DNA from: Bacteroidia bacterium
GTDB taxonomy: Bacteria > Bacteroidota > Bacteroidia > M30B66
Assembly: GCA_965279035.1 (NCBI GenBank)
Contig: OZ257142.1
Coordinates: forward strand, 3,872,001-3,936,000
DNA: 64,000 nt
Direction: 5' to 3'
This document shows, in pieces, positions 1-64,000 of this stretch. Numbering within the stretch: position 1 is the stretch's first letter; each line of letters begins with the position of its first letter. Under the pieces are notes generated by a model. It was not told the DNA's origin. It saw only the letters and a list, made by a program, of their open reading frames with translations, and searched no databases. The translations under genes and the position numbers were made by a program.

Positions 1-147
1 AATTCATTGATTTCATTGTTGATGGAGATTTACAATTTAGTTCCTTTCATTTCAATTGTCCGTTATCAACAAGAAAAATCCATATTTATATATGATGTAA
101 TCAATAAAAAAACTAGTGAGTATGTTGGGGAATTTCATTTGTTATAA
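1..147 (+). CDS. 3' end of a hypothetical protein entering from the left edge
   Basis: Frame 1 open from base 1 (NSLISLLMEIY...GEFHLL) to TAA at 145-147; no recognisable motif. Confidence 0.4.
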   Translation, partial: NSLISLLMEIYNLVPFISIVRYQQEKSIFIYDVINKKTSEYVGEFHLL

Positions 148-174
148 AATCTCGGACTTTTTAATTTCGATTAA

Positions 175-762
175 TTAAAATTTTATCTGAATTCCAAACG
201 CTAGTAATTTTGTAAATGATATACCAGGAATATCATAATCGTATTGTGAATGAGGAATAAAATGTGCCCTTTTTCTTATATGAGAAATGCAAATAGGCTC
301 AAAAATAAATTGAAAACGATTATTTATGACATAGTATAATCTAGGGAAAATACCAATATTGAAAATGGATACTCTTTTTTTCATAGGTTCATTTTGCAAA
401 TAGTTTCCAATGTCAATACCAACGCCCAGTAAAAATTTATTTTTAGATAAATGAAAAATATATTCTGCATTAAAAGCAATTGCATGATTATCAATGAATT
501 TACTTCCATTAAAGACTTTTATTGGAATGCCTACTATTAGCTTGCCTGAAAGCCTGCCGTTATACTGATAATTTATTAAGAAGTTATTATTGTAAAATGC
601 ATTCACAGAGCCTATTTTACCATTTATGAGTTGGTATAGATTATCATGAAGATAGCCTATGTACAGTTTACTTTTCTTTTCTGGTTGTAGTATTTGTGAA
701 AAAACATTTAAGGAAGTAAAACATAAAATTATCAAAGCGAACCAATACCAAAAAAATCTCAT
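175..762 (-). CDS. Hypothetical exported protein, possibly a small outer-membrane beta-barrel
   Basis: 195 aa, signal-peptide-like N-terminus, amphipathic strands, C-terminal FGIQIKF; AT-rich. Confidence 0.6.
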   Translation of the reverse strand: MRFFWYWFALIILCFTSLNVFSQILQPEKKSKLYIGYLHDNLYQLINGKIGSVNAFYNNNFLINYQYNGRLSGKLIVGIPIKVFNGSKFIDNHAIAFNAEYIFHLSKNKFLLGVGIDIGNYLQNEPMKKRVSIFNIGIFPRLYYVINNRFQFIFEPICISHIRKRAHFIPHSQYDYDIPGISFTKLLAFGIQIKF

Positions 763-819
763 GAAATCTAATGTAAGAATTAGTTTTTAAGAAAGGTTAC
801 TTTTAGATTGAATATATCT

Positions 820-915
820 TCATTTATAAAGTTCGTATTTTTTGCAACCGGAAAAGCCCATCATCATTACCGATATTATCAGTAAAAATCCAGCGAGTAT
901 GTTCGGGTATTTCAT
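820..915 (-). pseudogene. Truncated lipoprotein remnant, paralog of 2430..2954
   Basis: MKYPNILAGFLLIISVMMMGFSGCKKYELYK*: lipoprotein signal and the same GCKKYE motif as the neighbouring lipoprotein, stop after 31 aa. Confidence 0.5.
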
Positions 916-935
916 AGTGTTTTTAGTATTATTTA

Positions 936-1338
936 ACCCGTTGTGCGGTTGAATTATCAATTTATTTTTTCATATTAAACAATGAAATAAGGCTGTTAAT
1001 GCTTCTTGACACTATATCATTCATGTTTGTCTACGACGTATTACTTTCTTGTCTTAACACACGCTTCGACAAGCTCAGCGTGCATGCAAAGAAGGTCAAG
1101 TCTGGACGATGCTGAATACGCTCAAGGCCTTTTTTCGACCATTTTGCTCGGATAAGCTTTTTTCTCATCTATGTCGAAACACACCCTCGCCGCCCAGACA
1201 AAGCCACCTCAAGATCCGTTTCTAAACCTAATTTTAATTTAAGTAATTTAATTTAAAGGCATTACATAAGTAATGATTATTGGGGTAAGCGATAAATAGT
1301 GTTGAATGATAATTCTAATTTTTAACCGCACAACGGGT
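936..1338. mobile_element. Non-autonomous MITE-like element with IS982 terminal inverted repeats, copy 1 (403 bp)
   Basis: Starts ACCCGTTGTGCGGTTGAAT and ends TTTTTAACCGCACAACGGGT, identical to the two ends of the adjacent IS982; no ORF; diverged copy at 8569..8959. Confidence 0.9.
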
Positions 1339-1349
1339 TTAGTTATTTA

Positions 1350-2370
1350 ACCCGTTGTGCGGTTAAAAAGTCAAAGTATGTTTGACCTGGTTTAGAGGTC
1401 TTTGATTGATCATATTCAAGTATTGTAGACAAGTGAATGCCCCTATTTTACTAGTGATTCGTGCAAAGAATCCATAAAAGCTTTTAGCAAAATTCTTTTT
1501 AATTGAGAACTGATCACAGAATTGAGAAAAGGTTGTTTCGATTCTTTTTCTTGTTTTGCGATATAGTGGATTCCATTGAGTTGGTCCAACTTGATTTCCA
1601 CGCAATGGTGTAATCAATTTTACTGAGTATTCTTTGAATAAACTTAATTGGATGTTTTTCCCAATATAACCTTTGTCCCCAAGCAAATTTACATTCTCTA
1701 AAAACCCTTTTGTCATATCATCTAAAGTCTTTACATCATGCACATTTGCTTGCGTTATAGCGAAATTATTGATTACTGAATTTGAGCTAACAACCATATT
1801 GAGTTTATAACCAAAATAATGCGTTTTATCAATTGCAGAAAATCCTTTTGCAGGCAAAAAATCAAGATCATCTTTCATAATTTTAAGATTACTACAACGA
1901 ACAAAACGACAAATTGGAAGAGGCATTGAATCTATGATAAAAGTTTCTTCTCCTTCAGAAAGTTCATTACTTAGTTTTTCAGAGAGCTGATCAATAAAAG
2001 GCTGCAAGAATCTTCTGCGTCGATTGAAATTAGTTCTGTCTGGAAGTGTTTTGCAATACTGTGGATATGAATTTCTTAGAATTGAGAATAGCATGTTTTC
2101 AGAATCTATTTGCATTGCTTCTGCTGTAAAAGCCAATGCAACTATCTCAATATCTGAAGCTTTAGGCTGGTTCGAGTATCGACGAAAATTTCCATTTGTC
2201 AGATTATCAGCGCCATATACTTCGATTAGCAATTGACGAAACTTGGTTATATTCGCTATGAGGTTGTGCATATTAGATTTGTGTGAGAACTCTTCTAATA
2301 TACTGTATATCAGTTTAATGCACAACCTTATTTTAAATTAATTATCTACATATTCAACCGCACAACGGGT
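1350..2370 (-). mobile_element. IS982-family insertion sequence, copy 1 (1021 bp)
   Basis: ACCCGTTGTGCGGTT terminal IRs, single DDE transposase; same protein as 21658..22678. Confidence 0.95.
1363..2271 (-). CDS. IS982-family DDE transposase
   Basis: IIDSMP, GYKL, NVHD, GDKGY and RKRIETTFSQ motifs; likely start MHNL at 2271; stop codon lies in the IR. Confidence 0.93.
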   Translation of the reverse strand: MHNLIANITKFRQLLIEVYGADNLTNGNFRRYSNQPKASDIEIVALAFTAEAMQIDSENMLFSILRNSYPQYCKTLPDRTNFNRRRRFLQPFIDQLSEKLSNELSEGEETFIIDSMPLPICRFVRCSNLKIMKDDLDFLPAKGFSAIDKTHYFGYKLNMVVSSNSVINNFAITQANVHDVKTLDDMTKGFLENVNLLGDKGYIGKNIQLSLFKEYSVKLITPLRGNQVGPTQWNPLYRKTRKRIETTFSQFCDQFSIKKNFAKSFYGFFARITSKIGAFTCLQYLNMINQRPLNQVKHTLTF

Positions 2371-2429
2371 TATTATTTATTCTACCCTATTATAATAAAA
2401 TGATATCGATTTATAAAATAGGAACATGT

Positions 2430-2954
2430 TTAATTTTCATATTTCCTGAATTTTAAAGAAAGTTTGTTGTTAGGATTTAATGGCGTTGCAGTTTGTTCGA
2501 ATGGAAAATTTGCTGCATCTAAATGCATTTCATCTTTGGTTAATTTTTTAATAGTTCCAAACATTCTGAATTCTTCATTATCATTCAATCTTAAAGTTAC
2601 ACTTATATCATCAAATGTTTTATTATGTTCAAAAGCCCATTTACTTTCTCCATAAACATTTAATAGTTCATTTGAGCTTTTGCTATATACATAGAGGTAA
2701 GGAGTTCCATACTGATCCTTTTTATCTCCTGAGAAATCAAAATAAAAATCTCCAAAATAACGTTTGAAAAATGCCATCGAATCGGCGCCATTATATGTGC
2801 ATTCTACTAATTCCTTTTTGCCTACTAAGCGTTTATTTATCGACCGCAACGTAAACCAATAATCGTCCTCTTCATATTTTTTACATCCAGCAAGAATTAC
2901 TAAGGCGAGCCCGAAGAATAGAAACAAAAACCTCAAAGTGCTTTGCATTTTCAT
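2430..2954 (-). CDS. Hypothetical lipoprotein
   Basis: Lipobox LAGC followed by KKYEED, resembling a Bacteroidota surface-export signal. Confidence 0.75.
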   Translation of the reverse strand: MKMQSTLRFLFLFFGLALVILAGCKKYEEDDYWFTLRSINKRLVGKKELVECTYNGADSMAFFKRYFGDFYFDFSGDKKDQYGTPYLYVYSKSSNELLNVYGESKWAFEHNKTFDDISVTLRLNDNEEFRMFGTIKKLTKDEMHLDAANFPFEQTATPLNPNNKLSLKFRKYEN

Positions 2955-3044
2955 CCGTTGGTTTCGTTTAATTTATTCTTTCGAAATTACACAAACATGG
3001 GGAATAAAGGTTCGGGTGATTTCACGGGAATGATAAACAAATCA

Positions 3045-3701
3045 TTATTTCCCCACCTGAACCGGATCACCTAAAAAACGGGGCTGGGTTGGTAAAATAT
3101 ACACATCTAGCACTGCCTTTAATCGAGCTAGGTATTCACGAAATACGGTGGTTAAGGAATACACATCTGGAACACTTCGGGCGGCAAAACCTACAGCACT
3201 TAAGCCATAATGGCGAGCAATAAATAAAGCACGTTCCACATGAAATTCTTGTGAAATAATGGTAAAGGAAGTTTGTCCAAATACCCGATAACATCGAATC
3301 ACCGAATCGAATGTGCGAATTCCGGCATAATCTAAATAGATAACCGAATCGGGAATTCCTCGGGCGATTAAGGCTCTTCGCATATCGCGTGGTTCATTGT
3401 AAGTCAAAGTTCGATTATCGCCACTCACTAAAAGGTAGTCAACTTTATGGTTGTTGAACAATTCAACTGCTGCATCAATGCGATAACGAAAAAACAAATT
3501 CGGATTCCCAGAACGGTTGTATTTACTCGTGCCCAACAACAAGCCCACTTTGGTATGAGGCATTTCCTGTGTATCTGTAAAAATCCAAGAATCACTTTCT
3601 TCATCAATCCAGTAATTACTCCAATACACAAGTCCTCCCGTTAGCAAAAGCGCTAAAAAGAGATACAAGAGTGTACGACGAAACCAAGTACGGCGGAGCA
3701 T
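3045..3701 (-). CDS. sanA: SanA/YdcF (DUF218) family envelope protein
   Basis: N-terminal TM; LLLGTS, VSGDN, YNEP, DYAG.RT.DS, SQ.FH..RA and RE.LAR motifs. Confidence 0.88.
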   Translation of the reverse strand: MLRRTWFRRTLLYLFLALLLTGGLVYWSNYWIDEESDSWIFTDTQEMPHTKVGLLLGTSKYNRSGNPNLFFRYRIDAAVELFNNHKVDYLLVSGDNRTLTYNEPRDMRRALIARGIPDSVIYLDYAGIRTFDSVIRCYRVFGQTSFTIISQEFHVERALFIARHYGLSAVGFAARSVPDVYSLTTVFREYLARLKAVLDVYILPTQPRFLGDPVQVGK

Positions 3702-3768
3702 TTTTCAAATATCGGAATTTCTCGCCGATTCTCCGATTGTGGTCTGTTCTTCAGCCAAGCCGAATTGT

Positions 3769-3776
3769 TATCTTTG
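3769..3776 (+). promoter_or_regulatory. Bacteroidota primary-sigma -7 element
   Basis: TATCTTTG matches TAnnTTTG, 17 nt before the ATG at 3794. Confidence 0.65.
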
Positions 3777-3793
3777 CCGCAAATTCCGCCTGT

Positions 3794-6211
3794 ATGAGCA
3801 GTCCTCAAAACGAATCCCCTTCTTCTAGCGAACTGAGTTTCGAAGAATTCCTCGCATCCGTTATTAACGACTACCGGATTGCCTGCATCAGCCGCGAAAC
3901 AAGCCTTCTCGGGCGGAAAGAAGTCCTCACCGGGAAAGCCAAATTCGGCATCTTCGGCGATGGGAAAGAAATTCCGCAGATTGCCATGGCGAAAGCCTTC
4001 AAAAACGGCGATTTCCGTTCGGGATACTACCGCGATCAAACGTTCATGCTCGCAGCCGGACTTATGACGGTAGAAGCATTCTTTGCTCAACTATACGCCC
4101 ATGCCGACGAAGAAGCAGAACCAATGTCATCGGGTCGTTCCATGAATGGACACTATGCAACCACAACGGTCAATCCAGATGGTTCTTGGAGAGCATTAAC
4201 CAGTCTAAAAAATTCATCAGCCGATATTTCACCAACTGCCGGACAAATGCCACGTTTATTAGGTTTAGCATTGGCTTCCAAGGTTTTTCGTAACAATCCG
4301 GAATTGAAACATGCGACCAACTTGTCGATAAACGGCAATGAAGTAGCATTTGGAACCATTGGTGATGCGAGTACTTCCGAAGGATTATTCTTTGAAACCA
4401 TTAATGCTGCTGGAGTTTTACAAGTTCCCATGGCGATTTCGGTTTGGGATGATGGCTATGGAATTTCGGTTGCACGTAAATTTCAAACCACCAAATCGAG
4501 TATTTCGAAAGCATTAGCTGGATTTGAAGCGAATGAAGATGGTAACGGGTTCCGCATCTACAAAGGAAAAGGTTGGGATTATCCCGGACTTTGCGAGCTG
4601 TACGAAAAAGGAATCAGCCGCATGCGTGAAGAACATGTGCCTGCTTTGTTCCACATCGAAGAAGTAACACAACCACAAGGACATTCCACTTCGGGTTCAC
4701 ACGAACGGTATAAAACCAAAGAGCGTCTCGATTGGGAAGCCGAATTCGATTGCATCAAGAAAATGCGCGAATGGATGCTCGAAACAGCATTATCAACTGT
4801 TGAAGAATTGGATGCGATAGAGAAAGAAGCAAAGACATTCGTACGTGATGCGCGTCGTGCTGCTTGGGATGCATTTCAAGCTCCGATTTTAAAAACGAAA
4901 ACAGATGTTCTTGCTTTATTAGAATCCTTGTTAGCAGAGCATTCCAACACCGAAGTGGCATCGTTACGCGATCAACTTTTGGCGAATAAAGAACCCCTTC
5001 GTCGCGATATTTTAGAAGCTGTTCGTAAATCCTTGCGCATCACCCGTTCGGAGAAATCCGCTTCGCGTCAGGCATTAAAAAATTGGCTCAATCAGGAGCA
5101 AACAGCTAATTTCGAGCGTTACAGTTCTTGGCTTTACACCGAAAACACAGGTTCTGCCTTGAATATTGAAGCTGTTGCTGCTGACTATTCGGAGGAAGAA
5201 AAATTAGTCGACGGTCGAGAAATCTTGCGAGATAACTTCGACGCCATTCTGGCCAACAACCCGTATTTCCTCACGTTTGGAGAAGATAGCGGTGGAATTG
5301 GAGGAGTAAATCAAACTCTCGAAGGACTGCAGAAAAAATACGGAGAGATTCGAGTAAGTGATACTGGAATCCGCGAAGCGACCATTCTCGGACAAGGCAT
5401 TGGAATGGCTATGCGTGGATTACGTCCCGTGGCAGAGATTCAATATCTCGATTATTTGCTCTATGCCATTCAGATCATGAGTGATGATTTGGCAACACTA
5501 CGCTATCGCACCAAAGGCAAGCAAAAAGCACCACTTATTGTTGCAACACGTGGACATCGTTTGGAAGGAATCTGGCATTCAGGTTCGCCCATGGGCATGA
5601 TTATCAACGCTGTTCGAGGCATGTATGTATGCGTTCCTCGCAATATGACGCAGGCTGCAGGATTTTACAATACGCTTTTAGCTGCTGATGATCCAGCATT
5701 AATTATTGAACCATTAAATGGGTATCGTACCAAAGAACGTCAACCCGAAAACATGGGAGAATTCCGCGTTCCACTTGGGATTCCGGAAGTGTTGCAAGAA
5801 GGGAATGATGTTACCTTGGTGACGTATGGTTCATGCTGCCGAATTGCTTCAGATGCCTGCAAAGAATTAGCAAATTTGGGTGTTTCGGTAGAATTAATTG
5901 ATGTACAAACCTTGTTGCCTTTCGACCGTCATCACCGCATCGCAGAAAGTTTGAAAAAGACTGGGAAATTATTCATCCTCGATGAAGATGTGCAAGGTGG
6001 AGCGAGTGGTTTCATGCTTCAGCAGATTCTCGAAGTGCAGAAAGGTTTCCGCTACTTAGATGCTGAACCGGTAACGTTAACCGCGAAAGATCATCGTCCT
6101 GCTTATGGTTCCGATGGAGATTACTTCTCTAAGCCAGCGGTGGATGATGTGGTTGAAAAAGTGTACGCGGTTTTACACGAATATGCCCCTACCCGATTCC
6201 CAGAAATCTAA
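3794..6211 (+). CDS. Fused alpha/beta 2-oxoacid (branched-chain type) dehydrogenase E1
   Basis: TPP motif GDASTSEG, transketolase central and C-terminal domains (DTGIRE, GIWHS); start moved to MSSPQ downstream of the promoter. Confidence 0.92.
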   Translation: MSSPQNESPSSSELSFEEFLASVINDYRIACISRETSLLGRKEVLTGKAKFGIFGDGKEIPQIAMAKAFKNGDFRSGYYRDQTFMLAAGLMTVEAFFAQLYAHADEEAEPMSSGRSMNGHYATTTVNPDGSWRALTSLKNSSADISPTAGQMPRLLGLALASKVFRNNPELKHATNLSINGNEVAFGTIGDASTSEGLFFETINAAGVLQVPMAISVWDDGYGISVARKFQTTKSSISKALAGFEANEDGNGFRIYKGKGWDYPGLCELYEKGISRMREEHVPALFHIEEVTQPQGHSTSGSHERYKTKERLDWEAEFDCIKKMREWMLETALSTVEELDAIEKEAKTFVRDARRAAWDAFQAPILKTKTDVLALLESLLAEHSNTEVASLRDQLLANKEPLRRDILEAVRKSLRITRSEKSASRQALKNWLNQEQTANFERYSSWLYTENTGSALNIEAVAADYSEEEKLVDGREILRDNFDAILANNPYFLTFGEDSGGIGGVNQTLEGLQKKYGEIRVSDTGIREATILGQGIGMAMRGLRPVAEIQYLDYLLYAIQIMSDDLATLRYRTKGKQKAPLIVATRGHRLEGIWHSGSPMGMIINAVRGMYVCVPRNMTQAAGFYNTLLAADDPALIIEPLNGYRTKERQPENMGEFRVPLGIPEVLQEGNDVTLVTYGSCCRIASDACKELANLGVSVELIDVQTLLPFDRHHRIAESLKKTGKLFILDEDVQGGASGFMLQQILEVQKGFRYLDAEPVTLTAKDHRPAYGSDGDYFSKPAVDDVVEKVYAVLHEYAPTRFPEI

Positions 6212-7020
6212 TGGAAAGAACCACAGAAGCCGACTCACGCTACGATGGGCTTGAGCACATGAGCACAGCCGATTTGCTCAGCAACATCAACCGGGAAGAT
6301 CATACTGTTGCCACTGCGGTACAAATGGAAATTCCACGCATTGAACGTTTGGTAGATGCCATTGTAGAGAAAATGAAACTCGGTGGTCGCTTGTTTTACA
6401 TTGGCGCTGGCACAAGTGGACGATTAGGCGTAGTGGATGCATCGGAATGTCCGCCTACGTTTGGGATTGAGTTTGATCGGGTGATCGGCATCATTGCAGG
6501 TGGAGATAAAGCCATTCGTAAAGCTGTTGAATTTGCCGAGGATGATTTAGATCAAGCTTGGATTGATTTGAAAGAATGGAATATTAACTCGAACGATGTA
6601 GTTGTTGGCATTGCTGCTTCGGGAACAACGCCGTATGTGATTGGTGGAGTTTCGGATGCGAAGAAAGCAGGATGCATCACAGGTTGTATTACGTGCAATG
6701 CTGGTAGTCCATTAGCTGGCTTGGTAGATTTTCCGATTGAAGCTGTAAGCGGACCCGAATTCGTTACCGGAAGCACACGTATGAAAGCTGGTACCGCGCA
6801 AAAGCTAGTGTTGAACATGTTGAGCACCGCGGTTATGATACGACTCGGTCGCGTGAAGGGAAATAAAATGGTGGATATGCAGTTGACAAATAACAAATTG
6901 GTCGATCGAGGCACGCGCATGATTATGAAAGCGGTAGGAAAATCGGAGGAAGAATCACGGTCTTTGTTGTTGCAGCATGGAAGTGTGCGCAAAGCGATTG
7001 ATGCAGTGTTGCAATCCTGA
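6211..7020 (+). CDS. murQ: N-acetylmuramic acid 6-phosphate etherase
   Basis: GAGTSGRLGVVDASECPPTFG, GPEFVTGSTRMKAGTAQK and NKMVD motifs. Confidence 0.96.
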   Translation: MERTTEADSRYDGLEHMSTADLLSNINREDHTVATAVQMEIPRIERLVDAIVEKMKLGGRLFYIGAGTSGRLGVVDASECPPTFGIEFDRVIGIIAGGDKAIRKAVEFAEDDLDQAWIDLKEWNINSNDVVVGIAASGTTPYVIGGVSDAKKAGCITGCITCNAGSPLAGLVDFPIEAVSGPEFVTGSTRMKAGTAQKLVLNMLSTAVMIRLGRVKGNKMVDMQLTNNKLVDRGTRMIMKAVGKSEEESRSLLLQHGSVRKAIDAVLQS

Positions 7021-7028
7021 TTCGAAGT

Positions 7029-7598
7029 ATGCAGGAACTCGAACCATTCTATAACTGGCGCGACTATTACATTTCGGCCGATGATCCGGCTTCGCCATTT
7101 TATGGAAGAGAATACAGCGAGTTTGAATACAGCAGCACGATTTATAATTTTTACATCCATCCACAATGGGATGAATTTGGTTCAGAAACGCTTTATTTAA
7201 AAGTACTTTTTGCCGATTACGACCGCGGTTTTGCCGTGATTGAATTTATCGGTGAATGGAACGATGCCATTGGAAACGACGTGATGTTTCTCAAACGAGA
7301 TATCATTGATTTAATGATTTCAGAAGGCATCACGAATTATATTTTAATTGGTGAAAACGTACTGAACTTCCACGCCGAAAGCGAAGACTATTATGAAGAA
7401 TGGTTCGATGATATTGAAGATGGCTGGATTGTCGGATTGAATTTCCGAGAACATGTTGTTCGTGAATTTAATGATTACGGAATTGATCAGTATCTTTTAT
7501 TCAGCGGTCGTTTTGATGAAATAAATTGGCGCAAATACCAACCTGTAGCACTGTTTGAGCTTATTCAAAGCTATATGCAGCGCAGATTGAATCCTTAG
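7029..7598 (+). CDS. Conserved hypothetical Bacteroidota protein
   Basis: 189 aa acidic/aromatic protein (YNFYIHPQWDEFGSETLY, GEWND), core-like composition, operonic with murQ. Confidence 0.8.
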   Translation: MQELEPFYNWRDYYISADDPASPFYGREYSEFEYSSTIYNFYIHPQWDEFGSETLYLKVLFADYDRGFAVIEFIGEWNDAIGNDVMFLKRDIIDLMISEGITNYILIGENVLNFHAESEDYYEEWFDDIEDGWIVGLNFREHVVREFNDYGIDQYLLFSGRFDEINWRKYQPVALFELIQSYMQRRLNP

Positions 7599-7674
7599 TC
7601 AGGTTTGGGTTTGAAACATAATAAAAGTATGTTCGTAATCACATTTGATTTTTTCTAAAATTCTACCAATTAAT

Positions 7675-8562
7675 ATGAAAAAGCTCCTCTCAATAATTCT
7701 AGTTTTTATACCATTTATTCAATATGCTCAGGTGGATGTGTTTGGAGGAGGAGCAATAACATTGGGAATTAAATCGAATCATGTTACACATTCTGGGTTT
7801 TATGGAAGAACTTTAAATACAGGCTCACCAGGAGCTATTCTTCCAAATCAAAACCTAGAGCTTTTAACGGATCAAGGTTCTGCAATAAATTTAGACTTTC
7901 ACTATTATAAATTTGAGGATAATTATTTCTCAGTATATGACTTGAGTGGAATGATTTACTTCTTGAGTTATTTTGGAAATATGGGATCTAATCACAATGG
8001 TGAAACAGGATATTCTTTAGCAAAAAGGTTTACCACACCCTCTGAGAATTTATTAAAAGTTCCCAATCCAGTTGAATACACAAAAGCTTCCCGTTTTTGG
8101 AATTTGGATCTATTAAGCGTTAAAACTTCATTCGGAAAAAGAAATTTAAATGGTGGATTTAATTTAGTATTTAAATCAATGGGAGTAACAGGGCCATTTA
8201 CTTGGTTTGTCGATAAAAATAATCAATATGTCTATTACAATTTAACGAATGTGCACAGCTTACGCATTTTATTAGGACCCAACATTTCCTATCGTAAAAC
8301 AATTGGAATGTTCTCTGTAGTATCGATGGCTGGAGTTAATTTCTGTGCAAATAGAGAAGATTTTAAAATTAAATACAATCCATTTTTTAGCACCGTATTA
8401 TTCTTTGGAAAAGGCCTTGGTGGTTCACTTGGATTTAAATACGAAGTTGTAAAAGGAAATTCTGAAATTCAATTTACCGGTGATGAAATATTAAAAAATC
8501 CAGTTAGTCTGAATCAATTCGAAATTAAATTGGGAATTAATTTAACGGGAACTAAGAAATAA
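7675..8562 (+). CDS. Hypothetical exported/outer-membrane protein
   Basis: MKKLLSIIL signal peptide, beta-strand-rich, AT-rich. Confidence 0.7.
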   Translation: MKKLLSIILVFIPFIQYAQVDVFGGGAITLGIKSNHVTHSGFYGRTLNTGSPGAILPNQNLELLTDQGSAINLDFHYYKFEDNYFSVYDLSGMIYFLSYFGNMGSNHNGETGYSLAKRFTTPSENLLKVPNPVEYTKASRFWNLDLLSVKTSFGKRNLNGGFNLVFKSMGVTGPFTWFVDKNNQYVYYNLTNVHSLRILLGPNISYRKTIGMFSVVSMAGVNFCANREDFKIKYNPFFSTVLFFGKGLGGSLGFKYEVVKGNSEIQFTGDEILKNPVSLNQFEIKLGINLTGTKK

Positions 8563-8568
8563 TTTAGA

Positions 8569-8959
8569 ACCTGTTGTGCGGTTAAATATTAGAATTATCC
8601 TTCAACAATATTTATCGTTTACCCTAATAATAAATACTTATTTAATGCCTATTAATTAAATTATTTAAAATTAAAATTAGGTTTAGAAACGGATAAGTGA
8701 GGTGGCTATGTCTGGGCGGCGAGGGTGTGTTTCGACATAGATTAGAATAAAATTTGTCCCAGCAGTATGGTCGAAAAAAGGCCCTGCGCGTAAGCAGCAT
8801 CGTCCAGACTTGACCTTCTTTGATTACTTTCTTGTGTCAAGACAAGAAAGTAATACGTCGTAGACAAACATGAATGATTAATTGACTAAATACAGCAACA
8901 GTCTTAATTTATTGATAAACCTAGAAAAATCATTTTGAAAAGTTAATAGTATAACTGAT
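8569..8959. mobile_element. Degenerate copy 2 of the IS982-ended MITE, inverted relative to copy 1
   Basis: Starts ACCTGTTGTGCGGTTAAA, colinear with the reverse complement of 936..1338; far IR decayed (AAGTTAATAGTATAACTGAT vs AATTCAACCGCACAACGGGT). Confidence 0.85.
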
Positions 8960-8964
8960 TCGAT

Positions 8965-9429
8965 TTATTTCTGATTAAATTCCGACAATAATATCTCTAC
9001 CACTTTCTTGTCAATCGGCCAAGTCACCTGATCGGAATTTAATTGATCTACAGAAATCCAACGAAATGCTTGTGAATCATTGATTTCAGCAACACCTTCA
9101 TAAGGAATCTGAACCGTTGGAAATTGAGGTTCATTTATAAAACGACAGAGGTAATACACACTAATTAATTGTCCACCTCCGCGAAACATCGATTGCTGAA
9201 AAAAGTCGGTGGTGTAAAAATGTCGGATGATTTCTATCTCTTCAAAACATTCTTCCTGAAACTCGCGCTTTAGTCCGTCGATTAAGCCTTCGCCGTATTC
9301 AAGTCCACCGCCAGGAAATTTAGTCATGTACTGACTTTGACAATATTCATCGCTCAACAAAAGTTCGTTATTAGAGTTGATGACTAAGCCATAAACTCGC
9401 ACATTAAAAGGAAGCTGAAACGTTTGCAT
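8965..9429 (-). CDS. NUDIX hydrolase
   Basis: Nudix box PGGGLEYGEGLIDGLKREFQEE; TATATTTG -7 box just upstream of the ATG at 9429. Confidence 0.9.
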   Translation of the reverse strand: MQTFQLPFNVRVYGLVINSNNELLLSDEYCQSQYMTKFPGGGLEYGEGLIDGLKREFQEECFEEIEIIRHFYTTDFFQQSMFRGGGQLISVYYLCRFINEPQFPTVQIPYEGVAEINDSQAFRWISVDQLNSDQVTWPIDKKVVEILLSEFNQK

Positions 9430-9611
9430 GGTCAAATATACGTGTGATAAAGACAGGGAAATGAAAAAAGGCAGCCTTCATTCGAAAACCAAATTCAACT
9501 CAAACTGGAACCACCCCTATTCTCAACCCATTCCCCACAGGGATAAAAAGAGTAACAGTTCGTTTGTAGAGAACAATTGTAGCTCGACAATCAAAAAAGA
9601 ACTTTGAAACT

Positions 9612-9641
9612 TGTACGCAATTGTGTACGTAATATCGTACA
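9612..9641 (+). promoter_or_regulatory. Probable yefM-yoeB autorepression operator
   Basis: TGTACG, TGTACG and CGTACA with GTAC cores at 9613, 9625 and 9637 (12-bp period), like the TGTACA operators of yefM-yoeB/axe-txe. Confidence 0.7.
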
Positions 9642-9662
9642 TTTACATAAAATCTTGGTAAA

Positions 9663-9911
9663 ATGAAAGCGATATCAATATCTACACTTAGAAAAGGAAT
9701 GAAAGAGTATTTCGATTATGTTTCAAAATCGATGGAAGTTATAATCGTTCCCAGAAACAAAGAAGAAGAAGCAATAGTAATAATGTCAATTCAAGAATAC
9801 AACTCGCTTAAAGAAACAGAACATCTTCTCTCAACAGAAGCCAACCAAGCAAGGCTCCAGAAGTCGATTAGCCAAATATCAGAAGGCAAGACGGTCAAGT
9901 ATAAGATTTAA
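9663..9911 (+). CDS. yefM: Phd/YefM antitoxin
   Basis: 82 aa; [28 protein letters not shown] signature. Confidence 0.92.
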
Positions 9912-9925
9912 ATTCAAGAACAAAA

Positions 9926-10207
9926 TTGATGAATATTGAATTTACTGAGATTGCATGGGAAGACTTTTCTTATTGGATTGACAATGATGAAAATATTGTT
10001 TTAAAGATTAAAGAACTAATTACTGCAATAAGCAAAGATCCGTTCAAAGGAATTGGAAAGCCCGAACCATTAAAATTTGGATTGAAAGGCTTTTGGTCCA
10101 GAAGGATTTCAGGTGAACACAGATTAGTTTATCGAATTAGCGGAAATAAAGGAATTGATCAAAAATGTATGATCGTGCAATGTCGTTTTCATTATGATGA
10201 TAAATAA
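9926..10207 (+). CDS. yoeB: Txe/YoeB mRNA interferase toxin
   Basis: AWEDF.YW, PFKGIGKPEPLK, WSRRI..EHRLVY and C-terminal RFHY. Confidence 0.95.
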   Translation: MMNIEFTEIAWEDFSYWIDNDENIVLKIKELITAISKDPFKGIGKPEPLKFGLKGFWSRRISGEHRLVYRISGNKGIDQKCMIVQCRFHYDDK

Positions 10208-10431
10208 TATTTAAAGAAATTTTCAGCGTATAAAATCAAACAAGAAATGCGATTCATTGTGATAAATTGAATCAACAGTTTTCATAAATACAATCGTTTA
10301 TTCATTTGCATTCTGTTCAGCTAATCAGGCTCCTAAAGTATTGAACCTTAACTATAAAAAGAAAATAAAATCATCTTCCAACCCGCGGAAAATAAATTTA
10401 GGAAATACGATTTGATTAAATTAAAAGGAAT

Positions 10432-10464
10432 AAAAAAGGCTGCAATCTATAGAAAACAGCCTTT
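10432..10464 (-). terminator. Intrinsic terminator of the phosphoesterase-MbnPH-YHYH operon
   Basis: AAAGGCTG...CAGCCTTT stem followed by a T-run on the minus strand, 16 nt after the YHYH stop. Confidence 0.6.
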
Positions 10465-10480
10465 AAACCTAAAACCTAAA

Positions 10481-11836
10481 TTAATGATTGATTATTATTT
10501 TTCGGTTGAGGGATTCTTTTCCTTCAATTAATTGAACAATATATTCACCCGAATACAAGGTGCGCGTATCGATATACGTTGCAGTGCTGCCTTTGAAAAC
10601 TGTCGATTGAGAAATGAGCTTTCCGCTTAAATCGAACAAACGAACGAGTACATCATTTTTCACTAAATCGCCCACTTGAACAGCAATAAAATCGCTGCTT
10701 GGATTTGGAAAAACTCTCACATTTGTTTCATTCGAAAGTACAGTAGAATTGCTTAGAACATTGGGTGTATATGTCGTTACAGCTTCTCCAATTGTAGTGA
10801 CTTTTGCTGCTACTTTATTTCCATAAAATGTTGGACCAACAACATATGGATATGCTGAATTTAAATTTCCATCTACCGTACAGAAATAAGCATAAATACC
10901 ATTCGGATATTCAGGTGTTACGCAAAAACGACCATTGTGAACATCGAGGTAATCGGATTCGGAATGTGCAACAAATTCGTAGTCCTCGCGATAATGCCCT
11001 AAAGGATACGTGGTGCTCACGGCTGGACCATCCGTCACATCTGTACCATCAGCATAAGTAGTTCGTGTTGTGATATTCCTTAATTGAAAACTCGATTTCA
11101 TGCGAGTAATTCCGCCTGTTCCATCGGTATTTAAATAACCAAATGCACCATATATTGGAAATCCATCATAAGCAAAACCAAGCAATGGTGAATGTTCATT
11201 AGGGTTGATTACATATAATGCATCAGCATCGTACAAATTACACACAGTAGATATTACATTTTGATCTAAACTAAATGCCGAAGGATTTTGGTGATGATGG
11301 TAATTCCCCATTGCTGGATGTCCTTTAGCGCAATCGAAACCTGCACGTTCGGCAACAATCGCATCACGATTCCAGATTCCTTGTCCAGGAGGACCTTGAA
11401 TGGGACCACCACCTTCGGCTTGAGTGTTATTATTCCAACTTACACCATCGCGGTAATCGAATAGAGCAACACCATTGATAAAAACCCCAATATTTCCACC
11501 TGTTGTTGCGGTAGCAGTTCCCGTGTTTTGTGTAGGCGTTAATGGGAATTTGAAAATGGCGTTTTGATTTGTCGCTTGGGATGGATTTCCATCTTGAAAC
11601 GGTCCAGTAACATAGCTAGGAACTCCAGTCGCTGTTACATAAACCCAAGTAGATGAATACTGTACTGCTTGACAATTCACCAAAATTCCATTGCTAATTG
11701 GAGTTGAATTACCGGCGGTATAATAGCTTCCTGTGAGCGTAGTATTTTGCAACCAAGAAGTAATGGCTGGATTTGTCTGCGCCTGTCCCAGCGCGGAAAG
11801 CAGGAACATAATTGTTATCAAGGAGATTTTATTCAT
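10481..11836 (-). CDS. YHYH-domain protein with T9SS type A CTD
   Basis: GHP...YHHH, HSPLLGFAYDGFPIYG, LDVHNGRFCVTPEYPNGIYAYF; CTD VFPNP...GEYIVQL...KIII. Confidence 0.9.
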   Translation of the reverse strand: MNKISLITIMFLLSALGQAQTNPAITSWLQNTTLTGSYYTAGNSTPISNGILVNCQAVQYSSTWVYVTATGVPSYVTGPFQDGNPSQATNQNAIFKFPLTPTQNTGTATATTGGNIGVFINGVALFDYRDGVSWNNNTQAEGGGPIQGPPGQGIWNRDAIVAERAGFDCAKGHPAMGNYHHHQNPSAFSLDQNVISTVCNLYDADALYVINPNEHSPLLGFAYDGFPIYGAFGYLNTDGTGGITRMKSSFQLRNITTRTTYADGTDVTDGPAVSTTYPLGHYREDYEFVAHSESDYLDVHNGRFCVTPEYPNGIYAYFCTVDGNLNSAYPYVVGPTFYGNKVAAKVTTIGEAVTTYTPNVLSNSTVLSNETNVRVFPNPSSDFIAVQVGDLVKNDVLVRLFDLSGKLISQSTVFKGSTATYIDTRTLYSGEYIVQLIEGKESLNRKIIINH

Positions 11837-11870
11837 AGATCAAATTTTAGGTTGGGATTTAAAATGAATA

Positions 11871-12896
11871 TCAGGGTTTTGATTGAAAAAAAGCATGCGG
11901 ATAAGCGAAGTCTTTATTAAAAATAAAATTCCGATCACTCAGCGTTAAAAGGAAAGCAATCAGATCAATTTTTTCCTCAGAGTTCAGTTCTATCTTTTGG
12001 TTTAATTCGGATGAAAGAGTGTTGCTTTTTTGAATGCCGGATGTATAATGATTCAACACTTCACCTAATCGTTTAAAGCGCCCATCGTGCATGTAAGGAT
12101 AGGTAAATTCAATATTTCGCAATGTGGGAACTTTGAATAAAAGCGAATCGTTTGGATTTTGAGTGATGCTCATTCTTCCCATATCAAGTAATCCTGTATC
12201 TACCGGTATTCCATTGTTTCGGAAAGCATAATTCGAGAAAAGTGGTTCGGTGTGACAGGTATTACATGAACGTTTGAATAAATCATATCCACGTTGTTGC
12301 TGCTCGTTAAATACGCTTTGTTTTAGCAGTACGCTATCGTATTTAGAAGAAGCAGAAATCAAGGTTAATTGAAATTGAGATAAGGCAAGTAATAGGTTTT
12401 CTCCTGTTATTTCATTGCTATGAAATGCACGAAGGAATAAAGCAGGATAGAATTTCGAACGTTTTAATTTGGTGATAATCGTGGGGAGTTTTTCATCCAT
12501 TTCCAGCTCATTGCTAATGGGCGCTAAAGCTTGTACATCGAGGTGATTCACTGCGCCGTCCCACATAAAATTTTTCTGCCAAGCAAGATTCATTAATGCA
12601 GGAGCATTGCGTTTTCCAATTCGATCGTATATTCCGTGACTAAGCTGATGATCGGTATGAGCAAAAGCGTTGTAAGGTGAATGACATGAGGAACAAGACT
12701 GGCTGCTATCGCTCGAAAGAATGGGATCGTAAAATAATAATCGACCAAGAAAAATGCGATTCGTATCGATTGGTTTTTTATCGAAATCGTAAACTGGTTT
12801 AGGGAAATGCTTGGGGAAAATAAATAGATTATCGGCGATTCGAAATGCGAATAAAAAACCTATAAATGGAAATAATATAAATATCTTCTTGCTCAT
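11871..12896 (-). CDS. Di-heme cytochrome c peroxidase/MauG/MbnH-family protein
   Basis: GRLLFYDPILS, CSSCH, RNAPAL.N, CNTCH, FKVPTLRN and PYMHDG. Confidence 0.92.
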   Translation of the reverse strand: MSKKIFILFPFIGFLFAFRIADNLFIFPKHFPKPVYDFDKKPIDTNRIFLGRLLFYDPILSSDSSQSCSSCHSPYNAFAHTDHQLSHGIYDRIGKRNAPALMNLAWQKNFMWDGAVNHLDVQALAPISNELEMDEKLPTIITKLKRSKFYPALFLRAFHSNEITGENLLLALSQFQLTLISASSKYDSVLLKQSVFNEQQQRGYDLFKRSCNTCHTEPLFSNYAFRNNGIPVDTGLLDMGRMSITQNPNDSLLFKVPTLRNIEFTYPYMHDGRFKRLGEVLNHYTSGIQKSNTLSSELNQKIELNSEEKIDLIAFLLTLSDRNFIFNKDFAYPHAFFQSKP

Positions 12897-13573
12897 GGTT
12901 GAAGCTGAAAACAAGAAGAAAATAGATGCGATAATTCTACTGTTCGCTTACTGGGCGACATGATTTGAAATTCCTTTTGAATATCGATTGCAGCAAAAAA
13001 AGGTTTTAAATCGATGTTAATGTAAATGTCTTTCCCCGCAGTAATGCGATGTTGAAAGGTCGTTAATGCATTGTTGGGAAATAAATATCCACCTAAATGA
13101 AATTCGAATTGATGATTCCGAGCAGGACATTTAGGACTTTGACCTTGAATTTTGACATTGATATAACCACTATTCCAAGTCCAATACATGCCGTTAACAG
13201 GATCAAGATCTTGTCCTAAAGCACCGGAAGAATTGGTTGTGCTATCAATTCCAATTTGAAATAAAAGTACTACTCCACTTTCGTTTGAAAGAATTGGTGG
13301 ACAAGGTAATTTGAGCGATTCAGGATTTTGAAAATCGCAGAGGAAATGTCGTTTTGAAAATGGATTAATGGATCCATCGGGAGAGATGAATTGTGCATCA
13401 GAAATATAGAATCGAAGATCGTCTATTAGAATACTATCACCCAAACTTGGAAGAAATACCGATTGATTGGGTTTTATTGGGATTGAATTGAATACTGGTT
13501 GAAAGATAATGTGTTGAGCTTGAAGAGAAATTCCTAAAAACAAAACCACACTCAAGCAAACATATTTCACCAT
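12893..13573 (-). CDS. MbnP-family protein
   Basis: LRFYIS, GID...N..G...DLDP..GMYWTWNSGY (WxW motif), FHLGG; directly upstream of the di-heme enzyme. Confidence 0.85.
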   Translation of the reverse strand: MVKYVCLSVVLFLGISLQAQHIIFQPVFNSIPIKPNQSVFLPSLGDSILIDDLRFYISDAQFISPDGSINPFSKRHFLCDFQNPESLKLPCPPILSNESGVVLLFQIGIDSTTNSSGALGQDLDPVNGMYWTWNSGYINVKIQGQSPKCPARNHQFEFHLGGYLFPNNALTTFQHRITAGKDIYINIDLKPFFAAIDIQKEFQIMSPSKRTVELSHLFSSCFQLQP

Positions 13574-13580
13574 AATGGAA

Positions 13581-15317
13581 TCAATTTTCGCTGTTTTGCT
13601 GAAAGATAATTTTCCCGTGTGATTGCATTCCGGATTCACCTTTTGCCATGAACCAATATACACCACTTTTCGATTTCAATCCTTGATCATTCGTTCCATC
13701 CCAATGAATCTGATGTCCGCCTTTTTGGAGGGAAGCGTGCTCAATTAATGTTCGAATTTTACGTCCTTCTTGATCGAACACATATACATCAATCTTATCT
13801 GCTTGAGGAATAGAAAATGAAATAATTGTTTCCTCTCGAAATGGATTGGGATACACTAATTCATCGGCATACATACTATTCCAAACAATTGGAACTTCGG
13901 TAAATAAAGAATCATAGCAATTATTTATTCCAATGGTATAACTGGCAGAAACATCTTTGTTGTGACGATTTCCGTTTTCATCCTCGGGTAAATACGCCCG
14001 AACGTATTCTACTTGAACTTCATTACTGCTAACATGCACACGTAAATGCCCGGCATTCGGCAATATTTGACCTTCGAAATACCCATATTCGGCAGCCATA
14101 TTCGCTGTTTGGAAATTAGGTAAACTTGGTTGAGGAGTTTCTTGATATATGAGACAATTGCGTTCTTGCTTACCAAAGAAATGATCGTGTCCGTGGAAGA
14201 AAATGGTAGCTTTATTTTCCTCTAATACATCCCGAATGGGTTTATACCAACCTGGTCGGTTCTCTGCAAAACCGGGAGTTCCATCTAAATTATCTCCTCC
14301 CCATTCGTATTTTTCTGAAGCTTCGGAACCACCTCGACCTTCGGCATCGCCTCCAACAATTTGGTGCGAGAATACAAACTTGAAATGGGACTGACTGCTT
14401 TCCAAAGTTCTACTCAACCACTTGTATTGCGTTTCACCTAAAGTCCAGCGCCAACCGGTAAGAGAATCGGGTTTAGGTGAAGTATACCAATAGGGATCGA
14501 GAACAATAAACAAGGCATCACCCCAAGTCCAAGCATAATAATTTTCACGTAGTCCAACGAATGGATGATCAATGGTATCGCCAGAATAAAAATCGTTTGG
14601 AGCTGGATTGATGAAATATTTTTTTCGTTCAGTAGTTCCCCAAATGGCTACGTTTTCGGATGTTCCATCTTGATACCAACCTGTTTCACCTTCGTGGTTT
14701 CCAATAGCGATATACAAAGGCACCGAATGAGATTGGGTTTCGTAATATGAACGTAGCAAATGACATCGAAAGGGAACAGTGTCGTGCGGAATTACATGAG
14801 CCGAAGTGCGTAATTTATCCGACATGAGGAAATCTCCCAAATCAATCATAAAATCGGGTTGATCTTCTAATTGATTGCGCAAACACAAACGGTACAAAGC
14901 AGTATCGCTACTCTCGTCGAGATGCGGATCGGCTTGTACGATAAAGGTAAAATCACTCCCAATAGCACGTTGGGTATGAAAAGTATATTCGGGACGGATT
15001 AAGAATGAAGAAGCGCCTGGTAAACGATAAAGCAGTTGGTAGAAATACTTCGTGTTTGCTTGCAATCCATCCAAAATCATCTCGGCAGGTTCAAAAGAAC
15101 TGAATTGCAGCCAAGGAAGTTGAGAAGTATAATTACCCGAAGAGGTTCCATAGCGAACACTCATTTCAATGGTTGTGTCGAAAAATGCTTGCAGGGTAAT
15201 ACTGTGATCACTTGGACGTCCAAGCATTTCGGTATGACGAATCTCTTGTGCTACAAGCAATGTAGGCAATGCAAGAAATAGAACAATGAGGTTTTTTATC
15301 ATCTTTTTAATGAGCAA
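13581..15317 (-). CDS. Secreted calcineurin-like metallophosphoesterase with FN3-like N-domain and T9SS CTD
   Basis: DPH, DLGD, GNHE, FSH and GHDH metal motifs; C-terminal YPNPF...WDGTN..G...SGVY. Confidence 0.88.
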   Translation of the reverse strand: MLIKKMIKNLIVLFLALPTLLVAQEIRHTEMLGRPSDHSITLQAFFDTTIEMSVRYGTSSGNYTSQLPWLQFSSFEPAEMILDGLQANTKYFYQLLYRLPGASSFLIRPEYTFHTQRAIGSDFTFIVQADPHLDESSDTALYRLCLRNQLEDQPDFMIDLGDFLMSDKLRTSAHVIPHDTVPFRCHLLRSYYETQSHSVPLYIAIGNHEGETGWYQDGTSENVAIWGTTERKKYFINPAPNDFYSGDTIDHPFVGLRENYYAWTWGDALFIVLDPYWYTSPKPDSLTGWRWTLGETQYKWLSRTLESSQSHFKFVFSHQIVGGDAEGRGGSEASEKYEWGGDNLDGTPGFAENRPGWYKPIRDVLEENKATIFFHGHDHFFGKQERNCLIYQETPQPSLPNFQTANMAAEYGYFEGQILPNAGHLRVHVSSNEVQVEYVRAYLPEDENGNRHNKDVSASYTIGINNCYDSLFTEVPIVWNSMYADELVYPNPFREETIISFSIPQADKIDVYVFDQEGRKIRTLIEHASLQKGGHQIHWDGTNDQGLKSKSGVYWFMAKGESGMQSHGKIIFQQNSEN

Positions 15318-16944
15318 TCACCACGCGTTTGTTGATGATACCCTGATTTGTTGAAATACTCAGTAAATAAACTCCAGGAGCAATGGCGCTAACGTCTATT
15401 TGCTTATCGTAGAAAGTACTAATTCGATCACCTAGTAAAGAGAAAAATTCAGCTTGTTTCAACTTGATTTCATTCGGAAGTTGAATTCTTAATACATGAG
15501 AAGCAGGATTAGGCATCACCTTGATTTCGTTCCATTGTGATTGATTTTCCAAACTCAACGGATTGCATGTTCCAATGGAATAAGAAAATCCAATTTCTCC
15601 ATTATGATGTTCACCAGAAAGAGTGTCTGCAGGTAAATATGCTTTGATGTAATCAACTTGTACACAAGAAGGAGAAACTGTTACACGAACATGCCCTGTT
15701 CCATCAACAGTATCTGAAACATAGGCATCGGCATTCGCCAACATACCAATTTCATAAGTCGAATCGGCTGCCATCGGTAAAGCTTGATAGGTAACTCCAT
15801 CTAACTCTTCATGTGCAAAAACGTGATCATGACCTTGGAAGAAAAAATTTACACCATTATCTACAAATAACTGGTGAATGGGAACTCCCCAACCCGGACG
15901 TTCGGTATCGAATTGCCAAGTGGTACCATTTTGAGCATAACCGCCCCATTCAAATAAACGCGCATTGGTAACACCACCCCTACCTTGTCCACGAATGTGA
16001 TGAGCAAACACAAATTTATACTGAGCAGTGCTGCTTTCGAGTGTGTTTTTTAACCAGGTATATTGGGGCAATCCAAGCGTCCAATCCCATTTTTGTGGTT
16101 TGGCAGAAGTATCACATTCATCACGATAAACATCCAATACAACAAATAAAGCATCCCCCCAATTCCAAGCATAAAAGTTTTCGGGATTCCCCACTCCGAA
16201 AGGCTCTACATCGGTGTTCCCAGAATAAAAATCATTGGGATACGGATTGGGATAATAGAATTTCCTCCAAAGTGTTCCGTTGATTGCCAAATTATTCGGA
16301 GGATTTTGAGCCATGTAATAATCATTCTCCCCCTCGTGATTACCTAAACAAACATAGAAGGGAACTGAGTGACAAATGCTACCTAAAAAGGGACGATAAT
16401 TCTTGTATAACGTATCTAATTCACCCGAAGTAATAGAGTCGGGACGATGATCATCTCCAAAAATATCACCGAGCGACATCATAAAATCAGGATGATCGGC
16501 AAGTTGATTTGCGAGTGTTACGCGATACATAGATTGAATACCCTTTTTATCGTACAAATGCTCATCAGCTTCTAATGTAAAAGTGAATGTACTTCCTTGT
16601 GCACGCTGCGTGTGAAAAGTATATTCAGGGCTATCTATGTATGTTGAAGCACCAATCAGGCGATGATGGAATCGGTAATAATATCGGGTATTGGGACTGA
16701 GATTTTCTAAATCGAATTCAAGTGGAGTGCCGGGTATATTGGTCAAGATAGAGGATGAATTTCCATACGTACCCGATACAATTCCAAACTCAAAATAAAA
16801 CTCCTGAGCATCATCAAACAAAACACTGGCTGTAATAGAATTATCTGTTGGTCTGCCTAAAACGATCGCATTTTCTTGTGCTGATAATGTCCCCATAATA
16901 AAACAGAGAAAACCTAAGAGATGCTTTTTCTTAATTGAACTCAT
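15307..16944 (-). CDS. Secreted metallophosphoesterase with T9SS CTD, paralog of the adjacent gene
   Basis: DEH, LGD, GNHE, FAHH and GHDH motifs; CTD MPNPA...GVYLL...KRVVI. Confidence 0.88.
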   Translation of the reverse strand: MSSIKKKHLLGFLCFIMGTLSAQENAIVLGRPTDNSITASVLFDDAQEFYFEFGIVSGTYGNSSSILTNIPGTPLEFDLENLSPNTRYYYRFHHRLIGASTYIDSPEYTFHTQRAQGSTFTFTLEADEHLYDKKGIQSMYRVTLANQLADHPDFMMSLGDIFGDDHRPDSITSGELDTLYKNYRPFLGSICHSVPFYVCLGNHEGENDYYMAQNPPNNLAINGTLWRKFYYPNPYPNDFYSGNTDVEPFGVGNPENFYAWNWGDALFVVLDVYRDECDTSAKPQKWDWTLGLPQYTWLKNTLESSTAQYKFVFAHHIRGQGRGGVTNARLFEWGGYAQNGTTWQFDTERPGWGVPIHQLFVDNGVNFFFQGHDHVFAHEELDGVTYQALPMAADSTYEIGMLANADAYVSDTVDGTGHVRVTVSPSCVQVDYIKAYLPADTLSGEHHNGEIGFSYSIGTCNPLSLENQSQWNEIKVMPNPASHVLRIQLPNEIKLKQAEFFSLLGDRISTFYDKQIDVSAIAPGVYLLSISTNQGIINKRVVIAH

Positions 16945-16965
16945 GAATCAAGGAAATTTTCGACT

Positions 16966-16990
16966 GACCTTCTAAAGGAAATAAAGTTTA
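16966..16990 (-). promoter_or_regulatory. Possible ECF-sigma promoter for the operon
   Basis: Minus strand TAAAC-N16-GGTC (AAC...GTC ECF-like pattern) about 20 nt before the ATG; no TAnnTTTG box there. Confidence 0.35.
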
Positions 16991-17084
16991 AATCTATCCG
17001 ATAATCGGCAATTTAAGGAAATGGAAATGATATCAGAAAAATATTCAATCTGCAAATCAATACTTTATGATATTATTTCATGCA

Positions 17085-17130
17085 GTACCTTGCATCACAT
17101 AGTACCGTGTTAAGATAAGTTCTATGTTTG
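17085..17130 (+). promoter_or_regulatory. padR promoter and likely operator
   Basis: GTAC-N13-GTAC at 17085-17105 and TATGTTTG -7 box at 17123-17130, 4 nt before the ATG. Confidence 0.5.
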
Positions 17131-17134
17131 CACT

Positions 17135-17476
17135 ATGAATATCGAAAATACCAAGGCGCAGATGCGAAAAGGAGTGCTGGAGTTTTGCATACTCTCCGTC
17201 TTATCCGCTGGTGATGCTTACACGAGTGATATCATCAGCCGACTCAAAGAATCAAAACTCATTGTAGTAGAAGGCACCTTATATCCGCTTCTCACACGTC
17301 TCAAAAATGCGGGATTGCTCAATTATCGCTGGGAAGAAAGTACTTCCGGTCCACCTCGTAAATACTACGGACTCACCGAAACCGGAAAACGTGCCCTTTC
17401 TGAATTACGCATCAGTTGGGATGAACTCGTTGCTGCTGTTGCTCAAACTCAAATATCTTCACCTTCTATTTCTTAA
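17135..17476 (+). CDS. PadR-family transcriptional regulator
   Basis: QMRKGVLE, EGTLYPLLTRL and GPPRKYY. Confidence 0.95.
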   Translation: MNIENTKAQMRKGVLEFCILSVLSAGDAYTSDIISRLKESKLIVVEGTLYPLLTRLKNAGLLNYRWEESTSGPPRKYYGLTETGKRALSELRISWDELVAAVAQTQISSPSIS

Positions 17477-17479
17477 GTC

Positions 17480-19126
17480 ATGAACAAAACTATTAGCATT
17501 AACTTAAACGGAATGTTGTTCAACCTCGAAGAAGCAGCGTATGATCGCCTTTTTCGCTACTTGCAACAAATCCGTAAATCGTTCGAAGGAACCGATGGGC
17601 GTGACGAAATTGTAGAAGATATTGAAAGCCGAATTGCCGAACTCTTCAGCGAACGTCTCAAAAACAAACAAGTCATTTTAGAAAGTGAAGTGCTGGAGGT
17701 GATTGCCATTATGGGTGAACCAGAAGCCTATAAAGAGGACGAATCTGAGTCGACCGAATCTTCCAATACAAATCAGCAACATTATGAGAACATCAATGCG
17801 AACCGTCGCCTCTTTCGCGATCCCGATGATGCAGTTTTAGGCGGTGTTTGCTCTGGTTTGGGTTATTATTTTAACCTCGATCCTGTTTGGCTGCGACTCG
17901 GTTTTGTTATTGCACTTTTCTTTGCTGGTTCAGGTCCATTACTCTATATCATCCTATGGATTGTCCTTCCCAAAGCCAATAGCACAGCCGATAAATTGCA
18001 AATGCGCGGCGAACATGTAAACATCGAAAACATCGAAAAACGCATAAAAGAAGAAGCACAACGTTTTCGCGAACGTGCCGAAGCGTTTGGAGAAGAAGCT
18101 CGCCAGGGTTTTCGAAATGCAAACGTTCACGGTCGACTGGGAAATTTTTTCGAGGAATTTACTGGTGTTTTTGTAGGATTATTTCGTCGAATTGTTCTAT
18201 TCATGGGACGGTCTTTAGGGGTTTTTCTGATATTCTTGGGCGGTGTACTTCTCTTTGCTTACCTCAGTACCGTTTTCAATGCAGGAAACTTAATCTCCAT
18301 CACAGATGAAGATGGTATGTCGACCTTTTCCATTCAAGCATTTTTCAGCACTTTTTTCTCTTCACCTGATCAACAAAAACTCTTTCTCGTTGGGCTTTCT
18401 CTTGTGGTAATTTCTCCCATTTTAGGTCTTCTTCTTGGTGGATTACGTTTGCTCTTCCATCCACGTTTACGCTTAGGTTGGGTTTCCTATTTAAACGGAA
18501 TGTTATTTCTGGCTGGACTCATCTGCTGTATTGTTGCCGGATCACTCCTCATTGGTGAATTCAGCGCAAAAGGTCGCATGATTGAAAACGTTACTATCAA
18601 TTCACCTGCAAACGACACACTCGAAATTGCCATCCAACCTGGAAGTGAAATCAATTTAAAACAAGCCATGCATCTCGACCATTGGCATTTCTATTTCAAC
18701 GATGGAGAACGTTACCTCAATGGCTGGATTCACGTAAATATTGCTAGTACAGAAGACAATTTCTTCACTGCTACTGCCGAAAAATCGGCAAGAGGAACTG
18801 ATAAAAAAGAAGCAATCACAACGGCTTCTGAAATCAATTATTTTTATCGTCAGGAAGGGAACATCTTATATTTCAACCCCTATTTCAACATAAAACCCAA
18901 TAACAAATGGCGTAATCAAACACTCGATATCACGCTACGTATCCCTGAAGGTAAATTCATCCGTTTTCGAAAAGGTACCGAAGATATCCTCCACGATATC
19001 TCCAATATTCAAAATTTGAGTGATTATGAAATGGTAGAAGAAACATGGCAAATGACGAAACAGGGTTTGCATTGTATGAGTTGTGCTCAAAAATCCGAAG
19101 CAAACGAAGAAACACAAACGAATTGA
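17480..19126 (+). CDS. PspC-domain membrane protein (Bacteroidota PadR-PspC envelope stress module)
   Basis: N-terminal MNKTISINL...DIESRIAE, PspC motif RLFRD...LGGVCSGLG...YIILWIVLP, further TM helices. Confidence 0.9.
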   Translation: MNKTISINLNGMLFNLEEAAYDRLFRYLQQIRKSFEGTDGRDEIVEDIESRIAELFSERLKNKQVILESEVLEVIAIMGEPEAYKEDESESTESSNTNQQHYENINANRRLFRDPDDAVLGGVCSGLGYYFNLDPVWLRLGFVIALFFAGSGPLLYIILWIVLPKANSTADKLQMRGEHVNIENIEKRIKEEAQRFRERAEAFGEEARQGFRNANVHGRLGNFFEEFTGVFVGLFRRIVLFMGRSLGVFLIFLGGVLLFAYLSTVFNAGNLISITDEDGMSTFSIQAFFSTFFSSPDQQKLFLVGLSLVVISPILGLLLGGLRLLFHPRLRLGWVSYLNGMLFLAGLICCIVAGSLLIGEFSAKGRMIENVTINSPANDTLEIAIQPGSEINLKQAMHLDHWHFYFNDGERYLNGWIHVNIASTEDNFFTATAEKSARGTDKKEAITTASEINYFYRQEGNILYFNPYFNIKPNNKWRNQTLDITLRIPEGKFIRFRKGTEDILHDISNIQNLSDYEMVEETWQMTKQGLHCMSCAQKSEANEETQTN

Positions 19127-19154
19127 GTAAGCCTCATCCTGCTATCTTTGCGAA

Positions 19155-21257
19155 GTGCCTGTATTCGACACTCCGCTTTCGACCTTAAGCTCGCTTCCTA
19201 CTAAGAAGCTAGTCCTTCTCAAAAAGGACTGTGGCATGGAGACCTTCGGCGATTTGCTGAACTGGTTTCCATTCCGCTATGTAGATCGCACGCGCTTTTA
19301 CACCATCAAAGAAATCACGGAAGATCTACCGCTCGTTCAATTGATTGGAAGATTAGAAAACATCCGTCTCATTGGCGCTGGTAAAGGAAAACAACGCATG
19401 TGTGCCATCTTGCGCGATAAAACTGGAACGCTCGAACTCGTGTGGTTTCAAGGGATCAAATTCGTTCAAGATAAATTGCGTTCCGGGATTGATGTCATTG
19501 TCTTTGGAAAACCAACACTGTTCAATAACTCCTGGAACATTGCACACCCGGAAATAGAAGTATACAGCCCCGAAAAAGCAGCACGCGCACCTAGACTTCA
19601 GCCAGTTTACAACAGCTCCGAAGCCATGAAACGGGCTTGGCTCGACAGTCGCGGACAAGCACAATTGATTCAACAGGTTTTACAACGTATAGGCAATCAA
19701 ATTGAGGAAACACTTCCTGAATACATCATTCAAAAGCATCAATTAATCTCTCTTCAACAAGCTTATCGCTTCATTCATCAACCTGTGAATGCCGAAGAAT
19801 TGCACGTTGCTGAAATGCGGTTGAAGTTCGATGAATTGTTTTTCTTACAACTTCGACTTCTTCGTCAAAACCGCATCAACAAACAATTACTCAAAGGATT
19901 TGCATTCGAAACGATTGGAGATGTTTTCAATAATTTCTATCACAATCACCTTCCCTTTCAATTGACAAATGCTCAAAAACGAGTCTTGAAAGAAATCCGT
20001 TCGGATGTGGCAAAACCCATCCAAATGAACCGTTTGGTGCAAGGTGATGTAGGAAGCGGAAAAACCATCGTGGCATTTATGAGTATGCTCATGGCGATCG
20101 ACAATGGATTTCAGGCTTGTTTGATGGCTCCTACCGAAATTCTAGCTCAACAACATTTTTCGGGATTAAGCGAACTCGCCGAAAAAATCGGAGTGAAAAT
20201 CCGCTTGCTCACTGGTTCAACTAAAAAGAAAGACCGCAACATTCTGCACTCCGAACTCGAAAGTGGAGAATTAAATATCATTGTCGGAACACACGCCCTA
20301 CTTGAAGATAAAGTCATTTTCAAAAACCTAGGATTTGTCGTTATCGACGAACAACATCGTTTTGGTGTAGCACAACGCGCTCGCTTGTGGGCTAAAAATG
20401 TGTTGCCTCCTCATGTGTTAGTGATGACTGCTACGCCCATTCCGCGAACGTTAGCGATGACTTTATACGGTGATCTTGATATTTCCGTCATCGATGAATT
20501 ACCGCCCGGCAGAAAGCCTATTTCGACCAAACATCAATACGATAAAGACCGACCAGCTGTATATAATTTCATCAAGCAAGAAATAGAACTAGGTCGACAG
20601 ATTTACGTGGTTTATCCACTGATCGAAGAAAGCGAGCAGCTCGATTATAAGAATTTGATGGATGGTTACGATCATCTTAATGCTTGGTTTCCGAGTCCTC
20701 AGTATCAATTGAGCATCGTGCATGGACGATTAAAGTCAGCCGATAAAGACTTTGAAATGCAGCGTTTCATCAAGAAGCAAACGCAAATCATGGTGGCCAC
20801 TACAGTGATCGAAGTGGGCGTTAATGTCCCAAATGCATCGGTGATGATTATCGAAAGTGCTGAGCGTTTTGGATTGTCGCAATTGCACCAGTTACGCGGG
20901 CGTGTTGGCCGTGGAGCTGATCAGTCGTATTGCATTTTGATGACGGGTTTCAAACTCAGTCGCGAAGCCAAAGTGCGCCTCGAAACCATGGTGCGCACCA
21001 ACGACGGTTTTGAAATAGCTGAAGTAGATTTAGAACTACGCGGTCCCGGCGATTTACAAGGCACACAGCAAAGTGGCGATCTGGATTTACACATTGCCGA
21101 TATCAGTAGAGACAATCAGTTATTGGTGTATTGTCGCCAATTAGCTACCCAAATTTTAGATGCTGATCCAGAATTTGAGAAAGATGAAAATCAACTTTTA
21201 AAGCATCAATTACAGGTGATGGAAAAACGCAAATTGGATTGGGGCAGGATTTCATGA
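19155..21257 (+). CDS. recG: ATP-dependent DNA helicase RecG
   Basis: QGDVGSGKT, DEQHRFG, MTATPIPRTL, QLHQLRGRVGRG and DLELRGPG. Confidence 0.97.
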   Translation: MPVFDTPLSTLSSLPTKKLVLLKKDCGMETFGDLLNWFPFRYVDRTRFYTIKEITEDLPLVQLIGRLENIRLIGAGKGKQRMCAILRDKTGTLELVWFQGIKFVQDKLRSGIDVIVFGKPTLFNNSWNIAHPEIEVYSPEKAARAPRLQPVYNSSEAMKRAWLDSRGQAQLIQQVLQRIGNQIEETLPEYIIQKHQLISLQQAYRFIHQPVNAEELHVAEMRLKFDELFFLQLRLLRQNRINKQLLKGFAFETIGDVFNNFYHNHLPFQLTNAQKRVLKEIRSDVAKPIQMNRLVQGDVGSGKTIVAFMSMLMAIDNGFQACLMAPTEILAQQHFSGLSELAEKIGVKIRLLTGSTKKKDRNILHSELESGELNIIVGTHALLEDKVIFKNLGFVVIDEQHRFGVAQRARLWAKNVLPPHVLVMTATPIPRTLAMTLYGDLDISVIDELPPGRKPISTKHQYDKDRPAVYNFIKQEIELGRQIYVVYPLIEESEQLDYKNLMDGYDHLNAWFPSPQYQLSIVHGRLKSADKDFEMQRFIKKQTQIMVATTVIEVGVNVPNASVMIIESAERFGLSQLHQLRGRVGRGADQSYCILMTGFKLSREAKVRLETMVRTNDGFEIAEVDLELRGPGDLQGTQQSGDLDLHIADISRDNQLLVYCRQLATQILDADPEFEKDENQLLKHQLQVMEKRKLDWGRIS

Positions 21258-21341
21258 AATGTTGATTGATTTTCGACATCCAATAATTAAAGATGTCGGA
21301 ATCTATAGATATACGTTGCTACAAATTTATAATATCTGCAA

Positions 21342-21621
21342 CCTCGGACTGAAGTCCGAGGCTACTAGTATCCGATTCTAAAATTCAAGCTTTAATTGAC
21401 CATAATGCTTCAAATTACTATCAGCAACCTCGGACTTCAGTCCAAGGCTACTAGTATCCGATTCTAAAATTCAAGCTTTAATTGACCATAATGCTTCAAA
21501 TTACTATCTGCAACCTCGGACTTCAGTCCGAGGCTACTAGAACCAAAATCTCAAATTCTAGTACTCATTGACCTCGACTTCTGCAAACTACCAATTTGCA
21601 TCCTCGGACTTCTGTCCGAGG
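21342..21621 (-). repeat. Tandem array of four GTAG-type REP palindromes (BIME-like)
   Basis: CCTCGGACT-NN-AGTCCGAGG(CTAC) at 21342, 21428, 21514 and 21602 (periods 86/86/88); first two linkers nearly identical. Confidence 0.88.
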
Positions 21622-21657
21622 CTCCAAGCCTCAATATCAAATGAAAGATTATATAAA

Positions 21658-22678
21658 ACCCGTTGTGCGGTTGAATATGTAGATAATTAATTTAAAATAA
21701 GGTTGTGCATTAAACTGATATACAGTATATTAGAAGAGTTCTCACACAAATCTAATATGCACAACCTCATAGCGAATATAACCAAGTTTCGTCAATTGCT
21801 AATCGAAGTATATGGCGCTGATAATCTGACAAATGGAAATTTTCGTCGATACTCGAACCAGCCTAAAGCTTCAGATATTGAGATAGTTGCATTGGCTTTT
21901 ACAGCAGAAGCAATGCAAATAGATTCTGAAAACATGCTATTCTCAATTCTAAGAAATTCATATCCACAGTATTGCAAAACACTTCCAGACAGAACTAATT
22001 TCAATCGACGCAGAAGATTCTTGCAGCCTTTTATTGATCAGCTCTCTGAAAAACTAAGTAATGAACTTTCTGAAGGAGAAGAAACTTTTATCATAGATTC
22101 AATGCCTCTTCCAATTTGTCGTTTTGTTCGTTGTAGTAATCTTAAAATTATGAAAGATGATCTTGATTTTTTGCCTGCAAAAGGATTTTCTGCAATTGAT
22201 AAAACGCATTATTTTGGTTATAAACTCAATATGGTTGTTAGCTCAAATTCAGTAATCAATAATTTCGCTATAACGCAAGCAAATGTGCATGATGTAAAGA
22301 CTTTAGATGATATGACAAAAGGGTTTTTAGAGAATGTAAATTTGCTTGGGGACAAAGGTTATATTGGGAAAAACATCCAATTAAGTTTATTCAAAGAATA
22401 CTCAGTAAAATTGATTACACCATTGCGTGGAAATCAAGTTGGACCAACTCAATGGAATCCACTATATCGCAAAACAAGAAAAAGAATCGAAACAACCTTT
22501 TCTCAATTCTGTGATCAGTTCTCAATTAAAAAGAATTTTGCTAAAAGCTTTTATGGATTCTTTGCACGAATCACTAGTAAAATAGGGGCATTCACTTGTC
22601 TACAATACTTGAATATGATCAATCAAAGACCTCTAAACCAGGTCAAACATACTTTGACTTTTTAACCGCACAACGGGT
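21658..22678 (+). mobile_element. IS982-family insertion sequence, copy 2
   Basis: Same IRs, 1021 bp, 8-bp target duplication TATATAAA (21650-21657 and 22679-22686). Confidence 0.96.
21757..22665 (+). CDS. IS982-family DDE transposase
   Basis: Translation identical to copy 1. Confidence 0.93.
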   Translation: MHNLIANITKFRQLLIEVYGADNLTNGNFRRYSNQPKASDIEIVALAFTAEAMQIDSENMLFSILRNSYPQYCKTLPDRTNFNRRRRFLQPFIDQLSEKLSNELSEGEETFIIDSMPLPICRFVRCSNLKIMKDDLDFLPAKGFSAIDKTHYFGYKLNMVVSSNSVINNFAITQANVHDVKTLDDMTKGFLENVNLLGDKGYIGKNIQLSLFKEYSVKLITPLRGNQVGPTQWNPLYRKTRKRIETTFSQFCDQFSIKKNFAKSFYGFFARITSKIGAFTCLQYLNMINQRPLNQVKHTLTF

Positions 22679-22852
22679 TATATAAAGTATCTATTGCAAT
22701 TTGAATCCCTAATTTTATATTTGAATTAAAGATTAATCAATTTCAGAATTTCTAATCATTTGAAGAAATCAGATTGATTTTTATTTTACTCATAAAATTA
22801 AGCTACTTGTCTCTATTAAAATTGACTGATAGTAATTCCATGAATATATTTT

Positions 22853-25800
22853 ATGAATAAATTAAAGATTATACTTAAAATCTGTTTCTATTTAATTCTC
22901 TGTATACAGCCGGGAATTATTTACAGTCAAAGTCCCATTCGATTTTCGCATTATTCCGATGCAAATGGGCTATCACATTATCAAGCATGGTCAATATTTC
23001 AAGATAGCAAAGGTGTGTATTGGATTGGTACTACTGATGGTTTAAATCGTTTTGATGGAGGAATGTTTACCCAATACTTTCAAACAAAAAACACAGCAGG
23101 AAGTATTTGTGGAAATGTAATAACAAATAGTACTGAAACAAAGTCAAAACAAATTCTAATAGGAACTTCTACAGGTATATCGATATATAATTCAAACGAG
23201 AATTCATTCACTACCGTTTTTACACCACCCGATGAAAACTCAAATGACAATTTAATAAATTATGTGGTAGTTGATCGATATGGATTTATTTGGGTTTCTT
23301 TTAGATATCAGATTTATGTCCTAAATCAAAATTATCAAATAATAAAAAAAATAGATACTGGTTTTGTTGCCGGAAATGAAATTTATCGCTTACAAGCAGA
23401 TTCATTAGGAAATGTGTGGTTTAATATTTCAGGGTATTTACATAAAATAAGTAGCCAAAATAATTTTTTAATAGAAAGTAAAATCAATTCAAGAAATGAA
23501 ATCTATCAAAAAACAATTTCCGATTTCTCAATTGGAGTAGATAATAAATTCTATGTTTCAGAAATTGAAAGTAAATCAGTAAGATGCTATAATGATGAAA
23601 CTAAATTAATATTCTCACTAACAATTCCGCCAAACAATGACTTGAGTTTGTCGAGAATATTTGCATGTAAATCAGGAAAAATATGGGTAACTACTAAAGA
23701 ACATGGGATTTATAGAATTTCAAATAGGCAATGGGATTTCAAAGGATTAATCCACGATTCAGAAAATCCATCCAGTATTTGCAGCAATGATGTGAAACAA
23801 ATTTTCGAAGATTCATATGGAAATACATGGTTCGGGACAGATGGAGGACTCGATGTAATCTATAAAGAATTAATAGAAATCCATTCCTATTTTGAATTTC
23901 CAATTCAAGAAAACAAAAAAAGAATATTATTGAATCTCACTGGATTTCAAAGCGACTCTTCCAATATTTGGATTAGTACTTGGGGGAATGGATTATGTAC
24001 TATAACAAGGAAAAATCAACAATATAGTTTCTCTTCTCCATCAAATGATGACAAAGATCTCTTTATGAATGACATTTGTTTATTGAATCATGAGCTTTGG
24101 ATAGGGAATTATCATGGTTGTTATCGATATAATATAGAAAGCCAAAAATTTAGATTATTGAAAATAAATCATGGTGAAGAAATAACAAATCAACAAGCTG
24201 TTTTTACCATTTATAAAGATTCTAATTCCAATTTTTGGCTTTCCCACACTGGAAATAATGGAATTTCATTTGTAAACAGTACTTCAGAAATAGCTAATAA
24301 TTACATTCAAACAGATACTGGACTTTCTTATTTTCCATTTAGAAATTATTCAGCATTAGTAAATTTTGATGATAGCTTACTTTTATTTGGTTACACCCGT
24401 AGCCGAGGTTTGGCTAGATTTAATACCAATAAAAAAAGGTTTGAGAAACTTACTTCAACTGATCTTGAATTCTTTAATGAACAAGTAAATTGTTTACTTA
24501 AAGATGATCAATTTCTTTGGATTGGAAATAATACTGGAATAACACGAATAAATCTGATCAATGGAACTAGAATACAATTGACCCGAGCAGATGGCTTAAC
24601 TGGAAATTATATTAATACACTTTTTAAAGATCCCAAAGGATTTATTTGGGTAGGATCCAAAAGAGGCTTATCAAGAATAGATCCTAAATCATTGGGAATA
24701 ATTAATTTTAATTTAAATGGAATTAGTGCTGATTATAATATTAATTCAATTTCATTTAATAAAGAGCTCAATATAATGGAATGTTTAAGCGACAATTCTT
24801 ATTTCAGCTTTCGACTTCCTGAAGAGAAAAACTTAATTCTCACTCACAAACCATCTGTTTTTTCTTGGAGTATTGCAGGAGAATCACTTAAATTAAATAG
24901 AGATAAATCCATTCAATTTTCAGAAAAAGAAAGAGTATTTGTAATTTCATTTTATTGTCCTGTTAATCCAGCATTAGGCAAACTTCACTATTCATATATG
25001 CTGAAGGGTTTTGATAAAGACTGGGTAAATGCTGGAGAAAGACAACAAGCTATTTATTCAACACTTCCTTCTGGTAAATACTCCATGGTAATTCGTGCTT
25101 CATTGGATGGGATTAATTGGGTTGAATCTGATCAAGCAATAAATGTAATTGTAGATCCACTATTTTATAAAAGTAGATGGTTTATAACACTAAGTATTAT
25201 TCTACCAATGTTCATCCTTTTGATGATTCTTCATCTTCGAAATAAAGCACGAATAAAGAACTTAATGTATATCCAAGAAATGAGAAATAGAATTGCTGCC
25301 GATTTACACGACGATATTGCTTCAACATTGAGTAGTATTTCAATGATGAGTGAATTCGCGAGTAAAAAGGTGAATAGCGATTTGTTGAGCGTTCAAGGTT
25401 TATTAAATAAAATAGGGAAACATAGTCGCCAACTTATATATGAAATGAGCGATATAGTATGGAGCGTAAACCCAGATCACGATAATATAGATAGCTTAAT
25501 TGCTCGAATGAACGATTTTGCAGCAACTATTTTACAAGATAAAGGAATTGAATTCCAATTGAATAAATCTATTGATAAAGATATTATTCTGTTTAATCCA
25601 AATGTGCGCAAAAATATTTTCCTTATTTTTAAAGAAGCAATACACAACGCTGTAAAACATGCCGATTGTAATGACGTAAAAATACAATTAGCGGTTGAAG
25701 AAAATACAATCAAAATGAAAATAGAAGATAATGGAAAAGGCTTCGATAAAGAAATTCAAAACATTGGGAATGGATTGAAAAACATGAAAAAAAGAGCTGA

Positions 25801-25888
25801 ACAGATTCATGCAGAACTTTCTATTGATTCTATTCTTGGAAAAGGATCCATTATTCAATTAGTCATTAAACTTTCGGCAATAAAATAA
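22853..25888 (+). CDS. Beta-propeller/Y_Y_Y sensor histidine kinase (HisKA_3 type)
   Basis: Reg_prop repeats (QDSKG..WIGT..GL), YSYMLKGFD.DW, TM helix, RIAADLHDDI, EAIHNAVKHA, DNGKGF, GNGL. Confidence 0.92.
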   Translation: MNKLKIILKICFYLILCIQPGIIYSQSPIRFSHYSDANGLSHYQAWSIFQDSKGVYWIGTTDGLNRFDGGMFTQYFQTKNTAGSICGNVITNSTETKSKQILIGTSTGISIYNSNENSFTTVFTPPDENSNDNLINYVVVDRYGFIWVSFRYQIYVLNQNYQIIKKIDTGFVAGNEIYRLQADSLGNVWFNISGYLHKISSQNNFLIESKINSRNEIYQKTISDFSIGVDNKFYVSEIESKSVRCYNDETKLIFSLTIPPNNDLSLSRIFACKSGKIWVTTKEHGIYRISNRQWDFKGLIHDSENPSSICSNDVKQIFEDSYGNTWFGTDGGLDVIYKELIEIHSYFEFPIQENKKRILLNLTGFQSDSSNIWISTWGNGLCTITRKNQQYSFSSPSNDDKDLFMNDICLLNHELWIGNYHGCYRYNIESQKFRLLKINHGEEITNQQAVFTIYKDSNSNFWLSHTGNNGISFVNSTSEIANNYIQTDTGLSYFPFRNYSALVNFDDSLLLFGYTRSRGLARFNTNKKRFEKLTSTDLEFFNEQVNCLLKDDQFLWIGNNTGITRINLINGTRIQLTRADGLTGNYINTLFKDPKGFIWVGSKRGLSRIDPKSLGIINFNLNGISADYNINSISFNKELNIMECLSDNSYFSFRLPEEKNLILTHKPSVFSWSIAGESLKLNRDKSIQFSEKERVFVISFYCPVNPALGKLHYSYMLKGFDKDWVNAGERQQAIYSTLPSGKYSMVIRASLDGINWVESDQAINVIVDPLFYKSRWFITLSIILPMFILLMILHLRNKARIKNLMYIQEMRNRIAADLHDDIASTLSSISMMSEFASKKVNSDLLSVQGLLNKIGKHSRQLIYEMSDIVWSVNPDHDNIDSLIARMNDFAATILQDKGIEFQLNKSIDKDIILFNPNVRKNIFLIFKEAIHNAVKHADCNDVKIQLAVEENTIKMKIEDNGKGFDKEIQNIGNGLKNMKKRAEQIHAELSIDSILGKGSIIQLVIKLSAIK

Positions 25889-25925
25889 ATACTGCTTTTT
25901 TAAAAATTGTCTTGATAAATAAGTA

Positions 25926-26573
25926 ATGTCAAACTCCACTCTAAAAATAGTTTTATTCGAAGATAATGATGCACTTCGTGATATACTTAGTCAATTAATT
26001 AATGATTCACCAGGACTTCAATGTGTAGGTGATTTTCCAGATTCAAAAAATATTATTCAACGACTTAAAGATACAAATGCAGAATTTGTCATTATGGATA
26101 TTGATCTTCCTTATAAAAATGGTATTGAGTCTACTCAAATCATCAAGGATGCATTTCCAAACATTCCTGTATTAATACTCACCGTTTTTGAAGATGATAC
26201 TAAAATTTACAATGCAATTTGTGCAGGTGCAAATGGATATTTATTAAAAAATTCCAAACCCGAAAAAATTATCGAATCCATATTCGAAATAAAGCAAGGC
26301 GGAGCTCCTATGAGCCCCATGGTTGCGAGAAAAGTACTTGAAACCTATAAACAAGAAAATAATAAACCTAAAAACAAAGAATATGATTTATCAGCCCGAG
26401 AAAGTGAAATACTTGAATTACTAACTCAGGGACTTAGCTATAAGATGATTGCTGAAAAATGCTTTATTTCAATAGATACTGTAAAGTTTCACTCCAAAAA
26501 CATTTATGAAAAATTACACGTTCATTCTAAATCTGAAGCAATTATTCTAGCTATTAATAAACGAATAGTTTAA
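25926..26573 (+). CDS. NarL/LuxR-family response regulator
   Basis: Receiver domain (ED, MDI, GANGYLLK) plus LuxR HTH (LSARE.EIL...TVKFH..NIYEKL). Confidence 0.95.
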   Translation: MSNSTLKIVLFEDNDALRDILSQLINDSPGLQCVGDFPDSKNIIQRLKDTNAEFVIMDIDLPYKNGIESTQIIKDAFPNIPVLILTVFEDDTKIYNAICAGANGYLLKNSKPEKIIESIFEIKQGGAPMSPMVARKVLETYKQENNKPKNKEYDLSARESEILELLTQGLSYKMIAEKCFISIDTVKFHSKNIYEKLHVHSKSEAIILAINKRIV

Positions 26574-26605
26574 ATGATTTAGTCAACTGTTTATATTAAA
26601 ATGTA

Positions 26606-27572
26606 TTGAATTAGTAGTTTAGTCAATATTGATTTCTTTAATAATTTAGGGCAATCAAAAGATACAATATGAATGCACAATTTAAAAGCCTTTCATTATT
26701 TGATTTTCAGGCTCAGTTTCCAAATCAAGAAAGTTGTTACGCATATTTGGCAAATTTGAAATGGTCAAATGGTTATTCCTGTCGACGATGTAAGAACAAA
26801 AACTTTTGTAAAGGCATTAGTCTTTACGAGCGGCAATGCACTGTTTGCAGGCATTTAGAATCGCCAACATCTGGAACACTGTTTCACAAATGTAAATTTT
26901 CAATTCTGAAGGCTTTTTATATTGTTTTCTATGTATCAACTAGCAAGAAAGGAATAAGCAGTACTGAGCTAAGTAGAAAGCTTGATTTGGGGCAGAAGAC
27001 TTGTTGGTTGTTTAAACAAAAGGTTATGAATGCAATGAAAAGCAGTAAGAAAAATCCAATGAAAGGGAAAGTTGATGTTGATGAAACATATGTTGGAGGA
27101 CAAGATGATAAATCCATTGGAAGAAATGAAGGAAAGAAAAAAGTTGTAGTTCTAGCCATTGAAAAGAAATCAAGAGGCGTATCAAGATTCTATGGGAAAG
27201 TTGTGGCGACAGCTAACAAAAAGAATTTGAGTGAATTTATGAGGGATCATATTGCTCCCAATGCGAATGTTAGAACTGATAAATGGGCTGGATATAAAGG
27301 CTTGGAGTCTGAATTTCCGAACCTAATTCAAGAAAAGTCTGAGAAGAAAGGAAGGAATTTTAAAGAACTCCATCGAACAATAATGATGTTTAAAGCTTGG
27401 CTTAGAGGTGTCCATCATTCTGTTAGACATTTACAGCCTTATATTGATGAGTATACATATCGATTTAACAGGCATAAAATGAATGAAGGAATCTTCGAAA
27501 ATCTAATGATGAGAATGGTAAAAGCAGAACCATATACTTATAAAATGATTATTGCTTAAATGACTAATTCAA
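26606..27572 (+). mobile_element. IS1595-family insertion sequence (967 bp)
   Basis: Imperfect IRs TTGAATTAGTAGTTTAGTCAATA / TTGAATTAGTCATTTAAGCAATA; 8-bp target duplication AAAATGTA (26598-26605 and 27573-27580). Confidence 0.93.
26669..27559 (+). CDS. IS1595-family transposase
   Basis: Zn ribbon CRRC...CTVC, VDVDETYVGG, RTDKWAGY and LQPYIDEYTYRFNR. Confidence 0.95.
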   Translation: MNAQFKSLSLFDFQAQFPNQESCYAYLANLKWSNGYSCRRCKNKNFCKGISLYERQCTVCRHLESPTSGTLFHKCKFSILKAFYIVFYVSTSKKGISSTELSRKLDLGQKTCWLFKQKVMNAMKSSKKNPMKGKVDVDETYVGGQDDKSIGRNEGKKKVVVLAIEKKSRGVSRFYGKVVATANKKNLSEFMRDHIAPNANVRTDKWAGYKGLESEFPNLIQEKSEKKGRNFKELHRTIMMFKAWLRGVHHSVRHLQPYIDEYTYRFNRHKMNEGIFENLMMRMVKAEPYTYKMIIA

Positions 27573-27677
27573 AAAATGTATTTAAGATTAGGTGAAATAT
27601 TAATTAAATGACTGTATCTAATTTTCGAATAAAATAAAAGAATAGCACTTAAAAATCGCTGAATCAAAATTCAAAAA

Positions 27678-27695
27678 ACTACCCTTTTGTGTAGT
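27678..27695. promoter_or_regulatory. Inverted-repeat activator site upstream of the LuxR-type gene
   Basis: ACTAC-N8-GTAGT (18 bp), 22 nt upstream of TTTATTTG. Confidence 0.45.
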
Positions 27696-27920
27696 TTAAT
27701 ATTTGGATTGTTTAAAGTTTATTTGTTCGAAATCTAATTGATTTCAAACTACTTGCCATGTTTATGTTGGAATTAAAATTTCAGCATCATCAAAATACCT
27801 TTTTAACATAAATGAATATGTATAAAGTAAGAATTTCATTTATTAAATTGAATAATATAATTGTGCTTTATAATTAAAATAAATTTTGATTCAATTTCTA
27901 TATAAATGAATTAAAGAATT

Positions 27921-28655
27921 ATGAGCCATTTAATTAATAGCGATCAATATGAATATTTAATTAAATATTTTAAGAAATGTCCCTATAATTCTAAATACAT
28001 CAATGAATTCTTAAATGAAAATAAATCGCATCTCGATTTTATGGATCAAATGGGAATTGGCTCTTATATTTTTGATTATCAAAACAGTTCCTATCATTAT
28101 GTTAGTAATTCAATATTGGAAGTATTTGAAGTTTCTAACGATCAATTCATAACCAATGGTTTGCAATCATTTCTAAATATGATTGATGAATTGGATGTAG
28201 ATCGAATTTTAAATTTATTAGATGAATCGCTAATTTTTATAAATAAATTACCTGAAAATCAACGATCTAAAGTCAATATGTGTATGTATTACCGACTTAA
28301 GAAAGATCAGGGAAAAGGGCGATGGATGATGCACAAAAACAGAATATTCAAATACAATAATTCATGGATTAATTTGGGATTTACTTATCACTTAATGAAT
28401 TCAGAAGCTCAACATCCAAATTATTGTATGATTACATATGGCGATCAATCTAAATGTATTTTTCCAATTGATCATATTAAAAACTCAAATCAAACAGGTT
28501 TAACAATGAAAGAGCAAGAAGTATTTTATTGGACAAAACGTGGATTAAGTGTTAAATTAATTGCAAAACAATTATTGATTACCGAATCGGGAGTGCGCTT
28601 TCATCGAAGAAACATATTGAAAAAACTCGGTCGGCGAAATTTTATTGGTACCTAA
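27921..28655 (+). CDS. PAS-like sensor/LuxR-HTH transcriptional regulator
   Basis: PAS-like region (YIFDY...YHYVSNS...RWM) and C-terminal LT.KE.EV...GLS.K.IA...VRFHRRNILKKL. Confidence 0.85.
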   Translation: MSHLINSDQYEYLIKYFKKCPYNSKYINEFLNENKSHLDFMDQMGIGSYIFDYQNSSYHYVSNSILEVFEVSNDQFITNGLQSFLNMIDELDVDRILNLLDESLIFINKLPENQRSKVNMCMYYRLKKDQGKGRWMMHKNRIFKYNNSWINLGFTYHLMNSEAQHPNYCMITYGDQSKCIFPIDHIKNSNQTGLTMKEQEVFYWTKRGLSVKLIAKQLLITESGVRFHRRNILKKLGRRNFIGT

Positions 28656-28665
28656 ACCATTCATT

Positions 28666-28683
28666 ACTAGCTCAAGAGCTAGT
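28666..28683. promoter_or_regulatory. Inverted-repeat site upstream of the giant T9SS gene
   Basis: ACTAGCTC-AA-GAGCTAGT (18 bp), 22 nt upstream of the TAAATTTG -7 box at 28706. Confidence 0.5.
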
Positions 28684-28760
28684 TGCAAAATTATAACGTG
28701 AAAAATAAATTTGAGGTTGATGAAAAATCATCAATCCAACCTAACCTAACCTAAATCAAC

Positions 28761-31700
28761 ATGAAACATTTTTACCGAATACTTTTTGTATTCCTAGCAT
28801 CAATTTTATTGAATTGCTTAATGAATGATGCTTCACTGAAAGCTCAGAATTCTCTTACTTTCACAATAAATATGGCTGGACAATTTGTTAATCCAGCAGG
28901 AATACATGTGGCAGGGAATTTTAATTCAAATGGCATGCTTTTGCCAGATTGGGACCCAAGTGCTGTTGGTTCTCAATTAACATTAATTCAAGATCAAGTC
29001 TATTCAATTACGCTTGAAAACATTTCATTCAATGCCGGAAGTAATCTACAATTTAAATTTTATAATGGGATAGAGATTGGAAATGCTGAATCATATATTC
29101 CAATTGAATGTGGAGTTGACAATGGCTCAGGGGGTGTTAATCGATTAATTCCTTTAAATGAAGGAAATTGGTGTTATTCAACTGTATTTAGTTCATCTGT
29201 TTGTGGTACTTATCAGGCAGTTGCTGAATTACCAAATGAACGATGTACTTCTGCAATTCCAATAGCATGTGGTGATGTTGTTTCAGGAACAACCACAGGC
29301 GCTTCCTATGCAGGTGTATGGTATAAGTTTGTAGGAGATGGAACACCCGTTACAGCATCAACATGTTCAAATGCCGATTTTAGCACATATATTTCAGTTT
29401 ATTACGGTTCATGTGAATCATTATCACTTATTGGAACAAACCTACCAGGCGCAAACACTGATGTTTGTGCAACAGGGAGCTCTTCTTCATTTTGCTCATT
29501 AGAAGGAGAAACATATTACATTTTTGTATTCAGTTACTTAGGAGAAACTGGGAATTTTGAATTAAGCATGAATTGCAGTCAACCCGCTATAGCAGAACCC
29601 TATCTTTCTATTGGTTATCAAAGTGGCAGTATCGAAATTTGTTCTGGTGGTTCTATTGAATTGGAAAGATCTTATTCTCAAAATTATCCCGGAACATCAC
29701 TACAATGGCAATCTTCTAGTGTTTCGGGTGGTCCTTATTCCGATATACCCAATGCGAATGAATCCCATTTAACTACTCCTCCAGAATCAGAAAATACATT
29801 CTATGTTGCAAAGCTATTATGTAGTGGATTAGAAACGAATTCAATATCCAATGAACTTGGAGTCTATATGGCTTCATCAGTTCAAGGGATTATATTTGCT
29901 ACATGGGATAATTCTAATGGATCAACAACTACTACCGACCAACCAATTACAGCCTGTTTAGGTAGTACTTTTCACCTTAATCTTTACAATCAAAATGCAG
30001 GTTCAATTATTCAATGGCAAAAATCTAATGTTAGTGGTGGACCATATACCGATATTGAAGGAGCTAATGGAAATTCCTTTATAACTCTGCCGCTTGATGG
30101 AGAAACCTATTATGTAGCTCATATTACTTGCAATGGATTTTCAGTTACGACAAATGAAATTGCTATTATTCCAGGAATATCTGGCGGATATATTAATGAA
30201 GGAGACTTTATTTTTGAATCTATTTTGTGTCTTGGTCAAACAACAACATTAAACTATAATGCACAAGTAGGTGTTGGGGAAAACATTCAATGGAAACAAA
30301 GTTCATCTATTGATGGTCCTTTTACAGATATTTCAGGTGAAAATTCGTTTTCTTTTAATACTCCTCCTGCTACTGATCCAGTTTTTTATATTGTTACCAC
30401 ATCATGTGGGGATTATTCATTTAATTCAACGCCTTATTCTGTTACAATCGGTGCTAATGCTGGAACTATCAATAACGTCAATTACTATTCAGATGTTTGC
30501 CCAGGCACAGAAATTTCGCTCTCTCACTATTATAACAATCCACTCGTAACATTTCAATGGCAACAATCAACTGTGAGTGGTGGCCCATACACCGATCTAC
30601 CAAACGGTATTAATCCAAATTCATATTCTGGCACTTTAAACGAAACCTCTTTCTATGTTGTTAAAGGTACTTGTGGAGAACTAGAAGGTTATTCCAATGA
30701 AATCCAAATAAACGCCTTGCAATCTCTCAATGCAGGATATTTAAGCTCGTATTCCAATTCACCTTTAGTTTGTGAAAATCAGTCAGCAAATTTTTCTTTT
30801 TATGCATCCTATAATTCGAATAATTCAGTAAGCTACCATCTTCAGGAATCATCAACTAGTGGCGGAGATTATACCGATGTTCCATATCAAAGCTGGCAAG
30901 GAGGATACGATTTCCCACACTATTTTAGTTCACAACCAATCACCTCGAATTCCTATTTTGTTGTAAAAGCTACTTGCGGTACGTTAACTAGTTATTCCAA
31001 TGAAACAGAAATCTCACTCGGTGTAAATCCTTTAACTATTTATTCTGGAAATCCTTCTGTTTGTGCTGGCGGATCTTCAACTTTATATTCCTATGGCGAT
31101 AGTAATGGAGATGTTTTTCAATGGCAAAAATCAACGGTAAGTGGTGGTCCATATGAAGATATTCCAGGTGAAAACGGACCAACTTTATCAAGTCCTCCAA
31201 TCAATGAAACAACCTATTTTGTTCTTAAAACTTCATGTGGCGATTTGTCTGCCTTGAGTAACGAAGTTCAAATAAATCTATATGACTTTGCACAAGCACC
31301 ATATATCTATAGCAATCAATATGGAAATAATATTTGTAGTGGCACTTCGTTAGACTTACTTTTAGGAGATACTTATCAATCAGGAGTAAGTTTTCAATGG
31401 CAGCAATCTTTAGTGAGTGGAGGTCCTTATACCGACATTCCAGGAGAAACCAATAGTGAATTAATTTCCGCTCCAATTATTGAAAATACCTACTTTGTTG
31501 TAAAAGCTACATGTGGAGAATTTACTGCATTATCTCAAGAAACTACGTATCAATTAGTGACTCAAACATCTGATATTTTCCCTTACACAATAAATAATTA
31601 TTCTCTTTCAAATGTTTGTCCTGATCAGCCAATTAATTTATATGGTTTTTTATTTTACGGTACTACCCTTGGAGCAAGCTTACAATGGCAAAAATCATCA

Positions 31701-34700
31701 CTAAGTGGCAGCAATTATGTGGACATTCCTAATGAGGTTTCTTCTCAATTAAGTAATTATTCAATCACAGAAAACACCTATTTTAATTTAAAGCTAAGTT
31801 GTGGAGATTTGTATGTTAACTCCAATGAAATTGGTTTTACCGTTGGTGCTCAGCCAGTCACTATTTCTTCATCCTCTAGTACAATTTGCGGTCAAAGTAG
31901 CTCTACGATTAATGCAGGTTATGAATATAATGCCTATGCTGAAAATCAATGGCAATATTCAACAGTAAGCGGAGGACCGTACATTGATCTTCCAGGTGAA
32001 AATAGTTATTCATTAACAACTCCTCCAATTTCTGAAACAAGCTATTTTGTTTTGAAAACTTCGTGTGGAGGTAGTGATGCTTTGAGTAATGAATTGGAAA
32101 TTCAAGTATATAATTATGCTTCTTCTGTTGGAATTTACGGTTTAACTGAAAATACCATTTGCAGTGGAATAAGTACAAATATTCAGGCCGATTTATGGGG
32201 AAGTCAAACTGGCTCAACGATACAATGGCAACAATCTAATGTAAGTGGAGGTCCATATACAGATGTTCCTAATGCAACTTATTCTTATTTCACAACTCCA
32301 CCAATAACTGAAACAACATATTATGTGCTAAAATCAACCTGTGGTGAGTTTAATGCTCTTTCTCAGGAAATAGTAGAACACGTGGTTTCTCAGTCGTCAG
32401 AAATAACTACTGGTTATATTTATAATAATGGTTTATCCAGTGTTTGTCCAGATCAACCTGTTTCATTATATCACACTGCATCTTATTATTATAATACAAT
32501 TACACCAGGAGCAACCCTACAATGGCAGAGCTCTCCTACACCAGGTAGTGATTATGTTGATATTCCAGGTGCAACAACTTTTTACTTAAACTCAACATTA
32601 GCCGAAAACACCTATTACACCGTAAAAGTATCTTGTGGAGATATTTATGCCAATACGAATGAAATAGGAATTGAAATTGGGGCACCACAAGCAAGTATTT
32701 ACCCTTATAATAATAATACTGTTGTTTGTGATCAAGGCAGAGTACAATTATATACGAACGACTATAATGCATTTTCAGAAATGCAATGGCAATATTCAAC
32801 CGTGAGTGGAGGTCCTTATACTGATATTCCAGGTGAAAACTCCACTTATTTAACCACTCCTCTTATTTCCGAAACTAGCTATTTTGTTTTAAAAACTTCA
32901 TGTGGCGGGAATTCTTCTATTTCAAATGAAATTCAAGTGCTAGTAGATTTAGTTCCTGATTTTATTACTGACTATAATCAGTATGTGTGTAGCGGAAGTC
33001 TATTTAGTATAGGAATCTATGTTAATCATGGAACATCTGGAGTTAGCTACCAATGGCAAAAATCAGCTATAAGCGGAGGGCCATATGAAGATATTCCTGA
33101 TCAAACATCGAATAACTTGAATAATTATTCTGTTTTTGAAAATACGTATTTCGTCCTTAAATCAACATGTGAAGGAAATTCTGTATTATCTAATGAAGTG
33201 CTTGTGCGAGTAGGAGATCAAATAGAAGAAGTAAATGCATGTTCCGGTTCAGGATATTATATATCTAATTATGGGTATATATATGAATCGGGACAATATC
33301 AATCTCAGATTTCTGCAACTAATTATTGTGGATATATCACCATTACCACCAATGTTACTTTCCACGATCCAATTACTACCGAATCTTATGCTACCATAAA
33401 TGAAGGGGAATCCTATACACTACCTGATGGTTATGTGGTTAACTATGCTGGTGATTTTTATTCCTATTCTCAAGGGGATTATGGATGTTATAATACGCAT
33501 ATAACACACGTACAAGTAATCGTCCCTTGTTTTGCAACTGCCGTTGTTGATTTCATTCCAGGATTGCAAAATAATGGCTCCTCTGTATCTGCAGCTAGAT
33601 TACATTCTGAAAAATCATTAGGAGCGCCCGAACCAGTAATAACCAACGATATCAATTTTGTGAGTCTTGGTTTTGGTGGTCAGCTTACACTCGATTTTGG
33701 TGGACCAATTGCCAATGGCGACGGAGCGGATGTGCATGTATATGAAGCCACATGGAATAATAAATCCTGCACGAACTATCCCGAAATGGCCGAAGTATTT
33801 GCTTCCCAAAATGGCTGCGATTGGATTTATGTTGGAACCGTTTGTACCAATGGAGGAGATGTAGATTTTGGTAATGCTATTTCTTGGGCTCGCTTTATTC
33901 GCATAAAAGACGTTTCCAATAAAGCCAGTTTCAGCGATTCCAATACCGATGGTTATGATGTAAATGCTGTTGCCTGCTTGCATGGAAGTGGTGCAATGGC
34001 AGATGATGGTCTAATTGCAGGTTCGATTCAGGATATCGTCTCTTATAGCCCCGGAAATCGTAAAAACGGAACGGCTGTTCCTGCTCCTCGTAATAATGCC
34101 AATAATGCCAAAGGTCCAGCTTCAGGAAGCGGAATCACGTTCGTTTCACTTGGATTTGGTGGTGAATTAATCGGACGATTCGATTATGTGGTTTTCAACC
34201 ATTTATCAGGTGCAGAACTACAAGTAATTGAAACATCCTATGGAAATCCTGCTTGTTCTTCTTATCCAGAAAGAGCTCGTTTTTATGTTTCTAAATTGGG
34301 TACAGATTGGGTTGATTTAGGTGTGCTTTGTCAAGATGGAAACCTCGAATTTGGAAGTCTCGATTGGGCACAATACATCAAAATTGTAGATGAATCACCA
34401 CTAAGTTCTGGACACTTTAATGGAACATCAGATGCATACGATGTGGACGCCGTTGTTACACTAGGTGGATGTAACCAAACTGCTCGTTTAACTAACACTC
34501 AAATGGATGTGATTGATATTCCAGAAGAGGAATTCTCAGTCAATTTGTATCCAAATCCTGCTTATGATTTCTTCCAAATTGAAGCAAATGGTTTAATAGA
34601 AAATGAACCTGCAACCTTGAGTATTTTTGATGCTACAGGACGCTTGGTTTTTTCTGAATCTCAAGTCCTTTCGCAAGGATTATGGACTAAGAGAATTAAC

Positions 34701-34781
34701 TGTGTTGATTATGCTCCAGGAATTTACATGGTGCAGCTTAAAACAACAAGCGGTCAATGGACACAAAAGTTGATTAAATAG
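28761..34781 (+). CDS. Giant repetitive T9SS-secreted surface protein (adhesin-like), 2006 aa
   Basis: Signal peptide, 13 repeats of about 90 aa with QWQxSxxSGGPYxDIP, two FVSLGFGG domains, CTD LYPNPA...IFDATGR...GIYMV...KLIK. Confidence 0.9.
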   Translation: MKHFYRILFVFLASILLNCLMNDASLKAQNSLTFTINMAGQFVNPAGIHVAGNFNSNGMLLPDWDPSAVGSQLTLIQDQVYSITLENISFNAGSNLQFKFYNGIEIGNAESYIPIECGVDNGSGGVNRLIPLNEGNWCYSTVFSSSVCGTYQAVAELPNERCTSAIPIACGDVVSGTTTGASYAGVWYKFVGDGTPVTASTCSNADFSTYISVYYGSCESLSLIGTNLPGANTDVCATGSSSSFCSLEGETYYIFVFSYLGETGNFELSMNCSQPAIAEPYLSIGYQSGSIEICSGGSIELERSYSQNYPGTSLQWQSSSVSGGPYSDIPNANESHLTTPPESENTFYVAKLLCSGLETNSISNELGVYMASSVQGIIFATWDNSNGSTTTTDQPITACLGSTFHLNLYNQNAGSIIQWQKSNVSGGPYTDIEGANGNSFITLPLDGETYYVAHITCNGFSVTTNEIAIIPGISGGYINEGDFIFESILCLGQTTTLNYNAQVGVGENIQWKQSSSIDGPFTDISGENSFSFNTPPATDPVFYIVTTSCGDYSFNSTPYSVTIGANAGTINNVNYYSDVCPGTEISLSHYYNNPLVTFQWQQSTVSGGPYTDLPNGINPNSYSGTLNETSFYVVKGTCGELEGYSNEIQINALQSLNAGYLSSYSNSPLVCENQSANFSFYASYNSNNSVSYHLQESSTSGGDYTDVPYQSWQGGYDFPHYFSSQPITSNSYFVVKATCGTLTSYSNETEISLGVNPLTIYSGNPSVCAGGSSTLYSYGDSNGDVFQWQKSTVSGGPYEDIPGENGPTLSSPPINETTYFVLKTSCGDLSALSNEVQINLYDFAQAPYIYSNQYGNNICSGTSLDLLLGDTYQSGVSFQWQQSLVSGGPYTDIPGETNSELISAPIIENTYFVVKATCGEFTALSQETTYQLVTQTSDIFPYTINNYSLSNVCPDQPINLYGFLFYGTTLGASLQWQKSSLSGSNYVDIPNEVSSQLSNYSITENTYFNLKLSCGDLYVNSNEIGFTVGAQPVTISSSSSTICGQSSSTINAGYEYNAYAENQWQYSTVSGGPYIDLPGENSYSLTTPPISETSYFVLKTSCGGSDALSNELEIQVYNYASSVGIYGLTENTICSGISTNIQADLWGSQTGSTIQWQQSNVSGGPYTDVPNATYSYFTTPPITETTYYVLKSTCGEFNALSQEIVEHVVSQSSEITTGYIYNNGLSSVCPDQPVSLYHTASYYYNTITPGATLQWQSSPTPGSDYVDIPGATTFYLNSTLAENTYYTVKVSCGDIYANTNEIGIEIGAPQASIYPYNNNTVVCDQGRVQLYTNDYNAFSEMQWQYSTVSGGPYTDIPGENSTYLTTPLISETSYFVLKTSCGGNSSISNEIQVLVDLVPDFITDYNQYVCSGSLFSIGIYVNHGTSGVSYQWQKSAISGGPYEDIPDQTSNNLNNYSVFENTYFVLKSTCEGNSVLSNEVLVRVGDQIEEVNACSGSGYYISNYGYIYESGQYQSQISATNYCGYITITTNVTFHDPITTESYATINEGESYTLPDGYVVNYAGDFYSYSQGDYGCYNTHITHVQVIVPCFATAVVDFIPGLQNNGSSVSAARLHSEKSLGAPEPVITNDINFVSLGFGGQLTLDFGGPIANGDGADVHVYEATWNNKSCTNYPEMAEVFASQNGCDWIYVGTVCTNGGDVDFGNAISWARFIRIKDVSNKASFSDSNTDGYDVNAVACLHGSGAMADDGLIAGSIQDIVSYSPGNRKNGTAVPAPRNNANNAKGPASGSGITFVSLGFGGELIGRFDYVVFNHLSGAELQVIETSYGNPACSSYPERARFYVSKLGTDWVDLGVLCQDGNLEFGSLDWAQYIKIVDESPLSSGHFNGTSDAYDVDAVVTLGGCNQTARLTNTQMDVIDIPEEEFSVNLYPNPAYDFFQIEANGLIENEPATLSIFDATGRLVFSESQVLSQGLWTKRINCVDYAPGIYMVQLKTTSGQWTQKLIK

Positions 34782-34798
34782 ATTTTTCTATTTCAAAC

Positions 34799-34834
34799 AA
34801 GGGCTTTTCTAGTATATCTAGTAAAGCCCTTTTT
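34799..34834 (+). terminator. Intrinsic terminator
   Basis: AAGGGCTTT-TCTAG...CTAGT-AAAGCCCTT followed by a T-run, shortly after the stop codon. Confidence 0.8.
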
Positions 34835-34901
34835 TATATATTCATAAAATCAAATTTTCAATTCGGATTAATTAATTTCATTTATGAATTAATTGAATAA
34901 A

Positions 34902-37043
34902 ATGGAAAACAATAAGAATACCTCTATATTAAATTTGTTTATAATCTTATTTGCTTGTTTCCTTTCATCAGTATCAAATGCTCAGCTTGAAAAAAATGAT
35001 CAGCAGATTGTTGATTCATTAATTCTTTCACTAAAAAACGCCCCAGAAGACACAAATAAAGCATCTACTTATAATAAAATCTGTTTTTCAATACTTGAAA
35101 TAAATCCAGATAATGCAATCTATTATGGTCAAAAAGGACTTGAACTTTCCATGCGATTAAATTGGAAACTAGGGATAGCCAAAATAAAAAATTCATTAGG
35201 AAATGCATATTCATTAAAACAATCCTTTTCAATTGCAATAGAAAATTATAATCAATCACTTGAACTTTTTAAAGAATTAAACGATCAAGCTGGAATTGCA
35301 CGTGTGCTAGGAAATATCGCAATTATTTATCGTTATGTTGGCAACATGGCAAAGTCATTAGATTATAATCTTCAATCATTAAAAATATATGAGGAAATAA
35401 ATGACTCCATTTCAATTGCTCGAATAAATGGAAATATTGGAATTGTATATGGAATAATGAAAAAAGATGCCATGGCTAATCTCTATTTCAAAAAAGCACT
35501 TGAAATAAATATCCGAATAGGTGATCAAAGAGGAACAGCACGTGAATATGGGCACTTAGCTAATCTTAATTTAAATTCAAACAATTTTGATCAATGTATT
35601 TATTACAATAATAAGGCTTTGGAAATATGGAATTCAATTGGCTCATTTTATAATATTGCCCTTATTTACGGAAATATAGGAGTTGCTTATCTCAATAAAA
35701 AAGAATACTCCAAAGCATTATCATATAATTCGAAAGCTCTTGATTTATATAATAAAATTCAAGATAATGAAGGTATCTGTAGAACGATATCTACTCGAGG
35801 TCAGATTCTACTTGAAATGGCAATTAACATAGATAAGATTGATATAGATGATAGTCTAAATAACAAAGAGAAATTATTATCTAAAACAAATGATTGCATT
35901 CAAACATCAATTGTACTTTCCCAAAAATCCGGAAATTTAGAAGACCAGTTATTTGCATATAATTTAGCATATAATTATTATGAGTATTTAAATGATTTTA
36001 AATCTGCACTTGCTAGTTTTAAAAACATTAAAACAATTAACGATTCCCTCAATTCGGTTGAAATTCAAAGCAAAATGGGAATGCTTGAAGAAAAGCGATT
36101 AACGGAATTAAAAGAGAAGGAAATTCAAATTCAGAAATTAGAATTAAATCGAAAAGAAAATCAGAAAAATGGCCTTTACCTTGGAATTAGTTTAATTACA
36201 CTCATCACAATAATTCTATTTTTTAGTAATAGAAGAAAGAGGAATGACAATAAAATAATCTTATCTCAAAAAGAATTGGTTGAAGAAAAACAACGTGAAA
36301 TATTAGATAGTATAGAGTATGCATTAAGAATTCAAACGGCCATATTACCTCCACAGAAAATTGTAAAGCATTATTTAGAAAATTCATTTATTCTCTATAA
36401 ACCAAAAGACATAGTAGCCGGCGATTTCTATTGGATGGAAACAGTGGATGATTTAATATTAATAGCCGCTTGCGACTGTACTGGTCATGGTGTTCCAGGT
36501 GCAATGGTTTCTATCGTGTGCTACAATGCACTCAATAGAGCCGTTAGGGAATTTAAATTAACTCAACCAGCAGCAATCTTAGATAAAGTAGCCGAAATAA
36601 TTATTGAGTATTTCAGTAAAAGCGAAAAAGATATTTATGATGGAATGGATATTTCATTTTGTTCAATAAATACTAAATCAAAAACTATTCAATGGGCTGG
36701 CGCAAATAATCCCATTTGGTTAATTCAACAAGGCGAATTCATTGAAACAAGAGGAGATAGACAACCAATAGGTATTTATGAAAACAGCAAGCCATTTACA
36801 AACCACATGTTTACTTTAAATAGTGGCGATAGTATTTATCTTTTTTCTGATGGTTTTGCCGATCAATTTGGAGGAGAAAATGGACAAAAAAAATTAACGA
36901 AAAAACGTTTTAAAGAGCTGATTTTATCTATCCAAGAAAAACCGATGTCTGAACAAGGAATTGCATTAGATACCTTTATGACTCAGTACCGAAATCACGT
37001 TGAGCAAATCGACGATATCCTAGTAATGGGCGTTACAGTGTGA
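34902..37043 (+). CDS. TPR-repeat membrane sensor with SpoIIE/PP2C phosphatase domain
   Basis: Signal peptide, TPR repeats, TM helix, YALRIQ.AILP, VAGDFYW, DCTGHGVPGA, DGMD, FSDGFADQFGG and QIDDI. Confidence 0.92.
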   Translation: MENNKNTSILNLFIILFACFLSSVSNAQLEKNDQQIVDSLILSLKNAPEDTNKASTYNKICFSILEINPDNAIYYGQKGLELSMRLNWKLGIAKIKNSLGNAYSLKQSFSIAIENYNQSLELFKELNDQAGIARVLGNIAIIYRYVGNMAKSLDYNLQSLKIYEEINDSISIARINGNIGIVYGIMKKDAMANLYFKKALEINIRIGDQRGTAREYGHLANLNLNSNNFDQCIYYNNKALEIWNSIGSFYNIALIYGNIGVAYLNKKEYSKALSYNSKALDLYNKIQDNEGICRTISTRGQILLEMAINIDKIDIDDSLNNKEKLLSKTNDCIQTSIVLSQKSGNLEDQLFAYNLAYNYYEYLNDFKSALASFKNIKTINDSLNSVEIQSKMGMLEEKRLTELKEKEIQIQKLELNRKENQKNGLYLGISLITLITIILFFSNRRKRNDNKIILSQKELVEEKQREILDSIEYALRIQTAILPPQKIVKHYLENSFILYKPKDIVAGDFYWMETVDDLILIAACDCTGHGVPGAMVSIVCYNALNRAVREFKLTQPAAILDKVAEIIIEYFSKSEKDIYDGMDISFCSINTKSKTIQWAGANNPIWLIQQGEFIETRGDRQPIGIYENSKPFTNHMFTLNSGDSIYLFSDGFADQFGGENGQKKLTKKRFKELILSIQEKPMSEQGIALDTFMTQYRNHVEQIDDILVMGVTV

Positions 37044-37140
37044 TCGAATTGCTAATTATTTTTCACCCATTATTGAATGAACAACTGGAAATAAATCAAT
37101 TAAATTTCGTTCAATAAAAAACCGAATCAATTCTTTTTTT

Positions 37141-37242
37141 GGGCGCCTGCTTTTTCCGCAAGCTACAAAAGCACCGGGCTTTACGCCTCTACTGCTTTTT
37201 CACCTTCGGTTCAAAAGCGGTAATGGCTGCAATCCCTGTCGC
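37141..37242 (+). ncRNA. Putative structured RNA or repeat element
   Basis: GC-richer island with hairpins TGCTTTT/AAAAGCA and TACTGCTTTT/AAAAGCGGTA, the second capped by a cUUCGg loop. Confidence 0.4.
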
Positions 37243-37273
37243 TTGACATTTTGCTAAACTATTACATTTTCAA

Positions 37274-37535
37274 CCTCGGACTAAAGTCCGAGGCTACTAG
37301 AACCAAAATCTCAAATTCTAGTTCTCATTGACATCCTCTTCTGCAAAATACCAATCTGCATCCTCGGACTTCAGTCCGAGGCTACTAGAACTAAAATCTC
37401 AAATTCTAGTTCTCATTGACCTCCTCTTCTGCAAAATACCAATCTGCATCCTCGTACTTCAGACCGAGGCCCCGAGGCCCTGAGTAGTCTACTACAAATT
37501 TCAAATATTCAGCACCCTCGGACTTCAGTCCGAGG
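37274..37535 (-). repeat. Second array of four GTAG-type REP palindromes
   Basis: Same 20-bp palindrome at 37274, 37362, 37450 (degenerate) and 37516; periods 88/88/66. Confidence 0.88.
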
Positions 37536-37553
37536 TCCAAATGCTGTATATTT

Positions 37554-38486
37554 TTACGTGTTTTTAGAGTTGCTATCCGTTTTTACGATATGCATCAACT
37601 GACGAAAATTCTTCTCCATTCCATCTGGAGAACCATCCAAGAAAATCGCATTTCCTTTTCCATTTTCTGCAAAATGCTTGATCGCTTCTGTCCACATCGT
37701 AAATAAAATCACCGATGTATCCATATCAGCTTGCTGCATTTCCTTCGCGGCTAAACTCATCCCCTTGGCCACCTCTTCACGGAAAAGTGCGACACCTTGT
37801 CCGCGTAATTGTGCCGCTTGACGTTCTGCTTCAGCTGCAATTTTAATCGCGTTTCCTTCGGCTTCGGCTGCTTTGGTTTTGGTGATCAATAATGCTTGTC
37901 CTTCGTTTTCGGCTGCTGCTTTTAAGTTATTCGAAGCCACCACTTGCGACATCGATTTCATAATCACATCATCAAACGTAATATCATTCAACTGTAAATC
38001 GATCAGGTGATACCCCCAACTTTCGAGTGTTTGGTCAATTTGATCTTTCACGTCAGAAACAATTTCACCACGTAAAACCAAGACCTCACTCTGCTTCTTA
38101 TTCGCCACAAAAGCCCGAATCGAGCCTTCTACCGTGCGAATTAATGCTTGCATCAAGTTGCGCTCATCAATGAATTTAAATGCTACATTTTTGATTGTTT
38201 CTTCATCCGGATTCACCACAGCAAAAAGCAACATCGCCTTGAAATATACATTCGCCTGATCTACCGTCACCGCCTGAAATTCCAGTTCCACCGAACGATT
38301 TTGTATAGAAACACGCTTGTATATCTGCTCCACAAAAGGCACCTTAAAATTCAGTCCCGGACGCATCATCCGTTTGTATTTACCAAATATGGTGGTTACC
38401 GCAATGGTTCCCTGCTGAACAGTTGCAAAAGATGTAAAGACGAATAAAATCGCCAATACAAGAAGAATGATGGGAATGAGGTTCAT
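37554..38486 (-). CDS. SPFH/Band 7 domain protein
   Basis: N-terminal TM, FGKY....PGLNFKVP, SPFH core, Ala/Glu-rich coiled coil. Confidence 0.92.
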   Translation of the reverse strand: MNLIPIILLVLAILFVFTSFATVQQGTIAVTTIFGKYKRMMRPGLNFKVPFVEQIYKRVSIQNRSVELEFQAVTVDQANVYFKAMLLFAVVNPDEETIKNVAFKFIDERNLMQALIRTVEGSIRAFVANKKQSEVLVLRGEIVSDVKDQIDQTLESWGYHLIDLQLNDITFDDVIMKSMSQVVASNNLKAAAENEGQALLITKTKAAEAEGNAIKIAAEAERQAAQLRGQGVALFREEVAKGMSLAAKEMQQADMDTSVILFTMWTEAIKHFAENGKGNAIFLDGSPDGMEKNFRQLMHIVKTDSNSKNT

Positions 38487-38490
38487 GGTT

Positions 38491-38645
38491 AATGTGCTAG
38501 TGTGCTGGTGAATAATGTGCTGATGTGTTAGTGTGCTGATGATTAGTTTGATAGTGTGTTATAGTGCCGAGATTATGTGATGATGTGCTGATGTGCTGGT
38601 GATTAATTTGCAGTTGTGTTAGTGAGCTGATGAATTATTAAGTGA
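38491..38645. repeat. Degenerate octamer array (TGTGCTGA-like)
   Basis: Repeated TGTGCTGA/TGTGCTAG/TGTGTTAG/TGTGATGA units. Confidence 0.75.
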
Positions 38646-38820
38646 TGTTTTGATGTTAAATCATGAAGAGATTTAAAGTGTGTAAGATATCAGATATACT
38701 GCTAATTCAAAAAGAAATTATTGGGTTTAGTTTATAATTAGAACTATTAATTAGTCATCAATTAAGATCTTTCAATAAAAATCATTTTTTACAAATTTCC
38801 ATTTCAATCGAATAAACGGC

Positions 38821-38884
38821 ATTGCCTAATCATCAAATCAATTAATTAGCACTTCATTTCACATCCGCACATTTCCTAATCAGC
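38821..38884. repeat. Complementary octamer array (TCAGCACA-like), part left of IS110
   Basis: TTAGCACT, TCACATCCGCACAT and CTAATCAGC; continues at 40099. Confidence 0.6.
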
Positions 38885-38900
38885 CTTTAGACTTGCACTA

Positions 38901-39080
38901 TTATTTTAGTTGAGATATCTTGACTGAAAATAAACAAAGAAACGGGGTGAACTATCTCATCAGCTAGGTCTTTAAATCCCTAAGGTGTGTATGAGTCCCC
39001 GTTTCCTTTAACCATGTTGTTAATGGCCAGCTAGAATTTTAGACTTCGAGATCTATTAAAGGTTTTAGCCAAGAGCAACA
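38901..39080 (+). ncRNA. Predicted IS110 bridge RNA
   Basis: 5' hairpin 38901-38933; target-binding loop closed by GAAACGGGG/CCCCGTTTC with guides CTCATCAGC and GGTGTGT; donor-binding loop closed by TGTTG/CAACA and GGC/GCC with guides CTAGAAT and TAAAGGT. Confidence 0.8.
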
Positions 39081-39095
39081 CTTAAAAACAAAAGT

Positions 39096-40076
39096 ATGAA
39101 GAAGAACTTTATTGGCATTGATGTGTCAAAATTAACGCTGGATGTTTATTTACATAATCAATCTCAGCACAACGTCTTTAGCAATGATATCGATGGTTAT
39201 ACACTGATGCTTGCTTGGTTAAAGCAGTTGAAAGTGAGTGTAAAATCGATGGCCATTTGCTTTGAGCATACGGGTATTTATAGCGAGGATTTATCTGTGT
39301 TTTTGAGTGAAAAGAAGATCTGTTTTTACATGGAATCCTCCTTAAACATTAAGTATTCTATTGGACTTCAGCGAGGCAAAAATGATAAGATAGACTCCCA
39401 AAGAATCGCAAATTTCATTGCATTACATGCAGAACAGCTTAGCCCAACGGTACTATCAAAGAGTGCTGTAGCGCAGCTGAGAAAGCTCTTGAGTATGCGT
39501 TCGCATCTGGAAAAAGAGAAGATAGGCATCAAAAACAGACTTAAGAACTCATCAAAAACCACTGGTGTAGATATAGTTTTTCAAATCGAAACGGATCTGT
39601 TAAAGACCTTTAACGATAAACTTAAACTGGTAGAAGAGGAAATCAAATCATTGATAAAGTCAGATGATAATCTTCGTCAAATCGACGAATTAGTTCAATC
39701 TATAAAAGGAGTTGGACCAGTGTCGAGTTGGTATTTAATCGCCACAACAAATGGCTTTGAATACTTCGACAATGCTCGTCAATATGCATGTTATAGTGGA
39801 ATAGCTCCATTCGAAAAATCATCAGGAACATCCATAAAAGGGAAAACACAAACCGATAGAAGATCAAATCGAAAAATCAATGGAGTATTAACAATGGCGG
39901 CGCGTTCGGCAGTATTAAATAACACCGAAATGAGAGAATATATGGAGCGTAAAATCCAGGAAGGAAAACATTATAATTGTGCACTCAATGCAGTCAAAAA
40001 CAAACTTGTATCAAGAGTATTTGCTGTCGTAAAAAGAAAAACACCCTATGTTGATCTAAAAAAATACGCTGCATAG
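39096..40076 (+). CDS. IS110-family DEDD recombinase/transposase
   Basis: IGIDVSK, EHTG and KNDKIDS (DEDD), SIKGVG, catalytic-serine motif GIAPFEKSSG; intact 326 aa. Confidence 0.96.
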   Translation: MKKNFIGIDVSKLTLDVYLHNQSQHNVFSNDIDGYTLMLAWLKQLKVSVKSMAICFEHTGIYSEDLSVFLSEKKICFYMESSLNIKYSIGLQRGKNDKIDSQRIANFIALHAEQLSPTVLSKSAVAQLRKLLSMRSHLEKEKIGIKNRLKNSSKTTGVDIVFQIETDLLKTFNDKLKLVEEEIKSLIKSDDNLRQIDELVQSIKGVGPVSSWYLIATTNGFEYFDNARQYACYSGIAPFEKSSGTSIKGKTQTDRRSNRKINGVLTMAARSAVLNNTEMREYMERKIQEGKHYNCALNAVKNKLVSRVFAVVKRKTPYVDLKKYAA

Positions 40077-40098
40077 ACTTGCATAAGTCCTAGAATAC

Positions 40099-40185
40099 AC
40101 ACCATCACATCAACTAATAAGCACATCTTCTAATAAGCACATCAGCTCATCAACTATCCGATAGCTATCGGATCAGCACACTAGC
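40099..40185. repeat. Complementary octamer array, part right of IS110, with embedded 18-bp palindrome
   Basis: TAAGCACA, TCAGCTCA and TCAGCACA units; ATCCGATAGCTATCGGAT at 40156-40173. Confidence 0.7.
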
Positions 40186-41626
40186 TAATTTTCAAACACA
40201 CATTCTTCGCCTCCGTAAAAAATCGCAAGGCTTCCCATCCGCCTTCGCGCCCTACTCCACTCTGTTTTACGCCGCCAAAGGGTGTTCTTAAATCACGCAA
40301 CATCCAACAGTTTACCCAAACAATTCCAGTTTTTAATTGTGATGCGATTCGATGTGCTCGAGTAACATGATTTGTCCAAACCGAAAAGGCAAGTCCATAC
40401 GATGTGCTATTGGCAAATTCAACGGCTTCTTCTTCGGAGTCAAATGGCATCAAAGTGACAACCGGACCAAAAATTTCTTCTTGATTGCAACGGGCTTGAG
40501 CATTTAATCCTTCAATGACAGTTGGTTCTATAAAAAACCCAGATGCATTTTCACCTTCCGGATAAATTCGATTTCCTCCACTTAAAATACTTCCGCCTTC
40601 ATCACGAGCCAGCTGAATATAGGATAGTACTTTTTCCATGTGTTGTTCTGATACGACCGATCCCATATCAGATTGAGCATCCATTGGATTTCCTACACGT
40701 AATTGCTTTACTCTTTCTATAAATGCGACTTTAAATTGAGTGTAAATACTTCGTTCAATCAAAATGCGCGATCCACACAAACATATCTGTCCTTGGTTCG
40801 AAAATGCAGCTCTTACAGCTTCCTTTACGGTATGTTCGAAATCGCAATCTGCAAATATCAAGGTGGCATTTTTACCTCCTAATTCAAGTGATAGTTTTTT
40901 AAACTGAGGTGCAGCAACGCGCGCTATTTCGGCACCTGTGCGGGTTCCACCTGTAAACGAAATGGCTAAAACATCTGGATGAGCTACCATCGCAGCACCG
41001 ACATCCGGTCCTAAACCATGCAACACATTGAGTACTCCTGCCGGAAATCCTGCTTCAATGCACAGTTTTGAAAATAAATAGGCTGTCATCGGTGTAATTT
41101 CCGAAGGCTTTGCAACTACTGTATTTCCGCTTGCTAATGCCGGTGCAATCTTCCAAGTAAATAAATACAATGGTAAATTCCAGGGCGAAATGCATGCTAC
41201 AACACCAAAAGCTTGACGAAGTGTATAATTGATTGCAACATCATCGGTCGCATGCGCTTCGGTACTTGTGTGTAAAATAGCCGTAGCAAAAAACCGAATG
41301 TTGGCTATTGCTCTAGGAATATCAACACTTCTGGCTACATGCAAAGGCTTTCCAGAATCAATGCTTTCGGCTAATGCCAAGGCTTCAAGATCACGCTCCA
41401 TGAGATTTGCTAGATGAATCATGTTCAGCGAGCGTTGATTCGCTTTAAGTGAGGACCAAGATGGATAAGCCAGTTTTGCTGCTTTAATAGCTTCATTCAC
41501 ATCCTCCACATTAGAAGCCGGTAGTTGACTATATACTTTTCCTGTAGCTGGATTAGTATTGTTGAGCCAGTTTGAATGTTGGGGCTCACAAAGTTTTCCT
41601 TGGATATAATTGAGAATTTGAAGCAT
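40181..41626 (-). CDS. Aldehyde dehydrogenase, 2-aminomuconate/2-hydroxymuconate semialdehyde dehydrogenase-like
   Basis: ISPWNLPLYLFTWK, SFTGGT, LELGGKN, NQGQICLCGSR, EEIFGPV and RDLRTPFGG. Confidence 0.88.
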   Translation of the reverse strand: MLQILNYIQGKLCEPQHSNWLNNTNPATGKVYSQLPASNVEDVNEAIKAAKLAYPSWSSLKANQRSLNMIHLANLMERDLEALALAESIDSGKPLHVARSVDIPRAIANIRFFATAILHTSTEAHATDDVAINYTLRQAFGVVACISPWNLPLYLFTWKIAPALASGNTVVAKPSEITPMTAYLFSKLCIEAGFPAGVLNVLHGLGPDVGAAMVAHPDVLAISFTGGTRTGAEIARVAAPQFKKLSLELGGKNATLIFADCDFEHTVKEAVRAAFSNQGQICLCGSRILIERSIYTQFKVAFIERVKQLRVGNPMDAQSDMGSVVSEQHMEKVLSYIQLARDEGGSILSGGNRIYPEGENASGFFIEPTVIEGLNAQARCNQEEIFGPVVTLMPFDSEEEAVEFANSTSYGLAFSVWTNHVTRAHRIASQLKTGIVWVNCWMLRDLRTPFGGVKQSGVGREGGWEALRFFTEAKNVCLKIS

Positions 41627-41682
41627 TGAATTTCAAAATTGAAGGGCTAAATTACAAATTCAAATCAGCAGAAAGGTTTCTC

Positions 41683-42768
41683 TTAAATCAAGAAACTTCT
41701 GCTTTTCCATTCAGAAGGCCATAAGAGTTTGGTGAAAGGAATAATCACTAGGAGAATTGGATAAAGCATTCTGAAAATTGGCCAAAAAACCCAAACAAAA
41801 TTTCCTCCCGAACTGTGAATAACTTCCCGAATGAGAAACATTTCTGGAATGATCATGAATCCATAAGCTGGACCTATAACCCAAATTCCAATTGGAAATA
41901 ATACCAGCCAAACTAGCAATAAAACAGCATGCACTTGCTGATTTAAATTACTTAAATGGCTTGTTTTAGAAGCCCATCGTCGACGTTGAACAAACCATTC
42001 TTTCCAGCCAGAAACAGAGTGAGTATGAACCAAATTTCCTTTTCCATAGACAAATCGAATGCTTTGTGATGATACCTGTTGAAACGATCTCATCAACAAA
42101 ACATCATCACCCGAAGCTTTACTTTCATGCGCAGAATAGCCACCAACGTGCTCCCATTGTTTTTTATTGATCAACAAATTAGCACCGCTACTCATCAAAG
42201 CATTTCCATTTCCCGCCGATGCCATGCTGATAGTTTGAAGACATCTGTTTTCGGCATGTTCAAGTATTGATGAGAAATTTAAGGATTTCGTTTCTGTAAT
42301 AACCATCCCAATACCCATGGAAATATCAGTCAAACAATGCTTCCTCCATGTATCAATAAAATCAGCATCGAACCAACAATCAGCATCAGTCGTTACAATC
42401 CAGTTATTTTGTGATTCCAGAATTCCCTTTTTAAGCGCTGCTTTTTTAGAACCACCCGATGCAGGATTCAATTTCAACACCCGAATTTCCTTTCTCATCG
42501 AACCAAACGCGACTAAGCCATTATCGCTTGAAAAATCATCCACAAGAATTACTTCGTCGCCTTCTATTAAGTGAAGTTTTTCCAAAGATTCTATTAATGG
42601 TTTTATTCGGTGCTCTTCATTTCGGAAAGGAATAATGAGGCTAATAGGTTGATTTGTATCTGAATGTTCTTGACTACTAATCGAGGATTTTCTTATTCCG
42701 TTTAACAGCCAGATTAGCAGGTAAAACGGAATAACTAAAAAAAGAAAGATGCCGAGTGAAGAAATCAT
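41683..42768 (-). CDS. Family 2 glycosyltransferase
   Basis: IIPFRNE, VDDFSSD, TTDADC, SGDD, QRRRW and C-terminal TM helices. Confidence 0.9.
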   Translation of the reverse strand: MISSLGIFLFLVIPFYLLIWLLNGIRKSSISSQEHSDTNQPISLIIPFRNEEHRIKPLIESLEKLHLIEGDEVILVDDFSSDNGLVAFGSMRKEIRVLKLNPASGGSKKAALKKGILESQNNWIVTTDADCWFDADFIDTWRKHCLTDISMGIGMVITETKSLNFSSILEHAENRCLQTISMASAGNGNALMSSGANLLINKKQWEHVGGYSAHESKASGDDVLLMRSFQQVSSQSIRFVYGKGNLVHTHSVSGWKEWFVQRRRWASKTSHLSNLNQQVHAVLLLVWLVLFPIGIWVIGPAYGFMIIPEMFLIREVIHSSGGNFVWVFWPIFRMLYPILLVIIPFTKLLWPSEWKSRSFLI

Positions 42769-42810
42769 CTTTCTAAAAATAGGTCTTTTCCTTTGTACCT
42801 TGCCCCAAGC

Positions 42811-43416
42811 ATGATAAAAGATAAGGTCATATTAGGCATTGATCCAGGGACAAATGTGATGGGTTATGGAGTAATTCACATTCAAGGACGAACTGTAAAA
42901 CTACTGCATTTAGGAACGCTTCATATGGAAAAGCAAAGCGATCATGGAACAAAGCTCAAGATGATATTCGAGTGTGTGTTGAATTTAATTGAAACCTATT
43001 CGCCCGATGAAGTTGCTGCGGAGGCTCCTTTCTTCGGAAAAAATGTTCAGTCGATGCTTAAATTAGGAAGGGCTCAAGGAGTTGCATTTGCTGCGGCTTT
43101 GCATAAGAATCTTCCAATTTTCGAATATTCGCCTCGTAAAATAAAGCAAAGCATCACAGGAAAAGGAGCTGCTTCGAAAGAACAAGTTTCGGCTATTTTG
43201 CAAAATATCTTGAAGATTGAAGATAAAGACATGCCCAAATACCTCGATGCTACAGATGGTTTAGCGGCTGCGATGTGTCATTATTTTCAACATGGTCCAA
43301 TTGGAAATGGTCCCGAAAATACTTTGTCAAAAGCCAAATCGAAACAAAAGGGAAGCAGCAAAAGTGTTTCTGGTTGGAAAGCTTTTGTGACTCAAAATCC
43401 CGATCGTGTAAAGTAA
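42811..43416 (+). CDS. ruvC: Holliday junction resolvase RuvC
   Basis: ILGIDPG, E.PFFGKN, LGRAQG, GKGAASKEQV and DATDGLA. Confidence 0.96.
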   Translation: MIKDKVILGIDPGTNVMGYGVIHIQGRTVKLLHLGTLHMEKQSDHGTKLKMIFECVLNLIETYSPDEVAAEAPFFGKNVQSMLKLGRAQGVAFAAALHKNLPIFEYSPRKIKQSITGKGAASKEQVSAILQNILKIEDKDMPKYLDATDGLAAAMCHYFQHGPIGNGPENTLSKAKSKQKGSSKSVSGWKAFVTQNPDRVK

Positions 43417-43419
43417 AAA

Positions 43420-43812
43420 TCAGAATGCAGCGACAATCCGATTCTGAATCGAAACCAATTGTTCTTTGCTTAATTGCAATTTTGGACGAGTAAAATTGAT
43501 ATCGCCTACTTCATTGATTGGTACAAGGTGAATATGTGCATGCGGCACTTCCAAACCAATGACAGCAACACCCACTTTTCTACACGGAATCGCCTTCTCA
43601 ATCGCTTTGGCTACCTCTTGAGAAAATCCAAAGAGTGACTGAAGTAATGATGGTTCGAGATCAAAGAGATTATCTATTTCCTGCTTAGGGATAACTAATA
43701 CGTGACCTTCAACCAAAGGGAACACATCTAAAAAAGCAAGAAACTGTTCTGTCTCCGCAATTTTATAAGCTGGAATTTCCCCTTGAATAATCCGAGTAAA
43801 TAGACTAGGCAT
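43420..43812 (-). CDS. HIT family hydrolase
   Basis: GHVLVIPK and histidine triad VPHAHIHLVP. Confidence 0.93.
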   Translation of the reverse strand: MPSLFTRIIQGEIPAYKIAETEQFLAFLDVFPLVEGHVLVIPKQEIDNLFDLEPSLLQSLFGFSQEVAKAIEKAIPCRKVGVAVIGLEVPHAHIHLVPINEVGDINFTRPKLQLSKEQLVSIQNRIVAAF

Positions 43813-43813
43813 A

Positions 43814-44287
43814 TTAGCGTCCTATTTCCAGCACTTCTAATTTCACTTGACCATTCGGAACCGTTGCTTCTACAATATCTCCTACTTTTTTTCCAAGCAA
43901 TGCTTTCGCAATAGGTGAGCTCACTGAAATTTTTCCAGATTTCATGTCAGCTTCATTTTCAGCTACCAATGTGTAAGTCATCACAGCGTTATTCACTGTA
44001 TTTTTAATTTTCACACGAGAAAGTATAAGCACTTTGGAAGAATCAAGTTTGGATTCATCAATGACACGAGCGTTGGAAAGAATTTCTTCCATTTTAGCTA
44101 TTTTCATCTCAAGCAATCCCTGAGCTTCTTTTGCAGCATCGTATTCGGCATTTTCCGATAGATCTCCTTTATCACGAGCTTCAGCAATCTGAGCAGAAAT
44201 AGAAGGACGCTCAACATGACGCAAATGATCAATCTCTGCATGGAGTTTCTTAAGTCCTTCTTCTGTTAAATAGGTAATTGTAGACAT
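43814..44287 (-). CDS. greA: Transcription elongation factor GreA
   Basis: EARDKGDLSENAEYDAAKE and ISVSSPIAKALLGK. Confidence 0.97.
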   Translation of the reverse strand: MSTITYLTEEGLKKLHAEIDHLRHVERPSISAQIAEARDKGDLSENAEYDAAKEAQGLLEMKIAKMEEILSNARVIDESKLDSSKVLILSRVKIKNTVNNAVMTYTLVAENEADMKSGKISVSSPIAKALLGKKVGDIVEATVPNGQVKLEVLEIGR

Positions 44288-44304
44288 GATCAATGTATTA
44301 AAGA

Positions 44305-44347
44305 CAATAAAACGGAAAGACTCTTCGTGCTGAAGAGTCTTTCCGTT
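44305..44347 (-). terminator. Strong intrinsic terminator between the PorV-like gene and greA
   Basis: Perfect 16-bp stem 44311-44326/44332-44347, 5-nt loop, T-rich tail on the minus strand. Confidence 0.8.
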
Positions 44348-44393
44348 ACGCAGCTAAAGTAACAAAGCTGCCGAATAAATGCAAGTAAGATTA

Positions 44394-45473
44394 TTAGAGA
44401 TTTATGCGAGCTCCAATAGAGTGAACTCCAGCAAATGGATTTGTTGTGCGGTATGAATAATCTAACGCGAAGGTTGTCCCTTTTTTATTCAATGGAGCTT
44501 CAATGGTAAATCCAGCTGTTGGTCCAGTTAAAGCACTAGTACGCCCTTGAGTTGAGTATCCTGTACTTGCTGTTGCAGCAGCACCTCCATTTACTTCGAG
44601 CATATATCCAGCACGAACCATGAAAATTTTATTGAAGGAATATTCGGCACCACCTTGAAACTGATCACGAGAAAAAGAATTCGAACAGAAATTCATTGCA
44701 ATGCTCACTTTGTGTTTTTCTGCTACATCGATAATGTATGCACCACCAATATTCAACATCGAAGGCATTTCGAAGGCTTCGTTACGTTGCTCAACGGTCA
44801 TAGTTGAACCTGTTGCAGCAACAGTTCCTTTGAAAGAAAGTCCATCACCATTAAACTTCATACGAGGACCAACATTACGTAAAGAAATACCAAAACGGAT
44901 ATTTTCTTTTTTTCCAGCAATGTATTGAACTCCTGCATCTAAGCAAATTCCAGATGAACGAACATCCGAAATACTTTGTGAAACAGTTCGTACTACGATT
45001 CCTCCATAAATACTATTGGAGAATTCTTTTGCGAATGACAAACCGATATTGGTAAAAGTTGGTGAAAACGTACCAATGTTTCCTTCAGGTTGATCAACTG
45101 TAGTTATTGGAAGATCTCCAAAATTCATCGACATAACACTCAAGCCGATGGTGCTTGTTTTGTCTTTCCCAATTCCTTGAGTAATCCCAAAAGCATTGAT
45201 TCCGATGCCAGCTCCTCCTAACCAATTGGTATGAGAAAATACAACTTCTGTTTTCTTAGTAAAAGCCGTTCCTGCAACATTGAGGAATTGAGCTTCTAGT
45301 CCGCGAACCATCGATGTATTAGCACCTGCCCATCCGGAACTACGTGCAAATGGATTAATCAACAACTCTGTTGAACCTGCTTGGCCAATCCGGTCTTCAT
45401 TACCGGCAAACCCTGATGCAACTCCAGTAAATAAAGCTGCAAATAATATAAGTGAACTATAGCACTGCTTCAT
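44394..45473 (-). CDS. PorV/PorQ-family outer-membrane beta-barrel
   Basis: Signal peptide, G..ELLINP.AR..G.AG, SHT.W, D.G.QY, G.SLRNVG, DYSY and terminal strand HSIGARINL. Confidence 0.8.
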   Translation of the reverse strand: MKQCYSSLILFAALFTGVASGFAGNEDRIGQAGSTELLINPFARSSGWAGANTSMVRGLEAQFLNVAGTAFTKKTEVVFSHTNWLGGAGIGINAFGITQGIGKDKTSTIGLSVMSMNFGDLPITTVDQPEGNIGTFSPTFTNIGLSFAKEFSNSIYGGIVVRTVSQSISDVRSSGICLDAGVQYIAGKKENIRFGISLRNVGPRMKFNGDGLSFKGTVAATGSTMTVEQRNEAFEMPSMLNIGGAYIIDVAEKHKVSIAMNFCSNSFSRDQFQGGAEYSFNKIFMVRAGYMLEVNGGAAATASTGYSTQGRTSALTGPTAGFTIEAPLNKKGTTFALDYSYRTTNPFAGVHSIGARINL

Positions 45474-45506
45474 GTTCGTTCTTTTTTTGAGGTTGATGGG
45501 TTCCGA

Positions 45507-48500
45507 TTAGAATGTATCAAGGTCGATCGGACGCAACACACCGAAGAATTTCACTATTTTCTCACCTACATCAGGCACATTGACATGGATGATATATATA
45601 CCGCTTGAAATTGTAATGTTTGCCTGATTTTTCAAATCCCAATCAAGCGAAGTGGATGGATCTGCTTTGTTGTATGTACGCACCAACACTCCACTTGTCG
45701 TGTAAATTTTGATAGTACATTCAGCAGGTAAATTCGTGATCTTAACACGGTTATCTAGCTGATTTTTCTCATATCCAGAATAAGCGTAATATGGATTCGG
45801 AACTACATTGATCAGATCCAAAGCCGATTTTGCTGTTTCTAAATTTCCACGTCGTGCAAATAAATCGGAAGTACCAAATGTGTAAAATGGATTGTTCCCA
45901 TTCACTGCTGTAGTAGATGAATCAGTGGCATTGTATCCTTTAGAATAAGGACGATTTACACGAATTCGAACTTTCAAATCGCATGATAAAAATGGTTTGT
46001 TATCCACTCCAATTGGAACGCCTACCCAAGCTGCATCTTTGTAAACAGCACGTTTATTTGCAGCTGTTGGATCGCTCAATTTTGTACGGATAAATTCTCC
46101 TTTATCATAACGAGGCATATCCGAAGCTGTATTTCCAGAATGATTGAAAATGTAGATGAAATGCTTACCTCCCAATACATTCAACAAAGAACCATTGTCG
46201 TATAAAATAGTGCGTGAAGAAGGATTGAACTTCATATCGCGCCCATTGTCTTGAGCTAAACGAGAAGATTCTCCAAAGCCCATATTCAAACGTTCTCCTG
46301 TTTCAACATTAATCGCATATCCAGGAAACCAACTCATTCCGGTTCCATCACCATCTGGATTTCCTTCTTTATCTACAGATGGCGCACCACGTAGATTTCC
46401 TTTTTCGGCATTTCCTTGTGCAAAATCAGGATCATCACCGGTTTCAAATACAGGACAACGTGTCCATTTTGATTTATCAGCTGTGAATACAACATCAACA
46501 CTTGAAATACGCTTTACATTTCCTACAATTTGAATTGTTGCAGAAGTATTAAATGCTGGTCCATCGTTATAACGAGATACAAGCATGTAAGGCGCCCAAG
46601 TACCACCATTTACTTTTTCATAAATAGATTGTGGGTCAATACCTAAAACATCATTACACGTTACATCTGCTCCAGTACCTGTATTTTCTAATGTACCTGA
46701 ACGTATCCAGTTAGCAGCATTTGTACAACCTTCTTCATCAGATAAGAAAGTTAACCAACGAGTAGAATTATCTGAAAATTCCTGAGTAGCAGTGATAAAA
46801 CCATTCCCATCAGTAGGGTTAGCCCCAGGTTCAAGAACTTGTTTTACGATTGCCGAAAATCCCCATTCAACAATTACTTCTTCGGCACCTTTACCAATTT
46901 CATTTTTTGAAACATACTCACTGAGTTGTCCTGATTCTGCATTCAAATATTTCAAGGACCAATGAGAATTATCAATAGAATCCACATCAAGAATTTTAAA
47001 TTCAAATTGCCCTTCAGGAATAGATAGTGGATCTACAACTTTAATAGCAACAGGACCTGCATTCTTTTTATAGACTGGATTTTTAGCCCAGAATGGTTCA
47101 GCTAAGATTTCTGCAATCGATTCATCCGAAAGATCAACTTCATTTCCTCCATTACCCCAACCTTCCATTCGGGTTAATGCTGGCTCATCTCCAAATGCGG
47201 CTTGAACATCAACTCCTCCAAATTGAGGAGAATTAATGTGTGGAATACCCGTATAAATTTGAATAGCTGCCATTCCATAAGTACGACGACCTGCTAGATA
47301 AGCTTGTCCAAATGTTTCGTCTGCAATATTGTCGGAAGTAGCATAAGACAATACCATATAATAGTATTTCTTATGGTTAATCAATTTGTTATCTCCCGTT
47401 GCAAAAAGGTCAGTAGTTATATTAAAACTGTTTACGAGCCCTTTATTTGGTCCATCCGCTTTCAATACAGGAATACTTGCATTCAAATCCAAATCAAAAT
47501 TCCGGTTGATTACTTTCGTTATATTATCTTTTATATCAACTTGAGTAACCAGACGCGCTCTGTTCACATCACCTAAATCGGGAACAGTTACCGTATTGTC
47601 TTTTAATTGATAGATCTGATATCCTTGGAAAGCATATTTCACATCACCAAATCCAGGGATACTAGTTTGATCTAAGTAATATTCAACTTTATCGTTGTTA
47701 GTATTTTGAAATAAGAGAACTAACTCTCTGTTCAATTCTACCACTTTGGTTTGAGGAGCATCCGGACCATTGATAATAGAAAAACAATTATCGAATAAGG
47801 CTTGAGCATCATCATCCACACGACGCATTACTTCAACTGAAGCTAAACGACCACCTGAAGAAGCTCTCCCCCAAACAACACCCATTGTAATCTTATTAAA
47901 ACCACCCGATTGAAGGGTGAATGGACCTGCCGATTGAAGAATTCGGAAGTCGGAAGGAGGTACAGCACCAAATTGGTCAATTGACCAGTTACCAAGTGGT
48001 TGATCTTCAGGAACGCATGTTTGAGATGCACCTGTAATCATATACCCATAACCACGTGGATCGGTATTTCCAGGGAACATGTAACTGTAATTTGTACCAG
48101 CACCATATCCGTTTCCTCCATATATCATCGGAGTTCCATCTTTCCAAATACCACGTAGGTAGTTGTAAATATGTTGTCCATTGTCTGGATCATTTGCATA
48201 GCTAGGTCCTGTAGAAGTATAGTAAATGAAACGAGCCATACCAATACGCTCATTATCCACAATACTATCACCATATCCTAGTCCATTCGCAGCGCGAGGA
48301 TTGATACAAGGATCGCCAGAATCATCTAAATTATTAGGATCAGCAAAAGGTCCCTCGAAGAAATCCACCCCTACTGCAGGAGGATTTTCGCCATAGCCTT
48401 TTACAGTTTCATCAAGTTCATCTCCATTATATACGTACCCTAAACCACGACCAACATCGCAACCAGCATAGTCATCCGCATAATAACCCAAATCGGGGTC

Positions 48501-49379
48501 AGTCCAAATACCAAAATACGTTTGATTCACTGAGAATGTTGAACGGTTAATGATCTCATAGTTATAGAAGGTCATGTTGTTCAAGGCATTGTTGGTAGCA
48601 AATTCAAATGCTTGTGCCCGAATCTCTAATCCAAGTGGGAAACCATTTGTTTCACCGTGAATGTTTCCGTTATCATTGAAAACCCACCAAAGTGTTTGAT
48701 CTCCAAATACACGCGCTTGACAACCTAAGTCACCTGTAATATCATAAGCAGGATATTCTGTTGCGAAACCTTGATCATCGCGAAGATCTGGTTCATAATA
48801 TCCATTAGAGTTTCCATCCACAAAAGGAGCAATTTCTGAAGCATAACCTGGGAAAGCACCATCATCAATTCCGTTTCCTGGCCATTCGCTAATCACTTCA
48901 GTTGCAGCAGAACCTAAATAGAATTCTTCCACTTCTTGACGTGTGATTTTCCAATGCTTATCATAAGCCAAACAAACAGCTGCATCGGTTGAAGCTCCTT
49001 CAATTTTCAAAGGACCAGGCCAGAAGTCATTACCACCTGAACGATAAGTCATAGCAGCTGCTTTCAAGTTCCCTCCATTGTCCAATCCACCAATCCATAA
49101 AGAGCCGGCAAACATAGAGTGCTTTCCAGTTCCTTTGGGGATTTCATATTTTGGATTGTTATTCAAATCCCACCACATATCTCCCGAAGTGAAAATGGTA
49201 GTTCGAACATTGTTCAAATCCAAATCTGTTCTTCCCGAACCCGGAGCACAAGCCGCAGCTATGCTTTTAGGTTTCCCAGTGGATGAACCTCCTGATTTTG
49301 GTCCAGGAACATTTCGGGCTTGAACAAACGCTGTGTGTCCAACCAGAAAAAGTAGTGTATAAAGAATGCGAGTATTCAT
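45507..49379 (-). CDS. Large secreted protein with CTD-like C-terminus
   Basis: Signal peptide; C-terminal INVVPNPYY...ITNLP..CTIKIYT.SG.LVR...WDL......SSGIYIIHV. Confidence 0.8.
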   Translation of the reverse strand: MNTRILYTLLFLVGHTAFVQARNVPGPKSGGSSTGKPKSIAAACAPGSGRTDLDLNNVRTTIFTSGDMWWDLNNNPKYEIPKGTGKHSMFAGSLWIGGLDNGGNLKAAAMTYRSGGNDFWPGPLKIEGASTDAAVCLAYDKHWKITRQEVEEFYLGSAATEVISEWPGNGIDDGAFPGYASEIAPFVDGNSNGYYEPDLRDDQGFATEYPAYDITGDLGCQARVFGDQTLWWVFNDNGNIHGETNGFPLGLEIRAQAFEFATNNALNNMTFYNYEIINRSTFSVNQTYFGIWTDPDLGYYADDYAGCDVGRGLGYVYNGDELDETVKGYGENPPAVGVDFFEGPFADPNNLDDSGDPCINPRAANGLGYGDSIVDNERIGMARFIYYTSTGPSYANDPDNGQHIYNYLRGIWKDGTPMIYGGNGYGAGTNYSYMFPGNTDPRGYGYMITGASQTCVPEDQPLGNWSIDQFGAVPPSDFRILQSAGPFTLQSGGFNKITMGVVWGRASSGGRLASVEVMRRVDDDAQALFDNCFSIINGPDAPQTKVVELNRELVLLFQNTNNDKVEYYLDQTSIPGFGDVKYAFQGYQIYQLKDNTVTVPDLGDVNRARLVTQVDIKDNITKVINRNFDLDLNASIPVLKADGPNKGLVNSFNITTDLFATGDNKLINHKKYYYMVLSYATSDNIADETFGQAYLAGRRTYGMAAIQIYTGIPHINSPQFGGVDVQAAFGDEPALTRMEGWGNGGNEVDLSDESIAEILAEPFWAKNPVYKKNAGPVAIKVVDPLSIPEGQFEFKILDVDSIDNSHWSLKYLNAESGQLSEYVSKNEIGKGAEEVIVEWGFSAIVKQVLEPGANPTDGNGFITATQEFSDNSTRWLTFLSDEEGCTNAANWIRSGTLENTGTGADVTCNDVLGIDPQSIYEKVNGGTWAPYMLVSRYNDGPAFNTSATIQIVGNVKRISSVDVVFTADKSKWTRCPVFETGDDPDFAQGNAEKGNLRGAPSVDKEGNPDGDGTGMSWFPGYAINVETGERLNMGFGESSRLAQDNGRDMKFNPSSRTILYDNGSLLNVLGGKHFIYIFNHSGNTASDMPRYDKGEFIRTKLSDPTAANKRAVYKDAAWVGVPIGVDNKPFLSCDLKVRIRVNRPYSKGYNATDSSTTAVNGNNPFYTFGTSDLFARRGNLETAKSALDLINVVPNPYYAYSGYEKNQLDNRVKITNLPAECTIKIYTTSGVLVRTYNKADPSTSLDWDLKNQANITISSGIYIIHVNVPDVGEKIVKFFGVLRPIDLDTF

Positions 49380-49399
49380 AGGACTCGATATTAAAATCA

Positions 49400-52300
49400 T
49401 CAGAAATTAAGAATGACACCGAAACGAATCACACGAGGACGAGCGAAATTATTCGGGTTGTTGGCACGAACTGTATAGAGATCAGCAAATGAAATTGAAT
49501 CAACTTGATTTGCAATCTGGCTTTGTGAAGTAGCGGCTGTTAAATAACCGTCATCAGAAGGATTACCGGTTGCACGATACACACCAATAATGTTTTTCTG
49601 ATTCAATACATTTTGAACTAGACAGTAAATCTGAAGTTCAGCCGATTTACGATCATCTTCTCCGTTTTTCTTTCCGTAATGTAAGGTCAATGAACGGTCG
49701 ATACGAATATTGATACGTGATTGGAATGGCAAGCGAGAACCATTTACGGTTCCTTTCAATACCGCTGTTCCTGTTCCTTGTGCCTCAGCAAAATAGTAGG
49801 AAGAACGTGTATAAGGAGTTCCAGAATTAGCAATCATCACCACATTTAAACCTGTGTTCTCAAGGATGTTTTTACCAAACAAACGTGGTCCATTGTATAA
49901 TTTCCCTTCGTCGTAACGGTAGTCGAATGTTGTTTGAATTTGATGACGTGTATCAAAGTCAAGTGGAATAGCCGTACGAAGATTTGGTTGACCAGAGTTA
50001 ATTAAGTTCACTCCAGTTGTTGAACTTGAACCTGTACCATCAGCAAACTGTAACGTATAGTTTGCTGTTAAACGAACATTACCTGTTCTACGTAAATCGT
50101 AAGCAATGGAGAGTCCTTTAACAGTTCCAAAGTCAATGTTACCAAAGGTGGTATAGTTTACCGGATATGCATAATTCACTGGAATTACTTGAATGAGGTT
50201 ACGCATCTCACGATAGAAAGCGCTGATCGTAATCGCAGAACTTTGATTCAAAGCTTGTTTGTAACCTACCTCGTAATCGATTGTACGTTGTGGTTTCAAA
50301 TCCGGATTATTGATTGTGCTACCTGTTGTATTAGCTAAGAAAAGGTAATCCAATGGGTCGATACGAATTCCTGAAGTTGGACGCTGAGTTAACACATCGT
50401 AGTGAGCAAAGAACTGAGCCACATCGGATATTGGAAACTGGAATGCAATACGTGGTAGGAAATTCGTTTGTGGTTTATAATCTTTAAATGCTGCTGAAGA
50501 AACTACTTGTTTAGTAGGATCAAGTAATGCTGGAGTAGCACGACCGCTGTTCGAAGCTTGAGCAATTACAATTGGATCGGTTACTTCTAATCCGTTTTTA
50601 TTAAACCAACGTTTTCCATCACGATACCCAATGATGTTATTGGTATTGCTTAAGTCGGTATTGTTAATATCGCGAACATACACTACGAAATCATCTCCAA
50701 TATTGGAAGGACGTGCATAACTGTTATTGTAAGTGAATTCACCTGCTTTACGTGTTTCATAAAGTGAGTAAAGATCTTTTGCCACATTTTGGTTCGCATC
50801 AAAACGGTCAACACGAATACCTACGTTGAAGATTAAATCTTTGAAAGCGAATTTGTCTTGAATGTAAGCAGCCATGTAAATTGGTGTGAATGCTCCAATT
50901 TCACGTTTGTAATTACCATGCTCATCTTTGTCGTTGAAGAAGTTGTCTAGTGTACGACGACCTTTCAACATATTACCATAAGCATCATAACCATTGTATG
51001 CAATCAATTGTGAGCTACCACCACCATTCAGAAGTTCATCAGCACTAAACATATTCAATGAATAGGCAGAAGGATCCAAGTTGTCAATGTCAATCCACGT
51101 TGTACCATTGGAAGTAAGACCTTGAGATTGGCGTAGGTTTTTATCGAAAAACGATTGGTTTGATAAATTAACTAATCGGTTGTATTTGATTGTATCAGTA
51201 AAAACTCCTTGAGAATTGAAAGTAGCAATTGGATTTGTTAAATCGAGCTGATCGATATGGCGATTTGCCAATTGGCGCATGATTGACCAAAGTCCAACAG
51301 GAGCAATGGAATAACCACGATCGGAACGTTGTTCATATTCGAAACCAAATCCAATCTCATGTCCTTTAATATCGGCAGAAGCACTACCTACAATACGAAA
51401 CTGTTCTGATTGAGATTTTGAATTTCCATTATATGTAGTACCTGGTGCATTGTACATTGAATAAACAGCGTCAGGAAGGTCACCGTTAAGTAAGCCTTTC
51501 CCTTGTTGAACCTGAGTAAAGTTTTGATAGTTTCCAGCAACTACGTTTCCAGCTAAATTATAATATTGGCTAGTGTAGTTTGAAGTAATTGGATTCGTTG
51601 TTCCTGGAACAAAGGAGAATAATGTATCTCTGAAACCAACTTGTTTAAAACCTCCTAGAATAGTTCCATTCACAGTATCAATACCACCACCGTAATTAGC
51701 GATTCGGTATGTTTTAAATTTACCTACATACCCATAATCGAACAGGTTATTTTTGTGATCTTCATTATATGAGCGACCATTCGTACGAGTATAATCGGCT
51801 TGAATGGTATAGAACACATTCTTTATAACAGAAGCAGAATTTTGTTGATCACTTCCTCCTAAACGTTGAGTGAATTTAGCATATCCACGAACTGTTTGAT
51901 TAATTCCTCGTCCGTTATTCGCTGAGTTGAACATAGAATTGGCCAAACTAAAAGCGTTGAATGCTTCATAGTCGAATGTTCCACCAATGGTAATGTTAGC
52001 TGTTTCGGATACTTTGAAATCGATTTTCCCAGCCAAAGATGCTCGGCTAGTTCGTGCATTTTCACGACGTTTTACATTTTCAAAATCAGAAGCACGAACA
52101 AAGGATGCATTTTGTTGACGACCAGTTCCAAGCGGAGCTACACGAAGTGGATTCTTTTCTATCTCTGCAAGTTTTGTTTTGTTTAATCGAGTAATACCAA
52201 CAGCAGAAGGATCATTATCGGCTTCTTTCAAAAACTCAGAAGAAATAAAGAAACCAATCATCGGTTTTTTAGTTCCATCAGCTAGTTTTTTTAATGCAAT

Positions 52301-53065
52301 AGGACCAGTTAAATTGAAACCAAGGAGGTTATATCCGTAACCATCTACCGAGCGAACATATTCCAAACCACCATTAACTTGTTGTGATGGTCCACGTGTA
52401 GTAATTGAAATTACCCCACCAGTAGCATCACCATACATAGCTGGTAAACCACCTGTGATGATTTGAATTTGCTCAATACCTTGTTGAGGAATGTTGGTAG
52501 AACCGCGGACTTTAATACCATCTACAAAGTAAAACGTTGCATCACCCCTTGAACCACGAACGTTGATGCCTGCACCTTCGTCCGATTGAGTAACTCCGGC
52601 TGTTGTAGCTGCTACTGAATTTACATTCCGTGTTGGTAATGCGTAAATTTCTTCTTTAGTTACTGTTTTCCCTTGATAATCCTCAATCAGAGGAACATCG
52701 TATGCAACAACTTCATACGTTTTTATCTCAACAACCGAGGATTCCAGTTTCACATCGACTGTTGTAATTTTTCCAGCAGAAATAATTACCCCAGTAGTTT
52801 TGATTGGCTTATATCCAACATAACTGGTTTTCACTTCGTATGATCCTGGATCAATAGGTTTGATCTGGTATTCACCATCAAAGTTCGATTGGCCGGTTCC
52901 TATTTGAATTCCTCCAACTTCCACTACGATATTCGCAAATGGAATGGGTTCTCCGGTTTTAGAGTCCTTAATTGTCCCTTTCAATGAACCTGCACCTGCT
53001 TGCGCAAAAGCGGCTGATGAAATGGAAAGAACTGTAATAATTGTCAGGTAAAGCTTTCTTACCAT
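49400..53065 (-). CDS. TonB-dependent receptor-like protein with carboxypeptidase-regulatory N-domain
   Basis: G.IKD..TGEPIPFANI, plug INVRGSR...FVDGI...GGLPA.YGDA.GGVI.I.T, NPDLKPQRT, terminal PR.IRFG..LNF. Confidence 0.9.
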   Translation of the reverse strand: MVRKLYLTIITVLSISSAAFAQAGAGSLKGTIKDSKTGEPIPFANIVVEVGGIQIGTGQSNFDGEYQIKPIDPGSYEVKTSYVGYKPIKTTGVIISAGKITTVDVKLESSVVEIKTYEVVAYDVPLIEDYQGKTVTKEEIYALPTRNVNSVAATTAGVTQSDEGAGINVRGSRGDATFYFVDGIKVRGSTNIPQQGIEQIQIITGGLPAMYGDATGGVISITTRGPSQQVNGGLEYVRSVDGYGYNLLGFNLTGPIALKKLADGTKKPMIGFFISSEFLKEADNDPSAVGITRLNKTKLAEIEKNPLRVAPLGTGRQQNASFVRASDFENVKRRENARTSRASLAGKIDFKVSETANITIGGTFDYEAFNAFSLANSMFNSANNGRGINQTVRGYAKFTQRLGGSDQQNSASVIKNVFYTIQADYTRTNGRSYNEDHKNNLFDYGYVGKFKTYRIANYGGGIDTVNGTILGGFKQVGFRDTLFSFVPGTTNPITSNYTSQYYNLAGNVVAGNYQNFTQVQQGKGLLNGDLPDAVYSMYNAPGTTYNGNSKSQSEQFRIVGSASADIKGHEIGFGFEYEQRSDRGYSIAPVGLWSIMRQLANRHIDQLDLTNPIATFNSQGVFTDTIKYNRLVNLSNQSFFDKNLRQSQGLTSNGTTWIDIDNLDPSAYSLNMFSADELLNGGGSSQLIAYNGYDAYGNMLKGRRTLDNFFNDKDEHGNYKREIGAFTPIYMAAYIQDKFAFKDLIFNVGIRVDRFDANQNVAKDLYSLYETRKAGEFTYNNSYARPSNIGDDFVVYVRDINNTDLSNTNNIIGYRDGKRWFNKNGLEVTDPIVIAQASNSGRATPALLDPTKQVVSSAAFKDYKPQTNFLPRIAFQFPISDVAQFFAHYDVLTQRPTSGIRIDPLDYLFLANTTGSTINNPDLKPQRTIDYEVGYKQALNQSSAITISAFYREMRNLIQVIPVNYAYPVNYTTFGNIDFGTVKGLSIAYDLRRTGNVRLTANYTLQFADGTGSSSTTGVNLINSGQPNLRTAIPLDFDTRHQIQTTFDYRYDEGKLYNGPRLFGKNILENTGLNVVMIANSGTPYTRSSYYFAEAQGTGTAVLKGTVNGSRLPFQSRINIRIDRSLTLHYGKKNGEDDRKSAELQIYCLVQNVLNQKNIIGVYRATGNPSDDGYLTAATSQSQIANQVDSISFADLYTVRANNPNNFARPRVIRFGVILNF

Positions 53066-53551
53066 ACTCCTTTGTGTTTAAAATCCACGTTTTTTTTCAA
53101 GGTTGCTAAGATAGAAATTGATTTGTTCCACCTTAAAATTTGATAAAAAATAGGTAATTGCCTATCTATCAATAGTTCAAGCTTGTTTTAGTAGTCATTA
53201 GGTTGCTTTCGTTCAGAGGAAACTAGGAAGAAAAACAGATCATAATGTTTTGAAATTTAAGTAATTGCACTTTTCGTAATGCGCAATAATCTAACAATCA
53301 ATATACTACGGAATCAAGCCCTATTTTGATCAGATTGTCTCCTCAAATTCGTCCTGTATCGTGTTAAAATGTACAAGCTTTATCAAGTAGAAAATTTGAT
53401 ACTACAAATGTGAAATAAGATTCAATCATGAGCAATTACAATAAACTTAGCTTATCGCTCAAAAAATGATTTCATTCTTAGGGTTTAAGGACTTATCAAT
53501 ATGATAATGCGCTGATTTTCAAAAATATAAAACCAAGACTTATGAAGTACA

Positions 53552-53833
53552 CTAAAAACGTCGTTTGTGTCGGTTAAGTCGATCACTTTTACGTTTTGTC
53601 TTTTTCATTCTGCGCTTTGTAGCTTTATCTTGAATGTCTGTATGGCGCTTCCGCAAGCGTTTTTCGGCATTTCGCTGTTTCTTAATTTGAACTTCCTTTT
53701 TTTCTTTCAGCTCTTTTTTCTGCTTTTCACGGCTCTTCGGTTTTACCTGAGCATGAATTCCTGATATGGAAAATGCAATAAAGAACAGAATAAGACTGAA
53801 TCTTCTAAATACGAACCAATGGGATGAACTCAT
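53552..53833 (-). CDS. Small basic hypothetical exported protein
   Basis: Signal peptide then K/R-rich coiled coil (H..IQ.K.T..RMKK); TATTTTTG -7 box upstream. Confidence 0.65.
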   Translation of the reverse strand: MSSSHWFVFRRFSLILFFIAFSISGIHAQVKPKSREKQKKELKEKKEVQIKKQRNAEKRLRKRHTDIQDKATKRRMKKTKRKSDRLNRHKRRF

Positions 53834-53900
53834 GAAAATGGAAATTGAATAGACAAAAATATACGGATATCTTTGTTTGATCGTTATGTTGCTTCATCCA

Positions 53901-54335
53901 ATGAAAAATATCGGGAATCTTTTTATTCTAACTCTTCTGATTACTGCTTCTTGTAAAAAAGGAGATATCAATCAGCAGTTGGGAATTCCGTACGTAAAAG
54001 TGGATCAATATGTCTTATTGAACGATCCTTCGAGTATTTCATTGAATGCCGTTGGCGGATTTCTCTATTTAAATGCTGGTTCTCGTGGTATAGTAGTTTA
54101 CCATCGTTCGTATGAAGAATATGTAGCATTCGACAGGCATTGTACCTATAAAACGACCGATGCTTGCGGGAAAGTTTCTCTTGATTCAACGACTAACGTG
54201 ATATTAAAATGTGCTTGCTGCGATTCTAAATTTTCACTTATTGATGGAAGTGTATTAAATGGACCTTCGATTAATCCACTGCTTCAATATAAATCACAAA
54301 TGACTGGGACGGGAACCTTGCATATATACAATTAA
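53901..54335 (+). CDS. Rieske-like fold lipoprotein
   Basis: Lipobox TASC, RGIVVY, AFDRHCTY, CACCDSKFS..DG.VLNGP...PL..Y. Confidence 0.75.
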   Translation: MKNIGNLFILTLLITASCKKGDINQQLGIPYVKVDQYVLLNDPSSISLNAVGGFLYLNAGSRGIVVYHRSYEEYVAFDRHCTYKTTDACGKVSLDSTTNVILKCACCDSKFSLIDGSVLNGPSINPLLQYKSQMTGTGTLHIYN

Positions 54336-54366
54336 AAAATCCCTGCCACTCGAAAGCAACAGGGAT
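54334..54366. terminator. Terminator between convergent genes
   Basis: ATCCCTG...CAGGGAT stem with A-run on the left (T-run for ahcY). Confidence 0.6.
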
Positions 54367-54388
54367 CGAATCCTATATTTTAGAACTA

Positions 54389-55711
54389 TCAATAACGATA
54401 ATATTCTGGTTTGAAAGGACCTTGTACTTCAACACCAATGTATTCAGCTTGATCGTTTGTTAAAACATCTAACTCAACACCGATTTTAGCCAAGTGTAAA
54501 CGAGCCACTTTTTCATCCAAGTGTTTTGGTAAAGTGTACACTTTCTTCTCGTAAGCTGCAGTATTTGTCCACAATTCCAATTGAGCAAGCACTTGATTTG
54601 TGAATGAATTAGACATCACAAAAGAAGGGTGACCAGTAGCACAACCTAAATTCACTAAACGACCTTCAGCTAGAACGATGATTTCTTTTCCATCGATGTT
54701 GTATAAGTCAACTTGTGGTTTGATTGTGTCTTTTGTATGACCATAAGCACCGTTTAACCAAGCCATATCGATTTCAGTATCGAAGTGACCAATGTTACAA
54801 ACGATTGCTTTGTCTTTCAAAGCACGGAAATGACGCTCAGTAACAATATTCATGTTTCCTGTAGCAGTAACCACGATATCAGCTTCTTTGATAGCTGTTT
54901 CCATTTTCTTCACTTCGTATCCTTCCATTGCAGCCTGAAGCGCACAGATTGGATCGATTTCAGTCACAATTACACGAACACCTGAGTTCTTCAGAGAATC
55001 GGCAGAACCTTTTCCAACATCACCGTAACCAGCAACAACAGCTACTTTACCAGCCATCATCACATCAGTAGCGCGACGAATTGCATCAACCAAAGATTCG
55101 CGGCAACCATATTTATTATCGAATTTCGATTTGGTAACAGAATCGTTGATATTGATTGCTGGAACTAACAAAGTTCCTTTTTTCATACGCTCATACAAAC
55201 GATGAACACCTGTAGTTGTTTCTTCAGATAATCCGCGAATTCCACTTGCCAACTCTGGATATTTATCAAATACCAAATTGGTCAAATCACCACCATCATC
55301 CAAAATCATATTCAATGGTTTGCGTTCAACACCAAAGAATAATGTTTGTTCAATACACCAATCGAATTCTTCTGCAGTCATGCCTTTCCAAGCATAAACA
55401 GGAATTCCAGCAGCAGCAATAGCAGCAGCAGCATGGTCTTGTGTACTGAAAATGTTACATGATGACCAAGTAACTTCCGCACCAAGAGCAACCAATGTTT
55501 CAATCAAAACAGCGGTTTGAATTGTCATGTGTAGACATCCAGCAACGCGTGCACCTTGAAGCGGTTTTGTTGTTCCGAATTCATCACGAAGTGCCATCAA
55601 TCCTGGCATTTCAGCTTCAGCTAAACGGATTTCTTTACGACCCCACTCTGCTAGTGAGATGTCTTTTACTTTAAAAGGAATGTAGTTTTCCACAGCTACG
55701 TTATTTTCCAT
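54389..55711 (-). CDS. ahcY: Adenosylhomocysteinase
   Basis: [42 protein letters not shown] and GHPSFVMS. Confidence 0.97.
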
Positions 55712-55731
55712 GAGTTTATCAATTTCGGGCG

Positions 55732-55739
55732 CAAAGGTA
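55732..55739 (-). promoter_or_regulatory. -7 promoter element of ahcY
   Basis: TACCTTTG on the minus strand, 20 nt before the ATG. Confidence 0.6.
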
Positions 55740-55935
55740 ATACATCTTCAGGCAATTAACCGGTTTTGTGTTGAAATCTTTCCAAGATCACTCATTGGAA
55801 CCACGTTCAGATTAAGAAACTTGCCTCCAATTCGAGGTGTCGTAATATCTCGACAGATTGTCAGTTAACCGGCGCTGGCATAATTGCTGAAAACCCGCCG
55901 GAAATTTTTCGTTCCTTTACAAATTCAAACCTCCT

Positions 55936-56610
55936 ATGTTTCATAACGACGAGTTCAGAAAATACGCCGTAAAGCACCGCGGTATCAGTTCCAGTTCGCT
56001 GGATAGTTACACTTCTATCACTTCAGATTATATTTCTCCAACAATCATTGAAGAGCGCCAATTAAATGTAGCTCAGATGGATGTATTTTCGAGATTGATG
56101 ATGGATCGAATCATTTTTCTTGGTGTTGGAATCAACGATTATGTGGCTAATATCGTTCAAGCTCAACTACTTTTCTTGGAAAGTGTGGATGCTAAAAAAG
56201 ATATTCAGATATATATGAATACACCTGGCGGATCTGTTTATGCCGGTTTGGGAATTTATGACACTATGCAGATTATTGCCCCGGATGTTGCGACAATCTG
56301 TACCGGAATGGCAGCATCCATGGGTGCCGTTTTATTATGTGCTGGTGCCGATGGAAAACGTACTGCATTGAAACATGCACGTGTGATGATTCATCAACCA
56401 ATGGGCGGTGCTCAAGGACAAGCTTCCGACATTGAAATCACAGCACGTGAAATTCAGAAATTGAAAAAAGAATTATACGATATCATTGCTGGACATTCAG
56501 GACAGACATACGATAAAGTAGAAAAAGACAGCGACCGCGATTACTGGATGACAGCCGAGGAAGCCAAAGCATACGGGATGATTGATGAAATCCTGACACG
56601 TAAAAAGTAA
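55936..56610 (+). CDS. clpP: Clp protease proteolytic subunit
   Basis: [22 protein letters not shown] and MIHQP. Confidence 0.97.
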
Positions 56611-56619
56611 AAACACCGG

Positions 56620-57858
56620 ATGGAAAGGATTAAGGAGAAATGTTCATTTTGCGGACGCAGTAAAAAGGAAACTGCCATTCTTATTGCAGGTTTGGATGCT
56701 TTCATTTGTGATGTGTGTGTTACACAAGCCAATCAGATTGTATCCGAAGAACTTGCCGAACGCAAAGGCGGAACTGTGAAGCAGGAACTCAATCTCCTTA
56801 AACCTTCCGAAATAAAACTTCATCTCGATGAATATGTCATTGGACAAGATGAAGCTAAAAAAGTACTCTGTGTTGCCGTTTACAATCACTACAAACGTCT
56901 ATCTCAGAAGAACTTTAAGATAGATGAAGAAACGGAAATCGAGAAATCGAACATTATTTTAGTTGGTGAAACGGGTACTGGTAAAACATTACTTGCTAGA
57001 ACCATTTCCCGCATTTTGAATGTTCCTTTTTGTATTGCCGACGCAACCGTATTAACCGAAGCAGGATATGTGGGTGAGGATGTGGAAAGCATCCTTGCCC
57101 GTTTGCTTCAAGCTGCCGATTATAATGTTGAAGCCGCCCAACGCGGAATCGTTTTCATTGATGAAGTAGATAAAATTGCTCGTAAAAGCGATAATCCATC
57201 CATTACTCGGGATGTTTCCGGAGAAGGTGTTCAACAAGGATTATTAAAACTGCTCGAAGGTGCTGTAGTTAATGTTCCTCCGCAAGGTGGACGCAAACAT
57301 CCTGAACAAAAAATGGTCGCCATCGATACACGCAATATCCTATTTATATGTGGTGGGGCTTTCGATGGTATTGATAAGAAAATTGCTCGTCGTATTCAAA
57401 GTCAAACCATTGGATACGCTACGAATAAAGAAGCTGAAGTCATCGATAAAGAAAATTTACTCAAATACATCAATCCCCAAGATTTAAAAAGCTTCGGTTT
57501 AATTCCAGAACTGATTGGTCGATTGCCTGTATTAAGTCACCTTGATCCTCTCGATCCAGAAGCTTTAAAACGAATTCTCACCGAACCTAAAAACGCATTG
57601 ATCAAACAATACAAAAAGCTGTTTAGCATTGATCATGTGGACATAGATTTCGATGAAAATGTGCTCGATTTCATAGTAGAAAGAGCAAACGAATTTAAAT
57701 TGGGAGCCCGTGGATTGAGATCGATCTGCGAAGGCATTATGACCGATTTGATGTTTGAATTACCATCAGATCCAAGTGTAAAAAAGTATACAGTTACCTT
57801 GAAATACGCGAAAGCGAAATTCGACAAGCTGAAACTTAACCATCTAAAGGCTGCTTAA
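56620..57858 (+). CDS. clpX: Clp protease ATP-binding subunit
   Basis: CSFC...CDVC zinc finger, [28 protein letters not shown] and LGARGLR. Confidence 0.97.
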
Positions 57859-57859
57859 T

Positions 57860-58453
57860 TTATTTCCCGCAATTACACCCTGGAGAAATAAAAACTTCGG
57901 TGTGAGGTAATTGCTCGAAAACACTTTCTTTCTCTGATTCCGTAAGGAGAATAGCCCTCATATCGAGGTATTTGAGCTTAGTCAGTTTTTCGATACTCTC
58001 GGGAAGCATCGTAATTTCATTTCCCCATACTTGAAGAAATTCTAGTTCTGTTAAATCTCCAATTTCAAATGGAAGAACTACAATTTGGTTTTTCCCAAGA
58101 TCTAGGTAACGGAGTTTTTGAAGACTCCCAATTTCTTTCCCAACAACATCAATTTGATTACGAGCTAATCGTAAAATTTCAAGATTTTTCAGTTTCCCAA
58201 TATCTGTTGGAATTCGCTTGATTTTATTGGAAGTCAAATCCAACTCTCGAAGATTTTTAAAGAGATAAACTTCCGGTGGAATTTGAGTATACCGCTTTCG
58301 TTTCAACCTCAAAATTTGAACAGAATCAGGATGAAGTAGCGCTTCAGAAATACTCGTATACACTTTTCCTTCAATTACATAATCTGGCTGAGCCATTATA
58401 TCGACTGAAGAAATGAAAAGGAGAAACGTGAAAAAATAAATAAGCTTGTTCAT
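57860..58453 (-). CDS. Secreted leucine-rich repeat protein
   Basis: Signal peptide and about five 23-aa LxxLxLxxNxIxxIPxxIG repeats. Confidence 0.9.
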   Translation of the reverse strand: MNKLIYFFTFLLFISSVDIMAQPDYVIEGKVYTSISEALLHPDSVQILRLKRKRYTQIPPEVYLFKNLRELDLTSNKIKRIPTDIGKLKNLEILRLARNQIDVVGKEIGSLQKLRYLDLGKNQIVVLPFEIGDLTELEFLQVWGNEITMLPESIEKLTKLKYLDMRAILLTESEKESVFEQLPHTEVFISPGCNCGK

Positions 58454-59382
58454 ACGGAAAGATACTTCAGGGCTTCTTTCTTATCGAGTTCTAATTGTGT
58501 TCGGAGTTCTTCTACCCCATTGAAACGTATCTCATCTCGAATACGTGCAGATATTCTGATTTTAATTTCCTGTTCATATAAATTACCTTCAAAATCAATC
58601 AAATGTACCTCAATACTTCGCTGATTATTAGTTGAAACTGTTGGACGAACCCCGATATTCATCATTCCATGATATATACCAGTTCCAACAGAAACTGTTA
58701 CAGCATATACTCCATTGGCTGGAATTAATTTATAATCATTTTCAAGTTGAATATTGGCAGTAGGAAAACCAATTGTTCGCCCTAATTGTTTTCCCTTAAC
58801 TACTTTTCCACTAAAGGGATAAGGATATCCTAAAAATCTATTCGCGGTTTGGATATCTCCTTTTCGAAGTGCCTCACGAATTTTAGTAGAACTAACAGCT
58901 ACTTGATCAATGTCTTGTGCAGGAATTTCTTCTACATCAAATCCATATAAGGGTCCGAATTTTTTCAAATGCTCGAATGATCCTGTTCTATTTTTTCCAA
59001 AATGATGATCATACCCAATTACCAACTTCTTAGTTCTCACCGTTTCAACTAAAATTCTACGGATAAACTCTTCCGAACTCCATTCTGCAAATTCCTTATT
59101 AAAAGGAATCACCAGTAAATGATCAATCCCAAGTTGGCTTAAGCGTGCAATTTTTTCGGAAAGCGTGCTAAGAACTTGAAGATTGTTGTTTTCGGGTTGA
59201 AGTATTAAGCGTGGATGAGGATGGAACGTAATAACAACCGATTGACCTTGATAATTAGTACACAAAGTGTGTAGCCGATGAATAATCGTTTGGTGGCCTA
59301 AATGCACACCATCAAAAGTGCCTGTAGTAACAACAGGAAATGATAGGACTGGAAAATCTTGAAGTTCGTAATATACTTGCAC
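58450..59382 (-). CDS. ribF: Bifunctional riboflavin kinase/FAD synthetase
   Basis: GTFDGVHLGH, GYDHHFG, VSSTKIR, GRTIGFPTAN and NIGVRPT; likely GTG start at 59382. Confidence 0.96.
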   Translation of the reverse strand: MQVYYELQDFPVLSFPVVTTGTFDGVHLGHQTIIHRLHTLCTNYQGQSVVITFHPHPRLILQPENNNLQVLSTLSEKIARLSQLGIDHLLVIPFNKEFAEWSSEEFIRRILVETVRTKKLVIGYDHHFGKNRTGSFEHLKKFGPLYGFDVEEIPAQDIDQVAVSSTKIREALRKGDIQTANRFLGYPYPFSGKVVKGKQLGRTIGFPTANIQLENDYKLIPANGVYAVTVSVGTGIYHGMMNIGVRPTVSTNNQRSIEVHLIDFEGNLYEQEIKIRISARIRDEIRFNGVEELRTQLELDKKEALKYLSV

Positions 59383-59453
59383 AGGTGACAAACCTAAAGG
59401 AAAAATAATGAGAATCCAACCTCATTAAGTTTGAGATGAAACTATGAAATTGA

Positions 59454-61109
<1,656 letters not shown>

Positions 61110-61120
61110 TCCAATCGCAC

Positions 61121-61357
61121 ATGCATCTAGAGATTATATCACCTGATAAAAAATTGTACGAAGCTGATGTGACTTCATTAATCCTTCCGGGGATTGATGG
61201 TTCATTCGGGATTTTGGACAAACACGCTCCATTAATATCTGCCTTGAAAAAGGGTAAAATTAAAGTGACGGATAAAGCATCTGTGAAGCATGTTTTTGAA
61301 ATTAACGGCGGTGTTGTTGAAGTTCAAAATAACAAAGTGATCGTACTTGCTGAATAA
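61121..61357 (+). CDS. atpC: F1 ATP synthase epsilon subunit (short form)
   Basis: LEIISPD, PG.DG.FGIL..HAPLIS.L; follows atpD. Confidence 0.93.
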   Translation: MHLEIISPDKKLYEADVTSLILPGIDGSFGILDKHAPLISALKKGKIKVTDKASVKHVFEINGGVVEVQNNKVIVLAE

Positions 61358-61374
61358 ACAAACGATTTAAAATG

Positions 61375-61411
61375 AAAAGGCTCACTCAATTAATTTAAGT
61401 GGGCCTTTTTT
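61375..61411 (+). terminator. Intrinsic terminator after atpC
   Basis: AAAAGGCTCACT...AGTGGGCCTTTTTT. Confidence 0.8.
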
Positions 61412-61442
61412 ATTTCAATTCCTATCTTCACCAAAAAAGCAT

Positions 61443-61724
61443 ATGGAATACACACTTATAGATAATGTAGCTGAACAACAATTTGAATTTCATTTGGAAG
61501 ACGGCGAAAAAGCATTGATTACCTATCGCATCAAAGACGGTGTTGTATATCTACTTCACACTTCGATTCCAGAGCATTTTGAAGGAAAAGGCATTGCATC
61601 TCAATTAGCTACGAAAGTGTTTACGCGTTTAAAAAACAATGGTATTTCAGCCAAATTGTATTGTGCGTATTTAAGGACTTACGTTGAACGTCATCCTGAA
61701 TGGGAATCAATCCTTGTAGCTTAA
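61443..61724 (+). CDS. Small GNAT (YjdJ-like) acetyltransferase
   Basis: HT.IP..FEGKGIAS.L and C.Y...Y..RHPE. Confidence 0.85.
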   Translation: MEYTLIDNVAEQQFEFHLEDGEKALITYRIKDGVVYLLHTSIPEHFEGKGIASQLATKVFTRLKNNGISAKLYCAYLRTYVERHPEWESILVA

Positions 61725-61736
61725 ATACTATCTGTT

Positions 61737-62198
61737 TTGACTGACGAATTTTACATGCGGGAAGCATTACGTGAAGCCCAAAAAGCTTTTGATGCAGACG
61801 AAGTTCCAATTGGCTGTGTGATTGTTTGGAACAATCGAATCATCGCTCGAGCTTTTAATCGTACCGAGCAATTGAAGGATTTTACTGCGCATGCCGAAAT
61901 GCAAGCATTTACAAGTGCATCTGATTTCCTAAATAACAAATACCTCAACGAATGTACCTTGTATGTAACGCTTGAACCCTGTGTTATGTGCAGCGGTGCC
62001 GCTTTTTGGACTCAGTTAGGTAAAATAGTATTTGGAGCTTCTGATTTAAAACGAGGAGTTTCGGCGCTTTCTGCGAAGATTTTACATCCTTCAACCGAGG
62101 TCATTCAGGGTATTCTCGAACAAGAATGTGCAGGAATCCTGGGAGAGTTCTTCCAAAAAAAACGCAGAAGAGATTCCGGAAGCACCCAGCAGGACTAG
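61737..62198 (+). CDS. tadA: tRNA adenosine deaminase-like nucleoside deaminase
   Basis: EVPIG, TAHAE and TLEPCVMC. Confidence 0.85.
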   Translation: MTDEFYMREALREAQKAFDADEVPIGCVIVWNNRIIARAFNRTEQLKDFTAHAEMQAFTSASDFLNNKYLNECTLYVTLEPCVMCSGAAFWTQLGKIVFGASDLKRGVSALSAKILHPSTEVIQGILEQECAGILGEFFQKKRRRDSGSTQQD

Positions 62199-62300
62199 AT
62201 TCGGCTTCATTTTATTACCTGAGCATTATCAATACATGAAGCCCATCAATTTTTCATGAATTGCCTATATATGTATGCTGCTAAAGTCAGTAAAAATGAC

Positions 62301-62308
62301 TACTTTTG
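62301..62308 (+). promoter_or_regulatory. -7 promoter element of typA
   Basis: TACTTTTG 18 nt before the ATG. Confidence 0.6.
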
Positions 62309-62326
62309 CGCCGCCAAAAACCTGAC

Positions 62327-64000
62327 ATGCAGCAAATACGGAATATTGCCATTATTGCCCACGTTGACCACGGTAAAACAACACTGGTTGACAAAATCCT
62401 TCATCAAACTAAACTGTTTAGAGATAATCAACAGTTTGGAGATTTGATTCTTGATAACAACGATTTAGAGCGGGAGCGCGGGATTACTATTCTTTCTAAG
62501 AACGTTTCAGTTCGATACAAAGACGTAAAAATCAACATTATTGACACACCTGGCCACGCCGACTTTGGCGGTGAGGTAGAGCGTGTATTGAATATGGCCG
62601 ATGGCGTTTTGCTTTTGGTTGATGCCTTTGAAGGACCGATGCCACAAACACGTTTCGTACTTCAAAAAGCATTAGCTCTTGGTTTGAAACCCATTGTAAT
62701 CATAAATAAGGTAGACAAACCCAATTGTCGCCCGGATGAGGTTCATGATGCGGTTTTTGAATTATTCTTTAACCTGGATGCGACTGAAGAACAGTTGGAA
62801 TTCAAAACGGTTTTTGGTTCTTCAAAAATGGGCTGGATGGGTCCGGATTATAAAAATCCAACGGATGGATTTGAGTACCTACTCGATACGATTGTTTCTG
62901 AAATTCCTGCGCCATTACAACCTGCAGGAACACCTCAGATGATGATTACTTCCTTGGATTTTTCGACCTACATCGGTAGAATCTGCGTTGGTCGTTTACT
63001 TCGTGGTGAATTGAAAGAAAACATGCCAGTGAGCCTTGTTAAACGCGATGGTTCTGTAGTTAAAACACGTATTCGTGAATTATATACGTTCGAAGGTTTA
63101 GGTAAAGCCAAAGTGCCTTCGGTTGTAGCCGGTGATATTTGTGCTCTTACTGGAATTGAAGGTTTTGAAATTGGTGACACCATTGCCGATTTTGAAAACC
63201 CAGAAGGACTTGTTCCTATTGATGTGGATGAGCCAACCATGAGCATGTTGTTTACCATCAACAATTCGCCATTCTATGGGAAAGACGGAAAGTTTGTGAC
63301 ATCACGCCACTTGAAAGAACGTTTGGAAAAAGAGCTGGAGAAAAACCTAGCCCTTCGCGTTCAACCAACTAATTCGGCAGATTCATTTTTGGTTTATGGA
63401 CGAGGAATTCTTCACTTGTCTATCCTCATCGAAACCATGCGTCGCGAAGGATACGAGTTACAAGTTGGACAACCTCAAGTGATCATCAAAGAAGTTGATG
63501 ATGTGAAACATGAGCCAGTTGAAGTGTTGACAATCGACGTTCCTGAAGAATATTCTGGAAAAGTGATTGAACTTGTAAGTCAGCGTAAAGGAGAACTTCG
63601 CGTGATGGAACCGAAAGGCGACATGCAACATTTGGAGTTTGAGATTCCTGCTCGTGGAATTATCGGTTTGCGTAATCACTTATTAACGGCATCGGCAGGA
63701 GAAGCCATTGTGGCGCATCGTTTTAAAGATTATGAACCTTGGAAAGGGGATATTCCTCAACGTACCAATGGAGTAATGATCGCAAAAGATCCGGGTAAAT
63801 CCATTGCGTATTCGATTGATAAGCTTCAAGATCGCGGATATTTCTTCGTTGATCCAGGTGAAGATGTGTATACAGGAATGATTATCGGTGAGCAGAATAA
63901 AGCGGGTGATATGGTTGTCAATATCACACAGGAGAAAAAGTTAACGAACATGCGTGCTTCGGGTTCTGATGATAAAATGCGCATTGCACCTGCAATCAAA
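62327..64000 (+). CDS. typA: Translational GTPase TypA/BipA, truncated by the window edge and absent from the ORF track
   Basis: [52 protein letters not shown] and [12 protein letters not shown]. Confidence 0.96.

Follow-up and report, generated by a model that had tools for sequence, protein, structure and literature searches.

The window, by which we mean the whole stretch of 64,000 nucleotides that was analysed, carries on its plus strand at 38885-40098 an IS110-group insertion sequence of 1214 bp. We put at roughly 0.9 the probability that this is an intact and recently active element of a Bacteroidota bacterium, working in the manner of IS621. Its anatomy can be read directly. A non-coding left end of 211 nt (38885-39095, plus strand), which by MFE fold and family alignment encodes a predicted bridge RNA, is followed by a recombinase gene of 326 aa (39096-40076, plus strand) and a right end of 22 nt (40077-40098, plus strand), a layout that matches the long non-coding left end and short right end described for the IS110 group in section 12 of PMC11208160. 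The right end holds CTTG (40078-40081), the left donor half CTAGAAT (40090-40096) and the donor positions 8-9, AC. At the left junction CTAATCAGC (38876-38884) meets CTTTA (38885-38889), and at the right junction CTAGAATAC (40090-40098) meets ACACC (40099-40103). The element opens with CTTTAGAC and closes with CCTAGAATAC, ends that are common to loci L001-L005 and L011. The sequence-only reading that preceded this work had placed the ends, target, guides and hairpins, and every string and coordinate was found as it had given them; its identification of an IS621-type element with a bispecific guide RNA is supported by the protein domains, the catalytic residues, helix compensation and guide-flank covariation.

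The recombinase gene is assigned from Pfam and PDB matches and from invariant catalytic residues. The N-terminal DEDD RuvC-like domain (PF01548) occupies residues 6-151 (E 2.5e-16) and the C-terminal Tnp domain (PF02371) residues 198-283 (E 2.2e-18), both above the curated cut-off, and matches in the PDB to ISCro4 (9t56, E 1.6e-25) and IS621 (E 1.5e-22) cover residues 4-318. D9, E57, D97, D100 and S243 align with D11, E60, D102, D105 and S241 of IS621 (the PDB chain numbering in this alignment is offset by +2), residues to which the available text of PMC11208158 assigns catalytic roles. Among 24 homologues, D9, E57, D97, D100 and the pair S243-G244 are invariant. With all five residues aligned to those of IS621 and the reading frame intact, the earlier statement that the DEDD and serine motifs are undamaged holds.

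All four guides are legible on the plus strand at this locus. In the target loop, the left guide CTCATCAGC (RNA CUCAUCAGC, 38956-38964) matches the left target half with positions 8-9, CTAATCA-GC (38876-38884), at eight of nine positions, the sole mismatch at the occupied site being at target position 3, where A stands in place of C. The right target guide GGTGTGT (RNA GGUGUGU, 38984-38990) is complementary at 7/7 positions to the right junction, where AC (40097-40098) is followed by the right target half ACACC (40099-40103). The G-U pair previously ascribed to this guide is correct for the reconstructed target, which has GC, whereas the occupied site, ACACACC, pairs perfectly. In the donor loop, the left guide CTAGAAT (RNA CUAGAAU, 39031-39037) matches 40090-40096 at 7/7 positions, and the right guide TAAAGGT (RNA UAAAGGU, 39057-39063) is complementary at 7/7 positions to AC (40097-40098) plus CTTTA (38885-38889); directly 3' of the left donor guide stands UU, which is unable to pair with the AC core. 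Right guides of 7 nt had been thought perhaps new, a suggestion that we drop since longer right guides of other orthologues are already in print (PMC11208160, section 7).

The two stem-loops with internal loops that the first reading led one to expect appear in the MFE fold of the left end, together with a 5' hairpin, and the architecture is kept in relatives. The 5' hairpin (38904-38929, plus strand) is predicted only in the MFE fold. The predicted target-binding stem-loop (38939-39005, plus strand) is closed by a basal stem of 9 pairs (38939-38947 with 38997-39005), with both-sided changes in 8 of them and pairing in 96.8% of cells, and is capped by an apical hairpin, TAGG...CCTA (38965-38983, plus strand), with both-sided changes in 4 of its 5 pairs. 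The putative donor-binding stem-loop (39014-39081, plus strand) has an inner stem at 39024-39027 with 39068-39071, and both of its helices show both-sided changes in three of four pairs. The TAGG/CCTA hairpin and a TAGA/TCTA hairpin separate the guide halves of loops 1 and 2, respectively. When the family alignment was scored on a structure drawn by hand from the window sequence and the alignment, a procedure that somewhat favours that structure, its 22 pairs in 4 helices were paired in 89.4% of cells compared to 73.6% in shuffles, with 139 double-change cells compared to 38, and slid controls of the structure gave 32-54% paired cells. RNAalifold on the MAFFT alignment returned only 12 pairs, the loop 1 apical hairpin and the loop 2 inner stem coming from the hand-drawn structure. 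The four helices of the predicted RNA are thus supported by compensatory changes. Rfam 15 gave no match at E up to 1 within 38400-40400.

The guides also vary in step with the flanks. Relatives that keep the bridge-RNA architecture were gathered from metagenomes and Bacteroidota genomes, and a regular expression pulled all four guides from 47 of 91 sources (44 were missed), yielding 36 distinct target-guide pairs. As to the host, T9SS PorV/PorQ-family and PorZ-like matches, and the labels of the relatives, support Bacteroidota. Left flank positions 1-8 agree with the left target guide of their own locus at 6.37 of 8 positions on average (n=43) and with guides of other loci at 2.17 of 8 (n=1750); for right flank positions 10-14 and the right target guide, the values are 4.29 of 5 (n=34) and 1.47 of 5 (n=1102). 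The guide-target covariation proposed at the outset is therefore observed on both sides. Individual loci illustrate it: guide AGTGTGT stands with flank ACACACT at L002 and L003, GATGTGT with ACACATC at L004, and TAAATGT with ACATTTA at L005, where the left match is 9/9. Donor-side variants agree as well (TAAGAGT with left end TCTTA, TAAAAGT with left end TTTTA), in part by construction, because the ends of relatives were located partly via the donor guides. Could the matches nevertheless be incidental, with the protein alone picking the target or with the RNA encoded in the opposite end, the arrangement of IS1111-type elements? The covariation, controlled by cross-locus comparison, extends over 36 distinct guide pairs, the helices carry compensatory changes, and the right end, at 22 nt, is too short for an RNA; we regard this explanation as extremely unlikely.

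Sequencing run X1, which contains the window stretch, speaks to the recent history of the element. A single unitig of 1221 nt covers 38881-40101 with 0 differences from the window, at a depth of 747.9 against 198.2 and 192.8 for the flanks (about 3.8-fold), and since one variant-free unitig accounts for this depth, the element copies in X1 are identical. Further flanks are present as loose ends, one on the left (ending in CACATCAGC) and two on the right (one beginning with ACACCA). The left flank and the ACACCA flank both lie inside arrays of an octamer, and element copies in the run of a related organism again have octamer arrays as their insertion sites. Both the shared ends and this recurrence of like targets are what the sequence-only reading had anticipated for other copies. 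Near-identical proteins (96% and 87%) were found on contigs of about 1.3-2 kb from other samples. Two items from the X1 contigs were rejected as an empty site, being other array loci.

An alternative that has to be weighed here is that the element is a fossil, its bridge RNA once functional and this copy no longer mobile. The departure of the occupied site from the guide at target position 3 would fit such decay, as would the failure to find either a circle-junction joint or an empty-site joint in the X1 contigs, results of little weight since contigs lose rare forms. The stretch was found in none of the RNA runs searched, which counts neither for nor against decay. Set against them are an intact reading frame with all catalytic residues, four intact guides, identical copies implied by the variant-free unitig at about 3.8 times flank depth, and the recurrence of near-identical proteins on short contigs of other samples, and we consider a fossil quite unlikely. 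We retain the reading of an intact and recently active element.

The insertion lies among arrays of a CAYYAGCA-type octamer. One array occupies the minus strand at 38487-38640 and abuts the start codon of an SPFH-family gene (37554-38486, minus strand); the other, on the plus strand at 40099-40180 and also to the left of the element at about 38820-38884, abuts the stop codon of an aldehyde dehydrogenase gene (40181-41626, minus strand) and includes an 18-nt palindrome (40156-40173). The two arrays form an inverted pair, and in a fold of the reconstructed empty site they pair into a long hairpin. The earlier description of the target as an octamer family and not REP palindromes stands as far as the octamer is concerned, with the qualification that the inverted pair of arrays is itself able to fold in this manner. 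Allowing up to 3 mismatches, the 14-mer target has 12 matches in the window compared to 2.88 expected, a number reached in 0 of 100 shuffles, so that matches exceed chance; 10 of the 12 are inside the single intergenic region that carries the element. A target-like site that is unoccupied, ATCATCAGCACACT (38530-38543, minus strand), differs from the 14-mer at 2 positions, both at its outer ends, and contains the 12-nt minus-strand match already pointed out by the sequence-only reading. The arrays belong to a dispersed intergenic repeat family found mostly directly after stop codons, and insertion into them is for that reason probably harmless.

Such arrays might also be viewed as by-products of the element, left as footprints or generated by target-target recombination, and not as pre-existing host repeats. 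With a guide that targets a tandem repeat, recombination among the repeat units themselves is conceivable, and engineered bridge RNAs contract GAA repeats according to the available text of bioRxiv 10.1101/2025.05.14.653916. However, several array loci are without the element, genome G002 has arrays although its related element (L011) aims at a different, REP-like sequence, and the unit itself varies between genomes (CATTAGCA in G002, CATCAGCA in G001). An origin of the arrays from the element is thus very unlikely. The element might also expand or contract them. As a feature of genome organisation, the arrays are a small riddle in their own right.

These observations can be assembled into a mechanism modeled on IS621, from which work we infer that the RNA is produced and bound, that the cleavage chemistry is the same and that a circular intermediate is formed. 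The target loop would engage both strands of a 14-nt site approximating CTCATCA-GC-ACACC by base pairing, its left guide of 9 nt reading as the top strand and its right guide of 7 nt as the complement. The donor loop would pair likewise with the abutted element ends, CTAGAAT-AC-CTTTA, and the DEDD/serine recombinase would then exchange the top strands, having cut each of them behind position 9. The predicted product, LT-GC joined to CTTTA... on the left and ...CTAGAAT-AC joined to RT on the right, equals the sequence observed. Preferred sites are units of the CAYYAGCA octamer arrays.

The junction dinucleotides are unequal, GC on the left and AC on the right; only C is therefore duplicated, and there is no dinucleotide core. 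Of the dinucleotides GC and AC in the earlier reconstruction, only C9 is common to both junctions. The strict IS621 rule, an identical core dinucleotide at both junctions, fails at the window element, which counts against that rule and not against the mechanism. The same pattern recurs elsewhere: at 19 of 19 loci with good two-sided matches, base 8 on the left agrees with the guide (G at 13 loci, T at 4, C at 2) and the right junction has A. When the right end was searched unconstrained, the donor half was followed by AC in 36 matches and by TC in 4, and among the 31 distinct guide pairs with a terminal GU in the right target guide, target-side position 8 is G in 18, T in 6, C in 6 and A in 1. 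Donor A8, which is kept, may be recognised by the final U in each of the two right guides, with target base 8 set freely by the left guide. At every junction, base 8 is that of the target on the left side and that of the donor on the right side, which may be a natural record of top-strand-only products and suggests an additional handshake role for position 8, with full pairing only after exchange.

A candidate handshake guide of the more familiar kind is the AU at 38991-38992 (plus strand) in the target loop, complementary to donor positions 7 and 6. Of the 47 RNAs extracted, 46 carry this AU, whose partners in the donor xTAGAAT are T7 and A6; because both partners are invariant, it gives no covariation evidence. 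For the handshake base of the donor loop, comparison with target position 7 gave pairs in 20 of 36 cases where 17.5 were expected, a level also reached by 885 of 5000 shuffles and not significant.

Joining of the ends in a circle would also bring together two promoter-like boxes. TAGACTTG (38888-38895, plus strand) is a candidate Bacteroidota -7 box with a 5/6 match to TAnnTTTG, the type of consensus given for Bacteroidota promoters in the available text of PMC7366714. Among 29 relatives, the sequence at this place in the left end fits the consensus at 6/6 in 13 and at 5/6 in another 13. The CTTG at 40078-40081 (plus strand) is TTTG-like and a candidate -33 box; across the circle junction, TTTG lies exactly 20 nt ahead of the left-end box in 17 of the 29 relatives, and xTTG is conserved. 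Thus, a Bacteroidota-type promoter (TTTG-like box, 20 nt, TAnnTTTG-like box) appears to be split across the circle junction. A sigma-70 scan of the left end returned 7 sites against 6.7 expected, and on the plus strand none of them precedes the RNA. A sigma-70 reading across the junction, TTGCAT-17-TAGACT, was set aside as weaker by eye than the Bacteroidota-type boxes. If real, the junction promoter of TTTG and TAnnTTTG boxes would be a circle-specific switch rebuilt for another sigma factor. Taken jointly, a core shrunk to C9, top-strand-defined junctions, a handshake at position 8, a split promoter and octamer-array targets that the element may resize form a picture to which we give slightly less than an even chance of being right.

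The element is an ordinary and well-supported addition to the known bridge-RNA family, with predicted RNAs at loci numbering in the tens of thousands (section 8 of bioRxiv 10.64898/2026.10.21.760802). Its interest is that of a clean, fully readable natural example with mutually consistent guides, ends, target and further copies. In a narrow literature search, the bridge-recombination papers, in the text available, did not name Bacteroidota as a host phylum. Compared with IS621 of Escherichia coli, the window element has the same two domains and five catalytic residues, its RNA is likewise encoded in a long left end with two stem-loops carrying internal loops, the left guide is again top-strand and the right guide complementary, and the site has the same plan of 7+2+5 = 14 nt (PMC11208160, section 7). 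The AU beside the right target guide, complementary to donor positions 7 and 6, resembles the handshake guides described in the part of PMC11208158 that was available. The protein match is nonetheless distant (E 1.5e-22). The term "compact" that had been applied to the element does not suit it, since 1214 bp compares with a reported 1277 bp for IS621 and both proteins have 326 aa. IS621 has the same CT core in target and donor, whereas in the window element the donor has AC and the target NC (mostly GC), with only C in common. The right target guide pairs with 7 nt here and with 4 in IS621, and the left donor guide, unlike that of IS621, leaves positions 8-9 uncovered. The targets are an octamer array and the REP sequences of E. 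coli, respectively, and the candidate junction promoter is of Bacteroidota type where that of IS621 is sigma-70.

ISCro4 (IS622) of Citrobacter rodentium is another family member and provides the best match to a solved structure (9t56), but it has a proteobacterial host and a CT core and, in the available text of bioRxiv 10.1101/2025.05.14.653916, is employed with cores that match. Engineered applications filter for agreement between the cores, whereas the target and donor of the window element differ at position 8; tolerance at this position, if experimentally true, would offer a wider choice of sites. The same difference touches the question of whether the top strand defines integration. CazIS110-1 of Caloranaerobacter azorensis is described as integrating mainly via the top strand in the available text of bioRxiv 10.1101/2025.10.25.684509, and the junctions in the window similarly look top-strand-defined, with target base 8 on the left and donor base 8 on the right; that Firmicutes element was studied experimentally, whereas ours is known from sequence alone. 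Finally, ISPpu9 and ISPpu10 of Pseudomonas are, in the literature available to us, likewise described as inserting into repeated intergenic sequences, which provide many equivalent safe sites. The repeats are palindromic REP units in their case and a tandem octamer array in that of the window element, here as two inverted arrays that can pair with each other.

The sole long ORF of the element (38885-40098, 1214 bp) lies at 39096-40076 and encodes a recombinase of 326 aa with PF01548 and PF02371, which aligns over residues 4-318 with the solved structures of ISCro4 (E 1.6e-25) and IS621 (E 1.5e-22). In the IS621 alignment, where the PDB chain numbering is shifted by two residues, D9, E57, D97, D100 and S243-G244 lie opposite D11, E60, D102, D105 and S241-G242; the catalytic roles of IS621 D11, E60, D102, D105 and S241 are described in PMC11208158. 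Across 24 aligned homologues (39-96% identity) these recombinase residues do not vary, and the DEDD and serine motifs, taken as intact by the sequence-only reading, are so. That reading was also right in seeing an IS621-type IS110 element with a bridge RNA, and each junction and guide string that it named is present where it was placed.

The left junction (38884/38885) reads CTAATCAGC/CTTTAGAC and the right junction (40098/40099) reads CCTAGAATAC/ACACC. Inside the left end are the left and right target guides, CTCATCAGC (38956-38964) and GGTGTGT (38984-38990), and the left and right donor guides, CTAGAAT (39031-39037) and TAAAGGT (39057-39063), with a small hairpin between the two guides of each pair. 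Folding of 38885-39095 gave a minimum free energy structure with a 5' hairpin and two stem-loops, each with an internal loop (-47.8 kcal/mol, z -2.0). RNAalifold, run on an alignment of 35 of 41 distinct stretches, yielded a basal stem for the target-binding loop 1 and an apical hairpin for the donor-binding loop 2, with compensatory changes in 11 of 12 pairs. When the pairs of a four-helix, 22-pair structure drawn up by hand were counted on this alignment, 89.4% of cells were paired, compared with 73.6% in shuffles (0 of 500 as high) and 32-54% in slid controls, and 139 cells had changed on both sides compared with 38 in shuffles. A 10-nt direct repeat, TAGACTTGCA, is found in the right end over the stop codon (40074-40083) and in the left end (38888-38897); relatives have in common just TTGCA or TTTG.

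A protein search returned 3417 homologues at E <= 0.001, mainly metagenomic and many on contigs of ~1.2-2 kb. Loci from a metagenome scan were 86% (L001), 75% (L002 and L003, one element at two sites), 68% (L004), 67% (L005) and 39% (L006) identical, and 282 relatives turned up in species-representative genomes. The taxon labels of the 80 loci retained are nearly all Bacteroidota (one is Ignavibacteriales and two have no taxon); together with the PorV/PorQ-family type IX secretion genes present in the window, they make a Bacteroidota host well supported.

Close relatives have the ends CTTTAGACTTGCAC... and ...CCTAGAATAC in common, while their target guides vary and the flanks vary in step. The right guide GGTGTGT of the window faces the flank ACACACC, AGTGTGT of L002 and L003 faces ACACACT, GATGTGT of L004 faces ACACATC, and TAAATGT of L005 faces ACATTTA, the left guide of L005 matching at 9/9 (TCATCTATC). 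A regular expression on the conserved loop frame yielded all four guides from 47 of 91 sources (the window plus 90 loci); the other 44 are truncated or more distantly related. The extracted guides made up 36 distinct target-guide pairs. Guides matched positions 1-8 of the left flank at 6.37/8 within their own locus (n=43) versus 2.17/8 against the flanks of other loci (n=1750), and positions 10-14 of the right flank at 4.29/5 (n=34) versus 1.47/5 (n=1102). The guide-target covariation sought in homologs was thus found, with own-locus matches far above cross-locus ones. Since certain members of the family target GC-rich, palindrome-like sites (e.g. CCTGCCGGC/AGGCA) and L003 is located in a REP-like repeat, octamer targeting is a case of natural reprogramming within the clade. 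At L003 and in the flanks of the related locus L011, this 75% relative lies within a ~45-nt repeat unit, GAGCTGAAAAAGCACACT...CTGACGATAACTGTCAGGACA, that contains a palindrome; the unit is the REP-like target of the sister element.

Further copies carry the same ends. The stretch is almost complete in four sequencing runs of one sample. In one of them, X1, the flank unitigs have depths of 198.2 and 192.8, and the element is a single 1221-nt unitig (38881-40101) with 0 differences at depth 747.9; this depth, not itself a copy number, suggests roughly four identical copies. All copies have the ends of this unitig in common, with CAGC preceding the element and ACA following it. A second left flank runs ...CACTAGCAC then ATCAGC, i.e. 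CACATCAGC, 8/9 to the guide, and among the loose ends are two further right flanks, one of which is ACACCA then ACCCACCAGCACATCAG. In X5, a run from another organism, pieces of the element are 95-99% alike and the right flank again enters octamers. Given these ends and octamer flanks, the different ends or unrelated targets that would have spoken against the sequence-only reading were absent from the copies in X1 and X5.

With up to 3 mismatches, the 14-nt target has 12 matches in the window (2.88 expected; 0 of 100 shuffles got to 12), 10 of them in the single intergenic region around the element. One of these ten is the unoccupied target-like site noticed earlier, ATCATCAGCACACT (38530-38543, minus strand). 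Within the window, octamer arrays are confined to this region. The CAYYAGCA arrays (38487-38640 and 40099-40180; L091-L107 elsewhere) belong to a repeat family that is dispersed through the intergenic DNA of related Bacteroidota genomes: a two-unit pattern with <=2 mismatches has 18 matches in G001 and 32 in G002, the genomes of the related loci L012 and L011, and its reversal has 0 in each. Among the 12 arrays examined, 10 (all but L107 and the one at 38487-38640 in the window) lie 0 to ~100 nt past a mechanical ORF's stop codon, and their sense strand carries TGCTRATG. Because every frame of an array in this orientation contains TGA, the placement is partly forced. Two inverted arrays occur at the window locus and in L001. 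The empty site was reconstructed by joining 38487-38884 to 40099-40180 and was read on the minus strand. This stretch, which separates the aldehyde dehydrogenase gene from the SPFH-family gene, folds as a single long hairpin in which the two arrays pair with each other (-114.4 kcal/mol; 30 mononucleotide shuffles, -83.4 +/- 4.6, z -6.8), and the element interrupts one arm. The insertion therefore lies within an arm of a large octamer-built palindrome outside genes.

Other repeats accompany the arrays. An 18-nt perfect palindrome, ATCCGATAGCTATCGGAT (40156-40173), lies within the array adjoining the aldehyde dehydrogenase stop, and a similar GATAGCTATCGG adjoins the array in the left flank of L001. 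TAATTCG repeats and GATTTGAA repeats adjoin octamer arrays at L091 and L098 (in G002 and G001), and short tandem repeats seem to be plentiful in the intergenic DNA of these genomes. A second, REP-like repeat family in the window consists of 86-88 bp units repeated in tandem at 21333-21623 (3.4 copies) and 37274-37470 (2.2 copies), with the palindrome CCTCGGACTTCAGTCCGAGG common to both arrays.

In IS621, a CT core identical in target and donor is paired by all four guides (PMC11208160 section 7), and engineered uses select matching cores (bioRxiv 10.1101/2025.05.14.653916). Here, by contrast, GC stands at the left junction and AC at the right. In 19/19 loci with good two-sided matches, the left flank and the left guide have the same base at position 8 (G 13, T 4, C 2), the right-junction A of these loci being imposed by the right-end search. 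An unconstrained search found the donor half followed by AC in 36 matches and by TC in 4, and TC occurs precisely in those elements in which the right target guide has a terminal A in place of U, so the last base of this guide tracks donor base 8 and not that of the target. Among 31 distinct guide pairs with a right guide ending GU, left-guide base 8 is G in 18, T in 6, C in 6 and A in 1. We infer that position 8 is a target-specified base acting like an added handshake position; the donor-loop handshake base and target position 7 did not covary (20/36 vs 17.5 expected). According to PMC11208158, IS621 cuts the top strand between positions 9 and 10, and bottom-strand exchange leaves mismatches needing repair; mainly single-strand or top-strand reactions are reported in two preprints, including bioRxiv 10.1101/2025.10.25.684509. 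The differences at position 8 fit this cleavage and strand exchange.

The abutted ends may also form a promoter split across the circle junction. Among 29 distinct right-end/left-end pairs, TAnnTTTG at left-end positions 4-11 has 6/6 specified bases in 13 and 5/6 in 13. In 17 pairs the right end has TTTG on the other side of the junction, at a spacing of exactly 20 nt upstream, and the other 12 have none at the 18-22 nt spacings tested; 80% of pairs or more keep TTG at this place. The Bacteroides primary sigma factor has these motifs as its -33 and -7 boxes (PMC7366714). The candidate boxes of the window are CTTG (40078-40081), then 20 nt, then TAGACTTG (38888-38895), and in the integrated state TCCG occupies the -33 place. 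Alternatively, these bases may be conserved because the protein or a guide contacts them, and a sigma-70 promoter scan found no enrichment. As a candidate promoter, the junction would parallel that of IS621, which has one according to PMC11208158 and PMC13626964.

Bridge RNAs have been predicted for 85.7% of ISfinder IS110-group elements (PMC11208160 section 12) and, in a 2026 atlas preprint, at 32,190 loci with 86 models (bioRxiv 10.64898/2026.10.21.760802 section 8). The phylum term is absent from the main texts of PMC11208160, the IS622 preprint and the seekRNA paper, and among 11 of the 13 papers that pair 'bridge RNA' with 'Bacteroid' no title has both terms. The phylum is mentioned once in the text of the atlas preprint and nine times in that of a preprint on rewriting bacterial genomes (10.64898/2026.04.29.721476). 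The element belongs to an already known bridge-RNA kind, from which it deviates in position 8, the candidate junction promoter and the target repeats.
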